Positions 1 to 64,000 of a DNA stretch of 64,000 nt are shown piece after piece. The stretch covers positions 5,622 through 69,621 of the forward strand of contig CAYFNT010000011.1 of the NCBI GenBank assembly GCA_964344565.1, in the 5' to 3' direction. Numbering within the stretch: position 1 is the stretch's first letter; each line of letters opens with the position of its first letter. A program made the position numbers and the translations under genes. The stretch comes from an uncultured bacterium. Lineage in GTDB: Bacteria; Krumholzibacteriota; Krumholzibacteriia; JACNKJ01. The notes beneath the pieces are model-generated. The model did not search any database and had not been told where the DNA came from. It was given only the letters and a program-made list of their open reading frames with translations.

Positions 1-2145
1 GGGGGTGTGGTCGTCCTCGGGGTTCACCGGCGCGCCGCTCTGCTCGGTGCCCACCGGATCCACGCGCACCCAATGTCCGCCGGTGGCGTCGTCGCCGGGC
101 ATGCCCAGACGCCACTGGAAGTCGGGCGGGTCCTCGCCGTCGTAGGCATAGACCTGCTCGGTGGCGAGCAGGGTGTAGTGCTCGCCGGGAGCGCCGGCCG
201 GGCTCGTGCTCTCATGGCCGAGACCGTCGGTCGCCTGCACATAGTAGTCGATGGCCGTGTTGGGCGGCACCGAGGGCAGATCGCCTTCGTAGGTGTCGCC
301 GCGCAGGCTCATGGCCGATGCGTTCCAGTCGCCGCCGTTGAGCCGGAAGTGCAGGATCGCCGAGCTCACCGTGCTGTAGTCGAGGATGTCGGCCGCGATG
401 GGATCGGCCTGCCCGCCGCCGGGCAGGGTGATGGGCTCGCTCACGTTCGTGATGATAGGGCCTGCGATGTCGCTGAGCGCGAAGTGGAACTCCAGGGCCA
501 GATCGCCGATGACGGTGATGGAAATCTCCTGGGGCTCGAAGCCGGGCATCGATGCTCGCAGGGTGTAGTCGCCCGGCGCGGCGAGCCCGCTGTAGTTGCC
601 GGACTCGTCCGTGAACCAGGTGTAACCGTCGCCCACGAGTTCGATCGTCGCACCGGGAAGCGGCACGTTGCCCCAGCTCGAGTTGACCACGCTGCCCTCC
701 ACGGTGCCGAAACCGTCGATGACGATGCTCACCGCCGCGTAGGCGTCGACGATGCCGTGGCCGTATGTGTTCTCCTCGCCCGGATCGCCCAGGTCCACGG
801 CCGTGTCCATGATGATCTGCTTGATGCTGTCCACGTCGAGGTTGGGATCGGCCTGGCGCATGAGCGCCGCCAAGCCGGCCACGTGGGGGCCGGACATGCT
901 CGTGCCGCTGTTGTATCCGTAGATGCCGCCGGGCAGTGAGGAGTAGACGTCCTCGCCGGGGGCGACCACCTCGGGTTTCACCTCGAGGCCGGGGTCCACC
1001 TCGCAGGTCGTGGGCCCGCGGCTGGAGAAGTCGGTGATGGGCCAGGGCCAGTCGAAATTGGTGGCGTCCACCGCGCCCACCGAGAAGCAGTTGGTCAGGC
1101 TCGCCGCCCGATCTGCCGGGGAGCCGATGGTCAGCGAATCGGGTCCGCGATTGCCCGCCGACCAGACGGTGACCACGCCGGCCGCCTCGCAGTTGTCGAT
1201 GGTCGTCCACCAGAGGTCGTAACAGGACGGATAGCTCAGGTGCTCGCCCACGCCCCAGGAATTCTGCACCACGTCGGGCACGTCGTCGATGGTTCCCGGG
1301 TCGCCGTCCGGATCGGTGAACCACTCGAGGGCGGCGAAGACGTCGTTGTCGAAGTCCTCGCTCACGGGCTGGTCGATGCCGTTGCAGGCGATCCATTCGG
1401 CGCCCCAGGCCACGCCGATGCTGTCGCCCTCCGCCACGCCCGCGATGGTGCCGCAGGTGTGGGTGCCATGGCCGTCCAGGTCCAGGGGATAGTCGGTGCC
1501 GCTTTCCACCTGATCGAGCCAGCACTCGTTCCAGGGCGCGTGGTTGCCGCGCCAGCGTTCGGCCAGGGCGGGATGGCTGCCGTCCACGCCCGTGTCGAAG
1601 CTTCCCACCAATGTGGTCAACCCGTTGTAGCCCAGCTCGTACCAGACCTCGGGCGCGCGGATGGCGCGAAGACCCTCGGTCACGCCGATCTGGCGATCGC
1701 CGCCGGGCATGAACTCGCCCATGGGCGCGATGAGTTCGGGGGTGAAGTCGGGCTCCACGCGCAGCACGTCATGGCGCGCGGCGATGGTTTCGATTTCCGC
1801 GCGGGTGGCGACCACGACGACGAGGTTGGCGATCCAGTGGCTAGTGTAGCCGCGAACGCCGTTGGAAGCGTCGAGGTAATCGAGTAGGTCGGACTGGGAA
1901 CGGGAGGCCTCCTGCAGCGCCTCGACCACTTCGCGGTGGCGGTCGCGCAGCTTGGCCTGTCGCGATTTCAGCTCGAGATTCAGCTCTGCGATGGGGGCCT
2001 GCTCGGCCATGAAGACCACGGCCTTGATGCTGTCGTCCTCGCCGAGTTCGGCGAGACGATCTTCCAGCGCGGGGTGTATGTCGCCGGCGATGGCTCCCGC
2101 GGCGATGAAGAGAATGGCCGATACCAGAACTGCGAGCTGCCTCAT
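1..2145 (-). CDS. Subtilisin-like serine peptidase, S8 family, with signal peptide and I9-like propeptide; C-terminal part runs off the window
   Basis: Manual minus-strand translation from ATG at 2143-2145 gives MRQLAVLVSAILFIAAGAIA signal peptide, then catalytic motifs DTGVDGSHP (~1590), HGTHTCGT (~1430) and GTSMSGPHVAG (~890). The ORF track shows only antisense/off-frame artefacts here (7..939+, 212..1525-). Confidence 0.85.
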   Translation of the reverse strand, partial: MRQLAVLVSAILFIAAGAIAGDIHPALEDRLAELGEDDSIKAVVFMAEQAPIAELNLELKSRQAKLRDRHREVVEALQEASRSQSDLLDYLDASNGVRGYTSHWIANLVVVVATRAEIETIAARHDVLRVEPDFTPELIAPMGEFMPGGDRQIGVTEGLRAIRAPEVWYELGYNGLTTLVGSFDTGVDGSHPALAERWRGNHAPWNECWLDQVESGTDYPLDLDGHGTHTCGTIAGVAEGDSIGVAWGAEWIACNGIDQPVSEDFDNDVFAALEWFTDPDGDPGTIDDVPDVVQNSWGVGEHLSYPSCYDLWWTTIDNCEAAGVVTVWSAGNRGPDSLTIGSPADRAASLTNCFSVGAVDATNFDWPWPITDFSSRGPTTCEVDPGLEVKPEVVAPGEDVYSSLPGGIYGYNSGTSMSGPHVAGLAALMRQADPNLDVDSIKQIIMDTAVDLGDPGEENTYGHGIVDAYAAVSIVIDGFGTVEGSVVNSSWGNVPLPGATIELVGDGYTWFTDESGNYSGLAAPGDYTLRASMPGFEPQEISITVIGDLALEFHFALSDIAGPIITNVSEPITLPGGGQADPIAADILDYSTVSSAILHFRLNGGDWNASAMSLRGDTYEGDLPSVPPNTAIDYYVQATDGLGHESTSPAGAPGEHYTLLATEQVYAYDGEDPPDFQWRLGMPGDDATGGHWVRVDPVGTEQSGAPVNPEDDHTP

Positions 2146-2218
2146 CTCGATGCCTCCCTTTCGTGATAGGCATCGATTTTACCACGCGAGGGCGGGCTCG
2201 TTCAAACGGGCCCGGCGG

Positions 2219-2605
2219 CTATCCCAGATCACCCGCCTTGCCGGCAAGAACCACCACATAACCGTCCGGATCGCGCAGCCAGCACTCGCGATGTCCGGCC
2301 CTGGGATTGACCTGGGGCTCGTGGAGGATCTCGGCGCCCAGTTCGCCAATCCGACCCATGGCGGCGTCGAAATCGTCGATCTGGAACCAGAGAAGCACGC
2401 CGTTGCCGTAGGGTCTGTTTTCCGCCTCGCCCAGGTGCGGATGCTCGTGGGCATCCCAGTGGTGAAGTTGAAGGATGAGCTCGTCGCCGGAGTACAGTCG
2501 TTCGTATTCGGGCCCGCCGTGTCCGCTCCGGCAGCCGAGCAGGCGCTGAAACCATCGGCTGCTGGCTTCGACATCGTGGACCGCGATCAAGGGCTGGGGA
2601 CGCAT
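2219..2605 (-). CDS. VOC/glyoxalase-bleomycin resistance family protein
   Basis: 128-aa ORF with coding-like composition; ...HHWDAHEHPHLGE...GHRECWLRDPDGYVVVL is typical of the glyoxalase fold. Confidence 0.75.
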   Translation of the reverse strand: MRPQPLIAVHDVEASSRWFQRLLGCRSGHGGPEYERLYSGDELILQLHHWDAHEHPHLGEAENRPYGNGVLLWFQIDDFDAAMGRIGELGAEILHEPQVNPRAGHRECWLRDPDGYVVVLAGKAGDLG

Positions 2606-2624
2606 GGGATGACCTCGCTGGTGG

Positions 2625-3191
2625 CTATTCCTCGGGCTCCTGGCCGGCCCGCTGGCTCCAGTAGTAGATGGCCTCGGCGAACTCGCGGGCCGTGTACTCG
2701 CAGAAGGTGCCGCCGGGTTTCTCCAGGAGATTGCGGGCCATGGTGAGGGGGTTCATGGGCTCGTCCTTCACCGGGCTGGCCACGATGGCCACGATCTCCC
2801 AGTCGAAGTCCCCCGAACGTTCGCCAGCATTCTCTTCCAGCGCCGCGGCGCTGTAGAGCACCACGTCGGCGAATCGGGCGGCCTCGGCTTCGCCGTCCGC
2901 GGTCACGCGGATGTGGGCGTCCTCTTTGGCCTGCCGATTCTCCAGTCGCGCGAAAAGCCGCGTGTTGCTTTTCACCAGAACGGTGGCGCAGGCGAACTGC
3001 TCGGGCGGGCAGGGCACGAGCACGACCTTGTCGAGATCCTCGCGCCCCGCGCCGGGACGGCGGCGTTCCCAGTTGCGTGCCACCAGATCCACGAGCTCAT
3101 CGTCGCTGCCTCGGAAGAAGCTGCGCCCCTGACCGGGACGGCACCTGTTCCGCGCGAAGTCGCTCCAGCCGATCCTGGGAGTGCCGGTCAT
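2625..3191 (-). CDS. Hypothetical protein (188 aa), last gene of the exo-patatin operon
   Basis: Clean ORF. Its start ATG overlaps the patatin stop by 4 nt (ATGA). No family recognised. Confidence 0.6.
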   Translation of the reverse strand: MTGTPRIGWSDFARNRCRPGQGRSFFRGSDDELVDLVARNWERRRPGAGREDLDKVVLVPCPPEQFACATVLVKSNTRLFARLENRQAKEDAHIRVTADGEAEAARFADVVLYSAAALEENAGERSGDFDWEIVAIVASPVKDEPMNPLTMARNLLEKPGGTFCEYTAREFAEAIYYWSQRAGQEPEE

Positions 3192-4102
3192 GCCGTCTTG
3201 CCGAGGATGGCTCGGCGGAAGCGCTGGCCGATGCCCTTGTGCCGCCGCATGGCCCGGCGCAGTTCAGGCAGGGCTTCACGCGCGGCGAGCTGGCCCTGCT
3301 TCCGGATCTCCGGCGCCGCGCTCATGTTGGCCCAGTGGAACTGACCGACCTGGGGCGTGATCACGAAGTCTGCCATCTTCAACACGAACTTGTTGAGGCG
3401 GTTGCGCGCGATGGCGTCGCTGCGCATGACGATGTCGAGGCCCCGATCGAATCCCGCCAGATCCTTTTCGAAGGTGGGGATGTCCACCGCCAGCACGAAG
3501 TCCGCGCCGAGATTGCGGCAGTCGCTCACCGGCACCCGGTAGCTGCCGCCGCCGTCGGTGAGCAGCTTGCCCTCGTGGGCGATGGGAGGGAAGACGCCCG
3601 GAATGGCGCTGCTGGCGTAGATGGCTTCGGTGAGTGGACCATCCTTGAAGACCACGTGGTCGCCGCTGATGAGGTCGACGGCGATGGAGGCAAAGGGGAT
3701 CTCGAGTTCCTCGAAGCGCGTGTCGCCGAGCAGTTCGGCCAGGGGCTCCATGAGCTTGTCCGAGCCTCGCTGGGCCGGCGAGGTGAAGGTCTTGAAGGTG
3801 AGGACCTTCCGCTCGATGGACCTTCGGAATTCCTTGAAGAAGCTGCTGTCCTCTCCGAACTCGTCGTCTTCCACGAAGGGCGCCCAGACTTCCTTGAAGT
3901 CGGGGTTTTCCCAATAGCTGCGAAGTCGTTCGTCCACGACGTCCGCGTCGATGTGCTTGGCGTAGAGCGCTCCCACGATGGAGCCCATGCTCGTGCCGGT
4001 GATGCAGTAGGGGCGCAGTCCCTCCTCTTCCAGAACCTCGAGCACTCCCACATGGGCGAGCCCGCGCGCGCCGCCGCTTCCCAACGCCAGTCCGAAATGC
4101 AT
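3188..4102 (-). CDS. Patatin-like phospholipase
   Basis: True start is MHFGLALGSGGARG (oxyanion GGxR/K) at 4100-4102, not the R-rich upstream extension of the track ORF. GTSMG nucleophile motif (GxSxG) and DGG catalytic Asp motif are present. Confidence 0.85.
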   Translation of the reverse strand: MHFGLALGSGGARGLAHVGVLEVLEEEGLRPYCITGTSMGSIVGALYAKHIDADVVDERLRSYWENPDFKEVWAPFVEDDEFGEDSSFFKEFRRSIERKVLTFKTFTSPAQRGSDKLMEPLAELLGDTRFEELEIPFASIAVDLISGDHVVFKDGPLTEAIYASSAIPGVFPPIAHEGKLLTDGGGSYRVPVSDCRNLGADFVLAVDIPTFEKDLAGFDRGLDIVMRSDAIARNRLNKFVLKMADFVITPQVGQFHWANMSAAPEIRKQGQLAAREALPELRRAMRRHKGIGQRFRRAILGKTA

Positions 4103-4986
4103 CAATCGTCCTCCGCGAAGGCGGGCACGGCGGTGAGCGAATGCTGGAAGCCCAGCCGCTCGAAGAGCGATTCGGTGTCGCCTCGCCGCGCGCCTTTCCA
4201 ATTCAGGTCGTCCATGGTCGCGTCCAGATCCATGTCGCATCGTAACGCGACGAGCTCCCGGCAGGTTTCGGCCAGTTCGCGATGTTCTTCGAGTTTCGCG
4301 CCGAGCTTCTTCGCGCCGCGGATGGGCAGGTCGGCGACCTTGTCGAGACTGGCGTAGATGCCGTCCAGGCTTCCCAGCTCGTTCAGCAGGGCGCTGGCCG
4401 TCTTGGGTCCCACGCCCGGGATGCCGGGGATGTTGTCGCTGCTGTCCCCGCACATGGCCAGATAGTCCACCATCTGTTTCGGCTCCACGCCGAAGTGCTT
4501 GGGGACCGTGCGCACGGTGAAGCGCTTGCTGCGCGAGGGATCGATGACCCGGGTACCCTCGTCCACGAGCTGGGCCAGATCCTTGTCGCCCGAAAGGATC
4601 GTCACCTCCAGCCCCTCGGCGCGAGCCCGTGTGGCCAGGGTGGCGATGATGTCGTCGGCTTCGTGGTTCTCCACCTTGAAGCGCGCGAGGCCGAGAGCGT
4701 CCACGATGCGTTCGCAGTGCTCGAACTGGGGAAGCAGTTCGGGTGGCGTCTCTCCGCGATTGGCCTTGTAGTCGGGATAGATCTCGTTGCGGAAGCTCTT
4801 GGGCCCCGCGTCGAAGACCACGGCCACCCGCTCGGGCTTCTCGCGGTAGAGGAAACGCAGCAGGAAGTGCAGGAAGCCGAAGCTCGCGTTGGTGGGCGTG
4901 CCGTCGGGGGCGTGGAGTTCGTCCTCCGAATAGAAGGCGCGAAAGATCCAGGCCATGGCGTCGATGAGGAAAATGGGTTGGGACAT
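4102..4986 (-). CDS. 5'-3' exonuclease, FEN/Pol I N-terminal-domain family (stand-alone)
   Basis: MSQPIFLIDAMAWIFRAFY..., ...HEADDIIATLA..., ...GDKDLAQL..., ...GIPGVGPKTA... (H3TH). Stop TGA overlaps the patatin ATG by 1 nt. An alternative start 60 nt upstream (5046) is possible. Confidence 0.85.
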   Translation of the reverse strand: MSQPIFLIDAMAWIFRAFYSEDELHAPDGTPTNASFGFLHFLLRFLYREKPERVAVVFDAGPKSFRNEIYPDYKANRGETPPELLPQFEHCERIVDALGLARFKVENHEADDIIATLATRARAEGLEVTILSGDKDLAQLVDEGTRVIDPSRSKRFTVRTVPKHFGVEPKQMVDYLAMCGDSSDNIPGIPGVGPKTASALLNELGSLDGIYASLDKVADLPIRGAKKLGAKLEEHRELAETCRELVALRCDMDLDATMDDLNWKGARRGDTESLFERLGFQHSLTAVPAFAEDD

Positions 4987-5104
4987 AGTCGGTAGAGGAT
5001 ATTCGGGTGGAGGGATTACTTCAAGGAACGGATGGCAGGAAACCAAACCCCCTCCCCGAATGAAGGGGGCGTCCGGTTTTTTGGCTTCCCGCCGAAAGTC
5101 GTGG

Positions 5105-6199
5105 TCACTCCGGCAACTCGAAGCCCTCCGGGCCCCAGAGCATCAGATCGTATTCCGTCCGGTACTCGGCGAGCTCCTGGGCGTCGTGGTTCCACTCCAT
5201 GCCGCTGCTGCGCTCCCTCACGAGCCCCACGCCGGCGCAGATCCAGAGCGTGTCGGCCCCCGAGCGGAACACGGTGTTCGGATCGCCCAGGTATTCCCCG
5301 GTCAGCGTGTAGTCCATGGCGAGGATCGCGCAGTCGGGCAGGATCATATCGCCGGGGCCATCGCCCTCGTCCTCCAGCGTGGAGATGTAGGCCACGAGAT
5401 CTTCATGGCCGACGACCTCCACGTCGATATCCATGGTTCCCGGCACCGACCCCTGGCCGAAATCGATGGAGACGGTGGATTGCTCCTGCCAGCTGCCCTC
5501 GGGCTGGAAGAAATGCTGCGGAGGTTCGAAGAGGTTGTCGGTCCAGCCGCTGCCGTGCCAGTAGCTGAAGCCCATGTAGTCCACGTCGTTGAAGTCGCCC
5601 TGGAAGTAGCGGGCCCAGTCGCCCTGCCAACTGTCCGGCCCGATGGGGAGCTCGGTGGTGATCTTGAAGTCGCCGATGGACGAGGACTCGGCCACGTTCC
5701 GGAAGAGCTCGGGTTCCTCGCGTTCCGCCAAATGGTTGACGTAGTACCAGAGGAATCCCTCGTCCCAGAAGAACCACTCCTTCTCGCCGCTCACCTCGAG
5801 CAGGTAGGGCTCGGGGTTCTCGCTCGAGTTGCCCTCGGTATCGAGAAAGGGACCCATGTCGATGTACACCTGGGAGCCGGGCGGCAGGCCGCCCAGATCC
5901 ACGGTGAAACGGGAGCTGTCGGCGTTCCATACGCCGGGATCGTCGAAGCCGCTCACCCAGGCCATGGACATGATCAGGCGCGCGTCGGAGCCCTCCGGCT
6001 CGAAGGACTCCCGCAGGATGGACTCGGAGAAGTCGATGACGATCTGGCTCAGGTTCGGACTGACCGTGCTGCCGCTGGCAGGAGTCCAGGAGGCGATGGA
6101 CGGCGGATCGTCGCCGCCTCCGGTGGGGGAGCCGCTCTCGCCGCAGGAGGCGAGGATCAGGATCATGGCGGGGAGCGCAAGCAGTAGGATTCGTTGCAT
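5105..6199 (-). CDS. Hypothetical lipoprotein
   Basis: Start chosen at MQRILLLALPAMILILASCGES (lipobox LASC). D/E/W-rich secreted protein with no family call. Confidence 0.65.
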   Translation of the reverse strand: MQRILLLALPAMILILASCGESGSPTGGGDDPPSIASWTPASGSTVSPNLSQIVIDFSESILRESFEPEGSDARLIMSMAWVSGFDDPGVWNADSSRFTVDLGGLPPGSQVYIDMGPFLDTEGNSSENPEPYLLEVSGEKEWFFWDEGFLWYYVNHLAEREEPELFRNVAESSSIGDFKITTELPIGPDSWQGDWARYFQGDFNDVDYMGFSYWHGSGWTDNLFEPPQHFFQPEGSWQEQSTVSIDFGQGSVPGTMDIDVEVVGHEDLVAYISTLEDEGDGPGDMILPDCAILAMDYTLTGEYLGDPNTVFRSGADTLWICAGVGLVRERSSGMEWNHDAQELAEYRTEYDLMLWGPEGFELPE

Positions 6200-6339
6200 G
6201 TCGGGCCTCGAAAATTGGGATATCAGATTGATTCCGGGATTCTTGCACTCGGGCGAGAAGAATTCAAGAGTCTGAATGTTCCTCAAGATAGAAAACCCTC
6301 CCCCGGGGCCGGGGGAGGGGTCTGGCCGGGAGCCGATGG

Positions 6340-7443
6340 CTACTCTTCTTCGAGTCCAGGCAGTTCCCCGCCCTTCTGCATACCCAGGGCGGTCATGCCG
6401 CCGAGGTGACCGAGACCCATGGTCTCCACGGCCGAGGAGGGCACGATGACCATGCTGCCCTTCTGCTTGAGCCCTTCGAAAACCATGTTCATCGCGCGCA
6501 GGTGAAGCGCGACCGGGTTGTCTCGATAAGATTCGCTGGCCTTGGCGAACTTCTCGGCGATCTCCGTCTCGGCGGTACCGAGAATCACGCGGCTCTGGCG
6601 CTCGCGTTCGGCCTGGGCCTGACGGCTCATGGCGTCCTCGAGGCCGGGCGGAATGATGATGTCACGAATCTCGATGGCCTGGATGGTGATGCCCCAGGGA
6701 TCGGTCTTCCGGTCGAGGGCCTTCTGAATCTCGGTGCCCAGGCGCTCGCGTTCGCTGAGCAGTTGGGCGAGATCGTGACGTCCGATGGCGTCTCGCAGGG
6801 CGGTCTGCGCGCTGAGCGCCACCGCCGCCTCGAAGTCCTCCACCTCGAGCACGCTCATCTTGGCGTCCCAGACCAGCCAGAAGGCGATGGCGTCCACGTT
6901 CACCGGCACCGTGTCGTGGGTCAGCGTGGTCTCCGCGCGGAAGTCGGTGACGCGCACGCGGTGGTCGATGAGCTTGTCCACCCGATCGATGAGCGGGAAG
7001 ATGGTGAAGTAGCCGGGGCCCTTCAGCGCGCGGAACTTGCCGAGGCGAAGCACCACGCCCTTCTCCCACTGCCTGGCGATCTGTACCGAGGACGAGATGA
7101 AGATCCCGAGATAGCCGCCGACGTAGAGCGGCCATGCGTTGATGTCCGGGAACAGGAAGTGGATGACCAGCCAGTAGGCCACGCCCAGGGCGATGACCTT
7201 CATCCAGTTGGGGAAGAGGTAGAGGGAGCCGCCCATGACCAGTCCGGCGATGACGCCGAAGGTGGTGAGGTCGATGGGCAGGACGGTTCCCGAGGGAACC
7301 CCCAGCGAACTTTGAATCGCTCCTCCCAGGCTGGCCAGCGCGACCATGATCAGGAAGTTGATCGCACCGAAGCGGAAATCCGGTCGGATGGCCGGCGCCT
7401 TGGGGGCCTTGGGCAGGTCCAGTGTGGGTTTGGGCACGTTCAT
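6340..7443 (-). CDS. SPFH/band-7 (stomatin/prohibitin-like) membrane protein
   Basis: N-terminal TM segments then an SPFH core (...VTDFRAETTLTHDTVPVNVDAIAFWLV...IQAIEIRDIIIPP...AERERQS...). Confidence 0.85.
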   Translation of the reverse strand: MNVPKPTLDLPKAPKAPAIRPDFRFGAINFLIMVALASLGGAIQSSLGVPSGTVLPIDLTTFGVIAGLVMGGSLYLFPNWMKVIALGVAYWLVIHFLFPDINAWPLYVGGYLGIFISSSVQIARQWEKGVVLRLGKFRALKGPGYFTIFPLIDRVDKLIDHRVRVTDFRAETTLTHDTVPVNVDAIAFWLVWDAKMSVLEVEDFEAAVALSAQTALRDAIGRHDLAQLLSERERLGTEIQKALDRKTDPWGITIQAIEIRDIIIPPGLEDAMSRQAQAERERQSRVILGTAETEIAEKFAKASESYRDNPVALHLRAMNMVFEGLKQKGSMVIVPSSAVETMGLGHLGGMTALGMQKGGELPGLEEE

Positions 7444-7844
7444 GATTCCTCCTTGGTCACGGAGATTCGGTGGTTCATCTCGTCGATGACTTCCTCGGGG
7501 CTGAAGCCGAACTCGCTGGCCCGAGAGAGCATCTCACTGACGATTTCCTTGAGCTTGAGCCCGCGGACTACCTGGTCCATGGGCACCTCCTTCTCCGCGA
7601 CGAAGGTGCCCTTGCCCTGAAGCGTGTTGACGAGATCCATGCGCTCCAGTTCGAGGTAGGCGCGGGAGACGGTATTCGCGTTAACCCCCAGATCCACAGC
7701 AAGTTGGCGCACCGTGGGCAGCTGCTCGCCGGGCTCAAGGAAGCCGGCGGCCACCCGGAACTTCACCCAGTCGACGATCTGCCGATAGATGGGCACTCCG
7801 CTCCGGGTATCGAGCTGAGGGGTGGCGCTGTCCTTGGGATTCAT
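7440..7844 (-). CDS. GntR-family HTH transcriptional regulator
   Basis: PIYRQIVDWVKFRVAAGFLEPGEQLPTVRQLAVDLGVNANTVSRAYLELE matches the winged-HTH GntR signature. Overlaps the downstream SPFH gene by 4 nt. Confidence 0.8.
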   Translation of the reverse strand: MNPKDSATPQLDTRSGVPIYRQIVDWVKFRVAAGFLEPGEQLPTVRQLAVDLGVNANTVSRAYLELERMDLVNTLQGKGTFVAEKEVPMDQVVRGLKLKEIVSEMLSRASEFGFSPEEVIDEMNHRISVTKEES

Positions 7845-7913
7845 GGGCTTATGCCTCCCGTACTAGTGTTACAATGAACTAGTGTATTAGGACAATCTGG
7901 ATATGTCAAGGTG

Positions 7914-7962
7914 GAACTGTGAACTGAGAACTGAGAACTATGAACTGAGAACTGAGAACTTC
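7914..7962. repeat. Heptamer tandem array (7 units: GAACTGT GAACTGA GAACTGA GAACTAT GAACTGA GAACTGA GAACTTC); left arm of an inverted pair
   Basis: Read directly from sequence. It is the inverted complement of the array at 8413..8461. Confidence 0.9.
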
Positions 7963-8030
7963 AAGATTGGGCGAGCTGGCCCATCTTTGGCTGAGTAACA
8001 AGAAGCCATTAATTGGGAGAGCCGACTTAA

Positions 8031-8399
8031 ATGAGGAATTACAAAGAGTATCCGGTCTGGCAACAGTCGTTGGAACTCGTGGAATGTGTCTACAGGGTAA
8101 GCGAGTCCATGCCCCGAAAGGAAACCTTCGGGATTCAAAGCCAGATCCGGAGGGCAGCCGTATCCATATCTGCAAACCTCGCTGAAGGAGCCGGGAGGGA
8201 TACAGAGTCAGAGTTTCGGCGCTTCATCGACATTGCCTTGGGATCGATCAACGAGGTGGAGACGCTGACCCTGATAGCAGGAAAACTCGGGTACTTTGGT
8301 CTGGAGCAGGTTGATCAGCTAAATCGAGTGCTCGTCGAGGTGCGAAAGCAGCTTATCGGTCTGCACAAGAGATTGCGGCCAAAACGAAAGGCGAGCTAA
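8031..8399 (+). CDS. Four-helix-bundle protein of the 23S rRNA intervening-sequence (IVS) / DGR Avd-like family
   Basis: YKEYPVWQQSLELVECVYRVSESMPRKETFGIQSQIRRAAVSISANLAEGAGRDTESEFRRFIDIALGSINEVETL closely matches the TIGR02436/PF05635 consensus (...DLxVWQKAxxLxxxIYxxTxxFPKEExYGLxSQIRRAAVSIxSNIAEG...). Bounded by inverted heptamer arrays. Confidence 0.85.
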   Translation: MRNYKEYPVWQQSLELVECVYRVSESMPRKETFGIQSQIRRAAVSISANLAEGAGRDTESEFRRFIDIALGSINEVETLTLIAGKLGYFGLEQVDQLNRVLVEVRKQLIGLHKRLRPKRKAS

Positions 8400-8412
8400 G
8401 AGCTCGCCCTCC

Positions 8413-8461
8413 TGAGTTCAAAGTTCACAGTTCTCAGTTCACAGTTCACAGTTCACAGTTC
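8413..8461. repeat. Heptamer tandem array, right arm; reverse complement reads GAACTGT x3, GAACTGA, GAACTGT, GAACTTT, GAACTCA
   Basis: Read directly from sequence. About 43/49 identity to the revcomp of 7914..7962. Overlaps the acyl-CoA dehydrogenase stop codon by 9 nt. Confidence 0.9.
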
Positions 8462-9670
8462 AGCAAGATCCACTTCTCGCTGCACCTCGTTGGGGATGTA
8501 CTCCTCGAGATGCTTCAGATCCCGCGCTCCCTTGAGCACGTGGCGGGCGGTGACCATGCGCTGCACCTGGTTGGTGCCCTCGTAGATCTGGGTGATCTTC
8601 GCGTCGCGCATGTACTTCTCGATGGGATAGTCCTTCATGAAGCCGTAGCCGCCGAAGATCTGCACCGCGTCGGTGCTCACGCTCATGGCCGTGTCGGTGG
8701 CGAAGAGCTTGGCCTGGGCGGCCAGCTTGCTGATGTTGCTCGCGCCCATGTCGATGTTGCGGGCCGCGGCGTAGACCAGGTAGCGGGCCGCCTCCACCCG
8801 GGCGCTCATGTCGGCGAGCATGCCCTGGATCATCTGGAAGCTGCCGATGCTCTGGCCGAACTGCTTGCGCCGGTTGGCGTAGACCGCGGCGTAGTCCAGA
8901 GCGCCCTGGGCGAGCCCGACGCCCTGGCCGGCCACGCCGGGACGGGCGCGGTCGAGGGTCATCATGGCCTGCTTGAATCCCTGGCCCGTCTTGCCGCCGA
9001 GAAGGCGATCCTCGGGCACCTCGCAATTCTCGAAGTCGAGTTCCACCACGGGCACCGCCCGGATGCCCATCTTATCCTCGATCTTGGCGATGGAGAATCC
9101 GGGATCGCCCTTCTCCACGATGAAGCCCGAGATGCGCGAGCGCTGGCTCTCCGGGTCGGTCACCGCGTAGACCGTGTAGATCTCGGCGATACCTCCGTTG
9201 GTGGTCCACTTTTTCTCACCGTTGATGGTCCAGCCGCCGGCGCTCTTCTCGGCCCGCGTGCGGAGACTGCCCGCGTCACTTCCAGCGAACTTCTCGCTGA
9301 GCCCGAAGGCGATGAGCTTCTCGCCACGGGCGATCTGCGGCAGGTAGTGCTTCTTCTGCTCCTCCGTGCCCGAGAGGATGATGGGGAAGCTGCCCAGGGC
9401 GTTCACCGCGAAGGCCACGCCGATGCCGCCGCAGGCCTTGCTGAGCTCTTCGGTGACCAGGCAGAGATCCAGTACGCCGGCGCCCTCGCCGCCGTATTCC
9501 TTGGGGATCCAGACGCCCAGGAGTCCGGCCTCGGCCATGGCGTCCTTCACCTCCCAGGGATACTCCTGCATCTCGTCGTACTTCGCGGCCAGGGGCCTGA
9601 CCACCTTCTCGGCGATCTCGCGGGCCTTGTCTCTCCACTTCAGGTTCTCTTCGGTAAGGAAGGGCGTCAT
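8453..9670 (-). CDS. Acyl-CoA dehydrogenase
   Basis: 405 aa. ...EYGGEG...GSDAGSL...KKWTTNG...YEGTNQVQRMVTAR is canonical ACAD. Carries a ~25-aa C-terminal tail that ends inside the heptamer array. Confidence 0.9.
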   Translation of the reverse strand: MTPFLTEENLKWRDKAREIAEKVVRPLAAKYDEMQEYPWEVKDAMAEAGLLGVWIPKEYGGEGAGVLDLCLVTEELSKACGGIGVAFAVNALGSFPIILSGTEEQKKHYLPQIARGEKLIAFGLSEKFAGSDAGSLRTRAEKSAGGWTINGEKKWTTNGGIAEIYTVYAVTDPESQRSRISGFIVEKGDPGFSIAKIEDKMGIRAVPVVELDFENCEVPEDRLLGGKTGQGFKQAMMTLDRARPGVAGQGVGLAQGALDYAAVYANRRKQFGQSIGSFQMIQGMLADMSARVEAARYLVYAAARNIDMGASNISKLAAQAKLFATDTAMSVSTDAVQIFGGYGFMKDYPIEKYMRDAKITQIYEGTNQVQRMVTARHVLKGARDLKHLEEYIPNEVQREVDLAEL

Positions 9671-9754
9671 TTCGGACTCCTAGGGCAATGTGGGAAAGAG
9701 GATAGTCCGGGCCAGTATAGCAATTTGTCCCCGCAGGTAAAGGGCTGCGAGTAC

Positions 9755-9784
9755 TTGGGCCGGATGCTCGGAATCTGGTATAAT
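9755..9784 (+). promoter_or_regulatory. Sigma-70-like promoter with extended -10 (TTGGGC-N18-TGgTATAAT) upstream of the C25 peptidase gene
   Basis: tggtataat at 9776-9784, about 55 nt upstream of ATG 9840. Confidence 0.5.
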
Positions 9785-9839
9785 TAACGACCTTCACGCC
9801 GCTCGGGCGGCCTCGTTCCCATCCTTCTCGGAGGCCTTC

Positions 9840-12800
9840 ATGCGATCGTCGATTACCCTGATTCTGACCCTGATATCCCTTTGCCTTTTCACACTCGGCG
9901 CGGCCGCCGAAGTGCAGCTCCACCGGCTCGACCTCGAGGGCGGAGCCGCCGCGACGAAGCCGGAGTTCCGCATCCTGTCCCAGGACGAAAGCGGAGTGCG
10001 GCTGTCCTTCGTGCTCGACGCGCTCAACCTCGAGAAGTTCGAGGCGGACGGCGAGCTCTTCGATGCGCTCAGCATTCCCGGAGGCGGGATGCGCGGTGCG
10101 GACGGACACCCCGGCCTGCCGGTGATCAGCAAGCTCATCGCGCTTCCCGCGGGATCGAGCGCCAGGGTGAAGGTGCTGTCCCGAGAGGAGCAGGTGCTTC
10201 CCGACCTGAGGCTCTTCCCCGTGCAGCCCGACGGCGCCGAGCGTTTCGTCATGGACGAGGGCGCCTATCTGACCCCGAGCCTCGACGCCGCTCCCGACGT
10301 GGAGATCGGCGAGCCCGGCATGATGCGCGAATTGAGCGTGTCGGCCCTGCGCGTGAATCCGGTGCGATACGATCCGGTGAGCCGGGAAGCGCGCGTGGCC
10401 ACCAGCATGGAGATCGAGATCGAGTTCGCGAGCGAAGCCGTCGAGGCGGCGGAGTTCATCCCCGAGTCCTTCCACCTGCTCTACAAGGACATGGTCCTCA
10501 ACTACGAGGACTCCGGCTACTACCGCGAAGGCGTCACCGAGGTCGGCCCCGGCACCTACCTGCTCATCTACGACAACACCGCCGGTGTTCTGACCCGCTT
10601 GGCTCCGCTTATCGAATGGCGTGAGAAGCAGGGCTACAAGGTGGTGGCGGTGTCCACCGACGAAACCGGCGGCAACAACTGGCAGGTAGAAGACTACATC
10701 GACGATTTCTACGCTACCGCCGATCCTCCCCTCGAACATATCACATTGGTCGGCGACGCCAGCGGCTACATCACCGTTCCCTGCTTCTTCGAGAGCGTCT
10801 CCGGTTACGGCGGCGAAGGCGACCACTACTACTCGACCATCGTGGGCGGCGACGTGCTGTCGGACGTGCACATCGGACGCCTCTCGGTGACCAGCACCAC
10901 CGAGCTGGAGGACGTGGTCAGCAAGCTCGTCACCTACGAGACCAGTCCTCCGATCTCCGATCCCGGCTGGTTCACCCGCGCGGGCCTCACGGGCGATCCG
11001 TCCAGCTCCGGCATCACGACCATCTACGTGAACCAGTGGCTCAAGGAGCAGCTGCTCCAGCACAACTACACCCAGGTCGACACCATCTGGGGCGGCAACT
11101 TCCTGAGCGCCATGACCGCCAGCCTCAACCAGGGCCTGAGCGTCTTCGGCTATCGCGGATACTGGCACATGAGCGGCATGAGCTCGGCCCACATCATGGC
11201 CCTGGGCAACCAGAAGGAACTGCCCTTCGCCATCATCGTGACCTGCGACACGGGCAGCTTCGCCAGCGACGCCAACTGCCGCTCCGAGGCCTTCTTCCGC
11301 GCGCCCAACGGCGGCGGCGTGGCCTCGGTGGGCACGGCCACCATCGGCACCCACACCCGCTACAACAACTGCTACTACATGGGCGTCTGGCACGGCGCCA
11401 TCAACGGCGAGGACCACCGAACCGGTTCGGCCCACACCCGCGGCAAGTACGAGCTCTATCACAACTATCAGATCTCGCAGCCGAACACGGTGGAGGTCTG
11501 GTCCATGTGGAACAACCTCATGGGCGACCCGGTCACCCAGCTCTGGTCCGCCTATCCCGAGGACCTCACCGTGGTGCACCCGGCGAGTCTCCCCACCGGC
11601 GTGGGTTCGGTGCCCGTGACCGTGAGCAATCCCGGCGGCCCTCTGGAAGGCGCTCGCGTGGCGCTCTTCAAGGACGGCGACATCCGAGTGACCGGCTACA
11701 CCGACGCGGCGGGACAGGTGAACCTGCCCATCGAGGCCGCCGGTTCGGGAACCCTCTACGTGACGGTCATGTCCCACAATCACATGCCCTACCTGGGCTC
11801 CCTTTCCCTGGGCAGCGTGAGCGCCTACGCGGCGGCGGAGAACCAGCTCATCGACGACGACATGAGCGGCGACAGCCAGGGCAATGGGGACAATCGCGTG
11901 AATCCCGGTGAGGCCATCGAGCTTTCCATCTCACTGCGCAATCTGGGGACCAGCACCGCCAACAACGTGAGCGCGACCCTGTCCAGCAACGATCCCTACG
12001 TCACGGTGGTGGACGACACGGAGACCTACGGCAACATCGCCTCCGGCGCCGAAGTCTGGTGCGCCGAGGACTTCGACGTGTTCATCGCCAACGACGCTCC
12101 CGGCGGATACGCCATCGAGCTGGATCTGACCGCGAGCGACGGCTTCCAGTCCTGGACCTCGCTGGTCGAACTCGACGTGCAGAGCGCGGCCTTCACCTAC
12201 GAGGACTTCACCTTCGCCGGCGGCAATCCCGAACCCGGCGAATCCGGCACCCTGAGCGTGCAGATCCGCAACGACGGAAACATCTCCGGGACGGCCATCA
12301 GCGCGGAACTGAGCAGCGTCAGCCCCTGGATCGTCATCAACGATCCGAGCGGCGGTTTCGGCAGCCTGCCCATAGGGGGCTCGGGCGAAAACACCTCCGA
12401 TCCCTTCAGCATCACGGTGACTTCCGATTGCGTTCCCGGCCATCAGGCCGCCTTCGCCATGGAGCTCACCTTCAACGACGGCGCCACCGATGTGGTGAAC
12501 TTCTCCTTCACCGTGGGATCGGCCGGCGCGGGCGATCCCACCGGCCCGGACAGCTACGGATACTACGCGGTGGACAACACCGACACGGGCTACGAATACG
12601 CGCCGGTCTACGACTGGGTGGAGGTCAATCCCAACCAGGGCGGGCCGGGCACGGATCTCGGACTGGGCGACTTCGGCTGGGAGCAGGACGACACCAGGAC
12701 CGTCGATCTGCCCTTCGAGTTCAGCTACTACGGCGAGCCCTACGACAAGATCAGCATCTGCTCCAACGGCTGGGTCGCCATGGGCGAGACCGAGATGAAC

Positions 12801-14543
12801 TTCTACCGCAACTGGAACCTGCCCTGCGCGGGCGGCGCGGACAATCTCATCGCGGTCTTTTGGGACGACCTCTATCAGCAGGCTTCGAACATCGTGAGCA
12901 GCTGGTACGACGAGGCCAACCACCGCTACATCATCCAGTGGGACAACCTGAAGAACCGCGCCACCAGCGCCTTCCAGGACTTCGAGCTGATTCTCCTGGA
13001 CCCGGCCTATCACCCGACGAGCACGGGCGACGGCATCCTGCTCATGCAGTACAAGACCGTGAACAACACCGACAGCACCAACGGCTACGGCACGGTGGGC
13101 ATCCAGAACAAGGACAGGACCGACGGTCTGACCTACACTTACTGGAACTCCTATCCGAGCAGCGCCGCCACACTGACCACCGGCCGGGCCATCGCCTTCA
13201 TGCCGGTGGCCTCGGTGCCTCTGCCCGCCTGCGTCGTGACGCCCGAGTCCATCTCGAAGATCCTGCCCCCGGACGGCACGAGCCTCGAGATGCTGCACGT
13301 GAGTAACCAGGGCGAAGAGGGTTCGGTGCTGAACTACAGCCTCGAGATCATCGATCCGAATCTGCCGCGCAGCGTGGCGGGCTCCTGGCTCTCGCTGGAT
13401 CCGTCCACCTACGTGGTGGGCTCCACGGTGGACTTCGGAGTCACCGTCTACAACGCCAGCACCGACGTGGAATGGCTCAGCGAAGTCACCCTCGACTTCC
13501 CGCCCGGGGCCGTGGTCAACAGCGGCACCGATCTCGTCGGTCCGAGCGGCAGCCTCTCCTTCAGCGGAACCGGCGACGGCGCGATGATCACCTGGTTCGA
13601 TCCGGACGGCGGATGGGGGAACATCTACGACGGCGAGACCGCCACTGCGAGCATCAACGTGAGCTTCCCCGACGTGAGCGGCGACCTGCCCCTCACCTAC
13701 GGAATCCAGGGCGACATCTACGGCGACGATCCCCACTACATCGAGGACGTCTTCACCCTCGTCATGGACGGTCCCGCGGTCCACGTGCTCGCGCCCAACG
13801 GCGGCGAAGTCTGGACCGTCGGCGAGCAGCAGACCATCAGCTTTAGCGCCGGCGGCGGATCGGGTCTGGTGGACATCTACCTGCGCCGCGGAATCCTGGG
13901 CAACTGGGAGCTTCTCGCCAGCGACGTGGACGCGGGTTCGGGCAGCTTCCAGTGGAACGTCGACGCGCCCGGCAACATGAACTGCAAGGTGAAGGTGGCC
14001 GACAGCGGCGATCCCTCGGTCTTCGACGAGAGTGACGACTTCTTCACCATCCAGAACTCGCTGGACTGGATCTCCCTGGACATCACCGAGGGGCAGCTCC
14101 AGGCCGGCGAGACCGACGACATCCGCGTGACCCTCGACGCCACCGACATGGTGGAGGGCACCTACGAGGCGGAGGTACTCGTGGTGAACAACGCGGGGCC
14201 CTCCATCGCGGTGCCGGTGACCCTCATCGTCAACGAGACGGGCACCGAGGTGGAAGTGGTTCCGGCCAGCGTCTTCCTCTCGAGGAACCATCCCAACCCA
14301 TTCAACCCGAAGACCTCGATCAGCTTCGGTCTGCCCGAGTCGAAGAACGCGCGGCTGGCCGTCTACGATCCTGCGGGACGTCTGGTGCGCATGCTCGTGA
14401 ACGGTCCTCTGGCCGAGGGCATCCATGCCTACGAGTGGGACGGCCGGGACGAGTCCGGTGAAGCGGTGGCCTCGGGCGTCTACTTCGCCAAGCTGAACGC
14501 CGGCGAGATCAAACTGCATCAGAAAATGGTGCTCTTGAAATAG
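9840..14543 (+). CDS. Secreted multidomain gingipain-like cysteine peptidase (C25 family) with Ig-like/CARDB-type middle region and T9SS/FlgD-Ig-like C-terminal sorting domain
   Basis: 1567 aa. Signal peptide MRSSITLILTLISLCLFTLGAAA. C25 propeptide and catalytic region (YLLIYDNT..., ITLVGDASGY..., HIGRLSV..., FAIIVTCDTGSF). C-terminus HPNPFNPKTSISFGLPESKNARLAVYDPAGRLVRMLV...YEWDGRDESGEAVASGVYFAKL. Confidence 0.85.
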   Translation: MRSSITLILTLISLCLFTLGAAAEVQLHRLDLEGGAAATKPEFRILSQDESGVRLSFVLDALNLEKFEADGELFDALSIPGGGMRGADGHPGLPVISKLIALPAGSSARVKVLSREEQVLPDLRLFPVQPDGAERFVMDEGAYLTPSLDAAPDVEIGEPGMMRELSVSALRVNPVRYDPVSREARVATSMEIEIEFASEAVEAAEFIPESFHLLYKDMVLNYEDSGYYREGVTEVGPGTYLLIYDNTAGVLTRLAPLIEWREKQGYKVVAVSTDETGGNNWQVEDYIDDFYATADPPLEHITLVGDASGYITVPCFFESVSGYGGEGDHYYSTIVGGDVLSDVHIGRLSVTSTTELEDVVSKLVTYETSPPISDPGWFTRAGLTGDPSSSGITTIYVNQWLKEQLLQHNYTQVDTIWGGNFLSAMTASLNQGLSVFGYRGYWHMSGMSSAHIMALGNQKELPFAIIVTCDTGSFASDANCRSEAFFRAPNGGGVASVGTATIGTHTRYNNCYYMGVWHGAINGEDHRTGSAHTRGKYELYHNYQISQPNTVEVWSMWNNLMGDPVTQLWSAYPEDLTVVHPASLPTGVGSVPVTVSNPGGPLEGARVALFKDGDIRVTGYTDAAGQVNLPIEAAGSGTLYVTVMSHNHMPYLGSLSLGSVSAYAAAENQLIDDDMSGDSQGNGDNRVNPGEAIELSISLRNLGTSTANNVSATLSSNDPYVTVVDDTETYGNIASGAEVWCAEDFDVFIANDAPGGYAIELDLTASDGFQSWTSLVELDVQSAAFTYEDFTFAGGNPEPGESGTLSVQIRNDGNISGTAISAELSSVSPWIVINDPSGGFGSLPIGGSGENTSDPFSITVTSDCVPGHQAAFAMELTFNDGATDVVNFSFTVGSAGAGDPTGPDSYGYYAVDNTDTGYEYAPVYDWVEVNPNQGGPGTDLGLGDFGWEQDDTRTVDLPFEFSYYGEPYDKISICSNGWVAMGETEMNFYRNWNLPCAGGADNLIAVFWDDLYQQASNIVSSWYDEANHRYIIQWDNLKNRATSAFQDFELILLDPAYHPTSTGDGILLMQYKTVNNTDSTNGYGTVGIQNKDRTDGLTYTYWNSYPSSAATLTTGRAIAFMPVASVPLPACVVTPESISKILPPDGTSLEMLHVSNQGEEGSVLNYSLEIIDPNLPRSVAGSWLSLDPSTYVVGSTVDFGVTVYNASTDVEWLSEVTLDFPPGAVVNSGTDLVGPSGSLSFSGTGDGAMITWFDPDGGWGNIYDGETATASINVSFPDVSGDLPLTYGIQGDIYGDDPHYIEDVFTLVMDGPAVHVLAPNGGEVWTVGEQQTISFSAGGGSGLVDIYLRRGILGNWELLASDVDAGSGSFQWNVDAPGNMNCKVKVADSGDPSVFDESDDFFTIQNSLDWISLDITEGQLQAGETDDIRVTLDATDMVEGTYEAEVLVVNNAGPSIAVPVTLIVNETGTEVEVVPASVFLSRNHPNPFNPKTSISFGLPESKNARLAVYDPAGRLVRMLVNGPLAEGIHAYEWDGRDESGEAVASGVYFAKLNAGEIKLHQKMVLLK

Positions 14544-14548
14544 AGGTT

Positions 14549-14571
14549 GGGGAGGGATGAGCTCCCTCCCC
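14549..14571. repeat. Perfect palindrome GGGGAGGGA-tgagc-TCCCTCCCC (copy 1 of a twin hairpin element)
   Basis: Read from sequence. Sits 6 nt after the peptidase stop. Confidence 0.8.
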
Positions 14572-14593
14572 TCCTTCCGCTTCGAAAGTCAGT

Positions 14594-14630
14594 CGGGGAG
14601 GGACTCATCCCTCCCCGATCTCTATTTTCA
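14594..14630 (+). terminator. Rho-independent terminator: CGGGGAGGGA-ctca-TCCCTCCCCG followed by a U-rich tract (atctctattttc)
   Basis: Second copy of the same palindrome, followed by a T-run. Terminates the peptidase transcript. Confidence 0.6.
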
Positions 14631-14768
14631 CGCATACGACAGCACTTGGTCACGTCAATGACACCTGCAGAAGTTTAAACTTCAACGATCTCCGTCACGG
14701 TCGGCGCGGTCGGGTGTAAGCTTAGGGACAGCCGGTCAATGTTGAATTCGCCAGTGGGAGGGCGCGAG

Positions 14769-16064
14769 ATGAAGCCGATGCGACTGATCAAAGCGGGAAT
14801 CTGCCTGATGCTGCTGATCGCCGGAAACGCACTCGCCCAGGGAGCGCCCGACATCATCTGGCAAAGGGACGATCACAGCGCCAGCGTGCGGGGCGTGGCC
14901 TTCACCTCGGATGACCAGCATGTCATCTCGGGAGCGGACCTCGGCGATAGCACATTCCGGCTCTGGGCCGCGGGCGACGGCGCTCCCGCCGGCGAGTTCT
15001 CGCTGGCGCCCCACGCGGTCATCTCGGTCGCCCACGTTCCCGGCAGCGATTGGGTGGCCGTGGGATACATCGTGTCCGGATATCCCCCGGGCGGCGTGTC
15101 GGCGGTCTGGGATCTGGAGACCGGCCAGGAGCGATTCACTTCGGGCGGCTGCTTCGTGGACGTATCCGCCGACGGAATGCTGCTAGCCTCGGGCGGCGGC
15201 GGAGTGAACCGCTACGTTTCCATCTGCCGCCTGTCCGACGGCCAGGAACTCCATTCCATCTACACCGGCGCCTACATCCACGACCTGGCCTTCGCGCCCG
15301 ACGGCAGCATGGTGGCGACGGCCGGGGGCGACAATGCCGTGAAGTTCTGGGACGTCGAAAGCGGAACCCTGATTCGAAGCATCTCGGCTCACGACGATGA
15401 CGTCAGCGCCCTGGCCTTCTCTTCCGACGGTGCCATTCTGGCCAGCGGCGCGGGGGGCTGGGACGGCAGCGACGATTCCTCCATCAAACTCTGGAACGTG
15501 GCCGAGGGCACCCTGATCGACACCTTCGAAGGCCACGGCGATTGGGTCTATGCTCTCGACTTCTCCCCCGACGGAGGCATCCTGCTGTCCTCGGGGCGCG
15601 ACGGTTCCCAGGGCGACATCAGGTTTTGGAGCGTCGCTAGCGGCGAACTGATGCGCTGGTACTCGGCCTCCGCCTACGATCTAGAATTCTCCTCGGACGG
15701 TTCGACATTCGCCTACGGCAGCGCCTTCAGCGAGGTGGTCCTCGCCGCCAATCCGCTGATGCCGACCTCGGCGGCGGACTTCCTGCCAAGCTCCCTCGCC
15801 CTGCGGGCCTCGCCCAATCCCATGCGCGGCAGCACGCGGCTGAACTTCAACCTGCCCACGGCCTCGGCCTTGCGATTGAGCATCCACGATGTGAGCGGCC
15901 GCAAAGTTGCGGAGCTGTTCGATGGTCGCCGCGAGGTTGGAGATCATCATCTAGATTGGGACGGCCGCGACGCCGCCGGCCGTGTCCTGGTTCCCGGTGT
16001 CTACTTCGCGCGCCTGTTCGACGGTCGCTCGGTGACTTCGAGCAAACTGGTCCTGTTGCGATAA
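14769..16064 (+). CDS. Secreted WD40/beta-propeller repeat protein with T9SS/FlgD-Ig-like C-terminal sorting domain
   Basis: Start at MKPMRLIKAGICLMLLIAGNALA. Repeated ...DxxVxxxAFSxDGxxLASG... WD-like units. C-terminus ASPNPMRGSTRLNFNLP...SIHDVSGRKVAELFDG...WDGRDAAGRVLVPGVYFARL. Confidence 0.8.
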   Translation: MKPMRLIKAGICLMLLIAGNALAQGAPDIIWQRDDHSASVRGVAFTSDDQHVISGADLGDSTFRLWAAGDGAPAGEFSLAPHAVISVAHVPGSDWVAVGYIVSGYPPGGVSAVWDLETGQERFTSGGCFVDVSADGMLLASGGGGVNRYVSICRLSDGQELHSIYTGAYIHDLAFAPDGSMVATAGGDNAVKFWDVESGTLIRSISAHDDDVSALAFSSDGAILASGAGGWDGSDDSSIKLWNVAEGTLIDTFEGHGDWVYALDFSPDGGILLSSGRDGSQGDIRFWSVASGELMRWYSASAYDLEFSSDGSTFAYGSAFSEVVLAANPLMPTSAADFLPSSLALRASPNPMRGSTRLNFNLPTASALRLSIHDVSGRKVAELFDGRREVGDHHLDWDGRDAAGRVLVPGVYFARLFDGRSVTSSKLVLLR

Positions 16065-16090
16065 ACTTTCGGGACAGGCCTGAAAGAAAA

Positions 16091-16112
16091 CCCCCGGCCC
16101 TCGCCGGGGGAT
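16091..16112. terminator. Bidirectional hairpin terminator CCCCCGGC-cctc-GCCGGGGG flanked by an A-run and a T-rich tract
   Basis: Lies between convergent genes, immediately before the heptamer array. Confidence 0.5.
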
Positions 16113-16115
16113 TAT

Positions 16116-16220
16116 CTGGTGACTGGAGACTGGTGACTGGAGACTGGCGACTGGAGACTGTCGCCTGGCGACTGGCGACTGGTGACTGGAGACTGGCGAC
16201 TGGAGACTGTCGCCTGTCGC
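16116..16220. repeat. 15-unit heptamer tandem array, GACTGGN family, with a duplicated 35-bp higher-order block
   Basis: gactgga gactggt gactgga gactggc gactgga gactgtc gcctggc gactggc gactggt gactgga gactggc gactgga gactgtc gcctgtc. Ends exactly at the stop codon (16221-16223) of the minus-strand gene. Confidence 0.9.
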
Positions 16221-17327
16221 CTATTCCCCCAACAGCGCCCGCCTGATCGACCCGTCCAGCATGCCCGGCATGGATGCGTACTTCATGAAGGCGCCCTTGC
16301 CCGCGTCCCAGAAAAACTGGTCCATGCGGAACATCTCCTTGGCGCTGCGCACCTGGATCTCGTCGCCGTCCAGGTAGATGAGCACCTCGATGGGAAAGGC
16401 GCAGACGTGATCGAGGCCCGGCGAGCGCCAGTCGCCCTCGGCGCGCTTCATGCCGGCGATGTGCATGGCTAGGGCTTCGGTGCGCGGCCGCGTGATGCCC
16501 AGCAGGATGGCCTTGCCCGGCACCTCCTTGCGCGCGGCGAGCTTCCACTTGAGATCCGCGTCAGGATCGGGAGTCCAGCGGTATTTCAGATCCTTTCCAT
16601 CGGGAGTGAAGGCCGCCAGGTTCGCGGTGATGCGATCGGCCAGCGCGTTCATCTGCAGGGTGGCGTCGTCCACGACGGCTTCGGAATGGAGGAGGGGGAA
16701 CTGACCCTCGCTGCGGAAGTAGGTCATGGGTCCGACCATCATGAACATGTCCTTCTTGCCTTCGCGCAGACGGTCCCGATCGCGAAGGGGAGGCATGGGC
16801 TCGTTCGCGGTGGGCTTGCCGAATGCGCTGCTTACCCGGTCCCGAATCCTTCCGGCCAGGGCCGCGGCCTGGCCCGCCATGGCGGCGTAGAGGGTCTCGT
16901 CCTCCAGATCGTTGCCCACGATACGGGCCAGTGTTTCCGGCTGCAGCATGGTGATCCGGAGGCCCCCCGGTTCCTCGCTCAGACCCAGGCGCATCATGCC
17001 GGCGGCCGCGTACTTGGGATGCAGATCCGCGAGAGCGTTCAGGTAGGCTTCGTCGATGAAGACGATCAGATAGCCGCGCCGGCCGTCCCGATCGCCTGCG
17101 TCCTCCCGCACGTGGTCGGGGGGCGTCACCGGCCCCCGATGGAGGAGTTCGAATCCCTCGTCGTACTCCAAGGCTTCGCTGAGGGTCAGCACGGCCGCTT
17201 CCAGGGTCATGCCCTCCGGAGCGAAGCCGAGATTCTCGTAGATGCCGTAGAGAGGCCCGTCCGCCAGGGCGGCGAAAGCGAAAATCATGAAAACCATGGC
17301 GAGGCGCACGATCATGATGTCCTCCAT
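16221..17327 (-). CDS. Hypothetical secreted protein
   Basis: 368 aa. N-terminal signal peptide (MIVRLAMVFMIFAFAALA). Coding-like composition; no family recognised. Confidence 0.6.
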   Translation of the reverse strand: MEDIMIVRLAMVFMIFAFAALADGPLYGIYENLGFAPEGMTLEAAVLTLSEALEYDEGFELLHRGPVTPPDHVREDAGDRDGRRGYLIVFIDEAYLNALADLHPKYAAAGMMRLGLSEEPGGLRITMLQPETLARIVGNDLEDETLYAAMAGQAAALAGRIRDRVSSAFGKPTANEPMPPLRDRDRLREGKKDMFMMVGPMTYFRSEGQFPLLHSEAVVDDATLQMNALADRITANLAAFTPDGKDLKYRWTPDPDADLKWKLAARKEVPGKAILLGITRPRTEALAMHIAGMKRAEGDWRSPGLDHVCAFPIEVLIYLDGDEIQVRSAKEMFRMDQFFWDAGKGAFMKYASMPGMLDGSIRRALLGE

Positions 17328-17402
17328 TCAGGGGATGGTTGATGGGAGCGAGTATTGGCGATCTGAATATCCTCTAGCAAATCGTTTCGTTTTCCGCGAA
17401 CT

Positions 17403-18077
17403 TTGTGCAGGATGTCGGAGGGGGACGCCTTGAAGCCTAAGATCAAGATCTGCTGCATGCTCGACGCCGAAGAGGCGCGGCTCGCCCTGAAGGCGGGGGC
17501 CGACGCCCTGGGCTTCGTGTCATCCATGCCAAGCGGACCGGGAGTCATTCCCGAAGTTGAGATCGCCGAGATCATCGCCGGCCTGCCTCCGGGCACCGAC
17601 AGCTTCCTGCTCAGCTCGAAGACGGATGCCGATGTCCTGCGCGCACAGGTCCATCGATGCCGTCCTGCGACCCTGCAGCTCTGCGAGACGCCCGAGCCGG
17701 CCCTGCTGCGATCGCTGCGCGAGATGCTGCCGGACCTGCGGCTCGTTCCCGTGATCCATGTACGGGGGGCCGACTCGGTGGGGGAGGCTCTGGCTCTGGC
17801 CGAGCTGTCCGACGCGCTGCTGCTGGACTCGGGCCGTCCGGATGCCGAACGGAAGAGCCTCGGCGGCACCGGTGAAGTGCACGACTGGAGCATCAGCCGC
17901 GAGATTCGCGAGGCGGCGACGGTGCCGGTCTTCCTCGCGGGCGGACTGAATCCCGAAAACGTGGGAGAGGCGCTTCGCGTGGTTGAGCCCGACGGACTGG
18001 ATGTCTGCTCGGGCGTGCGCACCGGCGGACGCCTCGACGAAGCCAAACTGCAAGCCTTCCTGAAGGGAGCGGCATGA
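17403..18077 (+). CDS. trpF: Phosphoribosylanthranilate isomerase
   Basis: KIKICCMLDAEEARLALKAGADALGF...LSDALLLDS...GGTGEVHDW...VFLAGGLNPENV matches PRAI. Stand-alone; no other trp genes nearby. Confidence 0.8.
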   Translation: MCRMSEGDALKPKIKICCMLDAEEARLALKAGADALGFVSSMPSGPGVIPEVEIAEIIAGLPPGTDSFLLSSKTDADVLRAQVHRCRPATLQLCETPEPALLRSLREMLPDLRLVPVIHVRGADSVGEALALAELSDALLLDSGRPDAERKSLGGTGEVHDWSISREIREAATVPVFLAGGLNPENVGEALRVVEPDGLDVCSGVRTGGRLDEAKLQAFLKGAA

Positions 18078-18120
18078 AACCGCCCGAAGCAGTCCCGACG
18101 AGTTTTCTAACTGGATCTCC

Positions 18121-18687
18121 GTGAGCGGCCTCATCGCGGCCGGAGAGCTGGTGCAGCTCCGTGACCGCGAGCCCGCCGACCTCGAAGCCTATCTCCGCTG
18201 GATGCAGGAGGGCCAGTGGCGCGACTTCGACGCGCCCTGGGAGCACATGCCCCTGGATTCGGACGAAACTCGCATCAAGCAGAAGCTCGCCTTCCTGTCC
18301 AAATGCGAGAACCTGCCCGAACCGAGGAACTCGGCCATCATCGCCGATCGCGAGGGCCGCGCCATGGGCTGGATCAACCGCTATATCCGCCGCAAGGGCA
18401 TGGAGGACACCTGGTTCCTCGGCATCAACATCTGCGAGGACGCGGAGCTCGAACGCGGCTGCGGCACCGAGGCCCTTCGACTGTGGATCGACTATCTCTT
18501 CGGCCATTCAGAGATTCATCGACTCGCTTTGGACACCTGGTCCTTCAATGGGCGCATGATTCGCGTGGCGGAAAAGGTGGGTTTCAGGCTTGAGGGATGC
18601 CGGCGGGAGGAGATGCGATGGAAGGGCGAGTGGCTCGATCACGTGGAGTTCGGATTGCTGCGACGGGAGTGGGGAGAAAGCGCCTAG
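18121..18687 (+). CDS. GNAT-family N-acetyltransferase
   Basis: ...WINRYIRRKGMEDTWFLGINICEDAELERGCGTEALRLWIDYLF... is an acetyl-CoA-binding GNAT core. GTG start. The 3' end overlaps the convergent GT4 gene by 4 nt. Confidence 0.7.
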   Translation: MSGLIAAGELVQLRDREPADLEAYLRWMQEGQWRDFDAPWEHMPLDSDETRIKQKLAFLSKCENLPEPRNSAIIADREGRAMGWINRYIRRKGMEDTWFLGINICEDAELERGCGTEALRLWIDYLFGHSEIHRLALDTWSFNGRMIRVAEKVGFRLEGCRREEMRWKGEWLDHVEFGLLRREWGESA

Positions 18688-19796
18688 CGTTTCATTTCCC
18701 GATACAAAGCTTCGGTGGCCCCCGCCACCGTGTCCCAGCTGTACTCGGTCAGCGCGCGCCGGCGCGCCACCATGCCCGCCATGTGCACCTTTTCGGGCCT
18801 TTCCATCAGCGCGCGCAGCTTCTCGCGCAGGGACTCCACGTTCTTCGTCTCGAAGCTGAAGCCCACGCCCTCGACCAGCTCGAGGTTCTCGGGGATGTCG
18901 CTGCTCAGCACGCAGCAGCCGTAGCTCATGGCCTCGAGCAGGGCGATGGACAGTCCCTCGATCTCGCTGGGCTGGCAGTAGAGGTAGCAGTTGCCGAAGA
19001 GCTCGTCGAGGGTGGCGCCGGTGACGAAGCCCGTGAAGACGATGCGGTCGTCTCCTTCGGCCAGCTTATGCAATTCGTCCACGTATCGTTCGCTGTGCAG
19101 GCCCTCGCCGGCGATGACAAGCTTCATGTCGGTGCCCATCTCGCGGAAGGCGCGGATCAGGTGATGGGCGCCCTTCTCGGGAGTCAGGCGGGCGATGAAG
19201 AAGATGTAGCCGTCCTTCGCCAGTCCCCACTTCTCGGCGATCTCCTCGGGCATGCGCGCCGGCGGCTCCTGGATGCCGTTGGGTATGGCGTCCACGTCGG
19301 CCTGGAACTTCTCCTTGTAGTACTCCCGCAGGACCTTCGACACCACGATGCTGCGATTGGGGAATCGCACGCTGAAGGTCTCGCACATCTTCAGGTAGAA
19401 ACGCGCGAAGCGGTTCCACTTGGCCCGCTGCCAGTCCAGCCCGTGCACGGTGACCACGGTCTTGTGGCCGAAGAGTCGCGGCAGCCAGGCGAAGATGCTC
19501 GGACCCAGCGCGTGGTAGTGCACGATGCCGCGCTTTCGGAAGAGCACGTCGAAGGTGGCGACGAGGGCGTAGATCCAGGTGTCCAGGTGCTTGGTCTGAA
19601 GGGTGCGGAGGCGCCGCACCCGCACGCCCTTGTAGTCCTTCATGGGCGGCACGTAGTAGCTGCGGGCGTAGACGGTGATGTCCAGGCGATCGGCCAGGCG
19701 CGTGGCGATCTCTTCGATATGCTTCTCGATACCCCCCTGAGTCGTGGGGATGCCCCGGGTGCCGATGTGATAGATGCGTAGAGGAGCCTCGGGCAT
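18684..19796 (-). CDS. Glycosyltransferase family 4 (GT-B fold)
   Basis: ...FIARLTPEKGAHHLIRAF...GEG...PSEIEGLSIALLEAMSYGCCVLSSD... is the EX7E GT4 signature. Confidence 0.85.
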   Translation of the reverse strand: MPEAPLRIYHIGTRGIPTTQGGIEKHIEEIATRLADRLDITVYARSYYVPPMKDYKGVRVRRLRTLQTKHLDTWIYALVATFDVLFRKRGIVHYHALGPSIFAWLPRLFGHKTVVTVHGLDWQRAKWNRFARFYLKMCETFSVRFPNRSIVVSKVLREYYKEKFQADVDAIPNGIQEPPARMPEEIAEKWGLAKDGYIFFIARLTPEKGAHHLIRAFREMGTDMKLVIAGEGLHSERYVDELHKLAEGDDRIVFTGFVTGATLDELFGNCYLYCQPSEIEGLSIALLEAMSYGCCVLSSDIPENLELVEGVGFSFETKNVESLREKLRALMERPEKVHMAGMVARRRALTEYSWDTVAGATEALYREMKR

Positions 19797-19853
19797 TTTG
19801 CGATACCACCGCCGATTCGGATCAAGTAGGCTGGACTTTAGAAGGGGCCTAGG

Positions 19854-22800
19854 ATGATGTCAATGAATGAGCTACCCGCCTCCCGGAACTCTCTCCTCCT
19901 GGGAATCGCCGGTTCCGGCAAGACCCATGAGTGCATTCGCCGTGCCAGCGAGGCCCTGGCGGCGAATCGGGCGGTGCTCTATCTGGTGCCCAATCGCGAC
20001 GAGGCGGCCCTGGTCCGATCCCGCCTGCTGGAGGCCGCGGCTCGTCGGGCGGCCTTCCTGCCGGACATCCTCACCCCCGGCGCCCTGGTGCGGCGGGTGC
20101 TCGAGGCCGCCGACCCGGGATGCTCTCCCCGAGGTCCTTTGAGCCGCCGCCTGGCCCTGTCCCGCCTGCTTGCCCATCGCCGCGGAAGCCTCGGCCGCCT
20201 CGAGGACAGCGCCGCCACCGCCGGCTTTCCCGAGGTCCTGGACCGCCTGCTCTCCGAACTCGTCGAGGGCGGGCTCGGTCCGGACGATCTTCGCTCCCTG
20301 TCCGGCCCGCGCCCCGCGGCCCTGGCCGATCTCTACCAGGCCTACCTCGAGGAACAGGCGGCATCCGCGCTCTACGATCCGGCGCCGGCCATGCAGTCGG
20401 CCGCCGAGCTGCTGGAGAAGCGGCCCGAACTGATTCCGGCCCTGGACCTGCTCGTCGTCGACGGCTTCAGCAATCTGAGTCCACTGCAGCTGCGCCTGCT
20501 TCGCGCGCTCATGTCCCGCGCGGAGGCCAGCACCTTCAGTCTCTGCATGGATCCCGCCGATCTGGACGGCCCGCCCCGACCGCCCTTCGAGCGTCTCCAT
20601 CGCCTGGCCGCCCGTTTCGCGGGCCCGGAAGGCTGGCAGGTGGAAGCCCTGGACGCGACGCCCCGCTTCGCCGGCGATTTCCCCGCTCGCCTGGCCCGCG
20701 AGCTCTTTCGCAGACTGCCGGGCGAGGCCAAGGGCGAGCCGCCCGTCGAGCTGCGGCTTCTGGAAGCCGCCTCCCGCCGTGACGAGGCCGAGGCCATCGC
20801 CCGCGAACTGCGCAATCTTCTCGCCGAGGGCGTGGATGCCGGTCGTCTGGCGGTGCTCTACCGCGACGCCGAACTGGGCGAACTGATCGCGTCCACCCTC
20901 GAGCGCGCCCGACTGCCCTTCCTGAGCGGGCGCCGAGCGACTCTCGGCCGCAGCGCCCTGGCCGGTTTTTTCGCGGCCATGCTCGACTGGCAGGCCGGCG
21001 GCGGAGGCGTCGATCTGCTTCGGAAGCTCAGGGGAGGCTACCTGGGCATGGACGACGAACTGCTCGTCGAGTTGCAGTCCGAAGGCAGACGGCGCGGACT
21101 TCCCGCCGAGGCGAGCTGGACGGAATTCCTGGAAGAGGCCCGGCGCGAGCATCCCGATGCCGACTGGGACTGGCTCGACTGGCACCTGTCCGCGCCCAAG
21201 GGCGAGCTCGACGGCCGCGCCTGGTTCGACGACCTTCTGCGGCCCCTCGGCGATCTCGTGTCCGCGAAACTCGACGGGGCCTTCGCCCGCGGCGAGGGCG
21301 GAGGCGTCGCGCTGCTGGCCTCCGAACTTCGCGACCTGGAAGACATCATGGCCGCGGCCGGCACCCTGGCCGGCGAGGCATTGCCCCCCGGAACCCGGCA
21401 ATCCGCGGCGGCCTGGCAGGCCGCCTTCGCCGCGGCTCTGGATTCGGTGGAGACTCGCCGCGCCTGGGGCGGCGAGGGTGGAGGCATCCTGCTGGGCAAT
21501 CCCTTCGAGATGCGGCTGCCCGAACTGGACACGGTCTTCGTGGCGGGGCTCAGCCGCGGCAGCTTCCCGCCGCCGCCCCGCGAGGATCCTTTGCTGCGCG
21601 AGAGCGAACGCCAGCAGCTCAATCGAGGCTTCGAGGAGGAAGGTCGAGCCGCGCGCCTGACTCTTCGGGCCGATCGCCAGGCGGAGGAGCGCTACCTCTT
21701 CTACATCGCCATGACCCGCGCCTCCCGCAGTCTGGTGCTGAGCTGGTCGGTGCGCGACCTGGAGGGGCGGGTCACGCCGCCGTCCTTCTTCCTCGACGAG
21801 CTGGAGCGCATCGCTCCCCTTCCCGTAGCGCGCTTCGTTCCCGGCAAATCCCTGGACGAGAAGTTCGCGCGGCCGGTGGGTCTGCGGGACCTCGTGAGAA
21901 ACGTGCTGGTGGCCAGGCATCGCAGACTGTCCGGTCCGCTCCTGGAGGAGGCCGAGGCCTTCCTGCGGGAACAGGCGCTCGGCGGAGTGCTCGACGCCTT
22001 CGCCGCCCGTCCCGAGGTGGAGAGCCTACAGAAGCATCCCCGCCTGGCCATGCGCATGGCCCTGGAACGAAACTTCAGTCCCACGGGGCTGGAGACCTTC
22101 GCCCACTGTCCCTATCGCTATCTCATGGAGCGCACCCTTCGCCTCGAGGAGGACGAGGTCCTCGAAGCCGGTCCTCGCGAGGAGGGCGTGCTCTATCACA
22201 AGGTCCTCGAGCTCTTCTTCCGCCGTTGGGACGGCGATCCCGCCCTGGACGAGCTCGACGAGCGCCTGAAGGAACTCTACGCCGAGGCGGTGGAAACTCT
22301 CGTCGAAGACGGCGAAGCGGCCCTTCGCTCCCGTCGTTTCCGCCTCGAGGATTCCCGGCGCCTCCGCCTTCTCGCGGGCTACCTGAGCCGGGATCTCGAG
22401 CGCCTTTCGGTCACGGGCATGCGTCCCGAGGCGGATTCCCTGGAAACGGATATGCTCATCGAATCGGCCGCCCTCCCCGGCGAGGGCGGCGATTTCCGGC
22501 TTCGGGGCAGGGCGGATCGGGTGGACCGGACAGGCGACGGCCGTCGCCTGGTGATCGACTACAAGCGCAGCGGCCGGAGCCTGGAGAACCCGCAATCCGA
22601 ATCGCCCAGGAGCTTCCAGCTACCCGTCTACGCCTGGGGACTTCCCGAGAAGGATCGCCTCGGCGCGGCCTTCGCCTCCGTGAACGACGCCGACAAGACC
22701 CTGCGCGGCTACTTCAGAAAGAGCGAGGAGGACCCGGCCCTGGAGAAACAGCTGAAGGGCAAGTGGCTCGAGGCCGGCGAGTGGGACGCCTGGCTCGAGA

Positions 22801-22967
22801 AGGTGGCCGCGCGCATCCGCGAGCTGGTGGACGAGATCGTCCGGGGACGCTTCGATCCCGCTCCCGCCGACGGCGGCGAGAAGTGCGAGAGCTGTTCCGT
22901 GCGGCAGCTCTGCCGCTGGGAGGAAGGCGAGAAGCCGCGGAAGGGGGGCGAAGATGAGCCGTCCTGA
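19854..22967 (+). CDS. addB: ATP-dependent helicase/nuclease subunit B (AddB-type) with C-terminal PD-(D/E)XK nuclease and Fe-S Cys cluster
   Basis: Walker A GIAGSGKTH near the N-terminus. C-terminal ...DYKRSG... nuclease region and CESCSVRQLCRW cysteine cluster. Immediately precedes addA and overlaps it. Confidence 0.8.
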   Translation: MMSMNELPASRNSLLLGIAGSGKTHECIRRASEALAANRAVLYLVPNRDEAALVRSRLLEAAARRAAFLPDILTPGALVRRVLEAADPGCSPRGPLSRRLALSRLLAHRRGSLGRLEDSAATAGFPEVLDRLLSELVEGGLGPDDLRSLSGPRPAALADLYQAYLEEQAASALYDPAPAMQSAAELLEKRPELIPALDLLVVDGFSNLSPLQLRLLRALMSRAEASTFSLCMDPADLDGPPRPPFERLHRLAARFAGPEGWQVEALDATPRFAGDFPARLARELFRRLPGEAKGEPPVELRLLEAASRRDEAEAIARELRNLLAEGVDAGRLAVLYRDAELGELIASTLERARLPFLSGRRATLGRSALAGFFAAMLDWQAGGGGVDLLRKLRGGYLGMDDELLVELQSEGRRRGLPAEASWTEFLEEARREHPDADWDWLDWHLSAPKGELDGRAWFDDLLRPLGDLVSAKLDGAFARGEGGGVALLASELRDLEDIMAAAGTLAGEALPPGTRQSAAAWQAAFAAALDSVETRRAWGGEGGGILLGNPFEMRLPELDTVFVAGLSRGSFPPPPREDPLLRESERQQLNRGFEEEGRAARLTLRADRQAEERYLFYIAMTRASRSLVLSWSVRDLEGRVTPPSFFLDELERIAPLPVARFVPGKSLDEKFARPVGLRDLVRNVLVARHRRLSGPLLEEAEAFLREQALGGVLDAFAARPEVESLQKHPRLAMRMALERNFSPTGLETFAHCPYRYLMERTLRLEEDEVLEAGPREEGVLYHKVLELFFRRWDGDPALDELDERLKELYAEAVETLVEDGEAALRSRRFRLEDSRRLRLLAGYLSRDLERLSVTGMRPEADSLETDMLIESAALPGEGGDFRLRGRADRVDRTGDGRRLVIDYKRSGRSLENPQSESPRSFQLPVYAWGLPEKDRLGAAFASVNDADKTLRGYFRKSEEDPALEKQLKGKWLEAGEWDAWLEKVAARIRELVDEIVRGRFDPAPADGGEKCESCSVRQLCRWEEGEKPRKGGEDEPS

Positions 22968-25900
22968 GCTCAACGCCGAGCAGCTTCCCGCGGTGGAGCG
23001 GCATCAGCGCGATCTTCTGCTCTCGGCCGGCGCGGGCAGCGGCAAGACCCGCGTGCTGGTAGAGCGCTACCTTCGCATCCTGGAGGACGGCGGATGGGAT
23101 CCCGCGCTGCCTGCGCGACTTCTGGCCATCACCTTCACGGAGAAGGCCGCCCAGGAGATGCGCGATCGCATCTATCGCGAGGTGACCCTGCGGGCGGCGG
23201 GAGCCGAGGCCGAGGTGGCCGGGCGGCTGGCCGAACTGGGCCGTGAATTGGAGACCGCGCCCATTTCCACCATCCACGGTTTCTGCAGCAGGCTCCTGAG
23301 AGAGAACGCGGCCGAGGCGGGCCTGGATCCGCGTTTCCGGGTGCCCGATCCCGTGGAACTCCGCGAGCTCGAGGACGAGATCTTCGCGCGCATGCTGTCC
23401 GAGGAGAACGCCGATCTGCAGTTGCTCGGCGGCGAGATGGGCCTGGACAAGCTGCGCCAGGGCCTCGCCGAGCATCGCGAGCTGCGGCGCAGCCTGGGTC
23501 TGCCCTCCGACTCCGGGGAGGAGGCCGAGGCCCGGGTGAAGAGTCAGGAGGATGCGGCCCGAAGGCTCTTCGAATCTCATTGGCTGACCTGGCAGTGGAG
23601 CCTGCCGGATCGTTTCGCGAATCTTTGCGCGCACCTGCCCGGAGGCGCGCACCCCAAACCGGCTTCCGCCGAAAAGATCCAGGCGGCCCTGGTCCTACTG
23701 ACCGGCAGGGACAAGCTTGACGCCGATCTGCCCGGCGGGCTGCTCGATGCCATGAAACGCCTCACCGTCGGCGCCAAAACCCTGGGCGACGAAGGCGAAC
23801 TGGAGCGCAAGTGGAAGCCCTTCAAGAAGGAATTGGAAGAGGCCCGCCGCGCACTCGCGCCCCTCGCGGCCGAAGCCGTCGACCGCCCCCGCGGACTGCG
23901 CGCGGCCTTCTTCAGACTGCAGGCGGAGTCGGATCGTCGGTTGCGGCAGGCCATGCGCGTGCACTCCTGGCTGGACTTCGAGGATCTGCAGCTGTCGGCC
24001 CTCGGTCTGCTCGAAGGCGATCCGGCTCTTCGCGATCGTCTGCGCTCCCAGTATCGGCAGATTCTCGTGGACGAGATGCAGGACACCAACCACCTGCAGC
24101 TGCGGCTCATCCGGCAACTCGCCCCCGAGAAGAAGGACGAGGCGCGCGCGCTCTTCCTGGTGGGCGATCCGCGTCAGAGCATCTACGGATTCCGCAATGC
24201 CGACGTGGAGGTCTTCCGCCGCGAGGCGCGACGGGCAGCCGACCAGGGAACCGGCCACTCCCTCAGCACCAACTACCGCAGCCATCCGGCGCTGCTCGAC
24301 TTCTTCAACGCCTTCTTCCCCTCGATGGATTTCCCACCCATGGACAGTCCCCGTGAGGGCGACGGCGAGGCGCGGGTGAGCATCCAGCTCACGGTGAGCG
24401 GCGATCTCCATACCCAGGGCGCGCGGCACATCGCGGCGGAGCGTCTGGCCGACACCCTGCGCGAGGCCTTCGACGCGGGTCTCGCGGTGCGGGACGGGGA
24501 GGGCGAGCGGCCCCTGGACTGGAAGGACGTGGCCATCCTCGTCCGCAGCGGCGGCGCCATCTCGCCCCTGGTGCGCGCCCTCACGGCCCGGGGAATTCCC
24601 CACGAGGCGGCCGGCGGCAAGGAGTACTTCATCCGCCAGGAGCTGCTGGATCTGGAGAACCTCATCGCGGCCCTGGACGATCCCTATCACCGCTTCAAGC
24701 TGGCGCGGGGGCTGCGCAGCGAAGCCATCGGCTTGAGCCGCCGGGATCTCGTGACCTTGATGCTGCCCGCCACCGGCGAAGCGCTGCCCGCCGATATGGG
24801 ACAGCGACAGGGCATGCAGTTGATCGAATCGCTGGAGGCCGCCGCGGGTCCCGACAGCGAACTCAGCGAGACCGGCCGCCGGCGCGTGGATCGCTTCCTG
24901 AGCCTGCGCCGCGAGATCGGACCGCGCCTGCACCGCCTGCCCATGCAGGAGCTCGTGGAGGAGATCGTTCGGGCCAGCGGTTTCGACCTGCGAGCGGCCA
25001 CCGAGCGCTACGGGCTCAAGATGCTGCGCAATCTGCGGCAGCTCTCCGAACTTCTCGGCGAGCTGGAACGGCATCGACGCATGAGCGTGACCGAGTTCCT
25101 GGAGCACATGCGTCGCATCCGCGAGATCTCTCCCAAGCGCCAGGAGGCCTGGGTGCCCGAGGAGGGCGAATCCCTGGTGAAGATTCTCACCATCCACGCC
25201 GCCAAGGGTCTGGAATTCCCCCTCGTGGTGGTGGCCGACCTGGAGCGCGATCTCTCGAGCATGCGCAGGCCCGGCGACCTGGCCAGCCTGCGTCTCGACG
25301 GCGAAGGGGAGCAGGACGCGCTTCTCGGCCTTCTCTGGCGCGACGGCGAGGGAGGTCGGCATCCGGATCTCGTGCACGAGTGGATCCGCCTAAGCTCCGA
25401 TCGGCGCGAGGAGGAGGAATCGCGACGGCTTCTCTACGTGGCCATGACCCGGGCCAAGGACTACCTGCTGCTTTCGGGGGTGATGCGGAAGAAGAGCGTG
25501 GAGAAAGCGCTCGAGGAGTTCGATCTGCCGCCCGCCAGGCCCGGCGCCCACTTCCTGGCCGAACTGCAACGGGGACTGCGGGATGTGGATGCCGCCCTCT
25601 ACCGGGTGGACTGGCATCACGAAGGTCCTCCCGGGCCCCTCGGTCGCGCGCTGGGACGTACGGAAGGGGATGCGCCGACCCCTGCACCCTCGCCGGAGTG
25701 GGCGCCCCTGGCCTCGAAGGTCGAGGCGCCCGCGGAGCTGGAGCTGCCGGTGACCTCCCTGGCGCTGCTGCATGCCTGTCCCCTGCGTTGGCTGCTGGAG
25801 CGCCGCTACGATCTGGACGGCTCCTCCCGCGGCCTCGCCGAGCCCTTCCACGCCTGGGAAGGCGCCGGCGACGATGGGCCCGCCGGAGCTTCCTTCGGCA

Positions 25901-26538
25901 CCGACCTCCATCGCATCCTCGAACACTGGGATTTCCGCGTCGAGGCGGAGGCGGCCTTCGAAGCGGCCTGTCCCGCCGATCTCGACGAGGTCCGCCGGAA
26001 GGCCGCCCGCGAGACCCTGCTCGAGTTCTTCGCAACCGAGAACGTCTGGACCCGGCAGCGACTGCCCGAGGGAAGCGAGATCCGACGGGAGGAGTCCTTC
26101 GTGCTGAAGCTCGAGGGACTGCGCATCACCGGGCAGATCGATCTGCACTTCATCTGGGATGATCAGCGTTTCCTGGTGGACTGGAAGAGCGACCGCGTGG
26201 ACGAGGCCACCATTCCCGACCGGCTTCATCATCACCAGCTGCAGATGGCTCTCTACGCCCTGGCCCTTCGCGAGGCGGGGCGCCCCGCCTCACGCGCCTT
26301 CATCGCCTTCCTGCGCGCGGGGCAGTTCCGCGAGGTGGACGCCGACGAGCGGCACCTCAAGTGGGCCGAGAAACTGGCCATCAATCTGGCGCGGAAGGCC
26401 GCCGAACTCACCATCCCCGGGCAATTGTCCGGAGGACTGGAAAGCCTGCCCGCGCCCAACGAGCCTCCCTGCCCGGGCTGTCCCTGGCGGGATGGGCCCT
26501 GCACCCGGGCCTACCGGAAAGGTGAGCTGATTGGCTGA
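22954..26538 (+). CDS. addA: ATP-dependent helicase/nuclease subunit A (AddA; UvrD-like helicase plus C-terminal nuclease)
   Basis: LLSAGAGSGKTRVLVERY (UvrD N-terminus), DEMQDTN, VGDPRQSIYGFRNAD, C-terminal IDLHFIWDDQRFLVDWKSDRV and CPGCPWRDGPC. Overlaps addB by 14 nt. Confidence 0.85.
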   Translation: MSRPELNAEQLPAVERHQRDLLLSAGAGSGKTRVLVERYLRILEDGGWDPALPARLLAITFTEKAAQEMRDRIYREVTLRAAGAEAEVAGRLAELGRELETAPISTIHGFCSRLLRENAAEAGLDPRFRVPDPVELRELEDEIFARMLSEENADLQLLGGEMGLDKLRQGLAEHRELRRSLGLPSDSGEEAEARVKSQEDAARRLFESHWLTWQWSLPDRFANLCAHLPGGAHPKPASAEKIQAALVLLTGRDKLDADLPGGLLDAMKRLTVGAKTLGDEGELERKWKPFKKELEEARRALAPLAAEAVDRPRGLRAAFFRLQAESDRRLRQAMRVHSWLDFEDLQLSALGLLEGDPALRDRLRSQYRQILVDEMQDTNHLQLRLIRQLAPEKKDEARALFLVGDPRQSIYGFRNADVEVFRREARRAADQGTGHSLSTNYRSHPALLDFFNAFFPSMDFPPMDSPREGDGEARVSIQLTVSGDLHTQGARHIAAERLADTLREAFDAGLAVRDGEGERPLDWKDVAILVRSGGAISPLVRALTARGIPHEAAGGKEYFIRQELLDLENLIAALDDPYHRFKLARGLRSEAIGLSRRDLVTLMLPATGEALPADMGQRQGMQLIESLEAAAGPDSELSETGRRRVDRFLSLRREIGPRLHRLPMQELVEEIVRASGFDLRAATERYGLKMLRNLRQLSELLGELERHRRMSVTEFLEHMRRIREISPKRQEAWVPEEGESLVKILTIHAAKGLEFPLVVVADLERDLSSMRRPGDLASLRLDGEGEQDALLGLLWRDGEGGRHPDLVHEWIRLSSDRREEEESRRLLYVAMTRAKDYLLLSGVMRKKSVEKALEEFDLPPARPGAHFLAELQRGLRDVDAALYRVDWHHEGPPGPLGRALGRTEGDAPTPAPSPEWAPLASKVEAPAELELPVTSLALLHACPLRWLLERRYDLDGSSRGLAEPFHAWEGAGDDGPAGASFGTDLHRILEHWDFRVEAEAAFEAACPADLDEVRRKAARETLLEFFATENVWTRQRLPEGSEIRREESFVLKLEGLRITGQIDLHFIWDDQRFLVDWKSDRVDEATIPDRLHHHQLQMALYALALREAGRPASRAFIAFLRAGQFREVDADERHLKWAEKLAINLARKAAELTIPGQLSGGLESLPAPNEPPCPGCPWRDGPCTRAYRKGELIG

Positions 26539-26603
26539 GTGCTTGCTTATTCTTCCCCGTGATGACCGATAGTTCCTCACGTCAAGCGCATGAAGGAGAT
26601 AAG

Positions 26604-27317
26604 ATGAAGAATGTGAACGTGTTAGGGGTTTTGATTCTCCTGCTGCCGGTTCTGGCCCTGGCGGATTTCACGCTGCTGGACGCCAGTTTCGACGATAAAA
26701 CGGTCGATGCGCCCATCGGCACCGGAGGCCCCGATCTGGGTGAACCCATCGAAGTCCATGCGGGTCTCAGCGCCACCGTGAGGGATGAGCCCTTCGCGAC
26801 GCCGGCCCTGGAGATCGTGCGGGTCAGCGAAGGCAGCACCGCGCCGGTGGTCTTCGAATTCGTGGACGAGGCTTCGGTGGACGTGGGGAAGGTGACCGTG
26901 AGTTTCGACGTCATCATCGTGACTCCCGACAACTACGAACTGATCACCGTCTACGAGCAGGGCTTCTGGAGCAGCACCTTCGCCAAGATCTATACCGATT
27001 CGTCCGGGAATCTGCGTCTCAGCGACGCCGCCGGCTACTACGGCATACTCGGCTTGTATGCCTCCCAGCAGTTCTACAACTTCAGGCTCGTTTTCGATTG
27101 CGTGGCCGACACCTACGACCTGTTCATCGACGACGTTCCCATCATCGAGGGTAGGGGGCACGGCAAGAGTGGCGTCGGTATCGGCCGCCTGGCCTTCAAG
27201 ATCGTCCACTCAGCAGGCCTGGATTCCGGATTCATAATCGATGAACTGCTGGTCACCGCCGACGAGTACACCGCCGCAGAGAACAGCAGTTTCTCGGAGG
27301 TCAAACCCATCTACTAG
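26604..27317 (+). CDS. Hypothetical secreted protein
   Basis: Start at MKNVNVLGVLILLLPVLALA (signal peptide). No family recognised. Confidence 0.6.
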   Translation: MKNVNVLGVLILLLPVLALADFTLLDASFDDKTVDAPIGTGGPDLGEPIEVHAGLSATVRDEPFATPALEIVRVSEGSTAPVVFEFVDEASVDVGKVTVSFDVIIVTPDNYELITVYEQGFWSSTFAKIYTDSSGNLRLSDAAGYYGILGLYASQQFYNFRLVFDCVADTYDLFIDDVPIIEGRGHGKSGVGIGRLAFKIVHSAGLDSGFIIDELLVTADEYTAAENSSFSEVKPIY

Positions 27318-27336
27318 GATCTCTGGACAGATCCCC

Positions 27337-27379
27337 GAGCGGCGCGTAGAGTATCGGGAACTCGCGCCGCTCTTTTTTG
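27337..27379 (+). terminator. Rho-independent terminator (GAGCGGCGCG ... CGCGCCGCTC + TTTTTT)
   Basis: 10-bp perfect stem, 16-nt loop and a T6 run, 20 nt after the stop at 27317. Confidence 0.6.
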
Positions 27380-27409
27380 TGCATGCCGCATCACCCGATC
27401 CGGAACGTC

Positions 27410-28513
27410 ATGAGAATCCTAATCGCCTTCCTTGCCACCCTTCTTATCGCCTCGTGCGCCCTGGCCGCCGGCGAATACGAGTCCGCCCTGCTCATGGAGG
27501 CTCGGAGCGGGCAGATCCTCTTCGAGGAAAACGCCGACGAGCGGTGGATCCCCGCCAGCGTGGTCAAGCTCATGCTCCTGCTCCTGGCGGATGAGGCCGT
27601 CCAGGACGGACGCGTCAAGTCCGAGACCCTGCTCACGAGTTCCAAGTATGCCAAGGGCATGGGAGGCAGCCAGGTCTACCTGGCCGCCGGCGACGAGACC
27701 AGTTTCCAGAAACTCATCGAGGCCGTGGCCGTGGGATCCGCCAACGACGCGGCGGTGACCGTGGCCGAGGGAATATTCGGCAGCGTGCCCGCGACGGTGG
27801 CGGCCATGAACGAGAAGTGCGCCGAACTCGGCATGACGAGTACCACCTACGCCAACGTGACCGGCCTGCCCGAGAACGGAGGCAGGGCCGAGAACTTCAC
27901 CACGGCGCGGGATCAGGCCATCCTCGCGAGGGAAGTGGTGCTGAATCATCCGCTCGTGCTCGAGTGGACCGGCAAGATCTACACCCGCTTTCGCAAGGGT
28001 CTCGACCTGGGCACCACCAACACCATGATGAAGGTCTACGAGGGCATGGACGGCCTCAAGACCGGCTACCACGACAAGGGACGGTCGAACCTGGTGGCCA
28101 CCGCCCAGCGCGGCGGTCGCAGGCTCATCGCCGTGGTCCTGGGTTCCCCCGGGCCCAAGCAGCGCAACGCCGAGGTGGAGCGCCTTCTGGATTCCGGCTT
28201 CGCCGATTGGGACATGCGCACGGCCTTGCGCAAGGGCGACGGCCTGGGCATCGAGTTCAGGGTTAAGCGCACCTGGCGCGGGAAGCTGCGCGTGGCCGCC
28301 GCCGAGGATCTGGTCTATCTCGCCCGTCCCGAGGACATCGCCCGCGTGAGCATCGAGCTGGAGAATCCGAGCGATCTCGCCGCGCCCTTCGATGAGGGCG
28401 AGGAAGTGGGCCGTATCGTGGTGAAGCTGGACGGCCAGGTGCTCAGTTCGGTGCCGGCCCTTGCGACCAAGCGCATGCGCGCCTCCTGGCTGAGCTGGCC
28501 CCGGGGCGAATAG
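27410..28513 (+). CDS. D-alanyl-D-alanine carboxypeptidase (peptidase S11, PBP5-like) with C-terminal domain
   Basis: Signal peptide MRILIAFLATLLIASCALA. Motifs SVVKLM (SxxK), SAND (SxN), KTG. Confidence 0.85.
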   Translation: MRILIAFLATLLIASCALAAGEYESALLMEARSGQILFEENADERWIPASVVKLMLLLLADEAVQDGRVKSETLLTSSKYAKGMGGSQVYLAAGDETSFQKLIEAVAVGSANDAAVTVAEGIFGSVPATVAAMNEKCAELGMTSTTYANVTGLPENGGRAENFTTARDQAILAREVVLNHPLVLEWTGKIYTRFRKGLDLGTTNTMMKVYEGMDGLKTGYHDKGRSNLVATAQRGGRRLIAVVLGSPGPKQRNAEVERLLDSGFADWDMRTALRKGDGLGIEFRVKRTWRGKLRVAAAEDLVYLARPEDIARVSIELENPSDLAAPFDEGEEVGRIVVKLDGQVLSSVPALATKRMRASWLSWPRGE

Positions 28514-28578
28514 GCCCTGGATTCCCACCCTTCGATCCTCTACATTTGCCGGAAATCCCCTCAACCTGGAGCGTCCCC

Positions 28579-29124
28579 ATGAAGATCCGGAAGATCCTGC
28601 CCCTGCTCGCCATCGCCCTGTTGCTGGCCGGCTGCGGAGAGAAGTCCGACGAGACCGCCAAGACCGATGCGGCCGGTGAAGCCGAAGTGGCCGAAAGCCA
28701 TGAAGGCGTGGACTGGTACGACTACGAGACCGGCATGGCCAAGGCCGCCGAAGAGGGCAAGTACGTGGTCATCGACTTCTGGACCACCTGGTGCCACTGG
28801 TGCAAGGTGCTCGACGAGAAGACCTACTCCCAGGAAATCGTGCAGCAGCGCCTGGCCGACAGCTTCATCGCCATCAAGGTCAACGCCGAGAGCAAGGATC
28901 CCCAGGGCGGCGAGACCGCCGCGCCCGGTACCCAGCTCGCCCGCATGTACGGCGTGAACAGCTATCCGACGACCTGGTTCGTGGATCCCGAAGGCAATCC
29001 CATCAGCCCGCTTCCGGGATTCGTGGAGGCGCCGCAGTTCGCACGGGTGCTCGACTACGTGTCCACCGGCGCCTACAAGACCCAGAACTTCCAGGAGTAC
29101 ATGGCCGCCGGCGAAGAGGGTTAG
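28579..29124 (+). CDS. Thioredoxin-fold lipoprotein (DUF255/thioredoxin-like thiol-disulfide protein)
   Basis: Lipobox LLAGC. ...YVVIDFWTTWCHWCKVLDEKT... CxxC in a thioredoxin context. Confidence 0.75.
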   Translation: MKIRKILPLLAIALLLAGCGEKSDETAKTDAAGEAEVAESHEGVDWYDYETGMAKAAEEGKYVVIDFWTTWCHWCKVLDEKTYSQEIVQQRLADSFIAIKVNAESKDPQGGETAAPGTQLARMYGVNSYPTTWFVDPEGNPISPLPGFVEAPQFARVLDYVSTGAYKTQNFQEYMAAGEEG

Positions 29125-29126
29125 TC

Positions 29127-29546
29127 ATGCCGGCCAAAATCCCGCCCATCGACTACAACACCTACATCGGGGTGCCGCCCGAGCGCGTCTACGAAGCGCT
29201 CACCACCGGCGAGATCTGGGACGCCTGGTTCACCCAGGGCACGACCGTGGATCCGCGGTCGGGGGGGCAGATTCACTTCAAGTGGGTGAACTTCAAGGTG
29301 GACAAGTATACCACCGAGGCGGAATGCCCCGTGCTGGAGGCCGAGCCGCCCCAGCGCTTCGTCTTCCAGTGGAAGGCCGGCGATAGCATGACCACCATCG
29401 AGTTCGATCTGGAAGCCCGCGGCGAGGGGACGGTGCTGCGGGTGAAGGAGTCGGGGCACACGGACTCGGAGAAGGATCTCGCGGCGCTGGTGGAATGCGC
29501 CAGCGGCTGGGGCGAGGCCATCACCCTGCTCAAATTCTATCTGTAG
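29127..29546 (+). CDS. SRPBCC-superfamily (AHSA1/START-like) small protein
   Basis: 139 aa; ...ERVYEALTTGEIWDAWF...FQWKAGDSMTTIEFDLEARGEGTVLRV... is typical of Aha1/polyketide-cyclase-like SRPBCC proteins. ATG lies 2 nt after the upstream stop. Confidence 0.65.
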   Translation: MPAKIPPIDYNTYIGVPPERVYEALTTGEIWDAWFTQGTTVDPRSGGQIHFKWVNFKVDKYTTEAECPVLEAEPPQRFVFQWKAGDSMTTIEFDLEARGEGTVLRVKESGHTDSEKDLAALVECASGWGEAITLLKFYL

Positions 29547-29616
29547 CACGGCGTGACCTTCGGGGAAGTACCGGAAGAGTAGCCGGTTGTAATCGTGCAA
29601 GGTCCCCCTCTCGACC

Positions 29617-29644
29617 TTGACATTGCAGAAAACACCCCTATATT
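29617..29644 (+). promoter_or_regulatory. AT-rich sigma-70-like promoter TTGACA-N16-TATATT at the head of a low-GC island
   Basis: ttgacattgcagaaaacacccctatatt, about 60 nt upstream of the ATPase ATG at 29702. Confidence 0.45.
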
Positions 29645-29701
29645 TTATGCAGAATCTGAAGGAAATACAGGCATAATACATGCATTGTCTGCTGAAATTC
29701 A

Positions 29702-31408
29702 GTGGCTATTGGAGGTCTCAGGTTGAAGAGGAAAGCGGAAGTCGAGTTAAAACAATGGTATTCATCAAGATACAGGAAGCCCATGATAGTTCGTGGTGCC
29801 CGACAAGTGGGCAAATCCACGCTTGTACGTCTCTTCGCGCAAAGCATGGGACTGCACCTATATGAAGTGGACCTGGAGCGATATCCGGCGCTACAGCCCG
29901 CATTCGCGAGCCGCGACCTGGCGAGAATCCTTCGAGAGATAGAGTTCCTGCTTGGTGAAGGCACCATAGAAGGCGAGAAGACGGTGCTCTTTCTGGATGA
30001 GATCCAGGCAATACCGGAGGCTATTCCGGTGCTGCGCGATTTCTATGAAGAGAGGCCAGACCTTTCAGTCCTTGCCGCGGGCTCTCTACTGGAGTTTGCC
30101 CTTCAAGATGCGAACTTCTCGATGCCGGTCGGGCGTGTCGACTACCTGTATCTGGAGCCCATGTCATTTGAGGAATTTCTTGAAGCATGCGGTAACGGCG
30201 ATCTTCTCAAGCTCGTGCAGGGATACAGCCTGTCTGACACCTTTCCCGAGACCGCCCACTCCCGTCTACTCAATTGCCTAAGAGACTACGTACTGGTCGG
30301 AGGCATGCCGGAGGCAGTTCTTCGATTCGTTGAAACACGAGACTATTCCGAGGCGCGCAACGCACACCGGTCAATTCTTCAAACCTACCGGGACGATTTC
30401 TCCAAGTACGCCACGAAAGCGGAACTTCGAAGGATCCAGAAGATCTTCGACTATGTGCCGAGGGGTATCGGTGAGAAACTGAAGTATGTTCGTGTGGATG
30501 GCGATGAACAGGCGAGGGATTTACGCCGGGCGATCGAACTGCTAACTTTGGCCCGTGTCATTCGAATTGTATATCACAGTGACGGAACCGGTGTCCCCCT
30601 CGGTGCGACGATCAACGAGAAGATTTACAAGCCATACTTCCTCGATATCGGGCTGGTGAACACGGCCTGCGGCCTGAACTGGATCTCCGATGATGAGATT
30701 CGTTCCGTTCGTTTCGTCAATGAAGGGATGCTCGCCGAGCAGTTTGCTGCTCAGCACCTTCCCGCAATTCAAGGAACCAGTCAGTCAGAAGTACTTTCCT
30801 ACTGGCTGCGAGAGGGGCGAAGTGGAAATGCAGAGGTGGACTTCCTGATGCAGCAAGGAGGCGAGGTCGTTCCAGTCGAGATAAAAGCTGGGCTGGCAGG
30901 ATCTCTGAAATCCTTGCACCTATTCATGAAGTCCAGAAATAAGAGCGTTGCGATCCGATTGAGCCAGCACCTGCCACGTTCCAGTTTTGTGCAGGTGAGT
31001 GGGCAGTCTGGAAACGAGAAAGAGAGGCACAGCTTTCGTCTATTATCCTTGCCACTCTATCTGGTCGAGCAATTGCCGCGGCTTCTGGCGAATATCGAGG
31101 AAGCTGTTCATGGAGGTTGGATGAAGAGGGAGTTCGCAATCGAGGAAGTAGCCAAGGGAGCGGTAGGGATTCTCCAGGACAAGTACATCAAATTGTTCAT
31201 GAATGCCGGTTCGCCGAAGAATGCGGCGCTTTTCGCGAGCTCTGATCTTGCTGAGGGCGGCGATTCTACTGTTTACTTCTCGCCAGATGCCACAGCAATC
31301 GCGAGTGAGCTAGTGACCGAGTATGGGATGGAAGCTACTATCCCGCCATCGGGAGAAGTGGTCTTGCTTGTGGGGTGGGGGGCCGATTCAGAGTTGGATT
31401 TCGGCTAG
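29702..31408 (+). CDS. AAA+ superfamily ATPase (COG1373; AAA_14 + DUF4143) with an extra ~170-aa C-terminal domain
   Basis: Walker A VRGARQVGKSTL and Walker B VLFLDEIQ, then a DUF4143-like segment (..GGMPEAVL.., ..EVDFLMQQGGEVVPVEIK). GC is ~50% against ~67% background. Stop overlaps the convergent VOC gene stop. Confidence 0.8.
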   Translation: MAIGGLRLKRKAEVELKQWYSSRYRKPMIVRGARQVGKSTLVRLFAQSMGLHLYEVDLERYPALQPAFASRDLARILREIEFLLGEGTIEGEKTVLFLDEIQAIPEAIPVLRDFYEERPDLSVLAAGSLLEFALQDANFSMPVGRVDYLYLEPMSFEEFLEACGNGDLLKLVQGYSLSDTFPETAHSRLLNCLRDYVLVGGMPEAVLRFVETRDYSEARNAHRSILQTYRDDFSKYATKAELRRIQKIFDYVPRGIGEKLKYVRVDGDEQARDLRRAIELLTLARVIRIVYHSDGTGVPLGATINEKIYKPYFLDIGLVNTACGLNWISDDEIRSVRFVNEGMLAEQFAAQHLPAIQGTSQSEVLSYWLREGRSGNAEVDFLMQQGGEVVPVEIKAGLAGSLKSLHLFMKSRNKSVAIRLSQHLPRSSFVQVSGQSGNEKERHSFRLLSLPLYLVEQLPRLLANIEEAVHGGWMKREFAIEEVAKGAVGILQDKYIKLFMNAGSPKNAALFASSDLAEGGDSTVYFSPDATAIASELVTEYGMEATIPPSGEVVLLVGWGADSELDFG

Positions 31409-31782
31409 CCCGGCCAGCGCTCGTCCTCGAAGCGCTGGATTTCCACGAGATAGCCGCTCGGATCCCGCAGGAAGCAGTGATAGATCTTGTATTCGGGATT
31501 GTAGGCCGGATCCTTCTCGAAGGGCACGCCCGCCTCGCGCAGCCGCGCGGCCCAGCCATCCACATCATCGGTGACGAGGGTCAGAATCACGCCCGCAGGC
31601 GCTTCGGCGTTCTCGCGGTGGCAGAATCCGAGGAAGCCGCCGCCGGCCACCCGCCAGATGCGGCAGCCCCCCTGATCGAGGACCAGGGGGAGCTGGAGCA
31701 ACTCTTCGTAGAAATGCCAGGTCTCGGCCGGCTTCTTCGTGTAGCCGAAGGTGAGAGCCGCGTCGAAGGGGGCGGGGCTCAC
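31405..31782 (-). CDS. VOC/glyoxalase family protein
   Basis: 125 aa, ...ILTLVTDDVDGWAARLREAGVPFEKDP...YHCFLRDPSGYLVEIQ. Translationally coupled to iorB by a 4-nt overlap. Confidence 0.75.
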   Translation of the reverse strand: MSPAPFDAALTFGYTKKPAETWHFYEELLQLPLVLDQGGCRIWRVAGGGFLGFCHRENAEAPAGVILTLVTDDVDGWAARLREAGVPFEKDPAYNPEYKIYHCFLRDPSGYLVEIQRFEDERWPG

Positions 31783-32378
31783 GAAGCCGCCATGGCCGCC
31801 GTGGCGAGTTCGGCGCCTTTCGCGAAGGCGGCGAGGTTGCCGTCCTCGGTGCCCTTAGGCACGCGGGCGCGGATGACCTTCTCCCAGATGGCCTCGTCGA
31901 AATCGAGCTGCGCCGACAGCGCGCCCAGCAAGAGCACGCTCACCATCTTCTCGTTGCCGAGTTTGCGGCACTCGTCCAGGGCGTCGATTTCGATAACCCG
32001 CTCCACGCGATCCCGCAGATCGCCCACGGGATCTTCCGGATAGGCGAACTTCTTGCCCGAGGCGATGGGCGGAATGATGGACTGGCGATTCACGATGGCC
32101 ACCCCGCCGGGGGCGATCAGATGGCCCGCGCGAAGGGCCTCGGCTCTCTCGAAGGCCAGGAGTACGTCGGCCTCTCCTTCGGGCACCATGGGGCTCCAGA
32201 CCTTCTCGCCGAAACGCACGTGGCTCGAAACCGTGCCGCCGCGCTGGCTCATACCGTGAACTTCGCTCTGCTTGGTATCGTACCCGGCCTCCATGGCGGC
32301 CTGGGCCAGAATGGCGCTGGCCAGAATGACTCCCTGTCCGCCGACTCCGACGATCAGCAGGTTGGTGTTCTCGCTCAC
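31779..32378 (-). CDS. iorB: Indolepyruvate ferredoxin oxidoreductase beta subunit (pyruvate/ketoisovalerate oxidoreductase gamma family)
   Basis: GTG start (VSENTNLLIVGVGGQGVILAS...). The R-rich upstream part of the track ORF is antisense read-through. GTGA overlap with the iorA stop. Confidence 0.85.
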   Translation of the reverse strand: MSENTNLLIVGVGGQGVILASAILAQAAMEAGYDTKQSEVHGMSQRGGTVSSHVRFGEKVWSPMVPEGEADVLLAFERAEALRAGHLIAPGGVAIVNRQSIIPPIASGKKFAYPEDPVGDLRDRVERVIEIDALDECRKLGNEKMVSVLLLGALSAQLDFDEAIWEKVIRARVPKGTEDGNLAAFAKGAELATAAMAAS

Positions 32379-34180
32379 GACGTCACCTCCTCGTTCACGA
32401 GCATGATCGCATGATCGTCGCAGGTCTGGGGGCAGAGCCCGCAGCCGGTACAGGTTTCCGTGTCGATGACCGCCCGCTGGCGTCCTTCCGCAGTGAGGGT
32501 GCCGGTCAGTGAGATCGAGGGACATCCGGTCTGCAGGCAGAGGCGGCAGCCCGTGCAGGCGTCCTCGATGATGTGATAGGGGGTCTCCTTGATCTTGTAG
32601 GGCATGAGCGCGCAGGGCGCTTCGGCCAGGATCACGCTGACGCCCTCGTACTCCTGGGCCGCCTGGAGCGCGGCCTTCACATCCTCCAGGTCGTGGTTCA
32701 TCACGTTCTCCACGTGCTCCACTCCGAGGGCCTTCACCAGGTTTTCCAGGTCGATGTCGAAGGCTTCCTCGCCCATGAGCGTATGACCGGTGGAGGGATG
32801 CTCCTGCCCGCCGGTCATGGCGGTCACGCGATTGTCGAGAATCACCACCGTGATGTTCGCCTTGTTGTAGACCGCGTCCAGCACGCCGGTCATGCCGCTG
32901 TGCAGGAAGGTGGAATCGCCGATGGTGGCGAAGATGGGCTTCTTGCCGTCCGATACCTTGCTCGCGCCGATGGCGTTGCTGATGGATGCGCCCATGTCCA
33001 GGCAGGTGTCCATGGCCGACAGGGGCGGCAATGCTCCAAGGGTGTAACAGCCGATGTCGCCGAAGACGTTCCCCCGCTGCTTCTTCAGCTCGAAGAAGAC
33101 TCCGCGGTGGGGGCATCCGGGGCAGAGCACCGGCGGTCGCGGAAGAACTTCTGCGCCCTCGGCGATTTCCGTCGAGGAATCCAGATGTCCTTCACGAACG
33201 AGACCCGCGCCCAGGCGACCGGGAGTGAGCTCTCCGAGCAGGCCCGTCACGTTCTTGCCCTCGCAGTCGATTCCCGCCGCCCTGAGCTGCTCCTCGAAGA
33301 ATGGATCGAGCTCCTCGATGACCAGCAGCCGATCGACCTGGCGCGCGAACTCGCGAATCTTTTTCAGCGGCAGGGGATAGCTCATGCCCAGCTTCAGGAA
33401 ACTCGCATCGGACAGTTTCTCGCGGGCCTGCACATAGGCGGCCCCGGCGCTGATCACGCCGAGCTTCCTGTCGCCCCACTCGATGCGGTTCAGCTCGGTG
33501 GTCTCGGCGAAGGCCCGCAGCTTCTCGAGGCGCTCCTCGACGTAGGCGTGGCGCGGACGGGCATGCCCCGGCACCATGACGTACTTGAGCGGATCCTTCT
33601 TGAAGCCCGGCACCTCGCGCTTCTGGATCTCGCCCGCCTCCACGATGCCCTTGCTGTGGCTGATGCGCGTGGTCATGCGGTAGAGCACCGGCACGTCGAA
33701 CTCCTCGCTGATCTCCATGCCTTCGGCGAGGTAGTCCTTGGCTTCCTGACTATCGCTGGGCTCGAGCATGGGCAGCTTGGCGAAGCGAGCGAAGTGGCGA
33801 TTGTCCTGCTCGTTCTGGCTGCTGTGCAGCTCGGGATCGTCGGCGGTCACGACCACGAGCCCGCCCGAAACGCCGGTGTAGGCGAGGGTCATGAGCGGGT
33901 CGGCGGCCACGTTCAGGCCCACGTGCTTCTGGGTGCTGATGGCCCGGGCGCCGCTGAATGCCGCGCCGGCGGCCACTTCGAGGCCCACCTTTTCGTTGGG
34001 CGACCACTGCACGTACATCTCGGGCACCATCTTGGCGATGGTCTCGAGAATCTCCGTGGAGGGCGTGCCGGGATACCCCGCGCCCAGGTGCACGCCGGCC
34101 TCCCGGCATCCCAGGGCGACGGCCTCGTTGCCCGACAGCAGATATCGCAGCTTCTCTTCCGGCTTGCGCGACGCTTCCAT
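32375..34180 (-). CDS. iorA: Indolepyruvate ferredoxin oxidoreductase alpha subunit (TPP- and 2x[4Fe-4S]-binding)
   Basis: 601 aa. GDIGCYTLG, TPP motif ...GDSTFLHSGM..., C-terminal CTGCRLCLQTGCP...CTGCGLCPQTC ferredoxin motifs. Confidence 0.9.
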   Translation of the reverse strand: MEASRKPEEKLRYLLSGNEAVALGCREAGVHLGAGYPGTPSTEILETIAKMVPEMYVQWSPNEKVGLEVAAGAAFSGARAISTQKHVGLNVAADPLMTLAYTGVSGGLVVVTADDPELHSSQNEQDNRHFARFAKLPMLEPSDSQEAKDYLAEGMEISEEFDVPVLYRMTTRISHSKGIVEAGEIQKREVPGFKKDPLKYVMVPGHARPRHAYVEERLEKLRAFAETTELNRIEWGDRKLGVISAGAAYVQAREKLSDASFLKLGMSYPLPLKKIREFARQVDRLLVIEELDPFFEEQLRAAGIDCEGKNVTGLLGELTPGRLGAGLVREGHLDSSTEIAEGAEVLPRPPVLCPGCPHRGVFFELKKQRGNVFGDIGCYTLGALPPLSAMDTCLDMGASISNAIGASKVSDGKKPIFATIGDSTFLHSGMTGVLDAVYNKANITVVILDNRVTAMTGGQEHPSTGHTLMGEEAFDIDLENLVKALGVEHVENVMNHDLEDVKAALQAAQEYEGVSVILAEAPCALMPYKIKETPYHIIEDACTGCRLCLQTGCPSISLTGTLTAEGRQRAVIDTETCTGCGLCPQTCDDHAIMLVNEEVTS

Positions 34181-34188
34181 CTCTCTCC

Positions 34189-36198
34189 TCAGGAATTCGC
34201 TTCGATGCGGCTTTGGTAGTAGGCGCCCAGCGCCAGGCTGAACAGGCGTGTTTCGGGACTGTCGCTGCGCGAGAGCAGCACGATGGGGACCCTGGCGCCC
34301 AGCACCAGCCCGGCCACCTTGGCCTGGCGCAACTGCAGGAGCGCCTTCACCACGAAGTTGGTGGTGCTGATGTTCGGACCCAGGAAAATGTCGGTCTCGC
34401 CGGCGAGGCGGCTCTCGAGACCCTTGATGTCGGCGGCCTCGTGACTCAGGGCGACATCGAGGGCTACCGGTCCTTCCATGAAGGCCTCGCCGAGGGCGCC
34501 TTCGTTCACCCAGTTCGCCAGCTCACGCATCTCCACGGTCTCGGGGATATCCGGATTCACTTCCTCGGTGAGGGCGAGGCCCGCGATGCGGGGCTCCTGG
34601 ATCTCGAGCTGCCGCGCCAGATCCACGGCGTTGGCCAGGATGCTCTTCCGCGTGTCGAGATCCTGCACCAGATTGATGCCCCCGTCGGTGTGCAGCATGA
34701 AGCGCGGATAGCTGGGGCTCTCGGTGACCGCGACGTGGCTGAGCACGCGCCCGGCGCGGAGCCCTTGCTCCTTGTCCAGAGCGGCGCGCAACAGCACGGC
34801 GGTGGGCACGCTGCCCTTCATGAGCAGTTCGGCCCGACCCTCGCGCACCTCGTCCACCGCCGCGGCGGCCAGCGCCTCGTCGTCGCCGTCCACATGGACC
34901 AGCGTGCAATGTTCGAGGGGAAGCACGTGCTCGATGCAGAGTTTGCGGATGACCTTCTGCGGTCCCACGAGCACGGGCTCCACGAGCTTGCGACGCACCG
35001 CCTCGCGCAGGGCCTCGATGACGCTGGCCTTGGCGGCTCCCGCCACGGCGACCCGTCGGCTGGGATCATGCTCGACCCGGTGGAGCAAGTCTTCGAAACG
35101 TCGAACGGCGAAGCCGGGCTTTTCCGGGCTGGGGGCGTCCCAATAGGTCTTGGCCTTTTCGTGCCCCTCGAGTACGCGAATCGCACCCTGGGCCAGAGCC
35201 TCCATCTCGCGCTCGCCGGGGTAGTGGAAGACCTGCCCGAGGTAGTCGATGTAGGGGCGCAGCTCCTGCAGCAGGAAATCGCTGCGGCTCATGCCGCCGG
35301 TGAGGATGACACCGTCCACGCGTCCCTTGAGCGCGGCGGCCACGGCGCCCATCTCCTTGGCGATCTGGTAGACCATGGCGCGGAAGGCGAAAGCCGACTT
35401 CTCGTCGCCCGCCTCGGCCCGGCGTTCGATTTCCTTGAGGTCGGCGGTGCCGAGGTAGCTCATGAGCCCGGCCTCGCTGGACAGGTACTTCTCGAGCTGC
35501 CGGCGTTCGGCGCCGGGCGCGAAGGCGAGGTCGAGGAGTCCGCGAATCGGCAGGGCGCCCGCGCGGTTCGCGCTGAATGGCCCCATGCCCAGCAGGGCGT
35601 CGTTCACGTCCACGATGCGCCCGCCCTTCATGGCGGCCACGCTGATGCCGCCGCCCAGATGCGCGGCGACGAATCGCGACTGTTCGAGGGGTTTGCCCAC
35701 TCGCGCGGCCGCGAGGCGCGTGACGGCCTTGAGGCTGAGGGCATGGCTCCGGCCGCTGCGCTCGATGCCCTTCACGCCGCTCACGCGGGCGAGCGGATCG
35801 AGCTCGTCCACGGTGACCGGGTCCACCACGAATGCGGGAATGCCTCGGGCATCGGCCGCGCCTCTCGCCAGGAGTCCGCCCAGCAGGCTGGCGTGCTCGC
35901 CGTATTTGGCCGAGCGTAGATCTTCGAGCAGGCCGTCGTCGGCCTCGTAGGTGCCGCCTTCCAGGGGCTTGAGGGGGCCGCCCCGTCCCACCACGGCGTC
36001 GAGTTCGGGATCGCCCGCCCGCGCGAGGAAGTCCTTGAGAGCCTGTTCCCGCAGAGGCAATTGTTCGGCGATATTCGAGAAGAGGGCCAGCTCCTCGGCC
36101 TCGTGTTCGAGGTTCTCTTCGAGCTGCGGCCCCTCTTCGTTGAAGAGCGCGATCTTGGTGCTCGTGGAGCCGGGATTGATGACCAGGACGGTCGGCAC
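34189..36198 (-). CDS. Bifunctional fusion: butyrate kinase (N-terminal ~350 aa) + phosphate butyryl/acetyl-transferase (C-terminal ~300 aa)
   Basis: N-terminus VLVINPGSTSTKIALF...VGRGG...IPAFVVDPVTVDEL...HLGGGISVA...ILTGG matches Buk. C-terminus ...ELLMKGSVPTAVLLRAAL...SHVAVTE...GPVALDVALS...SRSDS matches Ptb/Pta. Single 669-aa ORF, 8 nt downstream of iorA. Confidence 0.85.
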   Translation of the reverse strand: MPTVLVINPGSTSTKIALFNEEGPQLEENLEHEAEELALFSNIAEQLPLREQALKDFLARAGDPELDAVVGRGGPLKPLEGGTYEADDGLLEDLRSAKYGEHASLLGGLLARGAADARGIPAFVVDPVTVDELDPLARVSGVKGIERSGRSHALSLKAVTRLAAARVGKPLEQSRFVAAHLGGGISVAAMKGGRIVDVNDALLGMGPFSANRAGALPIRGLLDLAFAPGAERRQLEKYLSSEAGLMSYLGTADLKEIERRAEAGDEKSAFAFRAMVYQIAKEMGAVAAALKGRVDGVILTGGMSRSDFLLQELRPYIDYLGQVFHYPGEREMEALAQGAIRVLEGHEKAKTYWDAPSPEKPGFAVRRFEDLLHRVEHDPSRRVAVAGAAKASVIEALREAVRRKLVEPVLVGPQKVIRKLCIEHVLPLEHCTLVHVDGDDEALAAAAVDEVREGRAELLMKGSVPTAVLLRAALDKEQGLRAGRVLSHVAVTESPSYPRFMLHTDGGINLVQDLDTRKSILANAVDLARQLEIQEPRIAGLALTEEVNPDIPETVEMRELANWVNEGALGEAFMEGPVALDVALSHEAADIKGLESRLAGETDIFLGPNISTTNFVVKALLQLRQAKVAGLVLGARVPIVLLSRSDSPETRLFSLALGAYYQSRIEANS

Positions 36199-36296
36199 GG
36201 GAAGCCTCCATTGGGGAGCAGGACCTCTTGAATATCAACAAGTAACCCCTTCCGGGGCCGGTCGTCAATGGACGGCGGGCATCCTGACCACAGGGC

Positions 36297-36794
36297 CTAA
36301 ACGAAATCGGCAGCGAGACGACGTAGCCGCTTGAGACACTCGTGCAGGCGCACCCTGAGGGTACCCTCGCTGGGGCCATCCATTTCCCGGGCGATGTCGC
36401 GATAGGAGCGCCGCTCATAGAAGCGTTGCCGGATCAACCTGCGGCATGAGCCTCCGAGGTCGAGCAGGGCCCGGCGGATGCGCTCGCCGGTCTCCTTGCG
36501 CGACAGCCGCTCCAGGGGATCGTCATCGGCTTCGGGCCAGTCGTCGTGCAGCGGCAGGACGACCCGGCGCCGGCGGATCCAGTCGATGCAACGGGCCAGG
36601 GCGATCTTGCGCACGAAGCCGCGGAAGCTGCGGTTGAGCTGGAAGCCCTCCCTAGCGCTGGCGACCAGCAGACTGGTGAGGGTGTCCTGGATCAGGTCGT
36701 CTCGCTCTCCTGGAGGGATGGACAGGCGGGCGCTGCGCACGGTGATGGCGATCCAGGCCTCGACGGTGTCGCAGGCTTTCGACTCGCCGCGCAT
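36297..36794 (-). CDS. RNA polymerase ECF-type sigma-70 factor
   Basis: Region 2 (...DLIQDTLTSLL...) and region 4 (...RSYRDIAREMDGPSEGTLRVRLHECLKRLR...). Confidence 0.85.
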   Translation of the reverse strand: MRGESKACDTVEAWIAITVRSARLSIPPGERDDLIQDTLTSLLVASAREGFQLNRSFRGFVRKIALARCIDWIRRRRVVLPLHDDWPEADDDPLERLSRKETGERIRRALLDLGGSCRRLIRQRFYERRSYRDIAREMDGPSEGTLRVRLHECLKRLRRLAADFV

Positions 36795-37008
36795 GAAGGC
36801 GGCGAGGAGGCGGCGTTCCTCGTCGTGGTCGATTGCCTGGCGTTCGGACAGGGCAGCCTTCCTTCGAGTTATGAGGACGGCACGGATCGCGAGCCATTAG
36901 CCTATGGCCAAGGCTGCGGCAGGTCAACGAAGAAAGGTCATTTCGTCTTTACCCTTGAGAGAGTGGCGGACTTGCCCTAGGCTTGCTCCACCTTAGCAGC
37001 GAGGCGGG

Positions 37009-38958
37009 ATGAGACACGAGGAAGCCCAATTACTTTTAAGCGATCTGGTCCTCGGCGAACTGGAAGCTGACGCGGCCGCGAAGCTGCGAGACCACCTCGC
37101 CGAGTGCGCCGCATGCCGCCGCGAGCGTGACTTCATCGAGGTCCTCGTCGAGGAGCTGCGGGAAGGGGGCGAGGAGATCCTCGCCGGCCATCCAGACGTC
37201 GAGGACCTGGCCGCCTTCGGCCTCGGCGACACGCCCATGGAGTCCGAGCGCCGTGCCGGCATCGAATGTCACCTGAGGATCTGCCGCCACTGCCGTGAAG
37301 AGCTGGACTTGGTCAGGCGCGCGGCGCGAGCCGCCTATCCGACCGCCGCCAAGCGCCCCGGGTCCTGGCGCAACTGGCTGGTGGCGGCCCTGCTGCTGGT
37401 GATCGTCGCCCTGGCCTGGCCGGCCTACCGGGGCATCTTCAATCAGGAGCGGCCGCAACTGGTAGTCCACTCCGGCCAGCTGCTCAATCTGCCCGAGCCC
37501 GGCCTGGCCCAGCAAGGCGAGGTGCCGGTGCTGGCCCTCGCCGACGATCTCTCCCACTTGCCGGTGGCCGTGGCCTGGGACCTGGAGATACGCGGCGACC
37601 AGGATTTGCTCTTCAGCCTGGCCGAGTTGCCCTCGGGCAGCGAGATCTGGAGCGAGCGAGGCCGGGCCTCCCGCTTCTTCGACGCGGGTCTGAAGGCCCT
37701 GTCCCTCATGGTCCCCGCCGGCGGCCTGGGTGCCGGCACCTACCAACTCGTGGTAAAGAACCCGAGGGACGGATCGGTGCTGGGCAGCTACCGGTTCCGC
37801 CTCGGCCTCGGCGGGCGTTCACGGGAAGGCGGCGGCGCCTCGGTGCCGACGCCGGACGGGGGCTTCCTCATCGCCGGCGAGACCTATTCATTCGGCCTGG
37901 GGCAGTCCGACGGCTGGGTCATCAAGACCGACGAGATGGGCCTGGTAGAGTGGAGCCGCAGCTACGGCGGCCTCGGCTGGGATGGCTTCGCCGACGTCAT
38001 CCGTGTCGAGGACGGCTATGTGCTCTGCGGCTGGGCGGGCAACGCCTATGCCCACCTGTGGCTGTTGAAGATCAGCGAGCAGGGGGACATCGTCTGGGAT
38101 AGGCGCTTTGGCACCGAGCGCGCCTGGGACAACGGCCGCGAGGTCGTACAGCTGAGCGACGGCGGCTTCGCAGCCGTGGGCTACACGAATTCCTACGGCC
38201 CCGGGGCCTTCGCCGTCTACCTGGTGCGCACCGATGCCCAGGGACGCCGCCTGTGGCAGAAGACCTACGGCGGCGAGAACAACGACGTGGGCTACGGGTT
38301 GGTGGAAGCGCCGGACGGTGGGCTGACTCTGGTGGCCCGCACCGGCTCTTTCGGGGCCGGCGGCATGGACGCCTGGGTCGTTCACACCGATGCCGAAGGC
38401 GAGATCCTATGGGATCGGACCTTCGGCAGCGAGGTCCAGGACCACGGCACCGACCTCGTCCTCTTGCCGGAGGGCGGCTACCTCCTCGTCGGCTCGAGCG
38501 AACTGGCGGGCATCGGCAGCAAGACGAGCTGGCTGCGCCACCTGGACGAGAAGGGCGATGAGATCTGGTACCGGGGATACCCGGAGGGGGACTACGGCTA
38601 TTTCCACTCAGCGATGATCGCCAGCACGGGCGATCTTGTTATCGCCGGCTCTCGTGCTGATCAGCGCTCCGGGGAGACCAACTATTGGGTCGCCGCTTTT
38701 GACCTGCTGGGCGAAGTGTTGTGGAGCCACCAGTACGGCGGCGTGGGCGAGGACATGGCTCAGGGCTTATGCGAGGGCCGAGCCGGCGGCTACCTTCTCA
38801 GCGGTACCACCAGTTCCTGGGGAGCCGGTGACAAGGACTTCTGGATCATCAAGACCGACGCCGAGGGCCACTGGGAGCCTGGCAATCCCAGCCGCGAGAT
38901 CTGGGACCGTGTGCTCGCGCGCATGCGCGCCGAGGACGGCGGCAAGCCGCAGCTGTAA
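37009..38958 (+). CDS. Anti-sigma factor: zinc-finger N-domain, one TM helix, periplasmic SBBP-type beta-propeller repeats
   Basis: HLAECAACRRE...CHLRICRHCREE (ZAS-like), TM WLVAALLLVIVALAW, then ~6 repeats of about 55 aa (YGGxxxDxGxxxxxxxDGGxxxxGxTxSxGxGxxDxWxxKxDxxGxxxW). Divergent from the sigma gene. Confidence 0.7.
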   Translation: MRHEEAQLLLSDLVLGELEADAAAKLRDHLAECAACRRERDFIEVLVEELREGGEEILAGHPDVEDLAAFGLGDTPMESERRAGIECHLRICRHCREELDLVRRAARAAYPTAAKRPGSWRNWLVAALLLVIVALAWPAYRGIFNQERPQLVVHSGQLLNLPEPGLAQQGEVPVLALADDLSHLPVAVAWDLEIRGDQDLLFSLAELPSGSEIWSERGRASRFFDAGLKALSLMVPAGGLGAGTYQLVVKNPRDGSVLGSYRFRLGLGGRSREGGGASVPTPDGGFLIAGETYSFGLGQSDGWVIKTDEMGLVEWSRSYGGLGWDGFADVIRVEDGYVLCGWAGNAYAHLWLLKISEQGDIVWDRRFGTERAWDNGREVVQLSDGGFAAVGYTNSYGPGAFAVYLVRTDAQGRRLWQKTYGGENNDVGYGLVEAPDGGLTLVARTGSFGAGGMDAWVVHTDAEGEILWDRTFGSEVQDHGTDLVLLPEGGYLLVGSSELAGIGSKTSWLRHLDEKGDEIWYRGYPEGDYGYFHSAMIASTGDLVIAGSRADQRSGETNYWVAAFDLLGEVLWSHQYGGVGEDMAQGLCEGRAGGYLLSGTTSSWGAGDKDFWIIKTDAEGHWEPGNPSREIWDRVLARMRAEDGGKPQL

Positions 38959-39071
38959 GTATTTCCTAACAAGTCAAGTCTTTGAACGACCAGTCATGCG
39001 CGTCGAAGTGGTAGGGGTGTTCCATGCCTGATCCCCACATTCGGCAGCTTACAGGGTCGAAAGGAGACTCA

Positions 39072-40202
39072 ATGCGTTCGCTCGCTCTCATCACGCTGCT
39101 CGGCATCGCGGGATCCACTTCCGCAGCCGTTCTGAATGTGCCTGAAGACTTCGGAACGATTCAGGAGGCGATCATTTCCGCAGAGGACGGCGATCGCGTG
39201 GAGGTCGCTCCGGGTGTCTACTCCGGGGAGGGCAATGTGAATCTGGACTTCCTGCAGAAGTCGATCTCCCTGTTCGGAGTCTCGGGGCCCGAAGTGACAA
39301 GCATCGATTGCCAGAATGGCTCCAGGGCCTTCGACCTTTCGGGGGATAGGGCGATACAGTGCAGCATCGAAGGCTTCACGGTGATGAACGCCGATCCGGG
39401 AGGCGGATACCCCAGTGGCAACGGCGGAGCGATGCGTCTATCCGGACTCACCCTCACGCTCGAAAACTGCGTGTTCACCCAAAACAGGTCGGGCTACCAC
39501 GGGGGAGCGATCTGGCTGAATCACTCGGACATGATCATCAGAGGCTGCAGTTTCGTCGAAAATCAGGCCCCAAGCGGCCCACACGCCCATGCTGGGGCAA
39601 TCCTGGTCCAGGACTATTGCAACGTCCTCATCGAAGATTCGAGCTTCATCGGCAACATCGCCCATGAGAATGCAGGGGCCTTGTTCGTGAATGGGAGCGA
39701 CGATGTGCAGGTGGTCAATAGCCTCTTCAGCGGCAACACCGCGAGCACCGGTTCTGGTGCGGGGATATACGCCGGTGGCCCTGTCCACGCGATCAATCTG
39801 ACCCTGGTCGGGAATCATGCGGGTTCGGGGACTGGTGGCGGAATCTGCGTGTCCGATGGAGCCAGCCAATTGACGCTCGAGAACTCGATCATTGCCTTTT
39901 CTACGGCGGGAGAGGCGATCTACAGCTCCGATCCGGGAAACACAACCATTCTCTGCAGTGATCTGTACGGGAATCTCGGCGGCGACTGGACGGGAAACAT
40001 CGCGGGCCAGCACGGTTCGGCGGGAAATATCTCGGAGAACCCCCTGATCTGCGATTTCGAATTCGCCAACTACTCGCTGGAGACCGTTTCGCCATGCGCC
40101 CCCGCCAACAACGAATGTGGAGTGCTGATTGGTAGCTCACCCGTCGGCTGTTCCACTCAGGCTCGAAACAGTACCTGGGGAAAGGTGAAGGCCAGCTTCT
40201 GA
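39072..40202 (+). CDS. Secreted right-handed parallel beta-helix repeat protein
   Basis: Signal peptide MRSLALITLLGIAGSTSA. Repeated ...NxxxxGGAIxxxxS... beta-helix rungs. GC ~57%, lower than background. Confidence 0.7.
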   Translation: MRSLALITLLGIAGSTSAAVLNVPEDFGTIQEAIISAEDGDRVEVAPGVYSGEGNVNLDFLQKSISLFGVSGPEVTSIDCQNGSRAFDLSGDRAIQCSIEGFTVMNADPGGGYPSGNGGAMRLSGLTLTLENCVFTQNRSGYHGGAIWLNHSDMIIRGCSFVENQAPSGPHAHAGAILVQDYCNVLIEDSSFIGNIAHENAGALFVNGSDDVQVVNSLFSGNTASTGSGAGIYAGGPVHAINLTLVGNHAGSGTGGGICVSDGASQLTLENSIIAFSTAGEAIYSSDPGNTTILCSDLYGNLGGDWTGNIAGQHGSAGNISENPLICDFEFANYSLETVSPCAPANNECGVLIGSSPVGCSTQARNSTWGKVKASF

Positions 40203-40320
40203 ATCCTGGAGGCCGAGAGTCGATGGAGCTCATTCCTGTGGCCCACATTCTTGGTGCGAACCACCCGCGAGAAATAGATCCCTTAAAGACATCGGGACAC
40301 AACGGTAAGGCGATAGCAAA

Positions 40321-40917
40321 GTGGAGGGCTTAAAAGTGAATCGAATCGAACAGATGCTGATGCAGATCACCAGGATGCTGGCTCTTGTCGGAAGTCTGCT
40401 GATTCTGGTGCTCATCGTCGTTCTGGCCTTCTCTCTGAGCGGAGGGAGTGGAGGGTCGAATGAGGTCACCCTGGATGAAGTCCTCGCGATCGCTCAGCCC
40501 GCCGGGCAAGCCGAAGACATGGATTCAGGGGAAAGGGCGGATGAAGTCGAGATTCCCGAGTCAGTGAGGCAGTACCTGGATGGTGACAATGCCGAAATCG
40601 TCCTTGCCTGGGTCGTGGACATGAGTGCGTCCGACCGCGCCGATTTCTTCGGCAACCTCGACGAAGTGCTGAAAAAGGCGCACCGACAGCATGCCGAAAT
40701 CGACGTGGCAAGCCTGTTCAACACCTATCACTCATTGAAGCTCGAGGAGATGAGCCAGTCGGAATTCGAAAGGCTTGGCGGCCAGTACAAGGAGATGGCT
40801 CGTAAAGCCGGCCTGCTCGCGGCCATTCTCGGTCTCGCCGTTCTTTTCATGCTCGCGACCATGATCATCATGCTGAAAGCCATTGAAACTAACACCCGCC
40901 CTTCCGCGGAAATCTAG
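40321..40917 (+). CDS. Hypothetical membrane protein (N- and C-terminal TM helices, acidic central region)
   Basis: LALVGSLLILVLIVVLAF...GGSGGS linker...LLAAILGLAVLFMLATMIIML. GC ~53%. Confidence 0.5.
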   Translation: MEGLKVNRIEQMLMQITRMLALVGSLLILVLIVVLAFSLSGGSGGSNEVTLDEVLAIAQPAGQAEDMDSGERADEVEIPESVRQYLDGDNAEIVLAWVVDMSASDRADFFGNLDEVLKKAHRQHAEIDVASLFNTYHSLKLEEMSQSEFERLGGQYKEMARKAGLLAAILGLAVLFMLATMIIMLKAIETNTRPSAEI

Positions 40918-40932
40918 ACCTGGGGGGAATCA

Positions 40933-41151
40933 GTGGAATCGGACTACGCGTCCGCTTTGCTGGTCCTCGCCGGCACACTGATGGGCGGGTTCGAGGCCGA
41001 CGAGCTGCGCAGGCTCCTGGTGAGGGTCGGTGACGTCCGCGTCAAGCGCCCCGACGGCGGTGAATGGTGGTATCTGGTCGGCCGGGAACCCGTGAGGATC
41101 GCCCGTCTCGAGGCTCGGAGACAGGCGCAGGATGAGGTGAGGGCAAGCTGA
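40933..41151 (+). CDS. Small hypothetical protein (72 aa, GTG start)
   Basis: ORF only; sits 16 nt after the previous gene. Weak call. Confidence 0.3.
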   Translation: MESDYASALLVLAGTLMGGFEADELRRLLVRVGDVRVKRPDGGEWWYLVGREPVRIARLEARRQAQDEVRAS

Positions 41152-41277
41152 GCGCAGGCTCATCCTTCCCCCATTCGAACACGACTTGATCCCGCCGCGG
41201 GCATCCATTAAAGTCGCCCCCGTCCGGAATCCGCCGACCGCGCGGGTTCCCTCGCATCACATCCCGGGAGAGTCCGA

Positions 41278-42264
41278 ATGCCAGATCTCGAAGTTCTTCA
41301 GCAGGGCCTAGGAGAACTGCTCCAGCCGCCCGATCTCGCCGCCTTCCGCGCCTGGAACCGCGACAACAAGTCCATGGCGCTGGAAGACAAGCTCATGTCC
41401 GAGAAGGAAGCCGTCAGCCGATTCGTGAATGGCGGCGACTACATCGGCTTCGAACTCTACGGCACCTGTCGCGCGCCGCTGAACGTGGTGCGCGAGATCG
41501 TGCGTCAGGGCCCGAAGGATCTGCGCCTGGTCGGCCAGGGCCTGCAGGACGTCGACTTCCTCGTGGCCGCCGGACTCGTGAAGGCCATGGACCTGACCTA
41601 CGTGGGATACGAAGTGCACGGTCTCTCGCCGGTACTCCGCACGGCCGCCGAGAAGAAGGGACTTCAGCTGGTCGAGTGGAGCAACGCCGCCATCGCCTGG
41701 CGTTTCAAGGCCGCGGCCATGGGCGTGCCCTTCCTGCCCATCAGCAGCATGCTCGGCACCGACACCTTCAACTACTCGGCGGGCATGGTGTCCGAATGTC
41801 CCTTCACGGGAAAGCGGGTCATGCTGCTTCCCGCGCTGATTCTCGACTGCGGCATCATCCACGTGCACAAGGCCGACAGGTACGGCAACTGCTTCCTCGA
41901 GGGAATCAGCGGATTCGCCCTGGAGATGGCTCGCGCGAGCAAGCGCGTGATCATCAGCGCCGAGGAGATCGTGGACACCGACGAGTTCCGTACCTACCCG
42001 GACCGCAACGTGATTCCCTACTTCCTCGTGGATGCCGTGGTGCACGGTCCCTTCGCGAGCCACCCGGGCGAGATGCCCAACCTCTACGGGCGCGACGAGC
42101 CGGCGATCATGGAATGGCTGAAGCTCGGCAAGGACGAGGAGGCCGTGAACGCCTACCTCAAGAAGCACTGCTACGACCTGGAAGATCACGCGGCCTATCT
42201 CGAGATGATCGGCGGCGAGGCCAAGATGGCCGAGCTGCGCGACATCGCCGTGGGGAGGGAATAA
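41278..42264 (+). CDS. CoA-transferase subunit A (glutaconate/3-oxoacid CoA-transferase family)
   Basis: ...NGGDYIGFELYGTCRAPLNVVREIVRQG...DLRLVGQG... is the family I CoA-transferase alpha subunit. Start may be an internal M (41374). Confidence 0.8.
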   Translation: MPDLEVLQQGLGELLQPPDLAAFRAWNRDNKSMALEDKLMSEKEAVSRFVNGGDYIGFELYGTCRAPLNVVREIVRQGPKDLRLVGQGLQDVDFLVAAGLVKAMDLTYVGYEVHGLSPVLRTAAEKKGLQLVEWSNAAIAWRFKAAAMGVPFLPISSMLGTDTFNYSAGMVSECPFTGKRVMLLPALILDCGIIHVHKADRYGNCFLEGISGFALEMARASKRVIISAEEIVDTDEFRTYPDRNVIPYFLVDAVVHGPFASHPGEMPNLYGRDEPAIMEWLKLGKDEEAVNAYLKKHCYDLEDHAAYLEMIGGEAKMAELRDIAVGRE

Positions 42265-43028
42265 TGGCCAGCGAATACAACGCCAACGAACTGCTCATCT
42301 CCCTTTCGGCCCGGCTCATGGAGGATCGCTCGAGCGCCTTCATCGGCACCGGCGTGCCCATGCTGGCGGCGGCCCTGGCCAAGCGCCTCTACGCGCCGGA
42401 CCTGGTCAGCGTCTTCGAATTCGGCGGCATCGGTTCCACCCTCAAGTATCTGCCGCGGGGAGTGGGCGAATCGAAGACCTTCTACCGGGCGCTGGTGGCC
42501 ACGGGCATCTGCGACGTCATGGAGAACGCGGCCCGCGGATTCGTGACCTACGGCTTCCTCGGCGGCGCGCAGATCGACATGTACGGCAACCTCAACAGCA
42601 CGGTCATCGGCGACCACGACAAGCCCAAGGTGCGCATGCCCGGCAGCGGCGGCGGCAACGACGTGGGGAGCTTCTGCTGGAAGACCATCGCCGTGATGCG
42701 CCACGAGAAGACGCGCTTCATCCCGAAGCTCGATTTCTACACCACGCCGGGATACCTCACCGGACCCGGTTCACGCGAAGCGGCCGGCCTTTTCCCCGAA
42801 ACCGGGCCCTATCGCGTGGTCACGAATCTGGCCACCCTGGGATACGACGAGGAGAGCTGCCGCATGAAGCTGCTGGCGCTGAATCCCGGAGTCGAACTAG
42901 AGGAGGTGGTGGAGAACACCGGTTTCGAGTTGGTCATCCCCGACGAGGTGGGTCGCAACGACCCGCCCAGCGAGGAGGAGCTTCGCGCCCTGCGCGAGGA
43001 CATCGATCCGGACGGGCTCTACATCTAG
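42264..43028 (+). CDS. CoA-transferase subunit B
   Basis: MASEYNANELL...GTGVPMLAA...FEFGGIG...MPGSGGGNDV... (beta subunit; the glutamate in the SENG-like region is replaced). TAATG overlap with subunit A. Confidence 0.8.
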   Translation: MASEYNANELLISLSARLMEDRSSAFIGTGVPMLAAALAKRLYAPDLVSVFEFGGIGSTLKYLPRGVGESKTFYRALVATGICDVMENAARGFVTYGFLGGAQIDMYGNLNSTVIGDHDKPKVRMPGSGGGNDVGSFCWKTIAVMRHEKTRFIPKLDFYTTPGYLTGPGSREAAGLFPETGPYRVVTNLATLGYDEESCRMKLLALNPGVELEEVVENTGFELVIPDEVGRNDPPSEEELRALREDIDPDGLYI

Positions 43029-43072
43029 CCGAATCGAAAAGGGCCGGCGGAAATCGCCGGCCCTTCGTGCAT

Positions 43073-44314
43073 CTAGGATGTCTGCTTGGGCCCTCGGGTC
43101 GGCGCGGGCGGTTCGCCGGCGGTCTTGCCCGCGTCGAAATCGAACTCGGGTTCGGCCTCGTCCAGCTGGGGCGGCCCGTCCACGGGCAGCGTGAAGCTGA
43201 ACACGCTGCCCTCGCCGACCACGCTTTCCACCCAGATCTCGCCGCCGTGAAGGTTCACGTAGTGGCGCGCCAGGTCGAGTCCGAGGCCGGTGCCGTTTTC
43301 CATGAGGGCCATGGGATTGTCGCTGCGATGGAAGCGCTGGAAGACCTTGTCCAGGTCGCTGGCGCCGATGCCGATGCCCGTGTCGCTCACCTCCACCAGC
43401 ACGTTGTCGCCCCGCCGCTGGCAGCTGATCTCCACCTCGCCCCCCGGCTTGTTGTACTTCACGGCATTGGTGAGCAGGTTCCAGATGACCTGCTGGATGC
43501 GGAAACCGTCCATGCGCAGGGAGGGCAGGGTCTGACGCTCGCGGACGATGAGCTTCACGTCCTTCTTCTGCGCGCGGGCCTGCACCGTGCCGATGGCCTC
43601 AGCGATGACTTCGCTCAGCTCGGTCCGCTGCAGATTGAGGCGATTCTGGCTGTCCTGGTTCGCGGAGAAATCGAGCAGATCCTCGATGAGTTGCTGCAGC
43701 TTGAGGCTCTGATCGTAGACGACCTTCGTGAATTCCTCGCGCACCTCTCCCGGCAGCTGGCTGGTGTTCAGCTGCTCGGAGTAGGCGATGATGGAGGTCA
43801 ATGGCGTCTTGAGCTCGTGGCTCACCTTCGCGAGAACGTCCAGCTTCTTCTTGCTCTCTTCGATCATGCGCAGGTTGGAGCGGCGCAGCTCGGTGAGCAG
43901 CTCGTTGCGCTGGCGAAGGTAGATGCCGCTGATGGCGTTCTTGCCCTTGTTGAGAAGTCGGCTCAGGCGATTCAGATTGTCATGGAGCAGTTCGGGATCG
44001 CTGCGCAGGGCCACCTCGTCCCAGATGAGTTCGCCCATGAGGTCGAGCACCTGCTGCATGGCCTCGATGGGCTCGCCGCCCTTGGCCCCGCGGTCGCCCG
44101 CGAAATCGATGAAGAAGGTGTAGAGGAAGTCGTTCTCGTAGCGCAGAGACTGGAGGATGGGGTCCAGGTAGCTCCAGGCCAGCTTGTCCAGCTCGGCGCG
44201 GTCCAGGTCGTGGAAATGCCCGTGGCCGGATTCGGCCAGGGCCGCGGCCATCTTCGACTGAACGGCGGGAAGAGACTCCTCGAAAATTTCGAGCAGAGAG
44301 GCAGTTTTTGCCAC
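43073..44314 (-). CDS. Cytoplasmic sensor histidine kinase (HisKA + HATPase_c), no TM segment, no adjacent response regulator
   Basis: GTG start after GGAG. H-box SHELKTPLTSI, N-box ...LLTNAVKYN..., G-boxes DTGIGI and GTGLGL. Confidence 0.8.
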   Translation of the reverse strand: MAKTASLLEIFEESLPAVQSKMAAALAESGHGHFHDLDRAELDKLAWSYLDPILQSLRYENDFLYTFFIDFAGDRGAKGGEPIEAMQQVLDLMGELIWDEVALRSDPELLHDNLNRLSRLLNKGKNAISGIYLRQRNELLTELRRSNLRMIEESKKKLDVLAKVSHELKTPLTSIIAYSEQLNTSQLPGEVREEFTKVVYDQSLKLQQLIEDLLDFSANQDSQNRLNLQRTELSEVIAEAIGTVQARAQKKDVKLIVRERQTLPSLRMDGFRIQQVIWNLLTNAVKYNKPGGEVEISCQRRGDNVLVEVSDTGIGIGASDLDKVFQRFHRSDNPMALMENGTGLGLDLARHYVNLHGGEIWVESVVGEGSVFSFTLPVDGPPQLDEAEPEFDFDAGKTAGEPPAPTRGPKQTS

Positions 44315-44474
44315 GGTCGCTCCTGCACGGCGGTTAGAATCCCCGAGAACCCTCACCGAGGGTGCCCCATGCTTCCTTTTGATTCCCGATCCTTCCCGGT
44401 GTAATCTCCCATCCGGCGCGGCTCCGGGAGGCGCGCCCATCCGGGAAGGATGAAGCAGAAAGCGAGCAAAAAGC

Positions 44475-44957
44475 ATGTCAGGACTTTCTCACATGGATGA
44501 GCGTGGTCGAGCCCGCATGGTGGATGTGGGAGGCAAGAAAATCAGCGCCCGCAAGGCAGTCGCCTCCGGTCGCGTGGAACTGGGGGAGGCGGCCTTCGAG
44601 GCCCTTCGGGAGAACCGCGCCGGCAAGGGCGACGCGCTCTCGGTGGCCCAGGTGGCCGGCATTCTCGCCGCGAAGAGGACCGGCGAATTGATCCCGCTCT
44701 GTCATCCACTGCCGCTCACCCATGTGGGCGTGGAGTTCGAACTGCTCGAGGACGATCGTGCCGTGCGAATCGTCGCCTCGGCGGCCTGCGAAGGGGTCAC
44801 GGGCGTGGAGATGGAAGCGCTCACGGCGGTGAGTGTGGCCGCGCTCACCCTCTACGACATGCTCAAGGCCCTGGACAAGGGTATCCGCATCGCCGAGGTG
44901 CAGCTGCTCGAGAAGTCCGGTGGCAAGAGCGGACACTGGAAGCGGGAGGGCGCATGA
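44475..44957 (+). CDS. moaC: Cyclic pyranopterin monophosphate synthase accessory protein
   Basis: MVDVGGK...LSVAQVAGILAAKRTGELIPLCHPLPL...EALTAVSVAALTLYDMLKA. Confidence 0.85.
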   Translation: MSGLSHMDERGRARMVDVGGKKISARKAVASGRVELGEAAFEALRENRAGKGDALSVAQVAGILAAKRTGELIPLCHPLPLTHVGVEFELLEDDRAVRIVASAACEGVTGVEMEALTAVSVAALTLYDMLKALDKGIRIAEVQLLEKSGGKSGHWKREGA

Positions 44958-46186
44958 AGGGGCCGTCCAAGGTCTTCGTGAGCGTGGCCGAGGCGCTTTC
45001 GCTCATCGAATCCCGGCTTCCCGCCCCCACGCGGGAGCGGATCGCAGTGCCGGATGCGGCCGGCCGCGTGCTGGCCGAGGAGATCAGCTCGCCGGAGCCC
45101 CTTCCCGCCTTTTCCAACAGCGCCATGGACGGCTACGCCCTTCGGGCCGTCGACGTCGCCGGCGCCCAGCCCGAGACGCCCGTGGACCTGCCCCTCGCCG
45201 GCGAGATCGCCGCGGGAGAAGTGCCGCCGGCGGACTGGCCCGCGGGCACTTGCCTGCGCATCCTCACCGGCGCGCCGGCGCCCGAAGGGGCCGACGGCGT
45301 GGTGCCGGTGGAATCCACCGAGGAGTTGGATGGCGCCATTCGCTTCTACGCCGACCTCGACGCGACGGGCAGCAACATCAGGCCCGCCGGCGAGGACGTG
45401 AGGGCCGGCGACCGTCTGCTCGCGCCCGGCCATCTGATTCGTCCGGCCGAGATCGCACTTCTCGCAGCTCTGGGAATCCTGGAAATCGAGGTGACGCGCA
45501 AACCCCGCGTGGGTTTTATGGCCACCGGCGACGAGTTGCTGTCCCCGGGCGAAACGCCTCGCCCCGGCGCCATCCGGAACAGCAACACGCCCATGATTCT
45601 CTCCCTGCTCGCGGATCTCGGACTGGAGGGCGTGGATCTCGGCGTGGCGCCCGACGACGAGGCCGGCCTGCGAACCAAACTGGAACCCGCGCTCGCCGAC
45701 TGCGACCTGCTCATCAGTTCCGGGGGCGTTTCGGCGGGCCGATACGATCTGGTGGGGAAGGTGCTCGAGGACCTCGGCGCCGAATGGGTCTTCCACAAGA
45801 TCGCCCAGCAGCCGGGCAAGCCCCTGGCCTTCATGACCTGGCGCGGCAAGCCCATTTTCGGACTGCCCGGCAATCCCGTATCGGGATTCTTCACCTTCTG
45901 GTACTACGCTGCGCCCGCAATCCGGAAGATGATGGGCCTGACCGACGCCCATCCGCGGCACGTCATCGCGCGCCTCAAAGGCGAAATCGCCGGAAAGCCG
46001 AAGAAGGCCTTCTTCGGGCGCGCGCAAACGACGTGGGTGGGAGATCACTACGAAACCGAACCGCGGCCGCCCCACGGAAGCCACGTATTGAGCAGCCTGA
46101 CCCGGGCCAACAGCTTCATCATTCTGGAACCGGGAACGGGACAGCTTGGCAGCGGCGACCCGATTCGCGTGGCGCTCCTGGACTGA
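44954..46186 (+). CDS. moeA: Molybdopterin molybdenumtransferase
   Basis: ...PAFSNSAMDGYALR..., ...GDELL.PG...IRNSN..., ...ISSGGVSAGRYD..., ...GLPGNPVS... Overlaps moaC by 4 nt. Confidence 0.85.
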   Translation: MKGPSKVFVSVAEALSLIESRLPAPTRERIAVPDAAGRVLAEEISSPEPLPAFSNSAMDGYALRAVDVAGAQPETPVDLPLAGEIAAGEVPPADWPAGTCLRILTGAPAPEGADGVVPVESTEELDGAIRFYADLDATGSNIRPAGEDVRAGDRLLAPGHLIRPAEIALLAALGILEIEVTRKPRVGFMATGDELLSPGETPRPGAIRNSNTPMILSLLADLGLEGVDLGVAPDDEAGLRTKLEPALADCDLLISSGGVSAGRYDLVGKVLEDLGAEWVFHKIAQQPGKPLAFMTWRGKPIFGLPGNPVSGFFTFWYYAAPAIRKMMGLTDAHPRHVIARLKGEIAGKPKKAFFGRAQTTWVGDHYETEPRPPHGSHVLSSLTRANSFIILEPGTGQLGSGDPIRVALLD

Positions 46187-46190
46187 TGCC

Positions 46191-46302
46191 TGGAGCCTGG
46201 CGACTGGCGACTGTAGACTGGAGACCGGAGACTGGAGCCTGGCGACTGGCGACTGTAGACTGGAGACCGGAGACCGGAGACTGGAGCCTGGAGACTGTAG
46301 AC
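46191..46302. repeat. 16-unit heptamer tandem array (TGGAGAC/TGGCGAC/TGTAGAC/CGGAGAC, the same GACTGGN family as 16116..16220) with a ~49-bp higher-order duplication
   Basis: Fills the whole gap between the moeA stop (46184-46186) and the DUF4230 stop (46302-46304). Confidence 0.9.
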
Positions 46303-46997
46303 TACTCCTCCAGCTCCCCCAAGGGCACCTCGCTGAGCACCGGCACGGGCTCCTCCGCGTCGAAGTCCACGGCCAGCCTTTCGACGCCGTAACCGCGGGC
46401 GATGAGCTCGAGGGTCTGCCTCGCCGATTCCTCGACCTTGGAGCGCAGGGCCCTGGCCTGATCCACGGCGAGCACGTGCACGTCCTCCTTGGCGCGCTCC
46501 TTCAGCTGGTTCTTCACCTTCACGTCGAAGCGGTCGCCCAGAACCTTGCTCAAGAGCCCGGGCAGCGCCCAGCTGAGCAGTTCGCCCTGCTGTTCGTCGT
46601 AGAAGGACAGGTCGCGCAGGCGGATCTCCGGCTTCACCGGCGGCATGCTGATGCGATGCAGACCCGCCTCCTCGCGTATGCCGAAGGCCGGATCGCGCAG
46701 ATCGTATCGGAAGTCCACTTCGAACTCGAAAATCATGACCATCTTCTTGGGGCCGAGCAGCCAGCTCCAGTACTTCTCGCCGGATTCGCCGAAACGATGG
46801 TCCTCGGCGCTCACGATCTCCTTGGCCAGGATGCGAAACACCGACAGCTCGCCGATGGACTGCATCTGCTTGATCTGCCGACCGATGCTCACGCGGGCCT
46901 CCCGCGGCGTCTTGCCCCGCCGGCTCATCCGCCAGAGGACGCCGAAGGCCGCCGCGACGACGAGCCCGAATATCAGTCCGAATCCAAATCCGCTCAT
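46302..46997 (-). CDS. DUF4230-like membrane-anchored protein
   Basis: N-terminal TM MSGFGFGLIFGLVVAAAFGVLW, then a pattern consistent with DUF4230 (...ELSVFRILAKEIV...FEVDFRYDL...). Confidence 0.6.
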   Translation of the reverse strand: MSGFGFGLIFGLVVAAAFGVLWRMSRRGKTPREARVSIGRQIKQMQSIGELSVFRILAKEIVSAEDHRFGESGEKYWSWLLGPKKMVMIFEFEVDFRYDLRDPAFGIREEAGLHRISMPPVKPEIRLRDLSFYDEQQGELLSWALPGLLSKVLGDRFDVKVKNQLKERAKEDVHVLAVDQARALRSKVEESARQTLELIARGYGVERLAVDFDAEEPVPVLSEVPLGELEE

Positions 46998-47004
46998 GGT
47001 TCTC

Positions 47005-48732
47005 CTAGGCAGGCTCCGGCATTTCGCCGATCTGCCGCAATTCGCGTTCGGCCCTCAAACGTTTCAGGGAAAGTACGGCCTCGGCGATGAGCCAGAGGTC
47101 GAGCAACAGGATGGCCACACCCGTTCCCACCAGCGGCCAGCTCACGGGATCGCTTCGCAGGAACTGCCAGAGGCTGTAGGGCAGCGCCGCCAGGGTGATG
47201 GCCATCATGAAGAGCATGGGAAGCAGGAAGTAGAGGATGGGCTTGCCCGCCCGATAGAAGTAGAGGGTCATCACCAGAAAGCCGAGGGCTCCCAGCAATT
47301 GATTCGTGATGCCGAATAGCGCCCAGAGGGTGATGCCCGCGGGCTTGCCGCCCACCTTGATCAGTGCGAAATAGCCGATGGCCAGCACGGCCAGAATGCC
47401 CGCGCCGTAGCGATTCCTGGTGATCCACCCCAGAGGCGCGAAGTGGCTGCCCAGTTCCTCGAGATTGTAGCGCAGCAGGCGGGTGCCCGAATCGAGGGTG
47501 GTCATGGCGAAACCCACGGCCACCACGGCAATGAAGATGCCGGCGAGGGCGGGGTCCAGGCCCAACTTGGCCGTGAAGCTGGCGCCGCCCTCCACGAAGG
47601 CCTTGAGCTTGGCGCCCAGGCTGCCCGCCCCGGCCCAGCTTGAGTAGTGCTGATTCCACTGGGCTCTGGTGGCGAAACCGGCCGTGGTGGCCAATATGGC
47701 GAGCACCGCGAGCAGGCCCTCGGTGAGCATGGCGCCGTAGCTCACGAAGAGCGAGTCTCGCTCGCTGGCCAGCTGCTTGGCCGTGGTGCCGCTGGACACC
47801 AGCGAGTGGAATCCGCTGATGGCGCCGCAGGCGATGGTGATGAAGAGGAAGGGAAAGAGCGGCGGCAGATCGGCAGGCGCGCTGTTGAGCGCCGGCGCGA
47901 CGATCTCCGGCCGGGTGACCACCAGCCCCGCGTAGAGCAGGCCCATGCCCAGGTAGAGCTGGAAGCTGTTCAGGTAGTCACGCGGCTGAAGCAGAAGCCA
48001 GACCGGCAGCACCGAAGCGATGAGCGCGTAGCCCATGAGGATCCAGACCCAGCGGTCCACGGTGAGTTCCATGCCGAAGAGTGCGGTGACCGGGTGTCCC
48101 GCGCCGTACCAGGTGGCCAAGAGCATGAGCGCTACGCCGATGAGGGTGGCGGGGGTGAGACCCACCCGGAAACGATAGACCAGGCTGCCGATGATCATGG
48201 CGATGGCGATGAGGCTCCAGACGGGAATCACCGCCTCGGGATAGAAGTTCAGGGGTCCGCTGCGGATGAACAGAAGGCTGATCACGTAGGCGAATGCGCC
48301 CATGGCCAGGGCGATGAGGAAGAAGATCAGCAGCAGAAAGAGCGTGCGTCCGCGAGGACCCAGTAGATCGCCGGTGATGTCGCCGATGGAGCGTCCCTGG
48401 TGTCTGAGCGAGATGTAGAGCGCTGCGAGATCATGCACCGCGCCCATGAAGATGCTTCCGAAAATCACCCAGAGCAGGGCGGGGAGCCATCCCCAGATGA
48501 CCGCGATGGCGGGGCCGAGGATGGGGCCGAGGCCGGCGATGCTCGCGAAGTGGTGCCCGAAGAGCACTGCCTTGTGGCTGGGCACGTAGTCGATGCCGTC
48601 ACGCTTCTCCTGGGCGGGCGTGGGTCGATCGGGAATGAACCCCAAGACCTTCGATCCCAGGCGTTTGCCGTAGGTGAAGTAGGCGGCCAGATAGGCGAAG
48701 AAGGCGAGGACGGCGATGAGGAGTGCGGACAT
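47005..48732 (-). CDS. cstA: Carbon starvation protein A (peptide/pyruvate transporter family)
   Basis: 575 aa, polytopic. ...HHFASIAGLGPILGPAIAVIWGWLPALLW... and ...CGAISGFHSLVSSGTTAKQL... match the CstA family. Confidence 0.9.
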   Translation of the reverse strand: MSALLIAVLAFFAYLAAYFTYGKRLGSKVLGFIPDRPTPAQEKRDGIDYVPSHKAVLFGHHFASIAGLGPILGPAIAVIWGWLPALLWVIFGSIFMGAVHDLAALYISLRHQGRSIGDITGDLLGPRGRTLFLLLIFFLIALAMGAFAYVISLLFIRSGPLNFYPEAVIPVWSLIAIAMIIGSLVYRFRVGLTPATLIGVALMLLATWYGAGHPVTALFGMELTVDRWVWILMGYALIASVLPVWLLLQPRDYLNSFQLYLGMGLLYAGLVVTRPEIVAPALNSAPADLPPLFPFLFITIACGAISGFHSLVSSGTTAKQLASERDSLFVSYGAMLTEGLLAVLAILATTAGFATRAQWNQHYSSWAGAGSLGAKLKAFVEGGASFTAKLGLDPALAGIFIAVVAVGFAMTTLDSGTRLLRYNLEELGSHFAPLGWITRNRYGAGILAVLAIGYFALIKVGGKPAGITLWALFGITNQLLGALGFLVMTLYFYRAGKPILYFLLPMLFMMAITLAALPYSLWQFLRSDPVSWPLVGTGVAILLLDLWLIAEAVLSLKRLRAERELRQIGEMPEPA

Positions 48733-48855
48733 TGACTACCTTCGGCGATGAACTTTGCGATTTCGAAGCATAGTCGCTGGGAAGCCGGCTGTTAAGGGAG
48801 AAAGCCCTTGAGCACGGTATCCGGCGACGGGGTCGGGTAGCGGGGGAGCGGGTCC

Positions 48856-48922
48856 GCGAATCAAGCGAGAGGGATCACGATTCAAGCGGACGAGTTCGCG
48901 AATCAGGGAGGCGAATCAACGG
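48856..48922. promoter_or_regulatory. Four direct repeats of GCGAATCA-like octamers (gcgaatcaagcg / cacgattcaagcg / gcgaatcaggg / gcgaatcaacgg) in the cstA upstream region
   Basis: Read from sequence, 120-190 nt upstream of the cstA start. Candidate regulator-binding array. Confidence 0.4.
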
Positions 48923-49069
48923 ATCCGGCGGTTGGGCCGGGAAATCGACCGCCGAAGAAGCGAGCACAAAAAAACCTGCAGGAGCTTCGCCGAGACGAAG
49001 ACCCCCGCAGGAGGGTGAGAGAAAGTCCAAGTCTAGTCGAAGCCGGAAAGGGCTGTCAAGACCCCCGGC

Positions 49070-49435
49070 TCAGGAACCTCTGGGCCAGTAGAGGATCCGA
49101 CCGCAATTCTCGCAATGGAGGATTTTTTCCTGATTCTCGGCGGACGTGTAAGCCGTTGGAATTACGGCGAAACAGCCGAGGCAGATATTCCCGGTCACGG
49201 GCACCACGGCCCGACCCAGGCGCTTGACCGCGCGTTCGTAGCGGCTGAGCAGCACCTTGTCGATGCCGACGGCCAACTCGTCGCGGGCGGCCTGGAGATC
49301 CTCCAGTCCCTCCATGGCGAAGCCCATTTCCTCGAGCTTCTTGGCGTGGACCTGATCCTTGGTCTCGCGAATCATGTCGTCGAGATCCTGGAGAGCCACC
49401 AGGCGCAGAAGGTGTTCGCTCATCGGGGACATCAT
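49070..49435 (-). CDS. Zinc-ribbon domain protein (COG1579-like, C4 type)
   Basis: Coiled-coil N-terminus then CLGCF...CENCG. Confidence 0.65.
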   Translation of the reverse strand: MMSPMSEHLLRLVALQDLDDMIRETKDQVHAKKLEEMGFAMEGLEDLQAARDELAVGIDKVLLSRYERAVKRLGRAVVPVTGNICLGCFAVIPTAYTSAENQEKILHCENCGRILYWPRGS

Positions 49436-49893
49436 TCTTCCTCCAGGATGGCTTTGAACTCATCGAACTTCTTCAAGGCCATGAGCTTCTCGCGGGAAGC
49501 GTCCTCGCGGATGAGTTCCACCACCTGTCCGAGGGCGGGCAGGTAGCGATTGTCTTTCTCCACGGGTGGGGCGATGAACATGAAGAACAGGTGCACGGGC
49601 TTGCCGTCGATGGCGCCGTAGTCCACGCCCTTCTGCGAGACGGCCAGCAGGGCCATCAGTTTGGGGATGGCCAGCGAGCGGCCGTGGGGAAAGGCCACGC
49701 CGCTTCCGAGCCCGGTGCTGCCAAGGCTCTCGCGGTTTTTGAGCATTCCCAGGATGACGTCGCGGTCGCGAATGACGCCGGCCTCGACGGCATGATCGAC
49801 CATCTCCTGGAGCGCGTCATCGCGATTCTTCGCTTTGAGTTTGGGAATGAAGAGATCGGGACTGAACAGCGAAATGAGTTCTTCGCGTGTCAT
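49432..49893 (-). CDS. ptsN: PTS EIIA(Ntr)-type nitrogen regulatory protein
   Basis: ...ESLGSTGLGSGVAFPHGR... is the PTS EIIA type-2 His signature. 153 aa. Overlaps the downstream zinc-ribbon gene by 4 nt. Confidence 0.8.
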   Translation of the reverse strand: MTREELISLFSPDLFIPKLKAKNRDDALQEMVDHAVEAGVIRDRDVILGMLKNRESLGSTGLGSGVAFPHGRSLAIPKLMALLAVSQKGVDYGAIDGKPVHLFFMFIAPPVEKDNRYLPALGQVVELIREDASREKLMALKKFDEFKAILEEE

Positions 49894-50051
49894 GGGGGGG
49901 AACTCCCTTGGCTATCGATATCGGTTTGGGTCACCGGCCTCCCTTCCCTGGACGGGAATGGCAAGTCTGTACAGGCTAACAAACAGTCCCCAATCGGACA
50001 AGCCTCTCCAGAAGACTTTTCCCCTTCGGGCCGCTCTGCTAGGATGCCGCC

Positions 50052-51002
50052 ATGTGCGCCTCCCATCCTGAGTTGACCGGACGCGTGGTCCGGGCCGAGA
50101 GCGGCCGCTTCACCGTGGTGGCCGGGGGGCTCACCGTGCCCTGCCGCCTGAGAGGCCGCCTGAAGAAGGAGAAGCTGGGGCGCAAGCGGAACCTGGTGGT
50201 GGGCGACGAGGTGCGCATCCGCCTGACGGGCCCCGAGGGAGCCCTCGACAGCGAGGGGGTGGTGGAGGAGATCCTGCCGAGGCGCAACATGATCTCGCGC
50301 CTAGCCGCCGGAAAACGCCGTCAGGAGCAGATTCTCATGGCCAATCTGGACCGCATCTTCCTGGTCATGTCCGTCCGCGAGCCCACCTTCGCCGCCATAC
50401 TGCTCGACCGTTTCCTGGCCGCGGTGGAGCATCGGAAGCTCGAGGCCCATATCTGCATGAACAAGTGCGACCTGGATCCGGGCGGCGAGGCGGAAGCGGC
50501 CCTGGAGCCCTACCGCAAGGCCGGCTACGAGTGTCACATTCTTAGTGCGGTGGAGGAGCGTGGCCTCGAAGAGCTCGTCGCGGCCATGAAGGGCAGGGTG
50601 AGCTTCTTCCTGGGACCTTCCGGCGCGGGAAAGAGCACTCTTCTCGCGGCCATCCAACCGGGACTCGAGCTGGCCACCCAGACCGTGAGCCGGGGGTCGG
50701 GCATGGGACGGCACACCACCACGCGCACGGAATTGCACGCCCTTGATTTCGGAGGCTACGTGGCCGATTCGCCGGGAGTTCGGGAATTCGGACTCTGGGG
50801 CGTGGAGGCCAGGGAACTCGCCGCCTGCTTCCCGGAATTCCGAGAGCTTCTCGGCACCTGCCGATTCCCCGACTGCAGCCACTCCCACGAGCCCGATTGC
50901 GCCGTTCTGGAGGCCTTAGGCGAAGGCCGGCTAGATGCAAGCAGGCATTCGAGTTACCTCAGAATCCTCGAAGAGATCGATGCCGGCGACTTAACTTTCT
51001 GA
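50052..51002 (+). CDS. rsgA: Ribosome small-subunit-dependent GTPase A
   Basis: OB N-terminus, G motifs (...NKCDL..., GPSGAGKSTL), C-terminal zinc knuckle CRFPDCSHSHEPDCAV. Confidence 0.85.
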   Translation: MCASHPELTGRVVRAESGRFTVVAGGLTVPCRLRGRLKKEKLGRKRNLVVGDEVRIRLTGPEGALDSEGVVEEILPRRNMISRLAAGKRRQEQILMANLDRIFLVMSVREPTFAAILLDRFLAAVEHRKLEAHICMNKCDLDPGGEAEAALEPYRKAGYECHILSAVEERGLEELVAAMKGRVSFFLGPSGAGKSTLLAAIQPGLELATQTVSRGSGMGRHTTTRTELHALDFGGYVADSPGVREFGLWGVEARELAACFPEFRELLGTCRFPDCSHSHEPDCAVLEALGEGRLDASRHSSYLRILEEIDAGDLTF

Positions 51003-51100
51003 GGCGGCTGTCTTGACCCGCAATTGACTGTCTGATAAGGTTGTTAACCGGAAGACCCTGTCTTCCGTGCAGTTTTGTACTTTTTTCAAGGGGGCCTGTT

Positions 51101-51298
51101 TTGCGAGGCAAAGTAAAGTGGTTCGACGAAGCCAAGGGATATGGTTTCATCGAACAGGAGTCCGGTGAGGACATTTTCGTCCACTTCTCCCAGATCCAGG
51201 GCGAAGGCTTCCGGACTCTCAGTGAGGGCCAGGAGGTCGAATTCGAAGTCAGTCAGGGCCCCAAAGGTCCACTGGCCACAAATGTGACCAAGATGTAA
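51101..51298 (+). CDS. Cold-shock protein (CspA family)
   Basis: TTG start after aagggggc. [50 protein letters not shown] (RNP1/RNP2). Confidence 0.8.
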
Positions 51299-51321
51299 GC
51301 TCGGCCGAATCAAGTCCTTGA

Positions 51322-51349
51322 CCCCCGCGCTCTGCGGGGGTTCTTTTTT
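51322..51349 (+). terminator. Rho-independent terminator CCCCCGC-gctct-GCGGGGG + TTCTTTTTT
   Basis: 24 nt after the csp stop. Confidence 0.7.
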
Positions 51350-51352
51350 GGC

Positions 51353-52261
51353 ATGCAAAGCCTACCCTCTCCTTACATTCTCGTCGGCGACGAGATCTTC
51401 GCCCACGACGAGGCCAAGGTGTCCGCGAGCGACCGCGGATTTCTCTACGGCGACGGCATCTACGAGACCCTGCGGATCTACGGCGGCGTGCCCTTCGAAA
51501 TGGAGGAGCACCTCGAGCGTCTGCACGAATCGGCCGAAGCCCTCTACATGCATCTTCCCTGGAGCGATGGGGAACTCGCGGACAAGATTCGCCGCACCCT
51601 CGAGGCCAACGAAACGGCGGAAGGGCGTCTGCGCATCACCGTGACCCGCGGCGAGGGCGACGTGCGCGCGAGGCCGGAGGAGTTGCGCAGTCCGGAAATC
51701 GTCATCCGCGCGCAACCCTACGAGCCGCCCGGCGACGAGTTCTATCGCCGGGGCGTCGGCGTGGAGATCAGCGAACGCATCCGAAATCTTCCGGGCGCGC
51801 TCGATCCGGCCATCAAGAGCGGCAACCTGCTGAACAACCTTCTGGCGCGGTTCGAGATGCGCCAACGCGACACCTTCGAGATCCTGCTGCCCAATTCCCG
51901 TGGCGAACTCACCGAGGGATCCCTGTCCAATATCTTCCTGGTGGATGGCCATTCGCGCTTGCTGACCCCTTCGGCGGAGAGCGGCATCCTGCTCGGCATC
52001 ACCCGCAAGTGGGTCATGGACCTGGCCCGTGGCCTGGGCATGGAGGTGGTGGAGAAGGCGGTGATGCCCGAGGAACTCTTCGAGGCGAAGGAGGCATTCA
52101 TCACAGCCAGCACCCTGGAGATCCTTCCCGTGAAGGAGGTTGAGGGAAGGACCATCGGCGCCGGCGAGGCGGGTCCCGAAACCCTCAAGCTGCTGGACGC
52201 TTATCGCCAGCGCGTGCGCGAATACTGCGCAAACTTCCGCTGGCCTGATCCAGGCGAATAG
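51353..52261 (+). CDS. Class IV PLP aminotransferase (branched-chain / D-amino-acid aminotransferase or aminodeoxychorismate lyase family)
   Basis: ...DRGFLYGDGIYETLR..., ...EGSLSNIFLVDG..., ...GILLGITRKWV... Confidence 0.8.
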   Translation: MQSLPSPYILVGDEIFAHDEAKVSASDRGFLYGDGIYETLRIYGGVPFEMEEHLERLHESAEALYMHLPWSDGELADKIRRTLEANETAEGRLRITVTRGEGDVRARPEELRSPEIVIRAQPYEPPGDEFYRRGVGVEISERIRNLPGALDPAIKSGNLLNNLLARFEMRQRDTFEILLPNSRGELTEGSLSNIFLVDGHSRLLTPSAESGILLGITRKWVMDLARGLGMEVVEKAVMPEELFEAKEAFITASTLEILPVKEVEGRTIGAGEAGPETLKLLDAYRQRVREYCANFRWPDPGE

Positions 52262-52267
52262 GCGTGC

Positions 52268-52308
52268 AAAAAAAAAGAGCCCTGTCCCGAAGGACAGGGC
52301 CTCTTTTT
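52268..52308. terminator. Bidirectional rho-independent terminator (A9 - GCCCTGTCC-cgaa-GGACAGGGC - CTCTTTTT)
   Basis: Between convergent genes. Confidence 0.7.
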
Positions 52309-52350
52309 CTCTACCCGAAGCGGCCGCCCGGTAGCAATTCTCGATTCCGA

Positions 52351-52791
52351 CTAGTTGCCGGTACCCATCTGATCCTTGGGATCCGTCGTGTAAGGATCGG
52401 AGGTATTGAGAAGTACTTCCACGCCACCGGAGAATCCGCTTTCATTGCCGCTCTGGTCCAGCGCGGTCACCTTGTAGGTCACGATCATCGGGCTGTCAGC
52501 CACGATACGATCGTAGAAACCGGCGCTGGGAATCTCGCTGAGCGACTGGAAGCCGGGCTGACCGGCCTGACGATAAACCTTGTAACCGGCCAGGTCCGCC
52601 TCATGGTTCTCACGCCAAGTCAGGTGGACCGTGTTGCCCGAAACCTGCACCATCACTTTGCCAGGTGCGGAAGGGGCGACAAGATCTCCCCCGGGATCGG
52701 GTTCGATCGGGGTGGAGCTATTGCCAGAACAAGCTACCACCAGAAAGGCGGACACCGTTGCCAAGGCAATTAGCATCAGAGTCTTACGCAT
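52351..52791 (-). CDS. Lipoprotein with fibronectin-III-like domain
   Basis: MRKTLMLIALATVSAFLVVACSG lipobox. ...VHLTWRENHEADLAGYKVYR... is FN3-like. Confidence 0.6.
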   Translation of the reverse strand: MRKTLMLIALATVSAFLVVACSGNSSTPIEPDPGGDLVAPSAPGKVMVQVSGNTVHLTWRENHEADLAGYKVYRQAGQPGFQSLSEIPSAGFYDRIVADSPMIVTYKVTALDQSGNESGFSGGVEVLLNTSDPYTTDPKDQMGTGN

Positions 52792-53105
52792 TGTCCGTTC
52801 TCCTTTCAAATGCTCAGAACGCGCGTCTTGCGTTTGACAGAGAGAGGCCGCGGGGAAACGGGAGGTCGAAACTAAGTCAGCAGGTCAGGTCGTCCCCCCG
52901 CAGCCGAGCCCCCATCAGCAAACCCGGTGCCAGGGTGAAAACGGCGTTTTGCGGACCGCTAAGTCGTTGGAAAACAAGCAAGAAGCGAGGATGGTCAGAA
53001 CTCAGAAACCCTTCTCGGGAAGCTTGGGGACCCGGAGGAAGCCCGGGATGGGAGGCGGCCGGAAGCCGAATGGGAGGGGAAGAATGTTCCTCTTGCCCCT
53101 TCCAC

Positions 53106-53135
53106 TTGACAATTTTGGCGCGCCTTGACTAATCT
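53106..53135 (+). promoter_or_regulatory. Sigma-70-like promoter TTGACA-N18-TAATCT upstream of the HU gene
   Basis: cacttgacaattttggcgcgccttgactaatct. About 55 nt to the ATG at 53189. Confidence 0.35.
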
Positions 53136-53188
53136 GGTATCCGAGAAGGACTTGTGAGCAGTTCCTAATCAGGGGAAGGAGTAGGTCC

Positions 53189-53494
53189 ATGACGAAGGCT
53201 CAGATCGTTGAGGAAATCGTCCAAAAGACCGGCCTTACGAAAAAGGATGTCGCCGAGGCTGTGGATCAGTTCCTGAAATCCATTTCGGATGCATTGGCCG
53301 AGGGCAAGCATTTGGAAATCAGGGGATTCGGTACTTTCAAGGTGAAGCGTCGCAAGGCGCGCATGGCCCGCAATCCCCGCACCGGCGATCCCGTTCCCGT
53401 GCCCGAGCGCTTTGTTCCCGTTTTCAAGGTGAGCAAGGAGTTGAAGGACATGGTGGCCACCGCCAATCCCATCGCGGAGGAGGGCGGGCTCTAA
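53189..53494 (+). CDS. HU/IHF-family nucleoid-associated DNA-binding protein
   Basis: ...GFGTFKVKRRKARMARNPRTGDPVPVPERFVPVFKVSKELKD... 101 aa. Confidence 0.85.
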   Translation: MTKAQIVEEIVQKTGLTKKDVAEAVDQFLKSISDALAEGKHLEIRGFGTFKVKRRKARMARNPRTGDPVPVPERFVPVFKVSKELKDMVATANPIAEEGGL

Positions 53495-53525
53495 AGCCGT
53501 CCGTCCTTTCCAGTTAGAATTGAAA

Positions 53526-53548
53526 GAGCCTCCCTGGCGGGGGAGGCT
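53526..53548. terminator. Hairpin GAGCCTCCC-tggcg-GGGAGGCTC between convergent HU and OMP genes; T-rich on the minus-strand side
   Basis: Read from sequence. Confidence 0.5.
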
Positions 53549-53574
53549 CTATGCTATCGGGACGCGAAGGCCTT

Positions 53575-54144
53575 CTAGTTGTCGAGCAGGTAGGACAGGG
53601 TAAGGCTGAAGTCCAGGTTGTGAGTCAGCGTGCTCTCGTAGAAAGCGCTTTCGGGTTCGGAATCCTTTATCCAGGCGCCGGTCCAGCCCACGTCTCCCCG
53701 CAGGTACAGGTCGTCAAAGAGGTTGCGGCGCGCGCCCAGCCCCAGCTGCACGCTGTTGCTGTTGCGATAGTCTTCGGCGGTGTAGCGATTGAAACTGCCC
53801 ACGCCCGCGAGAAGGTGCACGAAGAAGCCGCGCATGGGGAGCAGATCGTAGGTCAGATTGAGTTGCGTGCGCGAAACGTAATCGTCGGCGCCGAAGGGGA
53901 ATCCCCCGATGCCATCGTGGTTGGTCGAACGCGCGTAGTGGAACTGCAGTCCCAGGTAGGGGATGAAGCGCATGTCGGCGCGGAAGCCGTAGGCCAGCGC
54001 GTTGTCGTACTCCAGGGCGCTGTCGTACTTCAGGAATCCCACGTAGGGAGCGAGCTCGAGGCTGGGCAGTTCCTGGAAGGCGAAAGCCCCGCCCGCGAAG
54101 GCGAGGATCAACAGGGCGGACAGAGCCGCGACATTCATCTTCAT
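53575..54144 (-). CDS. Outer-membrane beta-barrel protein (OmpA-like/OmpW-like small porin family)
   Basis: Signal peptide MKMNVAALSALLILAFAGGAFA. Alternating hydrophobic beta-strands. C-terminal aromatic ...LSYLLDN. Confidence 0.65.
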   Translation of the reverse strand: MKMNVAALSALLILAFAGGAFAFQELPSLELAPYVGFLKYDSALEYDNALAYGFRADMRFIPYLGLQFHYARSTNHDGIGGFPFGADDYVSRTQLNLTYDLLPMRGFFVHLLAGVGSFNRYTAEDYRNSNSVQLGLGARRNLFDDLYLRGDVGWTGAWIKDSEPESAFYESTLTHNLDFSLTLSYLLDN

Positions 54145-54238
54145 GGATCGTCCTTAGGGATTCGAGTCCTGGGGCCGGGCAGGCTTAGATTAGGGCAGCG
54201 AGGTCGGGAAATCAAGCCCTGCCCTTCACCACCCCCCG

Positions 54239-54307
54239 GCCTCGGGCAGCGAGCCTCGGGCTGTGGGCCTCGGGCCCCGGGCCTCGGGCTGCGGCCTCGG
54301 GCCACGA
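54239..54307. repeat. Five tandem copies of a 14-bp unit GCCTCGGGC+N5 in a divergent promoter region
   Basis: gcctcgggcagcga gcctcgggctgtgg gcctcgggccccgg gcctcgggctgcg gcctcgggccacga. Confidence 0.85.
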
Positions 54308-54364
54308 GCACCTTGCCTAGTGCCCCGGGCTTCACTAGACTCGGCGGGTCTTGAAAGGAGTCCC

Positions 54365-55231
54365 GTGAAATTCACCGTCGCCATGGCGCAGATCGATCCG
54401 GCCCTGGGTCTGCCCGAACAGAACCTCGAGCTTCACCGGCAGCGGGCCGACGCGGCCCTGTCCGAAGGCGCCGAGTTGCTCATCTTCCCCGAACTCAGTC
54501 TCACGGGATACCTGGTCAAGGACATGGTGCCCGACCTGGCCCTGGCGCCGGAGGATCCATTCCTCGCGCCCCTCTACGAGCTGTCAGGCAAGCTCGATCT
54601 GGTCTTCGGATTCGTGGAGGATCTGCCCGGCGGCAACCACTGCAACAGCCTCGCCTGGCTGTCCGGCGGGAAACTCCTGCATGTGCACCGCAAGCTCTAC
54701 CTGCCCACCTACGGCATGTTCGAGGAGGGCCGCTACTTCGCCCGCGGCCAGCGCATGCAGGCCTTCGAGACCCGTTTCGGACGCATGGCCATGGCCGTCT
54801 GCGAGGATCTCTGGCATCCCTCGGTGCCCTACCTGGCCTACCTCGACGGCGCCCTGGGACTCGTGGTGGGATCGGCCAGTCCCACCCGCGGGGTGGAGGA
54901 GGGGCCGCTGCCGCCCAACGCCGAGTTCTGGCGGCGTCTCCTCGAGCATGACGCTTCCCTCTACGGCGGCTTCCTGGCCTTCGCCAACCGCTTCGGCGTG
55001 GAGGACGGCATCAACTACTGGGGCGGCAGCCGGCTCGTCGGCCCTTCCGGAGAGACCCTGGCCGAAGGCCCACTCCACGAGGAAGCCCTGGTCGTCGGCG
55101 AGATGGACATGTCGGCCCTGCGCCGCCGCCGGGACGAGTTCTCGCTCCTGCGCGACGAGAATCCCGAACTCACCTTCCGCAATCTCGAACGCATCCTGCG
55201 CGAACGGGCCGGGACGGAGGACGAGTCGTGA
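54365..55231 (+). CDS. Carbon-nitrogen hydrolase (nitrilase superfamily); probable glutaminase subunit of NAD synthetase
   Basis: GTG start after aaaggag. ...[12 protein letters not shown]..., ...[10 protein letters not shown]... (catalytic Cys). Overlaps nadE by 4 nt. Confidence 0.8.
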
Positions 55232-56055
55232 CCGACCCCTTCCAGCGCATCGATTACGAGCTGGTGCGGAAGATCCTGCTGCAGTTCCTGCGCAGCGAGG
55301 TGGGGCGCACGGGCATGGAGCGCGGAATCCTGGGTCTGTCCGGTGGACTGGACTCGGCCCTGGTCTGCTACTTGGCCGCCGAGGCTTTGGGGCCCGAGAA
55401 GGTCATCGCCGTGTCCATGCCCTACAGCGCCAGCTCCCCCCAGAGCCTGGAGCACGCGAAGCTCGTGGCCCGGGAAACCGGCGTGGAGTTTCTCATCCGC
55501 GAGATCACGCCCATGGTGGACGCCTACTACAAGCGACAGCCCGAGGCCAGCAGTCTGCGGCGGGGCAACAAGATGGCCCGGGAACGCATGAGCATCCTCT
55601 ACGATCTGTCGGCTGAGCGGGGCGCACTGGTGCTGGGCACCAGCAACAAGAGCGAACTATTCCTGGGCTACGGCACCGCATTCGGCGATCTGGCCAGCGC
55701 CGTCAATCCCATCGGCGACCTATTCAAGACCGAGGTGCGACACCTATCCCGCCTCATGGGGGTACCCTCGGAGATCGTCGACAAGGCGCCCAGCGCCGAC
55801 CTCTGGGCGGGCCAGAGCGACGAGGACGAACTGGGCTTCAGCTACGCAGAGGTCGATCCCCTGCTGCGCATGATGCTCGACGAACGGCGCTCCGAACGGG
55901 AGTGCGTGGAGGCCGGCTACGACGCGGCCATGGTGCGCCGCGTGCACGAGATGATCCGCAAGTCGCAGTTCAAGCGGCGGCTGCCGGTCATCGCCAAGGT
56001 CTCGCGGCGCACGGTGGACCGCGACTTCCGCTATCCCCGCGACTGGGGAAGCTGA
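55228..56055 (+). CDS. nadE: NAD+ synthetase (ammonia-ligase domain, PP-loop ATPase)
   Basis: ...[11 protein letters not shown]... PP-loop; 275 aa. Confidence 0.85.
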
Positions 56056-56729
56056 TGGCGGGCAGGCTCATCCTCGTGCCCACTCCCGTGGGCAACCTGG
56101 AGGACATCACCCTTCGCGCCCTGCGAATCCTGAAGGAGGCCGACCTGGTGGCCGCCGAGGACACGCGCCACACGGGACGGCTCCTCGCGCACTTCGAGAT
56201 CAAGGCCCGCTTCATGAGCTTTCACGAACACAACGAGGCCCGGCAGAGCGAGGAGATCGTGAAGCTGCTCGCGGAGGGAAAGACCGTGGCCCTGGTGAGC
56301 GACGCGGGAACGCCCGGGGTCAGCGATCCCGGATTTCGGGCGGTGCGCGCGGCGCTGGCGGCCGGACACGAAGTGGAGGCCCTGCCGGGACCCACGGCCG
56401 TGATCCCCGCGCTGGTGATCAGCGGACTGCCCGCGTCCCGATTCATTTTCGAGGGATTCCTGCCCCGAAAGGCGGGTGCTTTGCGCCGCAGCCTGGAAGC
56501 CCTCGAGGGCGAAACGCGCACGGTGATCTTCTACGAGTCGGTGCACCGCATCGCCAAGAGCGCCGCCATGCTGGCCGAGATGTACCCCGACCGGTCCGTG
56601 GCCCTCGTGCGCGAGATCAGCAAGAAGCACGAGGAGGCCATCCGCGGAAGCGCCGCCGAACTCCTGGCGCGATTGGAAGCGAAACCCGTGAAGGGCGAAC
56701 TGGTACTGCTGGTGGGTCCCGAATCTTGA
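56055..56729 (+). CDS. rsmI: 16S rRNA (cytidine1402-2'-O)-methyltransferase
   Basis: [44 protein letters not shown]... is the tetrapyrrole-methylase-fold RsmI signature. ATG overlaps the nadE stop by 1 nt. Confidence 0.85.
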   Translation: MAGRLILVPTPVGNLEDITLRALRILKEADLVAAEDTRHTGRLLAHFEIKARFMSFHEHNEARQSEEIVKLLAEGKTVALVSDAGTPGVSDPGFRAVRAALAAGHEVEALPGPTAVIPALVISGLPASRFIFEGFLPRKAGALRRSLEALEGETRTVIFYESVHRIAKSAAMLAEMYPDRSVALVREISKKHEEAIRGSAAELLARLEAKPVKGELVLLVGPES

Positions 56730-56775
56730 CTTCCCCTCCGGGGAGGAATAGTCTCGCAGCTTAGGAGGAGGGCGG

Positions 56776-57375
56776 ATGTTCAAAGAACGCGTCCAGCTGA
56801 TTGGCAGAAAACCGCTCGAGCCCATGGCGGTGCTGCTGCTGCGCATGGGACTCACTCCTAACGCCCTGACCATGACCGGCGTGGTGCTGTCGGTGGGCGC
56901 CGGTCTGGCCATCGTGCGCGGCCGCCTGATCAGCGCGGGCATCCTTCTGTTGGCCGGCGGTCTTTGCGACATCCTCGACGGCAGCATGGCCAGGCGCGGC
57001 GGCAAGAGCACCGTGCGCGGCGCCTTCCTGGATTCCACCCTGGACCGCATCAGCGAGATCGCCGTCTTCTTCGGACTGCTTCTCTACTGGAACGGCAACC
57101 TCGCCTTTCAGTCGTGGACCTTCCTGGCCCTCACCGGATCGCTCATGACCAGCTACGCCCGCGCCCGTGCCGAGGGCCTGGGCCTCAGCGCCAAGGTGGG
57201 GCTGCTGGAGCGTCCCGAGCGCGTGATCCTGCTCATCCTGGCCCTGCTCCTGAACTCCTGGACGGTGCTCGGGCGCGGTTCCCTGGAGTGGGTGGTCGTG
57301 CTGCTGGCCATCCTCACCTGGTTCACGACCATGCAGAGGCTCGTCCACGTGCTCATCCGCAATCATGAATCCTGA
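56776..57375 (+). CDS. CDP-alcohol phosphatidyltransferase (PgsA-like)
   Basis: ...GGLCDILDGSMARRGG...GAFLDSTLDRISE... is the D(x)2DG(x)2AR...G(x)3D(x)3D motif. Polytopic. Confidence 0.8.
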   Translation: MFKERVQLIGRKPLEPMAVLLLRMGLTPNALTMTGVVLSVGAGLAIVRGRLISAGILLLAGGLCDILDGSMARRGGKSTVRGAFLDSTLDRISEIAVFFGLLLYWNGNLAFQSWTFLALTGSLMTSYARARAEGLGLSAKVGLLERPERVILLILALLLNSWTVLGRGSLEWVVVLLAILTWFTTMQRLVHVLIRNHES

Positions 57376-58033
57376 TTTCCGACGCCTCGAGGGCGGTCTC
57401 TTCATCACCCTGGAAGGCGGCGAGGGCAGCGGCAAGAGCACCCTCATGAACCGTCTTCGGGAATTCCTGGAAAGCGAAGGCTACGAGGTTCACGAGACCC
57501 GCGAACCCGGCGGCCCGCCCATCGCCGAGCGCGTGCGCGAGATCCTGCTCGATCCGGAGTGTCGCGCCATGGACGCGCGCACGGAGCTATTCCTCTACCT
57601 GGCCTCACGCAGGCAGAACGTGGTGGAGGTGATCCGTCCCGTGCTCCAGCGGGGTGGCGTGGTGCTCAGCGACCGTTTCCTCGACGCCAGCGTGGCCTAT
57701 CAGGGCGGCGGCCGGGAGCTGGGCTTCGAGCTGGTGGACCGCCTCAATCGCGATGCCGTGGAAGAGACCCTGCCCGACCTCACCCTGCTCCTGGATCTGG
57801 ATCCCGAGTTGGGACTCGCCCGCGGACCTGGAGTTTCGGATGAGAATCGCGATAATGGCGACCGCATCGAGCGGGAGGGCTCGGCCTTCCATCGACGCGT
57901 GCGAGCCGCATATAAGGAAGCCGCAAGCAGATCACCGGAACGCTTCGTGCATCTCGATGCGACTGAATCGGCGGAGAAGGTCGCGGATTCGGCCCTGGAA
58001 GCGCTTCGGAACCTTCTGTCCGCCAAACCGTAA
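57365..58033 (+). CDS. tmk: Thymidylate kinase
   Basis: FITLEGGEGSGKST P-loop, DRF/LID region, 222 aa. Overlaps the upstream gene by 11 nt. Confidence 0.9.
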   Translation: MNPDFRRLEGGLFITLEGGEGSGKSTLMNRLREFLESEGYEVHETREPGGPPIAERVREILLDPECRAMDARTELFLYLASRRQNVVEVIRPVLQRGGVVLSDRFLDASVAYQGGGRELGFELVDRLNRDAVEETLPDLTLLLDLDPELGLARGPGVSDENRDNGDRIEREGSAFHRRVRAAYKEAASRSPERFVHLDATESAEKVADSALEALRNLLSAKP

Positions 58034-58109
58034 GCCGGCCAATCTTGCCGCGGTCGCTGCGCTCGCCTACATTTAAGCCAGCATCCCGCCCAATCGACCG
58101 GAGAATCCC

Positions 58110-59687
58110 ATGAAAAAGCGACTGATCACCAGCGCCCTCTTCATCGCCGCACTTCTCGCCGCGGGTCTCGCCTTCGGCTACCCGCGCGGGCGCAACAACG
58201 AGGCCTACAAGGATCTCGAGCGCTTCACCCTGGCCTATCAGCGAATCCTGACTGCCTACGTGGAGGAAGTCGACAGCGACCTGCTCGTGGACAAGGCCAT
58301 CGAGGCCATGGTCGACGAGCTCGACGCCTTCAGCGCCGTCCTCGAGGAAGACCGCTACGACGATCTCATGACCCGCTCCAAGCAGGAGTTCGGCGGCCTC
58401 GGCATCGTCATCGGTCTGCGCGACGATTTCCCCACGGTCATCAGTCCCATCGAAGATACCCCTGCCGCGCGATTGGGCATTCGCGGCGGCGATCGCATCG
58501 AGGAGATCGAGGGCGACTACACCGAGGGCTGGAAGATACAGGATGCGGTGGACCGCCTGCGCGGTGAGAAGGGCAGCGACGTCACCATCGGCATCCGCCG
58601 TTTCGGCGAGGACGAGCTGATTCCCTACACCATCACCCGCGACATCATCGTGGTGACCAGTGTGCCCTACTCCTTCAAGGTGGATGAGAACCTGGGCTAC
58701 GTGCGCGTGAGCAACTTCGGCGAGAAGACGGCCGACGAGATCCAGGAAGCCGTGGAGCAGCTGGAGGAGGGCGGCATCGAGGGCCTGGTCGTCGACCTGC
58801 GCAACAATCCCGGCGGACTGCTCGACGCAGCCCGCGAAGTCAGCGAATTCTTCCTGGAATCCGGACAACTCATCGTGAGCACCCGCCATCGCGACGGCGT
58901 GCTGGGGCAGGAGCTCTACGCCCGGGGCGGCAAGCACAAGGCGGGCGAGTATCCGGTGGTGGTGCTCATCAACGAGGGATCGGCCAGCGCCAGCGAGATC
59001 GTGGCCGGAGCCGTCCAGGACTGGGACCGCGGGCTCGTGGTCGGACGCAACTCCTTCGGCAAGGGCAGCGTGCAGAGCATCTTTCCCCTGTCCGAAACCG
59101 AAGCGCTCAAGCTCACCACGGCCAAGTACTACACGCCCAGCGGCCGCTGCATCCATCGCGACGAGTACAATCACAAATTCAGCGATGCCGAGAACGACAC
59201 CCTCACCTGGGAGCACATCACCTCCGTACCTGAAGAGGAATTGCCCCCTTACGCGACGATGCGCCTGAATCGCACCGTGCGCGGTGGAGGCGGCATCATG
59301 CCCGACCTCATCGTGGAGGCGGACGAATTCTCCGACCTGGCCCTTGATCTGGAACGACGCGCTGCCTTCTTTAATTTCGCCGTGGAACTGGCGGCCGAAC
59401 GCGAGATCGGCCCGGACTTCGTCGCCGACGATGAGATCCTGGACCGATTCGAAGCATTCCTGGCCGGGCGCGAGATCGAATACGAGACGGAGCAGTTCGA
59501 GACTGAGCGCGAATACCTGTCCATGGCGATCCGGCGCGAACTCTTCTACAACCAGTTCGGCGCCGCCGAGGCCTACCGCTCCACCCTGGAGAGTGACCTT
59601 CCCCTTCAGGAGGCCCTGAGACTGCTTCGCGAGAACCGCACGGTGGACCGCCTGCTGGCCTCCGTGGAGCAGCAGAAAGAGAAATAG
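58110..59687 (+). CDS. Carboxyl-terminal processing peptidase, S41 family (tail-specific protease) with PDZ domain
   Basis: Signal peptide. PDZ (...GGLGIVIG...). ...VVDLRNNPGG..., GSASASEI (catalytic Ser), ...FGKGSVQ... (Lys). Confidence 0.85.
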   Translation: MKKRLITSALFIAALLAAGLAFGYPRGRNNEAYKDLERFTLAYQRILTAYVEEVDSDLLVDKAIEAMVDELDAFSAVLEEDRYDDLMTRSKQEFGGLGIVIGLRDDFPTVISPIEDTPAARLGIRGGDRIEEIEGDYTEGWKIQDAVDRLRGEKGSDVTIGIRRFGEDELIPYTITRDIIVVTSVPYSFKVDENLGYVRVSNFGEKTADEIQEAVEQLEEGGIEGLVVDLRNNPGGLLDAAREVSEFFLESGQLIVSTRHRDGVLGQELYARGGKHKAGEYPVVVLINEGSASASEIVAGAVQDWDRGLVVGRNSFGKGSVQSIFPLSETEALKLTTAKYYTPSGRCIHRDEYNHKFSDAENDTLTWEHITSVPEEELPPYATMRLNRTVRGGGGIMPDLIVEADEFSDLALDLERRAAFFNFAVELAAEREIGPDFVADDEILDRFEAFLAGREIEYETEQFETEREYLSMAIRRELFYNQFGAAEAYRSTLESDLPLQEALRLLRENRTVDRLLASVEQQKEK

Positions 59688-59728
59688 GCTCCCCGCCGCC
59701 GGCGGCGGAAGCCGCCCGGAGGCGAGGG

Positions 59729-60442
59729 ATGTACCAGGCCACACTCATCATTGACGCCGATGCCGGTGTCCTCGCCCTTCGCGAGGACACCCACGTCGCC
59801 AATGAGCTCGCCCTCCGCGCCTGGAAGGAATGGAAGGAATCCGGTTCCTGCTCCTCGGCCTTCGAGACCCTCGACATGGACATGGTGGACGACTACATCC
59901 GCAGCCAGTCCGTGGATCCCTACTTCCTCGATTTCTACGACTTCGTTTCCGAGCGGAAGATCCTCTTCGGCGTGGCCACCCAGAGGCTGGGGCGCATCGT
60001 CGAGACCATCCTTCGCCGCGAGGGCATGAACGGCGTGCCCGTCTTCGCCAACAAGCTGGACGTGGAGCCCTTCACCATCCGCCTGAGCTTTCCCCACTAC
60101 AAGGTGCTGGGCTGCGATCTCTGTCCGAGCTGCAACGTCTACCACCTGCGCCGATTCCGCCGTCCCGACGCGCCTCTCATCTTCGTGGGCGACAAGGAAC
60201 ACGACTTCTGCAGCTGCGTCGAGGCCGACCTGGCCTTCGCGCGGAACGGCCTGCATCGGAAGCTCGAAAGAGAGGGCGTTGAGCACATCCACTTCGAGCA
60301 TCTCCGCGACGTGGAGCGCACCCTCATGAACATGATCATGTCGGGGGAGTTGGCCGAACTTCCGCGCAAGGAGATCGAACTGCTCAGTCCGCCGCCCGTC
60401 GATGCAGATGGGAAGCTGCGCGGGCCAGAATCTCGTAGTTGA
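59729..60442 (+). CDS. HAD-IB family hydrolase, MtnX-like (2-hydroxy-3-keto-5-methylthiopentenyl-1-phosphate phosphatase-like) with Cys cluster
   Basis: LIIDADAGV (DxD), ...CDLCPSCN..., ...IFVGDKEHDFCSCVEADLAFAR... resembles MtnX. The 3' end overlaps convergent alr by ~58 nt. Confidence 0.55.
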   Translation: MYQATLIIDADAGVLALREDTHVANELALRAWKEWKESGSCSSAFETLDMDMVDDYIRSQSVDPYFLDFYDFVSERKILFGVATQRLGRIVETILRREGMNGVPVFANKLDVEPFTIRLSFPHYKVLGCDLCPSCNVYHLRRFRRPDAPLIFVGDKEHDFCSCVEADLAFARNGLHRKLEREGVEHIHFEHLRDVERTLMNMIMSGELAELPRKEIELLSPPPVDADGKLRGPESRS

Positions 60443-61526
60443 TGGTTCCCGCCAGGCCCGCCAGGGTCTCGGCGCTGATCTCCTCGCCATCCTGTCCGCC
60501 GATCAGCACGGCTTCGTCGCCGCGACGGGCCTCGGGTATGTGGCTGAGGTCCACGAGGGTGAGGTTCATCATCACCCGGCCGCGGATGGGAGCGCGCTTG
60601 CCGCGCACCAGGGCCCAGGCGCCGCCGAGTCCGCGATCGTAGCCGTCGGAGTAACCCACCGGCAGCACGCCGATGCGGGTCGGCGCTTCGGTCTTCCAGC
60701 TGCAGCCGTAGCCCACGTAGCTGCCCGCGGGCAGATCCTTCACCTGGATGATCCGCGCCTTCCAGGTCATCACCGGTTTCAGATCCAGATTGTTGCGCCC
60801 CTCGGCCCGCGCGCTCACGAGGGTTTCGCGGCTGGGCCAGTGTCCGTAGAGCGAGATGCCCACGCGCAGCAGGTCGCCCCGGGTATCGGGGAAGAGGATG
60901 CCGGCCGCCGAACAGGACTGGTGCAGCATCTCCGGCCGCAGCCCACCGTCCCCGAGTCGAGTCACCGCCGCCTCGAATCGACGCATCTGCTCGAGGGCGT
61001 AGCTGTGATCGGTGGTATCTTCGATGTTGGCGAAATGGCTGTGCACGCCTTCCACGCGGATGTGCTCGCAGCCGCTCGCCCGGGCGGCGAGTTCGTCGAG
61101 ACTCTCTTCGGGGAATCCCTGCCGATTGACGCCTGTCTCGACCTTGAGGTGGATGGGAATCCGGGCCCCGAGCTCCGAGCCCCGGGCCTCGAGTTCGTCG
61201 AGGCCCTCGAAATCGAAGACGGTGAATCGCGCGCCGGCCTCGAGGAGTTCGGGGAGCATCTCGGGCGGCGACCAGGACAGGATCAGCGTCTTCAGGTCAT
61301 GATCCGGATTCGAATCGGCAAGGGCCAGCGCCTCTTCGGGGGAGTGCACGCCGAACCATCGCTGCCCTTCTTCCGCGAGTATGCGCGAGACCTCGGCCAG
61401 TCCGTGCCCGTAGGCGTTGGCCTTGAGCACGGGCAGCAATTCGGCCGGCCCGGCCAGGTCCTTGAAGATGCGGTAGTTGTTCAGAAGGCTGGATCGCGAG
61501 ATCTCGATCCAGGTGGCTCTATTCAT
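60384..61526 (-). CDS. alr: Alanine racemase
   Basis: True start MNRATWIEIS at 61524-61526. VLKANAYGHG (PLP Lys), ...GISLYGHW..., ...VMMNLTLVDL... The upstream 327 codons of the track ORF are antisense to dusB. Confidence 0.9.
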   Translation of the reverse strand: MNRATWIEISRSSLLNNYRIFKDLAGPAELLPVLKANAYGHGLAEVSRILAEEGQRWFGVHSPEEALALADSNPDHDLKTLILSWSPPEMLPELLEAGARFTVFDFEGLDELEARGSELGARIPIHLKVETGVNRQGFPEESLDELAARASGCEHIRVEGVHSHFANIEDTTDHSYALEQMRRFEAAVTRLGDGGLRPEMLHQSCSAAGILFPDTRGDLLRVGISLYGHWPSRETLVSARAEGRNNLDLKPVMTWKARIIQVKDLPAGSYVGYGCSWKTEAPTRIGVLPVGYSDGYDRGLGGAWALVRGKRAPIRGRVMMNLTLVDLSHIPEARRGDEAVLIGGQDGEEISAETLAGLAGTINYEILARAASHLHRRAAD

Positions 61527-61622
61527 GGGGCTCCGCCTGGCTTGCTTCCCTTTCGCCGCGAGAGTATAGTGCTCGAACCCGCGCGGGAAAACGACTATCT
61601 CGCGCCATCCTACGAAGAGCCC

Positions 61623-62624
61623 ATGAACGGATTCCCGGATAAGCAAGGGCGCATCGACGCTCTCAGAAGCCTGCTCCGCGGCGGCGGCGCCGCCTGTGCG
61701 CCCATGGCGGGCATCACCGATCGCCCCTTCCGGCGCATCTGCCGGCGCATGGGATCCCTCTACGTGACCACCGAACTGCTCTCCAGCGAAGGCTGGAGCC
61801 GGGGCAGCGAGAAGACCCTGAAGATGGCCTCCTTCGGCGAGGAGGAGCGGCCCCTGGGCATCCAGCTCTTCGGCGCCGATCCGTCTGCCATGGCCGAGTC
61901 CGCCCGGTGTGCGGCGGAGCTCGGTCCCGACTTCATCGACATCAATTTCGGCTGTCCCGTGAAGAAGATCGTCAAGAGCGGCGGCGGTTCGGCCTGCATG
62001 AAGGATCTGCCCCTCATGGAGGACATCGTGCGCGCGGTGGACGAGGCGGTGGACCTGCCCGTCAGCATGAAGATCCGCGCGGGATGGGACGAGCATCACC
62101 TCAACGCGCCGGAGGCCGCGGTCATGGCCGAGCGCGTGGGCCTGGCCTTCGTGACCGTGCACGGCCGCAGCCGGACACAGTTCTTCAAGGGACTGGCCGA
62201 CCTGGGCATCATCCGCGAGACTCGCGAGGCGGTGGACATTCCCATCGTGGGCAACGGCGACGTGGTCGACGCGGCCAGTTACGCGCGCATGATCGAGGAG
62301 ACCGGCGTGGACACGGTGCTCGTGGGCCGCGGCTGCATCGGCAATCCCTGGATCTTCGGCGAGATAGAGGCCTATCGTCGGGGCGAGAGCTGGAGCCCGC
62401 CGGGCTTCGGAGAGCGCATCCACCTGGTGGTGGAGCATCTGGCCGCCAAGGTCGAGATGTTCGGCGAGAAGCGCGCGGTGGTGGAATTCCGCAAACAGGT
62501 GAGCCAATACCTCAAGGGACTGCCCGGCGCGGCGGAACTTCGCGCCAGGCTGTTCATCGAAGAGACCTTCGCCGCCGTGGAGGGCATCCTGCTCGACTGG
62601 CTGGCGCGGCAGGAGGGTCCATGA
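61623..62624 (+). CDS. dusB: tRNA-dihydrouridine synthase
   Basis: True start MNGFPDKQ. ...CAPMAGITDRPFRR..., ...IDINFGCPVKK..., ...VHGRSRTQ... Upstream part of the track ORF is antisense to alr. Confidence 0.85.
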   Translation: MNGFPDKQGRIDALRSLLRGGGAACAPMAGITDRPFRRICRRMGSLYVTTELLSSEGWSRGSEKTLKMASFGEEERPLGIQLFGADPSAMAESARCAAELGPDFIDINFGCPVKKIVKSGGGSACMKDLPLMEDIVRAVDEAVDLPVSMKIRAGWDEHHLNAPEAAVMAERVGLAFVTVHGRSRTQFFKGLADLGIIRETREAVDIPIVGNGDVVDAASYARMIEETGVDTVLVGRGCIGNPWIFGEIEAYRRGESWSPPGFGERIHLVVEHLAAKVEMFGEKRAVVEFRKQVSQYLKGLPGAAELRARLFIEETFAAVEGILLDWLARQEGP

Positions 62625-63244
62625 CCGTTCGTTCCAGGTTCGAGATGCCGAAGCGGGCGAGAGCCGGGCGCTTGAGTCATGGCTTGTGGATCGTCCTGCT
62701 CCTGGCGGCCTGCACGCCGAGGGTCCCGCCCCCCGGCGATCGCGAGTCCGCTCCGCCGCCGCCTTCGCCGGCCGCGGCCATGGTGAACGAGGGTCTGGAT
62801 CTGGCGCGCGAAGGAGACTATCTCGCGGCCATCGGACGCCTGCGCGATGCCGTCGAGACCGACGGGAGATTCGCCGAAGCCCACGCGCGCCTGGGCATCC
62901 TCTATCGCCGGATCGGAGAACTGGACCAGGCCCGCGAATCCCTGACTCGCGCCTTGAGCCTGGATCCTCGGAATTCCGAGTACATGTACGCCATGGGCAC
63001 CGTGCTCTTCGATCAGGAGCACTACCGGCGCGCGGCGAGTTCCTTCCGCGAAAGCTGGAAGCAGGACGGGCGGCTCAGCTCGCTCTTCTCCCTGGCCGAG
63101 ACCTATCTGCGAATGGGCAAGAAGGACCAGGCCGTCGATGCCTGGCGCGAATACCTGCGGCGCGACGCCGACAGCGTCTGGGGCAAGGAAGCCGCCCGCC
63201 GACTGGAGGAGTTGACCGCCGAGGATGATCCGCGTGGGCGATGA
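62621..63244 (+). CDS. TPR-repeat lipoprotein
   Basis: ATG overlaps the dusB stop. ...WIVLLLAACT lipobox, then TPR units (...AEAHARLGILYRRIGELDQARESLTRALSLDP...). Confidence 0.65.
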   Translation: MTVRSRFEMPKRARAGRLSHGLWIVLLLAACTPRVPPPGDRESAPPPPSPAAAMVNEGLDLAREGDYLAAIGRLRDAVETDGRFAEAHARLGILYRRIGELDQARESLTRALSLDPRNSEYMYAMGTVLFDQEHYRRAASSFRESWKQDGRLSSLFSLAETYLRMGKKDQAVDAWREYLRRDADSVWGKEAARRLEELTAEDDPRGR

Positions 63245-64000
63245 TGTCCTCATACGCGCGCGGGGTCTGTGCCTTGAGCGCGGAGGGCGAAACCTGCTCG
63301 AGGGCATCGATCTGGACCTTCGGCGCGGCGAGCACTGGCTCATCTGGGGGCCCAGCGGCGCGGGAAAGACGAGTCTGGCCCGGCTTCTCGCGGGGCTCGC
63401 CACTCCCACTTCAGGCGAACTGAGTTTCGCCACGCCGCCGCCTCACCCCATGCTCTTCCAGGATCCCGACGCGCAACTCGCGGCCGCCACGGTGGAGTCC
63501 GAGATCGCCCTGGGCGCCCATCGTCCGGGGGACGCGCCCGAGGCCGCCCGCGATCGGGTTCGCGACTCCCTGGGACGTTTCCGTCTCGAATCCTTCGCCT
63601 CGCGCAATCCTCACTCGCTCTCGGGCGGAGAGAAACGTCGGCTCGGTCTGGCCGCACTCATGGTCATGGACCGCGACCTTCTGATTCTCGACGAACCCGA
63701 ACTGCACCTGGACGAGCCCAGCTGGGACGAGTTCCTTCGCTCCCTCGACGCATGGCGCGCCCGATCGCCGCGCCTTCTCCTGGAGATAAGCAGGGATCCC
63801 GCCCGGGCCGAGTCGGCCGACGGCATCATCCTGATACGCGAGGGTCGGCTCGTGGCCGAGGGTTCCCCCCGCGAGGTCTACGAATCCCATCGAGCTCCCG
63901 ATTTGCCGAGGGTCGAGGCCTTCGAATCAGGATCCCTTCCACCCGCGAATCAAGCCACTGGCGTTCCGGGTGATCCGCTCATCGAGGCCCTCGGTCTCGG
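63234..64000 (+). CDS. ABC transporter ATP-binding protein (ECF/cobalt-type ATPase), 3' end runs off the window
   Basis: GTG start. Walker A GPSGAGKTS, signature LSGGEKRR, Walker B LLILDEP. No stop before 64000. Confidence 0.8.
   Translation, partial: MGDDVLIRARGLCLERGGRNLLEGIDLDLRRGEHWLIWGPSGAGKTSLARLLAGLATPTSGELSFATPPPHPMLFQDPDAQLAAATVESEIALGAHRPGDAPEAARDRVRDSLGRFRLESFASRNPHSLSGGEKRRLGLAALMVMDRDLLILDEPELHLDEPSWDEFLRSLDAWRARSPRLLLEISRDPARAESADGIILIREGRLVAEGSPREVYESHRAPDLPRVEAFESGSLPPANQATGVPGDPLIEALGL

Follow-up and report, generated by a model that had tools for sequence, protein, structure and literature searches.

A gene of the PF05635 four-helix-bundle (4HB) family, nested between inverted arrays of approximately seven-nucleotide repeats with the G-rich array on its 5′ side, forms a widespread three-part module. 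The cassette described here is a copy of this module outside rRNA, and where the module lies inside 23S rRNA it is what is called an ORF-bearing intervening sequence (IVS). The cassette was found in a 64 kb window (64,000 nucleotides, the whole stretch of DNA analysed), between the promoter of a gntR gene and the stop codon of an acyl-CoA dehydrogenase (ACAD) gene, where it is a fast-diverging, dispensable and hypervariable module. These conclusions are well supported.

The features of the cassette and the two other heptamer arrays of the window are as follows (window coordinates, with strand where one applies):

7881..7909, minus strand: gntR promoter-like site (-35 TTGACA at 7909-7904, 17 nt spacer, -10 TACACT at 7886-7881)
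7914..7962: left arm, approximately seven tandem heptamers GAACTGW
7963..8030, plus strand: 5′ spacer of 68 nt between the left arm and the ORF
8031..8399, plus strand: 4HB gene, 122 aa, PF05635 / TIGR02436 by profile matches
8386..8413, minus strand: 12-bp hairpin across the 4HB stop codon (8397-8399), fold -20.1 kcal/mol, z -2.5
8413..8462: right arm, approximately seven heptamers WCAGTTC, reverse complement of the left arm
8453..8461, minus strand: last two codons and stop of ACAD (Glu-Leu-stop), within the outermost right-arm units
16113..16222: solo array of approximately 15 heptamers (GACTGGA/GACTGGC/GACTGTC), detected by TRF
46181..46303: second solo array, approximately 17 heptamers (CTGGAGA/CTGGCGA/CTGTAGA), detected by TRF

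The initial annotation, made from the sequence alone, had placed a 4HB ORF at 8031..8399 between two inverted heptamer arrays, and both TRF and a repeat search agree with these coordinates and contents. TRF reports period-7 arrays at 7914-7960 (6.7 copies of GAACTGA, 87% matches) and at 8415-8462 (6.9 copies of AGTTCAC, 92% matches), and the repeat search pairs 7914-7960 with 8415-8461 as inverted arms of 47 nt that are 85% complementary and 454 nt apart, close to the identity of about 43/49 given earlier. Allowing up to two mismatches, GAACTGWGAACTGW has 12 matches in the window, all in the two arms, compared with 0.61 expected, and this count was reached by none of 100 shuffles. Folding the RNA of 7900-8475 in silico, as the annotation had proposed, pairs the arms into a long stem (MFE -224 kcal/mol, z -6.6, 0/100 shuffles as good), which is extended at long range by complementarity between GGGCGAGCT at 7969-7977 and positions 8401-8409. 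Single arms are no more structured than shuffled sequences (z +1.5 and -1.2). The cassette is 548 nt in size.

The left arm starts 4 nt past the end of the gntR promoter-like site. This site is the conserved left boundary of the cassette, with a GTCAAG motif before the array in all orthologs. The left arm is richer in G than in C on the strand that codes for the ORF, which is the majority polarity among PF05635 loci. The 5′ spacer, as read from the sequence, has an SD-like GGGAG at 8015-8019, an in-frame TAA (8028-8030) lies immediately 5′ of the ATG of the ORF, and the spacer is unalignable between alleles, with 40% identity there to L093, an orthologous locus. A consensus promoter scan found no plus-strand sigma-70-like promoter for the 4HB ORF. 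A promoter could lie in the 68-nt spacer, and an mRNA that starts there would lack the left arm. At the other end, the 12-bp hairpin is followed on the minus strand by UUUCGUUUU and is therefore terminator-like for ACAD transcripts; the consensus terminator scan did not call it. Equivalents of the hairpin and T-run are present in the orthologous loci L090, L091, L093 and L221. The coding strand of the 4HB gene is A-rich at the hairpin, giving the protein a Lys-rich C-terminus. The minus-strand ACAD ORF ends at 8453, with its stop codon (8453-8455) and last two codons (8456-8461) all in the right arm, which bears out the earlier placement of the cassette between the gntR promoter region and an ACAD stop whose last codons are supplied by the arm. 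No rRNA, tRNA, tmRNA or other Rfam family was found in the 64-kb window at the gathering score, so the cassette is not an rRNA IVS and corresponds to no RNA motif described so far, and with gntR and ACAD as its flanks the identification as an IVS of rRNA was rejected, in agreement with the annotation. Assignment to a defence system was also rejected, as PADLOC returned no match.

Membership of the ORF in the IVS / four-helix-bundle family, earlier proposed from its translation, is confirmed by profile scores above the cutoffs for PF05635 (E 8e-33, 113.3 bits, cutoff 33.8) and TIGR02436 (E 3e-32, 110.9 bits, cutoff 24), and the fold agrees. The AF2 model of the protein (pLDDT 95.5) has four helices, and Foldseek aligns it to 2GSC with a TM-score of 0.93 and to 2RLD with 0.80; in sequence, phmmer matches the protein to 2GSC with E 1.7e-23. 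As modelled, the family fold is like that of XCC0516 / BT_0352. The protein is 40% identical to XCC0516, a pentamer that is not part of a DGR; 2GSC and 2RLD have five chains each, and the homopentamer is attributed to Lin 2006 by later authors who cite it. By analogy with this 40%-identical protein, a toroidal homopentamer is the expected form of the 4HB protein. Purifying selection acts on the gene (dN/dS 0.15-0.22), which is yet deeply diverged between relatives, and the closest homologues of the protein all come from the same gntR-ACAD site. Of the Coxiella IVS protein, it has been reported that it appears not to be made in vivo (PMC4990558).

The repeat that makes up the arms is not private to the cassette but belongs to a dispersed and mostly solo array family. 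The solo array at 16113..16222 fills the gap between two convergent genes, has the ACTG core of the cassette arms and has no 4HB ORF near it. The array at 46181..46303 is of the same family and also lies between convergent genes, abutting both of their stop codons. All period-7 arrays of the window (at 7914, 8415, 16113 and 46181) have the ACTG core. More than 120 metagenome loci carry the unit of the cassette arms; among 120 such arrays, 118 are without a PF05635 ORF within 400 bp and two have one, and because so few are near such an ORF, arrays are not markers of the cassette. It is well supported that the source of the arms is the family of heptanucleotide arrays with ACTG-core units that is dispersed in the genome itself. 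Since arrays break short-read assemblies, cassettes are under-called in metagenomes.

Seen from the side of the gene, the association is strong. Inverted repeats, counted at a score of 16 or more, bracket the ORF at 34 of 75 unrelated PF05635 loci and at 1 of 280 shifted controls (p 2e-25), and the period of the bracketing arms is 7 in 19 loci and 14 in 10 loci. Period-7 arrays near the ORF number 34, in 23 of 80 loci, compared with 0-3 for periods 4-6 and 8-12, and they occur next to the ORF in 28% of cases versus 12% of the other intergenic regions in PF05635 loci. Where both upstream and downstream arrays are present, they are inverted in 12 loci and direct in 3. Counted on the coding strand, G exceeds C in the 5′ arm at 34 of 38 loci; the polarity is reversed in L135 and L171. 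More distant arrays in the same PF05635 locus have their unit in common in 13 of 24 cases, versus 2.6% under the null. Inverted pairs without an ORF also occur (L134, L206, L211 and L213), with the same arms and unrelated spacers of 85-140 bp. Named loci with the module include Nostoc edaphicum pNe_5 and Calothrix brevissima plasmid1, and several cyanobacterial copies adjoin IS elements or an integrase. The earlier description of the cassette as IVS-like agrees with an authentic ORF-bearing IVS inside LSU rRNA (RF02541, 2160 bits) in Azospirillum lipoferum 4B (locus L231), whose heptamer arms pair (z -9.5). This locus came from a plasmid search, and among the 80 genome loci a crude motif test found no 23S rRNA context. 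Mismatches between arms comprise 43 G.U, 37 A.C and 73 others, and the lack of a G.U excess means that there is no RNA-specific signal of stem selection. Covariation between protein and repeat unit is significant and weak (Mantel r 0.18-0.19), and is confounded by phylogeny, so it is not counted here as a sign of specificity.

Six related genomes carry the cassette at the gntR-ACAD site (the window, L093, L090, L091, L225 and L004, with arm periods of 7, 7, 14, 6, 6 and 7, respectively). The six alleles have inverted short-period arms with a GAACT core in common, except that the L004-L009 ortholog group lacks the right arm and has the upstream arm only. Together with the finding that about half of PF05635 loci are armless, this group shows that the arms are not essential to the protein. 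The arms vary in concert from allele to allele, and in L093 they mirror each other perfectly (31/31), down to the order of unit variants. Among the cassette-bearing relatives, flanking proteins are 88-99% identical, compared with 49-62% for the 4HB protein. In the comparison with L093, an identity of 95-97% at the nucleotide level drops to 40-75% from about 7935 to 8450, and the outermost array units stay conserved. For the 4HB gene dS is 1.6 to saturated, versus 0.14-0.39 for the flanks in the closest genome pairs and up to 0.9 for the flanks in more distant pairs. GC3 is 46-63% in the 4HB gene and 67-90% in the flanks, a deficit of 19-40 points, with a GC dip across the cassette. It is well supported that divergence or exchange proceeds 5-10 times faster in the cassette than in its flanks and that the breakpoints fall within the arrays. 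The pattern suggests allelic exchange or local hypermutation, with the repeats as the limits of the affected segment.

The search for sites without the cassette, which had been suggested at the outset, returned two relatives that lack the 4HB gene: L217-L220, where the intergenic region is 126 bp, and L221, where it is 193 bp and only the hairpin and three right-arm units are left. A third site without the gene is on a JGI contig, P0108 of 3300072015. The empty site of L217 retains CTGGAGA x2.4. None of L217-L221 is a clean empty site from which an insertion junction could be read, being too diverged at the ACAD C-terminus and in one case carrying remnants. The six alleles have the start context, the Lys-rich tail and the ACAD-facing hairpin in common and are homologous end to end; with a single site, these common features fit in-situ descent or allelic exchange better than repeated insertion. 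The idea of a portable module receives real support from these comparisons. The gene is present or absent among relatives, and the cassette, whose sharp boundaries fall inside the arrays, is far more diverged than its flanks and has less GC. No transposition signature was found: the window has neither a target-site duplication nor a second copy, and the six alleles occupy one site.

Other explanations address parts of these data. The arms could act singly, as outward-facing insulators or terminators, with C-rich, G-poor, unstructured, rut-like RNA that could recruit Rho and with their symmetry as a by-product of the need for an arm at each end. At 34 of 38 loci the coding strand has a G-rich 5′ arm, which means that transcripts leaving the cassette on either side have a C-rich arm at their 3′ end. 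Such a role would also suit the lack of structure in single arms (z +1.5, -1.2), solo arrays that lie between convergent genes and abut stop codons, and the under-representation of arrays between divergent genes (PMC4692102). However, it leaves unexplained both the mirrored order of unit variants (31/31 in L093) and the choice of one protein family as cargo, the C bias of the unit in the window is no more than mild (2 C to 1 G), ACAD already has a hairpin and U-tract inside the cassette, and L135 and L171 are of opposite polarity; we regard this explanation as unlikely. It is quite unlikely that the cassette is a non-autonomous or passenger-carrying mobile element (MITE- or REPIN-like) whose arms are recognised by a recombinase encoded elsewhere. 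Presence and absence among relatives with one decayed copy, the low GC and GC3 of the cassette, the ORF-less inverted pairs with the same arms around unrelated 85-140 bp spacers (L134, L206, L211 and L213), the cyanobacterial copies beside IS elements or an integrase, and the horizontal transfer of the Leptospira IVS, as treated in a reference cited by PMC4990558, would all agree with mobility. Against it, no direct repeat that could be a target-site duplication flanks the arms, no transposase or integrase is among the approximately 3-6 kb of called genes flanking orthologous loci, and the 64-kb window has one copy of the cassette and no second; the six alleles lie at one site with their common start context, Lys-rich tail and ACAD-facing hairpin, and the closest protein homologues all come from that site.

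Coincidence would require the heptamer arrays to be generic intergenic filler and the 4HB gene an accessory gene in a repeat-prone gap, with no functional link between them. This would accommodate the preponderance of solo arrays (118 of 120 metagenome loci and two in the window), the 12% of other intergenic regions near PF05635 genes that have period-7 arrays, the CTGGAGA x2.4 of the empty site L217 and the single arm of the L004 group, but it does not account for bracketing inverted repeats at 34/75 loci versus 1/280 controls, the strong polarity relative to the ORF (34/38), the excess of inverted over direct arrays beside it (12 to 3) or the concerted variation of arms across alleles, and the layout is also found within rRNA, a setting to which generic intergenic processes do not apply. 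We consider coincidence very unlikely. A DGR remnant, with an Avd gene orphaned when the reverse transcriptase (RT) and the template and variable repeats (TR/VR) were lost, is most improbable of all. Its basis would be weak matches to Avd models (NF033474, 19.6 bits; PF22296, 20.3 bits; PHROG 3206, E 1e-6) and a bAvd-like fold (TM 0.76), also matching Avd in the 8UB7 DGR ribonucleoprotein. The scores for NF033474 and PF22296 are, however, far below the cutoffs of 80 and 40 bits, the protein is 12% identical to bAvd compared with 40% to XCC0516, and the gene is under purifying selection with an architecture of its own that is retained across phyla. No RT was found in the approximately 3-6 kb of called genes around six orthologous loci (precomputed Pfam calls), and the window has no TR/VR pair, its long direct repeats being the heptamer arrays and the others, of 30-45 nt, being at chance level. 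On these grounds identification as a DGR was rejected, and the annotation had rightly held that the locus is not a canonical one.

Taken as a whole, the identity of the module combined with a working model of an RNA stem and protein binding is, in our judgement, probably the best explanation. If both arms are on one transcript, their pairing would give a stem of about 47 bp that is interrupted by a mismatch at roughly every seventh base. This is the kind of stem that RNase III cuts in the Coxiella IVS, and a cut here could release or inactivate the 4HB message. We propose that the pentamer binds single-stranded repeat arrays, with one 7-nt unit for each protomer. Such binding would link the gene with the repeats on either side of it and perhaps also with the solo arrays, and homology between repeats would allow cassettes to recombine or to be lost. 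Binding of the repeats by the protein is something that we purely infer. It is conceivable, though we think it doubtful, that the toroidal pentamers of PF05635 are the cognate readers of heptanucleotide arrays in ssRNA or ssDNA, with the cassette as a 'master copy' in the manner of RAYT and REP. Were this so, it would explain the over-representation of heptamers among the long simple repeats of bacteria, the function of the orphan 'IVS protein' family, and the origin of the ORF-bearing intervening sequences of rRNA.

The module brings together two questions, the role of the IVS protein and the excess of heptamers in bacteria (cyanobacterial STRRs, Xanthomonas GGGAATC), which are shown to belong together: the gene for the IVS protein is typically nested, with fixed polarity, between inverted arrays of a host heptamer, both inside and outside rRNA. 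Both questions are testable in cultured organisms, including Xanthomonas campestris ATCC 33913 with XCC0516 (crystal structure), Nostoc edaphicum CCNP1411, Calothrix brevissima NIES-22, Adhaeretor mobilis HG15A2 and Azospirillum lipoferum. The cassette at the gntR-ACAD site is a clear case of a small locus with saturated synonymous divergence and a GC3 lower by 19-40 points than that of neighbours with 88-99% identical proteins.

Intervening sequences of rRNA that contain an ORF have been on record for some 30 years, and those of 23S rRNA in Leptospira, Coxiella burnetii, Brucella and Azospirillum lipoferum (L231) have the PF05635 protein family in common with the cassette. In both, terminal inverted repeats form a stem whose loop contains the ORF, and the G-rich arm is 5′ of the ORF. 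Stems of tandem heptamers are found in the cassette, in L231 and in the Coxiella IVS, which has GACAGAT units in variable copy number, is cut by RNase III at the first repeat within the stem (PMC4990558) and measures 428-444 nt, compared with 548 nt for the cassette. Whereas IVSs are located in helix 25 or 45 of 23S rRNA, the cassette is placed between genes for proteins, would depend on a promoter of its own or of a neighbour, overlaps a neighbour's stop codon with its arms and contains that neighbour's terminator-like hairpin. RNase III excision has been demonstrated for IVSs and is what we infer for the cassette. The initial annotation recognised no described element type, but ORF-bearing IVSs with terminal inverted repeats and the Coxiella heptamers (PMC4990558), like heptamer arrays (PMC4692102), are already published.

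Avd (bAvd, PDB 4DWL; 8UB7) and the 4HB protein have the four-helix-bundle fold in common (TM 0.76), and related family members are homopentamers. As Avd is part of a DGR ribonucleoprotein, nucleic-acid binding by this fold has a precedent. The cassette differs from a DGR in its 12% identity to bAvd, in Avd models below cutoff and in having no RT, template repeat or variable repeat, and heptamer arrays are not known to flank Avd genes. REPtrons and REPINs consist of a gene flanked by an inverted short repeat that is also dispersed as singlets and as inverted pairs without an ORF, the sequence of the REP being specific to the genome. REP/RAYT and the cassette are alike, by analogy only, in placing a gene between inverted copies of a genome-specific dispersed short repeat; RAYT is a Y1 (HUH) transposase with a catalytic motif whereas the 4HB protein has no recognised catalytic domain, and REPs are single palindromes whereas the cassette arms are tandem arrays.

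The STRRs of cyanobacteria, the GGGAATC arrays of Xanthomonas and the GGGGAYT arrays of Nostoc (PMC4692102) are, like the arrays of the window, tandem 7-nt units in intergenic regions. Published arrays and those of the window alike have a genome-specific unit, occur solo and as closely spaced inverted pairs, and vary in copy number between relatives. Arrays that are solo or inverted are described in Xanthomonas (PMC4692102), where the gene for the crystallised pentamer XCC0516 abuts a GGGAATC array (PMC4692102 supplement). None of the papers covered by the literature search links PF05635/TIGR02436 genes to heptamer arrays, and the published accounts of arrays, as far as covered, make no tie to PF05635 genes or IVSs. 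Those accounts treat the arrays as G-quadruplex-forming or fingerprinting repeats, whereas in the window they are the arms of a gene-containing cassette.

The cassette in the window consists of the following parts (arrays called by TRF):

7914-7960, left arm, period-7 array, unit GAACTGA, 6.7 copies
8031-8399, plus strand, gene of the 122-aa four-helix-bundle protein (4HB)
8415-8462, right arm, period-7 array, unit AGTTCAC, 6.9 copies

The initial annotation had placed heptamer arrays here as inverted arms, and the repeat search finds them as an inverted pair of 47 nt, 85% complementary and separated by 454 nt. A two-unit arm pattern with up to two mismatches matches 12 times in the 64 kb, always within the arms, versus 0.6 expected. 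In the predicted RNA fold of 7900-8475 the arms are base-paired (z -6.6), as had been anticipated, and each arm folded singly is unstructured. The stop codon and final two codons of the minus-strand acyl-CoA dehydrogenase gene (ACAD) sit within the right arm, which thus does supply the end of that gene, and 4 nt lie between the start of the left arm and the -35 box of a gntR promoter-like site. A 12-bp hairpin (-20.1 kcal/mol) across the 4HB stop codon looks like a putative ACAD terminator, inside the cassette beyond the right arm, because UUUCGUUUU follows it on the minus strand; it was not called by the consensus terminator scan. Pairing is possible between GGGCGAGCT at 7969-7977 and 8401-8409, in the window only among the alleles; it would lengthen the long stem at the expense of the local hairpin. 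The conserved flank ends in GTCAAG directly before the left arm. The gntR leader/promoter also carries a direct repeat, ACTAGTGT, at 7862-7869 and 7878-7885, which is kept in all orthologous loci and is a likely candidate GntR operator.

The 4HB protein belongs to the IVS (23S rRNA intervening sequence) family, as proposed, with every testable feature of PF05635 membership: it scores 113 bits against PF05635 and 111 bits against TIGR02436, both well over cutoff, whereas models of Avd, the accessory protein of diversity-generating retroelements (DGRs), give about 20 bits, far under their cutoffs. Its AlphaFold model is a four-helix bundle (pLDDT 95.5), for which the best PDB match is XCC0516 (2GSC; TM 0.93, 40% identity), followed by BT_0352 (2RLD; TM 0.80) and, more distantly, bAvd (TM 0.76, 12% identity). 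Nine residues (Q38, R41, S45, A51, E52, G53, G55, S72 and E75), falling in the motifs QIRRAAVSI..N.AEG.GR and GS..E.E, are invariant in 25 homologues of many phyla; since they are fixed although the protein otherwise diverges very fast, they suggest a putative ligand-binding or catalytic site.

The gntR/Band_7 neighbourhoods of several related uncultured genomes were recovered by exact-protein look-up, and six alleles (L-numbers denote loci outside the window) share the cassette position:

Window: arm unit GAACTGW
L093: GGACTGA/GAACTGA, arms a perfect 31/31 mirror, order of unit variants included
L090: 14-mer GGGAACTAYCGGCA, about 2.5 copies left (1665-1700) and about 11 right (2150-2310)
L091: hexamers ACTTGN / NGTTCA, 5230-5290 and 5700-5760
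L225: hexamers ACTTGN / NGTTCA, 60-110 and 505-545
L004-L009: GGACTGA x5 + GAACTGA x4, upstream only, right flank rearranged

Arm units of all alleles have a GAACT or GACTG core in common; units vary between loci, and the two arms of one locus remain complementary. With respect to period 7, L091 and L225 (period 6) and L090 (period 14) keep the GAACT core at altered spacing. The presence of repeats at orthologous copies of the gene extends to both arms in the other alleles and to the upstream arm only in L004-L009. Also common to all alleles are the start context (YTAA then ATG/GTG, preceded at 5-12 nt by an SD-like GGAG), the Lys-rich tail and the hairpin, and every allele still facing ACAD has an equivalent hairpin and T-run.

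Divergence is limited to the cassette. Across these genomes, protein identity is 88-99% in the flanks versus 49-62% for 4HB, and nucleotide identity between the window and L093 is 95-97% in the flanks and falls to 40-75% from about 7935 to about 8450, the outermost two to three heptamer units being conserved on both sides. Synonymous divergence of 4HB is saturated (dS 1.6 to infinity), versus 0.14-0.39 for flanking genes in the closest genome pairs and at most 0.9 in more distant pairs; the 4HB dN/dS is 0.15-0.22, and the protein is therefore under purifying selection. In every allele GC3 of the cassette gene (46-63%) is 19-40 points below that of its neighbours (67-90%), and in the window GC drops to 0.46-0.56 over the cassette versus 0.60-0.71 in the flanks.

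The database proteins most similar to that of the window are all from the gntR-ACAD site. Three relatives with an ACAD in the same 90% cluster are without the 4HB gene. A search for such gene-less junctions gave:

L217-L220: 126-bp intergenic region (L217 4222-4347), intrinsic terminator, CTGGAGA x2.4
L221: 193 bp, nothing left of the cassette but the hairpin and three right-arm units
JGI contig: ACAD-gntR gap of 193 bp

In L217 the CTGGAGA copies directly follow the ACAD stop, and their unit is that of the solo arrays of the window, not that of the cassette arms. The short-read contigs L094-L096 break off some 20 nt beyond the ACAD stop, thus within the array; L007 has an N run (4152-4249) inside the array, and the gntR-to-ORF distance is 206-361 nt among assemblies of one population. 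Arrays break or distort assemblies, making metagenome copy numbers unreliable. The portable module of the initial annotation is supported by gene absence in some relatives, cassette-limited divergence and low GC; repeated transposition is not supported. From these comparisons we read the cassette at this site as dispensable and hypervariable, either swapping alleles through array recombination or mutating unusually fast between arrays. Both exchange and loss may be mediated by array homology.

The arrangement extends across the PF05635 family. A profile of 25 homologues picked out 80 loci from GTDB species of many phyla. Within 300 bp of the ORF, nearly all arrays with three or more copies have period 7 (34 arrays, spread over 23 loci, at 0.45 per kb versus 0.07 per kb farther off), and periods 4-6 and 8-12 give only 0-3 arrays. 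The top-scoring ungapped inverted repeat joining the two 320-nt zones that flank the ORF reaches at least 16 in 34 of 75 loci, versus 1 of 280 control positions displaced by 1.1-1.5 kb (Fisher p 2e-25). Arm period in these 34 loci is 7 in 19, 14 in 10 and 8 in one, with none in 4. Loci with arrays on both sides are more often inverted (12) than direct (3), and the median gap from arm end to ORF is 45 nt. Units are genome-specific, other arrays in the same locus sharing the unit in 13/24 cases versus 2.6% for different-locus pairs. The module is polar: the upstream arm has G>C on the coding strand in 34/38 loci (506 G versus 178 C; p 6e-7), a majority polarity that the window cassette follows. 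By a rough control within the same loci, a period-7 array occurs in 28% of ORF-adjacent intergenic regions versus 12% of others (OR 2.9, p 0.001), the latter figure indicating that these genomes are heptamer-rich overall.

Arrays also occur without the gene, in the window and elsewhere:

16113-16222: solo array, about 15 units, GACTGGA/GACTGGC/GACTGTA variants with ACTG core, no 4HB ORF nearby
46181-46303: solo array, about 17 units, same variants and core, no 4HB ORF nearby
L134 835-976, L206 1196-1413, L211 6193-6342, L213 988-1125: ORF-less inverted pairs, (GGACTGA)4-8 + (TCAGTCC)4

Both solo arrays occupy the entire gap between convergent genes, touching both stop codons; a GC-rich hairpin (CCCCCGGC...GCCGGGGG, about 16083-16110) precedes the first. 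GC-rich period-7/14 arrays with different units (GGCCTCG, CCGAGCC) lie at 54237-54309 and 61161-61193. A 33-nt inverted repeat at 14538-14627 (82% complementary, 24-nt spacer), directly after a 1567-aa C25-peptidase-like gene, is a large terminator-like hairpin with no relation to the heptamers. A metagenome scan for at least 4 units of G[AG]ACTG[AT] gave at least 120 loci. Of the 120 matches listed, just L135 and L171 carry a PF05635 ORF at most 400 bp away, and in both the arm polarity is reversed. Another four are the ORF-less pairs, with unrelated spacers of 85-140 bp and arm polarity as in the window cassette, and the remainder are solo arrays. The link between arrays and gene is therefore one-sided: the gene is usually with arrays, and arrays are usually without the gene, as in 118 of the 120 listed matches.

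In the preferred reading both arms would pair in one transcript and RNase III would then cleave it, on the model of the Coxiella IVS. Homology to 2GSC predicts a toroidal pentamer for the window protein, and this may bind the array as a single strand, one unit per protomer. HutP (UAG every 7 nt) and TRAP are ring proteins with this mode of reading tandem RNA repeats; Avd is a component of a ribonucleoprotein. Against the stem stand the single-armed ortholog group L004-L009, arm mismatches without G.U excess, and the failure to locate a promoter for the ORF at the locus. Arm polarity relative to the ORF suggests an alternative, which we rank second: each arm alone, C-rich and unstructured, would be an outward-facing terminator or insulator.

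The pairing of arms around the ORF has its closest counterpart in genuine IVSs. A PF05635 match in Azospirillum lipoferum 4B (L231) lies inside an LSU rRNA gene (RF02541, 2160 bits) and is therefore a true IVS; its stem consists of the heptamers AGAGGAC GGATGAC AGAGGAC GGAGGAC and their reverse complement, with polarity as in the window, and the window cassette has the same layout. The Coxiella IVS likewise has GACAGAT heptamers, variable in copy number, upstream of its ORF, and RNase III is reported to cleave its stem at the first repeat (PMC4990558).

Searching plasmids by tblastn gave 21 records, 17 of them from cyanobacteria (Nostoc, Calothrix, Anabaena and others); STRR heptamer arrays were first described in these taxa. 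The gene lies between TAGGGAG x9 and TCCCTAC x5 on Nostoc edaphicum pNe_5, between two ribonucleotide reductase genes, and between GGGTGTA x4 and CTACACC x4 on Calothrix brevissima plasmid1. Plasmids alpha (L226) and gamma (L227) of Nostoc sp. PCC 7120 encode identical 4HB proteins (WP_010994075.1) with transposase genes (ISL3, IS200/IS605, ISAzo13-like) on both sides. The sole array of each is downstream and C-rich (CTCTGCC x5; L226 1549-1600, L227 1555-1600), and an upstream arm may once have been present.

In the Xanthomonas supplement, the annotated start of XCC0516, the crystallised pentameric family member, is overlapped by a GGGAATC-type array, number 15 (PMC4692102). The sections of that heptamer study drawn on here describe solo arrays and inverted pairs, which the ORF-less metagenome pairs resemble, and leave the PF05635 family unmentioned (PMC4692102). 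Our literature search found no paper tying this family to heptamer arrays. In the literature searched, three points appear to be undescribed: that genes of this family generally nest between inverted heptamer arrays in a fixed polarity, that they do so outside rRNA as well as inside, and that the cassette behaves as a hypervariable and dispensable unit.

As to known classes, none of the three defining features of a DGR was found, in agreement with the initial annotation: the called genes within roughly 3-6 kb of the orthologous loci include no reverse transcriptase, the 64 kb contain no template/variable repeat pair, and the Avd models stay under cutoff. Those of a MITE or IS were likewise not found, the arms having no target-site duplication, the window a single copy, and the called genes of the orthologous neighbourhoods no transposase. 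Searches of the whole window for rRNA, tRNA and Rfam families gave zero matches, placing the cassette outside rRNA genes, as had been noted; it lacks the defining location of an rRNA IVS and has every other structural feature of one. Its arms are dispersed heptanucleotide arrays of the known kind, and the cassette evidently works like, and is the same module as, an ORF-bearing IVS.

Follow-up and report, generated by a model that had tools for sequence, protein, structure and literature searches.

Heptanucleotide Arrays at Stop Codons in a Krumholzibacteriota Contig and Their Relation to Inverted Heptamer Arms around PF05635 Genes

Introduction

The STRR1 repeat of Calothrix, with the unit CCCCAGT, was reportedly described by Mazel in 1990. 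Heptamers constitute the most abundant class of long simple-sequence repeats (SSRs), for which polymerase slippage has been proposed (Mrazek 2007, as cited in PMC4679880). Repeats of GGGGACT in Nostoc and of GGGAATC in Xanthomonas lie at most 50 bp from stop codons, with lengths that differ from strain to strain, and those of GGGGACT form G4 structures in vitro (PMC4692102). With respect to their neighboring genes, 16% of such repeats are convergent and about 65–70% co-oriented (Rehm et al. 2015, PMC4692102). Direct repeats of TAACTGA are known from marine Beggiatoaceae, Cyanobacteria, and Bacteroidetes (MacGregor 2015, PMC4679880).

Heptamers also occur in structured RNA. The intervening sequence (IVS) in the 23S rRNA of Coxiella contains two to three tandem GACAGAT heptamers, their number being strain-variable (Warrier 2016, PMC4990558), and in Coxiella burnetii RNase III cuts the terminal stem of the IVS at the start of the first heptamer (PMC4990558). 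In P6b of the Nostoc tRNA-Leu(UAA) intron, inverted 7-nt repeats build an RNA stem of variable length (PMC4476775). At hmw1A of Haemophilus influenzae, slippage alters the copy number of a 7-bp SSR (PMC12721329, PMC8262952).

Here, we compare these systems with three repeat loci in a 64,000-nt stretch of bacterial DNA, referred to below as the window. Two of the loci (arrays 1 and 2) are direct arrays of GACTGGN heptamers, and the third is a gene cassette with arms of GAACTGW heptamers (Table 1).

Table 1. Coordinates of the heptamer arrays, their flanking genes, and the associated hairpins in the window
Feature	Position	Strand	Remarks
Left (5′) cassette arm, (GAACTGW) ×6.7	7914..7960	+	adjoins −35 box of GntR promoter; TRF
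PF05635/TIGR02436 gene, "23S rRNA intervening-sequence protein"	8031..8399	+	four-helix bundle; E 8e-33
Terminator-like hairpin of the acyl-CoA dehydrogenase (ACAD) gene	8380..8408	−	GGCGAGCT-CTT-AGCTCGCC then TTTCGTTTT; read from sequence
Right (3′) cassette arm, inverted (GAACTGW)n	8415..8462	−	between ACAD stop and ACAD hairpin; TRF
ACAD gene	8453..9670	−	domain match
WD40/FlgD_ig gene	14739..16064	+	convergent; domain match
Intrinsic terminator of the 16221–17327 gene	16082..16110	−	hairpin CCCCCGGCGAGGGCCGGGGG then TTTTCTTTCA
Array 1	16114..16220	−	(NCCAGTC)n in 3′UTR of minus-strand gene; TRF, sequence, L214
368-aa gene	16221..17327	−	stop codon adjoins array 1
MoeA gene	44954..46186	+	domain match; TGA stop at 46184–46186
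Array 2	46187..46304		between MoeA stop and DUF4230 stop; TRF, sequence
DUF4230 gene	46302..46997	−	domain match; CTA stop at 46302–46304

Comparison with Described Heptamer Repeats

Array 1 had been introduced as a member of an unexplained repeat family, a description that does not hold, as heptanucleotide repeats of this kind have been described (PMC4692102, PMC4679880). For the GGGGA(C/T)T repeat of Nostoc PCC 7120, rotation of GGGGACT yields GACTGGN with N = G, and six of the seven positions are equal. Array 1 is a bacterial heptanucleotide SSR of the LSSR/STRR type: every feature of this class for which the window arrays were tested was found, namely tandem 7-nt units, location near ORF ends, and copy-number variation. 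The arrays resemble the Nostoc and Xanthomonas heptamers in being arranged head to tail, mostly intergenic near a stop codon, strain-variable in copy number, and presumably transcribed. They differ in that their units lack a G-run, that higher-order blocks of 42 and 49 nt are present, and that the host, with a GC content of 65%, is neither a cyanobacterium nor Xanthomonas. Named homologs at 83–85% identity suggest that it is probably Krumholzibacteria-like.

A second likeness is to the TAACTGA arrays, which are likewise heptamers scattered across phyla, likewise overlap gene ends because the unit carries stop codons, and have a unit from which the window unit GAACTGA is one base removed. However, TAACTGA arrays comprise 2–6 copies located mostly 1 nt upstream of a start codon, whereas the window arrays comprise 15–17 units after stops. 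The hmw1A repeat of H. influenzae is placed after the promoter and ahead of the start codon, from where it tunes expression; the window arrays, in contrast, follow stop codons and leave frame and promoter unaffected. Assignment to the contingency loci (phase-variable SSRs) was excluded on this ground, both arrays being downstream of stop codons. As initially proposed, the period of 7 nt is neither codon-based nor that of a CRISPR array (the units are contiguous and without spacers) or of a classical REP palindrome. Assignment to the REP, BIME, or REPIN elements was excluded because the 7-nt unit is a direct tandem repeat and non-palindromic. The P6b repeats reside within a group I intron and have the units TDNGATT and NNTGAGT; their relevance is to the paired cassette arms and not to the solo arrays.

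The cassette at 7914–8462 shares with the Coxiella IVS an ORF of the same family, stem-forming inverted terminal repeats, and variable heptameric sub-repeats; unlike that IVS, it lies between protein-coding genes and not in rRNA. Arrays 1 and 2 were rejected as arms of such an element: they have neither an inverted partner nor a PF05635 ORF, and their neighbors encode the WD40 protein, the 368-aa protein, MoeA, and the DUF4230 protein.

Array 1 and Its Terminator

Positions 16114–16220 read as 15 contiguous GACTGGN heptamers on the plus strand (from 16114: ATCTGGT GACTGGA GACTGGT GACTGGA GACTGGC GACTGGA GACTGTC GCCTGGC GACTGGC GACTGGT GACTGGA GACTGGC GACTGGA GACTGTC GCCTGTC GCC|TA), with a degenerate ATCTGGT at the front and the variant units GACTGTC, GCCTGGC, and GCCTGTC. 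Tandem Repeats Finder (TRF) assigned period 7 to the array, with 13.4 copies at 16116–16209 and a further 2.3 copies at 16207–16222. When up to one mismatch was allowed, GACTGGNGACTGG matched 23 times in the window, always on the plus strand and always inside arrays 1 and 2; shuffled sequences gave an expectation of 0.43, and none of 100 shuffles attained 23. The array of 15 GACTGGN units with period 7 noted in the initial annotation is thereby borne out, as are two of its finer claims: internal palindromes are present (GTCGCC-T-GGCGAC), and the array abuts a minus-strand stop codon, its last base being 16220 and the CTA (TAG on the minus strand) of ORF 16221–17327 following directly. The same annotation also proposed a duplicated block of 35 bp (5 × 7). 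A duplication exists, but its size is different: an exact repeat of 40 nt begins at 16128 and 16177, resulting in approximately two copies of a 49-nt (seven-unit) higher-order unit. Arrays 1 and 2 have the 19-mer GCCTGGCGACTGGCGACTG in common.

Could array 1 have arisen during assembly, or could it represent a G-quadruplex or an i-motif? Two Logan contigs stop 34 nt into it, inside the 40-nt exact repeat, which probably reflects repeat-induced assembly breaks, and the related GGGGACT repeats do make G4 structures in vitro (PMC4692102). However, an independent ENA assembly (L214) carries an identical gap of 156 nt with array 1 unaltered, so the array is not a product of one assembly. As for quadruplexes, the GGGGACT/GGGAATC class has a G-tract of at least three per unit in four or more consecutive units, whereas the window units reach GG only, with no GGG or GGGG. 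The seventh base of the GACTGGN units in the window is A, T, or C and never G, so that the longest G run is 2 and the quadruplex rationale is gone. Taken together, an artefact or quadruplex origin is scarcely credible.

The array occupies a convergent gap. The 368-aa product of the 16221–17327 gene gave no Pfam and no NCBIfam match, and the WD40/FlgD_ig gene on the other side is missing from the orthologous position in relatives. A terminator scan returned a sole terminator-like site near array 1, located on the minus strand with its stem running from 16110 to 16091 and its tail being TTTTCTTTCA; on the plus strand, the sequence after the 16091–16110 hairpin is ATTATCTGG. The hairpin terminator reported beside the array in the initial annotation is thus real, but the array does not lie downstream of it: in the sense order of the minus-strand gene 16221–17327, the stop codon is followed by array 1, then the hairpin, then the U-tract. 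Since the hairpin is a minus-strand terminator, array 1 lies inside the 3′UTR of this gene, where it would be read as (CCAGUCN)n. Orthologues of the hairpin are found at the corresponding site in the relative loci L217–L220.

The terminator hairpin and the GTCGCC/GGCGAC palindromes account for the fact that the array 1 region folds better than shuffled sequences (z about −6). Within array 1 itself, no GC-rich hairpin followed by a U-tract was found, the only such site lying outside it at 16110–16082 on the minus strand. Intrinsic terminator was consequently rejected as a functional class for the arrays, a hairpin with U-tract being absent from both. Rfam and tRNA scans of the whole window returned no match.

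Array 2, a Sister Array

A sister array had been placed at 46191..46302, and TRF confirmed it with slightly wider limits (46187–46304; period 7, 16.3 copies). Its higher-order unit measures 42 nt (six heptamers) and is present in 2.7 copies, with an exact internal repeat of 43 nt. Array 2 meets coding sequence on both sides: its final unit, GACTACT, holds the stop codon of the DUF4230 gene, and the terminal codons of MoeA, CTG GAC TGA, resemble the array unit. A terminator scan of the array 2 gap found no terminator-like site, and neither strand of the array yields an RNA with significant structure (z −0.5 and −0.7). No reverse-complement similarity was found for arrays 1 and 2, and neither has an inverted partner.

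Length Variants and Ancestral States

Variants that differ by whole units were found at two of the three loci. Array 2 is exactly 42 nt shorter, corresponding to one higher-order block, with identical flanks in ENA ERZ930062, ERZ930065, and Logan ERR2281799. The three assemblies with the short array (L001–L003) encode an identical DUF4230 protein and represent the same strain; this variant, seen at the assembly level, may still reflect assembly error. In sample ERR2281807, the right cassette arm (8415–8462) has one 7-nt unit fewer, the compared flank of approximately 300 nt being 100% identical. Differences of 7 nt in the cassette arm and 42 nt in array 2 agree with the initial suggestion of a slippage region producing variants in multiples of 7. 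The exact internal repeats of 40 and 43 nt, as read from the sequence, appear to be recent block duplications.

The ancestry of array 1 can be followed in more distant relatives. In one whose 368-aa protein is 72% identical, the stop codon is followed by CAGGAAG TCGCCAG TCGCCAG AGAAAA and then by the same hairpin and T-tract, and in another (80% identity) by degenerate units (TCGCGGG TCACGAG TGGCGAG) and then the hairpin. The presence of two to three units at the orthologous site implies that a proto-repeat is old there and that array 1 expanded in place to 15 units. Retention of the two-unit TCGCCAG repeat in the 72% relative could indicate constraint.

Array 2 has a different history. Relatives with DUF4230 proteins of 97%, 88%, and 84% identity keep the convergent MoeA/DUF4230 arrangement and lack the array, the gap between the two genes being 10, −4 (the stops overlap), and 18 nt, respectively; in total, array 2 is absent from relative loci L206 and L208–L212. 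Array 2 is thus a recent gain in a convergent gap of originally about 0–18 nt. It fills its gap exactly because hardly any gap existed before. The observation of an array exactly filling a convergent gap therefore stands, but the significance attached to it does not; with an ancestral array 2 gap of −4 to 18 nt, the fit is incidental. Neither array is conserved among close relatives, which makes neutral or selfish satellites the most likely interpretation at both loci.

GACTGGH Arrays in Other Genomes

An exact scan for four consecutive GACTGGH units, with one genome per species, returned at least 120 loci. The matches listed include Acidobacteriota, Planctomycetota, Cyanobacteria, Bacteroidota, Chloroflexota, Actinomycetota, Verrucomicrobiota, Proteobacteria, Omnitrophota, Elusimicrobia, Firmicutes, and others, and many of the listed loci also carry period-7 arrays of other units.

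The position of these arrays relative to genes was assessed for the 109 with enough flanking sequence by asking how often an array edge coincides with the end of an open frame spanning 120 codons or more, compared with random placements. This edge-of-frame test was preferred to longest-ORF gene calling, which put many arrays, including array 2, in ORFs. On the GACTGG strand, a frame ends at the 5′ edge of 31% of the arrays (5.3% of random placements); on the opposite strand, which is the window configuration, a frame ends at the 3′ edge of 12.8% (4.4% at random). GACTGGH arrays thus abut stop codons 3–6 times more often than controls, and this excess makes stop-codon abutment a trait of the family. 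Enrichment at convergent gene ends, as raised initially, is upheld for the abutment of stops but not for convergent gaps, since arrays in other genomes occupy gaps of all kinds and not convergent ones specifically. An order of stop codon, array, and terminator was rejected as a general layout, being found in 3 of the 109.

The arrays might act as 3′-end elements, either as rut-like Rho loading sites, for which at least 70 nt of unstructured RNA rich in C and poor in G would follow the stop codon, or by generating double-stranded RNA from convergent transcripts for RNase III. Both arrays begin at a stop codon, their minus-sense composition is rich in C (40%, with 23–24% G), the RNA of array 2 is unstructured (z −0.5), and no intrinsic terminator lies in the gap that it occupies, all of which would suit such a role. 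However, relatives do without array 2 in gaps of −4 to 18 nt, the good intrinsic terminator right after array 1 would render a Rho site redundant, and elsewhere the G-rich strand is the more common sense strand (31% versus 12.8%). Of the earlier suggestion of a 3′-end location and function, the location is correct, and the function is quite improbable.

The PF05635 Cassette in the Window

The pair of GAACTGW arrays reported at 7914 and 8413 is present at 7914–7960 and 8415–8462, but the initial annotation had missed that the two are mutually inverted and flank the ORF at 8031–8399, the sole PF05635 gene in the window. The ORF is richer in AT than its surroundings: local GC content is about 50% compared with 65%, and the GC3 of the PF05635 ORF is 0.63 compared with about 0.85 in neighboring genes. 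The cassette occupies an intergenic spacer of protein-coding genes outside rRNA (Rfam scan). In the predicted fold, the arms pair in one long stem that encloses the PF05635 ORF (z −6.2). PADLOC returned no defense-system match for the PF05635 protein.

The right arm merges with the end of the ACAD gene, whose final codons GAA CTG TGA are array units, so that the TGA stop is supplied by the array. The PF05635 stop codon, in turn, sits in the loop of the ACAD hairpin. This hairpin appears in the MFE fold and is orthologous to a hairpin in relative L221; it escaped the terminator scan, and its assignment derives from reading of the sequence and from the L221 orthologue.

Relatives with ACAD proteins of 92% and 84% identity keep the gene order and lack the cassette, the gap measuring 193 and 126 nt, respectively, as compared with 608 nt in the window. 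The end of the ACAD gene in the 92% relative reads TGA|ACTTGAACTTGGACT and is followed by a hairpin orthologous to 8390–8408 with a compensatory pair change. From this orthologous hairpin, it follows that the right arm in the window separates the ACAD stop from the ACAD hairpin, a layout (stop, array, hairpin) that is the same as that of array 1. The empty cassette site of the 92% relative already bears a short proto-repeat at the ACAD stop. On the other side, the PF05635 ORF and the left arm took the place of approximately 85 nt, reaching as far as the GntR −35 box.

Heptamer Arms around PF05635 Genes in General

Arrays of the window type are found as cassette arms elsewhere. Among the matches listed, 3 of the at least 120 GACTGGH loci contain a PF05635 gene, each flanked directly by GTGACTG ... 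CAGTCAC arrays, and one cassette with such GTGACTG/CAGTCAC arms lies between atpG and atpD. GACTGGT/CCAGTCA arrays serve as PF05635 cassette arms in Acidobacteriaceae, Saprospirales, and a cyanobacterium.

A metagenome scan with a PF05635 alignment retrieved 80 loci, in 62 of which a period-7 array flanks the gene. Period-7 repeats cover 10.2% of the ±250-nt flanks of PF05635 genes versus 0.39% of the remaining sequence; the latter figure corresponds to solo arrays away from the gene and itself far exceeds random expectation. Period 8 was observed at 9 of the 80 loci, and periods 4, 5, 6, 9, 10, and 11 were essentially absent. Arrays on both sides were found at 29 loci (28 of the 80 metagenomic ones and the window cassette), and the units are reverse-complementary with at most one mismatch in 26 of these. 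The unit itself varies from locus to locus (GTGGAGA, TCGGAAG, GTGATAA, GGTAAAT, and others).

Like the solo arrays, the 5′ arms are placed at gene ends, the start of 33 of 38 testable arms coinciding with the end of a co-oriented upstream frame that spans 100 codons or more. Stop codons in all three frames are modestly enriched in the arms (58% versus 42% expected). A test for strand-specific selection at the RNA level, in which duplex energies of sense and antisense arms were compared, revealed no difference (38 versus 33 loci, p 0.6); RNA and DNA roles of the arms are therefore inseparable by that test. No other cargo between array pairs gave a Pfam match.

No 23S motifs were found in the 80 metagenomic loci. 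In Azospirillum lipoferum 4B, a 23S rRNA gene (Rfam LSU, 1716 bits) harbors the PF05635 ORF, and the arms of this IVS are CAGAGGA CGGATGA CAGAGGA CGGAGGA and the inverted TCCTCTG TCTTCTG TCATCCG. The PF05635 arms of Gemmatirosa have period 8. A tblastn search of plasmids with the PF05635 protein retrieved 21 records, of which 19 were cyanobacterial. Period-7 inverted arms around PF05635 genes thus recur within and beyond rRNA and in several phyla.

The arrays might offer multivalent binding to a protein, such as the pentameric PF05635 protein or another factor that binds RNA or DNA, and form a 3′UTR regulon. The strict period with a variable seventh base would suit such a role, a PF05635 gene and the arrays occur in one genome, the PDB relatives of the window protein (2gsc and 2rld) are each deposited as five chains, and MacGregor proposed a post-transcriptional regulator for TAACTGA arrays (PMC4679880). 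However, units differ freely among PF05635 loci and between the window cassette and the solo arrays, and the arrays are not conserved in relatives. We regard such a binding role as very improbable.

Origin of the Solo Arrays

The evidence is best accommodated, at a probability of roughly 0.7, if array 1 is a 3′UTR microsatellite of the STRR/LSSR type that grew in place by slippage or unequal recombination and is most likely neutral or selfish. It would have been born from a proto-repeat of two to three units that is still present in relatives. Copy number would rise and fall through replication slippage, a mechanism that we infer in keeping with Mrazek's proposal (as cited in PMC4679880), or through unequal recombination, involving single 7-nt units as well as the 42- and 49-nt blocks. 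The arrays would be tolerated in the sole non-coding space on hand and would not be required regulatory elements, presumably having no function at these loci. The inverted heptamer pairs of the PF05635 cassette would form a long stem such as the one that RNase III cuts in the Coxiella IVS, and processing by RNase III may extend outside rRNA.

Slippage alone leaves three features unexplained: the occurrence of the GACTGG unit and a shared 19-mer at loci 30 kb apart and of the unit in many phyla, the strictness of the 7-nt period, and the hugging of stop codons, which could reflect function rather than tolerance.

In a rival view, the PF05635 cassette system would have left the solo arrays as relics or would use them as seeds or landing pads, array formation being driven by the element. 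The arrays would then mark places of cassette insertion or of the loss of one arm. GACTGGT/CCAGTCA arrays do act as PF05635 arms in other genomes, 62 of 80 PF05635 loci have period-7 flanks with 26 of 29 two-sided pairs reverse-complementary, and solo arrays account for 0.39% of bases on PF05635 contigs. Arrays 1 and 2 adjoin a stop codon in the orientation of a 3′ arm, and the empty site of the cassette in the 92% relative has its proto-repeat at the ACAD stop. However, neither array 1 nor array 2 has a PF05635 gene close by or a partner in inverted orientation, all their matches lie on one strand, and the window cassette uses a different unit (GAACTGW). If a cassette is deleted from between inverted arms, a hairpin and not a direct array is expected to remain; fusion of left and right arms after cassette loss was rejected as the source of a solo array because the two halves of array 1 run in the same direction. 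Moreover, the gene occurs in only 3 of the at least 120 GACTGGH loci (among the matches listed), and array 1 is traceable to expansion in place. Descent of the two arrays from the cassette system is accordingly unlikely.

A broader proposal, which we put forward tentatively and rank well below growth in place, is that heptamer arrays, solo ones included, are cis-acting ends or seeds of widespread IVS-like elements carrying PF05635 genes. In many phyla, such elements would colonize not only 23S rRNA but also the transcribed spacers of protein-coding operons. Their inverted arrays would loop out the small ORF as a stem cleavable by RNase III, and solo arrays would be sites where arms get built or cassettes land.

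Meaning for Heptamer Repeats and PF05635 Genes

At its own locus, array 1 is ordinary, though it is an unusually long heptamer microsatellite. The wider interest lies in the combination of a strict 7-nt period, a freely varying sequence, and inverted arms bracketing PF05635 genes. The literature searched contained no statement of a general association between PF05635 and heptamers and mentioned IVS heptamers for Coxiella alone; inverted arms of period 7 that enclose PF05635 genes, whether in rRNA or elsewhere, are undescribed in this literature. If the link is general, it would provide handles on the origin and spread of IVSs and on the dominance of heptamers among long simple repeats of bacteria. 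Should the IVS-like reading prove true, one system would connect two long-standing puzzles, namely where rRNA intervening sequences come from and what STRR-type heptamers mean.

The PF05635 Cassette and Its Flanking Arrays

The two inverted arms of GAACTGW heptamers that enclose the PF05635 gene are predicted to pair into a long stem, and the entire cassette is missing from the orthologous spacer between the acyl-CoA dehydrogenase (ACAD) and GntR genes in relatives. The same heptamer-flanked architecture was found at 62 of the 80 metagenomic PF05635 loci, as well as in one Azospirillum 23S rRNA IVS. Period-8 rather than period-7 arrays (GGGCAGGA / CTCCTGCC) lie beside the PF05635 gene at nine of these 80 loci and in the plasmid record L229; the array period is therefore not absolutely fixed. 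In the cyanobacterial MAG locus L083, a short element has inserted twice at heptamer-array junctions around a PF05635 gene; it resembles a small insertion of the dispersed type, sitting within the arrays.

The ACAD hairpin displays a compensatory pair change between the window and its cassette-less relative L221 (GGGCGGGCT...AGCCCGCCC vs GGGCGAGCT...AGCTCGCCC). Its loop in the window holds the stop codon of the PF05635 ORF, and one hairpin is thus common to two convergent genes.

Coordinates of repeat features, the associated hairpin, and genes flanking the solo arrays
Feature	Location	Description
PF05635 / TIGR02436 cassette	window 7914-8462	four-helix-bundle "23S rRNA IVS protein" gene between inverted GAACTGW heptamer arrays
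ACAD hairpin	window 8390-8408; L221 ~3245-3267	
WD40/FlgD_ig gene	window 14739-16064	flanks array 1 locus
CstA gene	window 47005-48732	flanks array 2 locus
14-nt-period array	window 54237-54330	GC-rich tandem array, unit GGCCTCG GGCTGCG, ~5 copies
Short period-7 run	window 61161-61193	CCGAGCC, 4.7 copies, 76% matches
~24-nt element GAAAA(A/C)ATAAAATTGATTACC	L083 ~2960-3000 and 3640-3680	
Period-8 arrays	L229 (Gemmatirosa kalamazoonensis plasmid 1) ~830-1000 and 1345-1385	flank PF05635 gene
Heptamer "hairpins"	L008, L020, L021, L026, L027, L032, L051, L053, L077, L084, L086, L090, L099, L123	

Arrays without a PF05635 Gene

Inverted heptamer-array pairs also occur as ORF-less "hairpins" with a spacer of only 4-176 nt (14 of the 120 GACTGGH loci listed), resembling ORF-less IVS stem-loops. 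Beside the two solo GACTGGN arrays of the window, synteny with relatives is conserved, and one flanking gene is absent from its position in each case: the WD40/FlgD_ig gene in the array 1 relatives L217-L220 and the CstA gene in the array 2 relatives L206 and L208. Both array neighborhoods have therefore undergone recent gene gain.

Two further tandem repeats were located in the window. The 14-nt-period array, for which no inverted partner was found, occupies the spacer upstream of a plus-strand gene (start near 54263-54366). The CCGAGCC run, situated inside a long plus-strand ORF (60402-62624), may be a chance occurrence or an in-gene heptamer array.

Plasmid-Borne Relatives

A tblastn search of a plasmid collection with the window PF05635 protein retrieved relatives that are cyanobacterial in 19 of 21 records (H1-H21), from Nostoc, Calothrix, Anabaena, and others. 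Heptamer STRR repeats were reportedly first described from these same cyanobacterial taxa.
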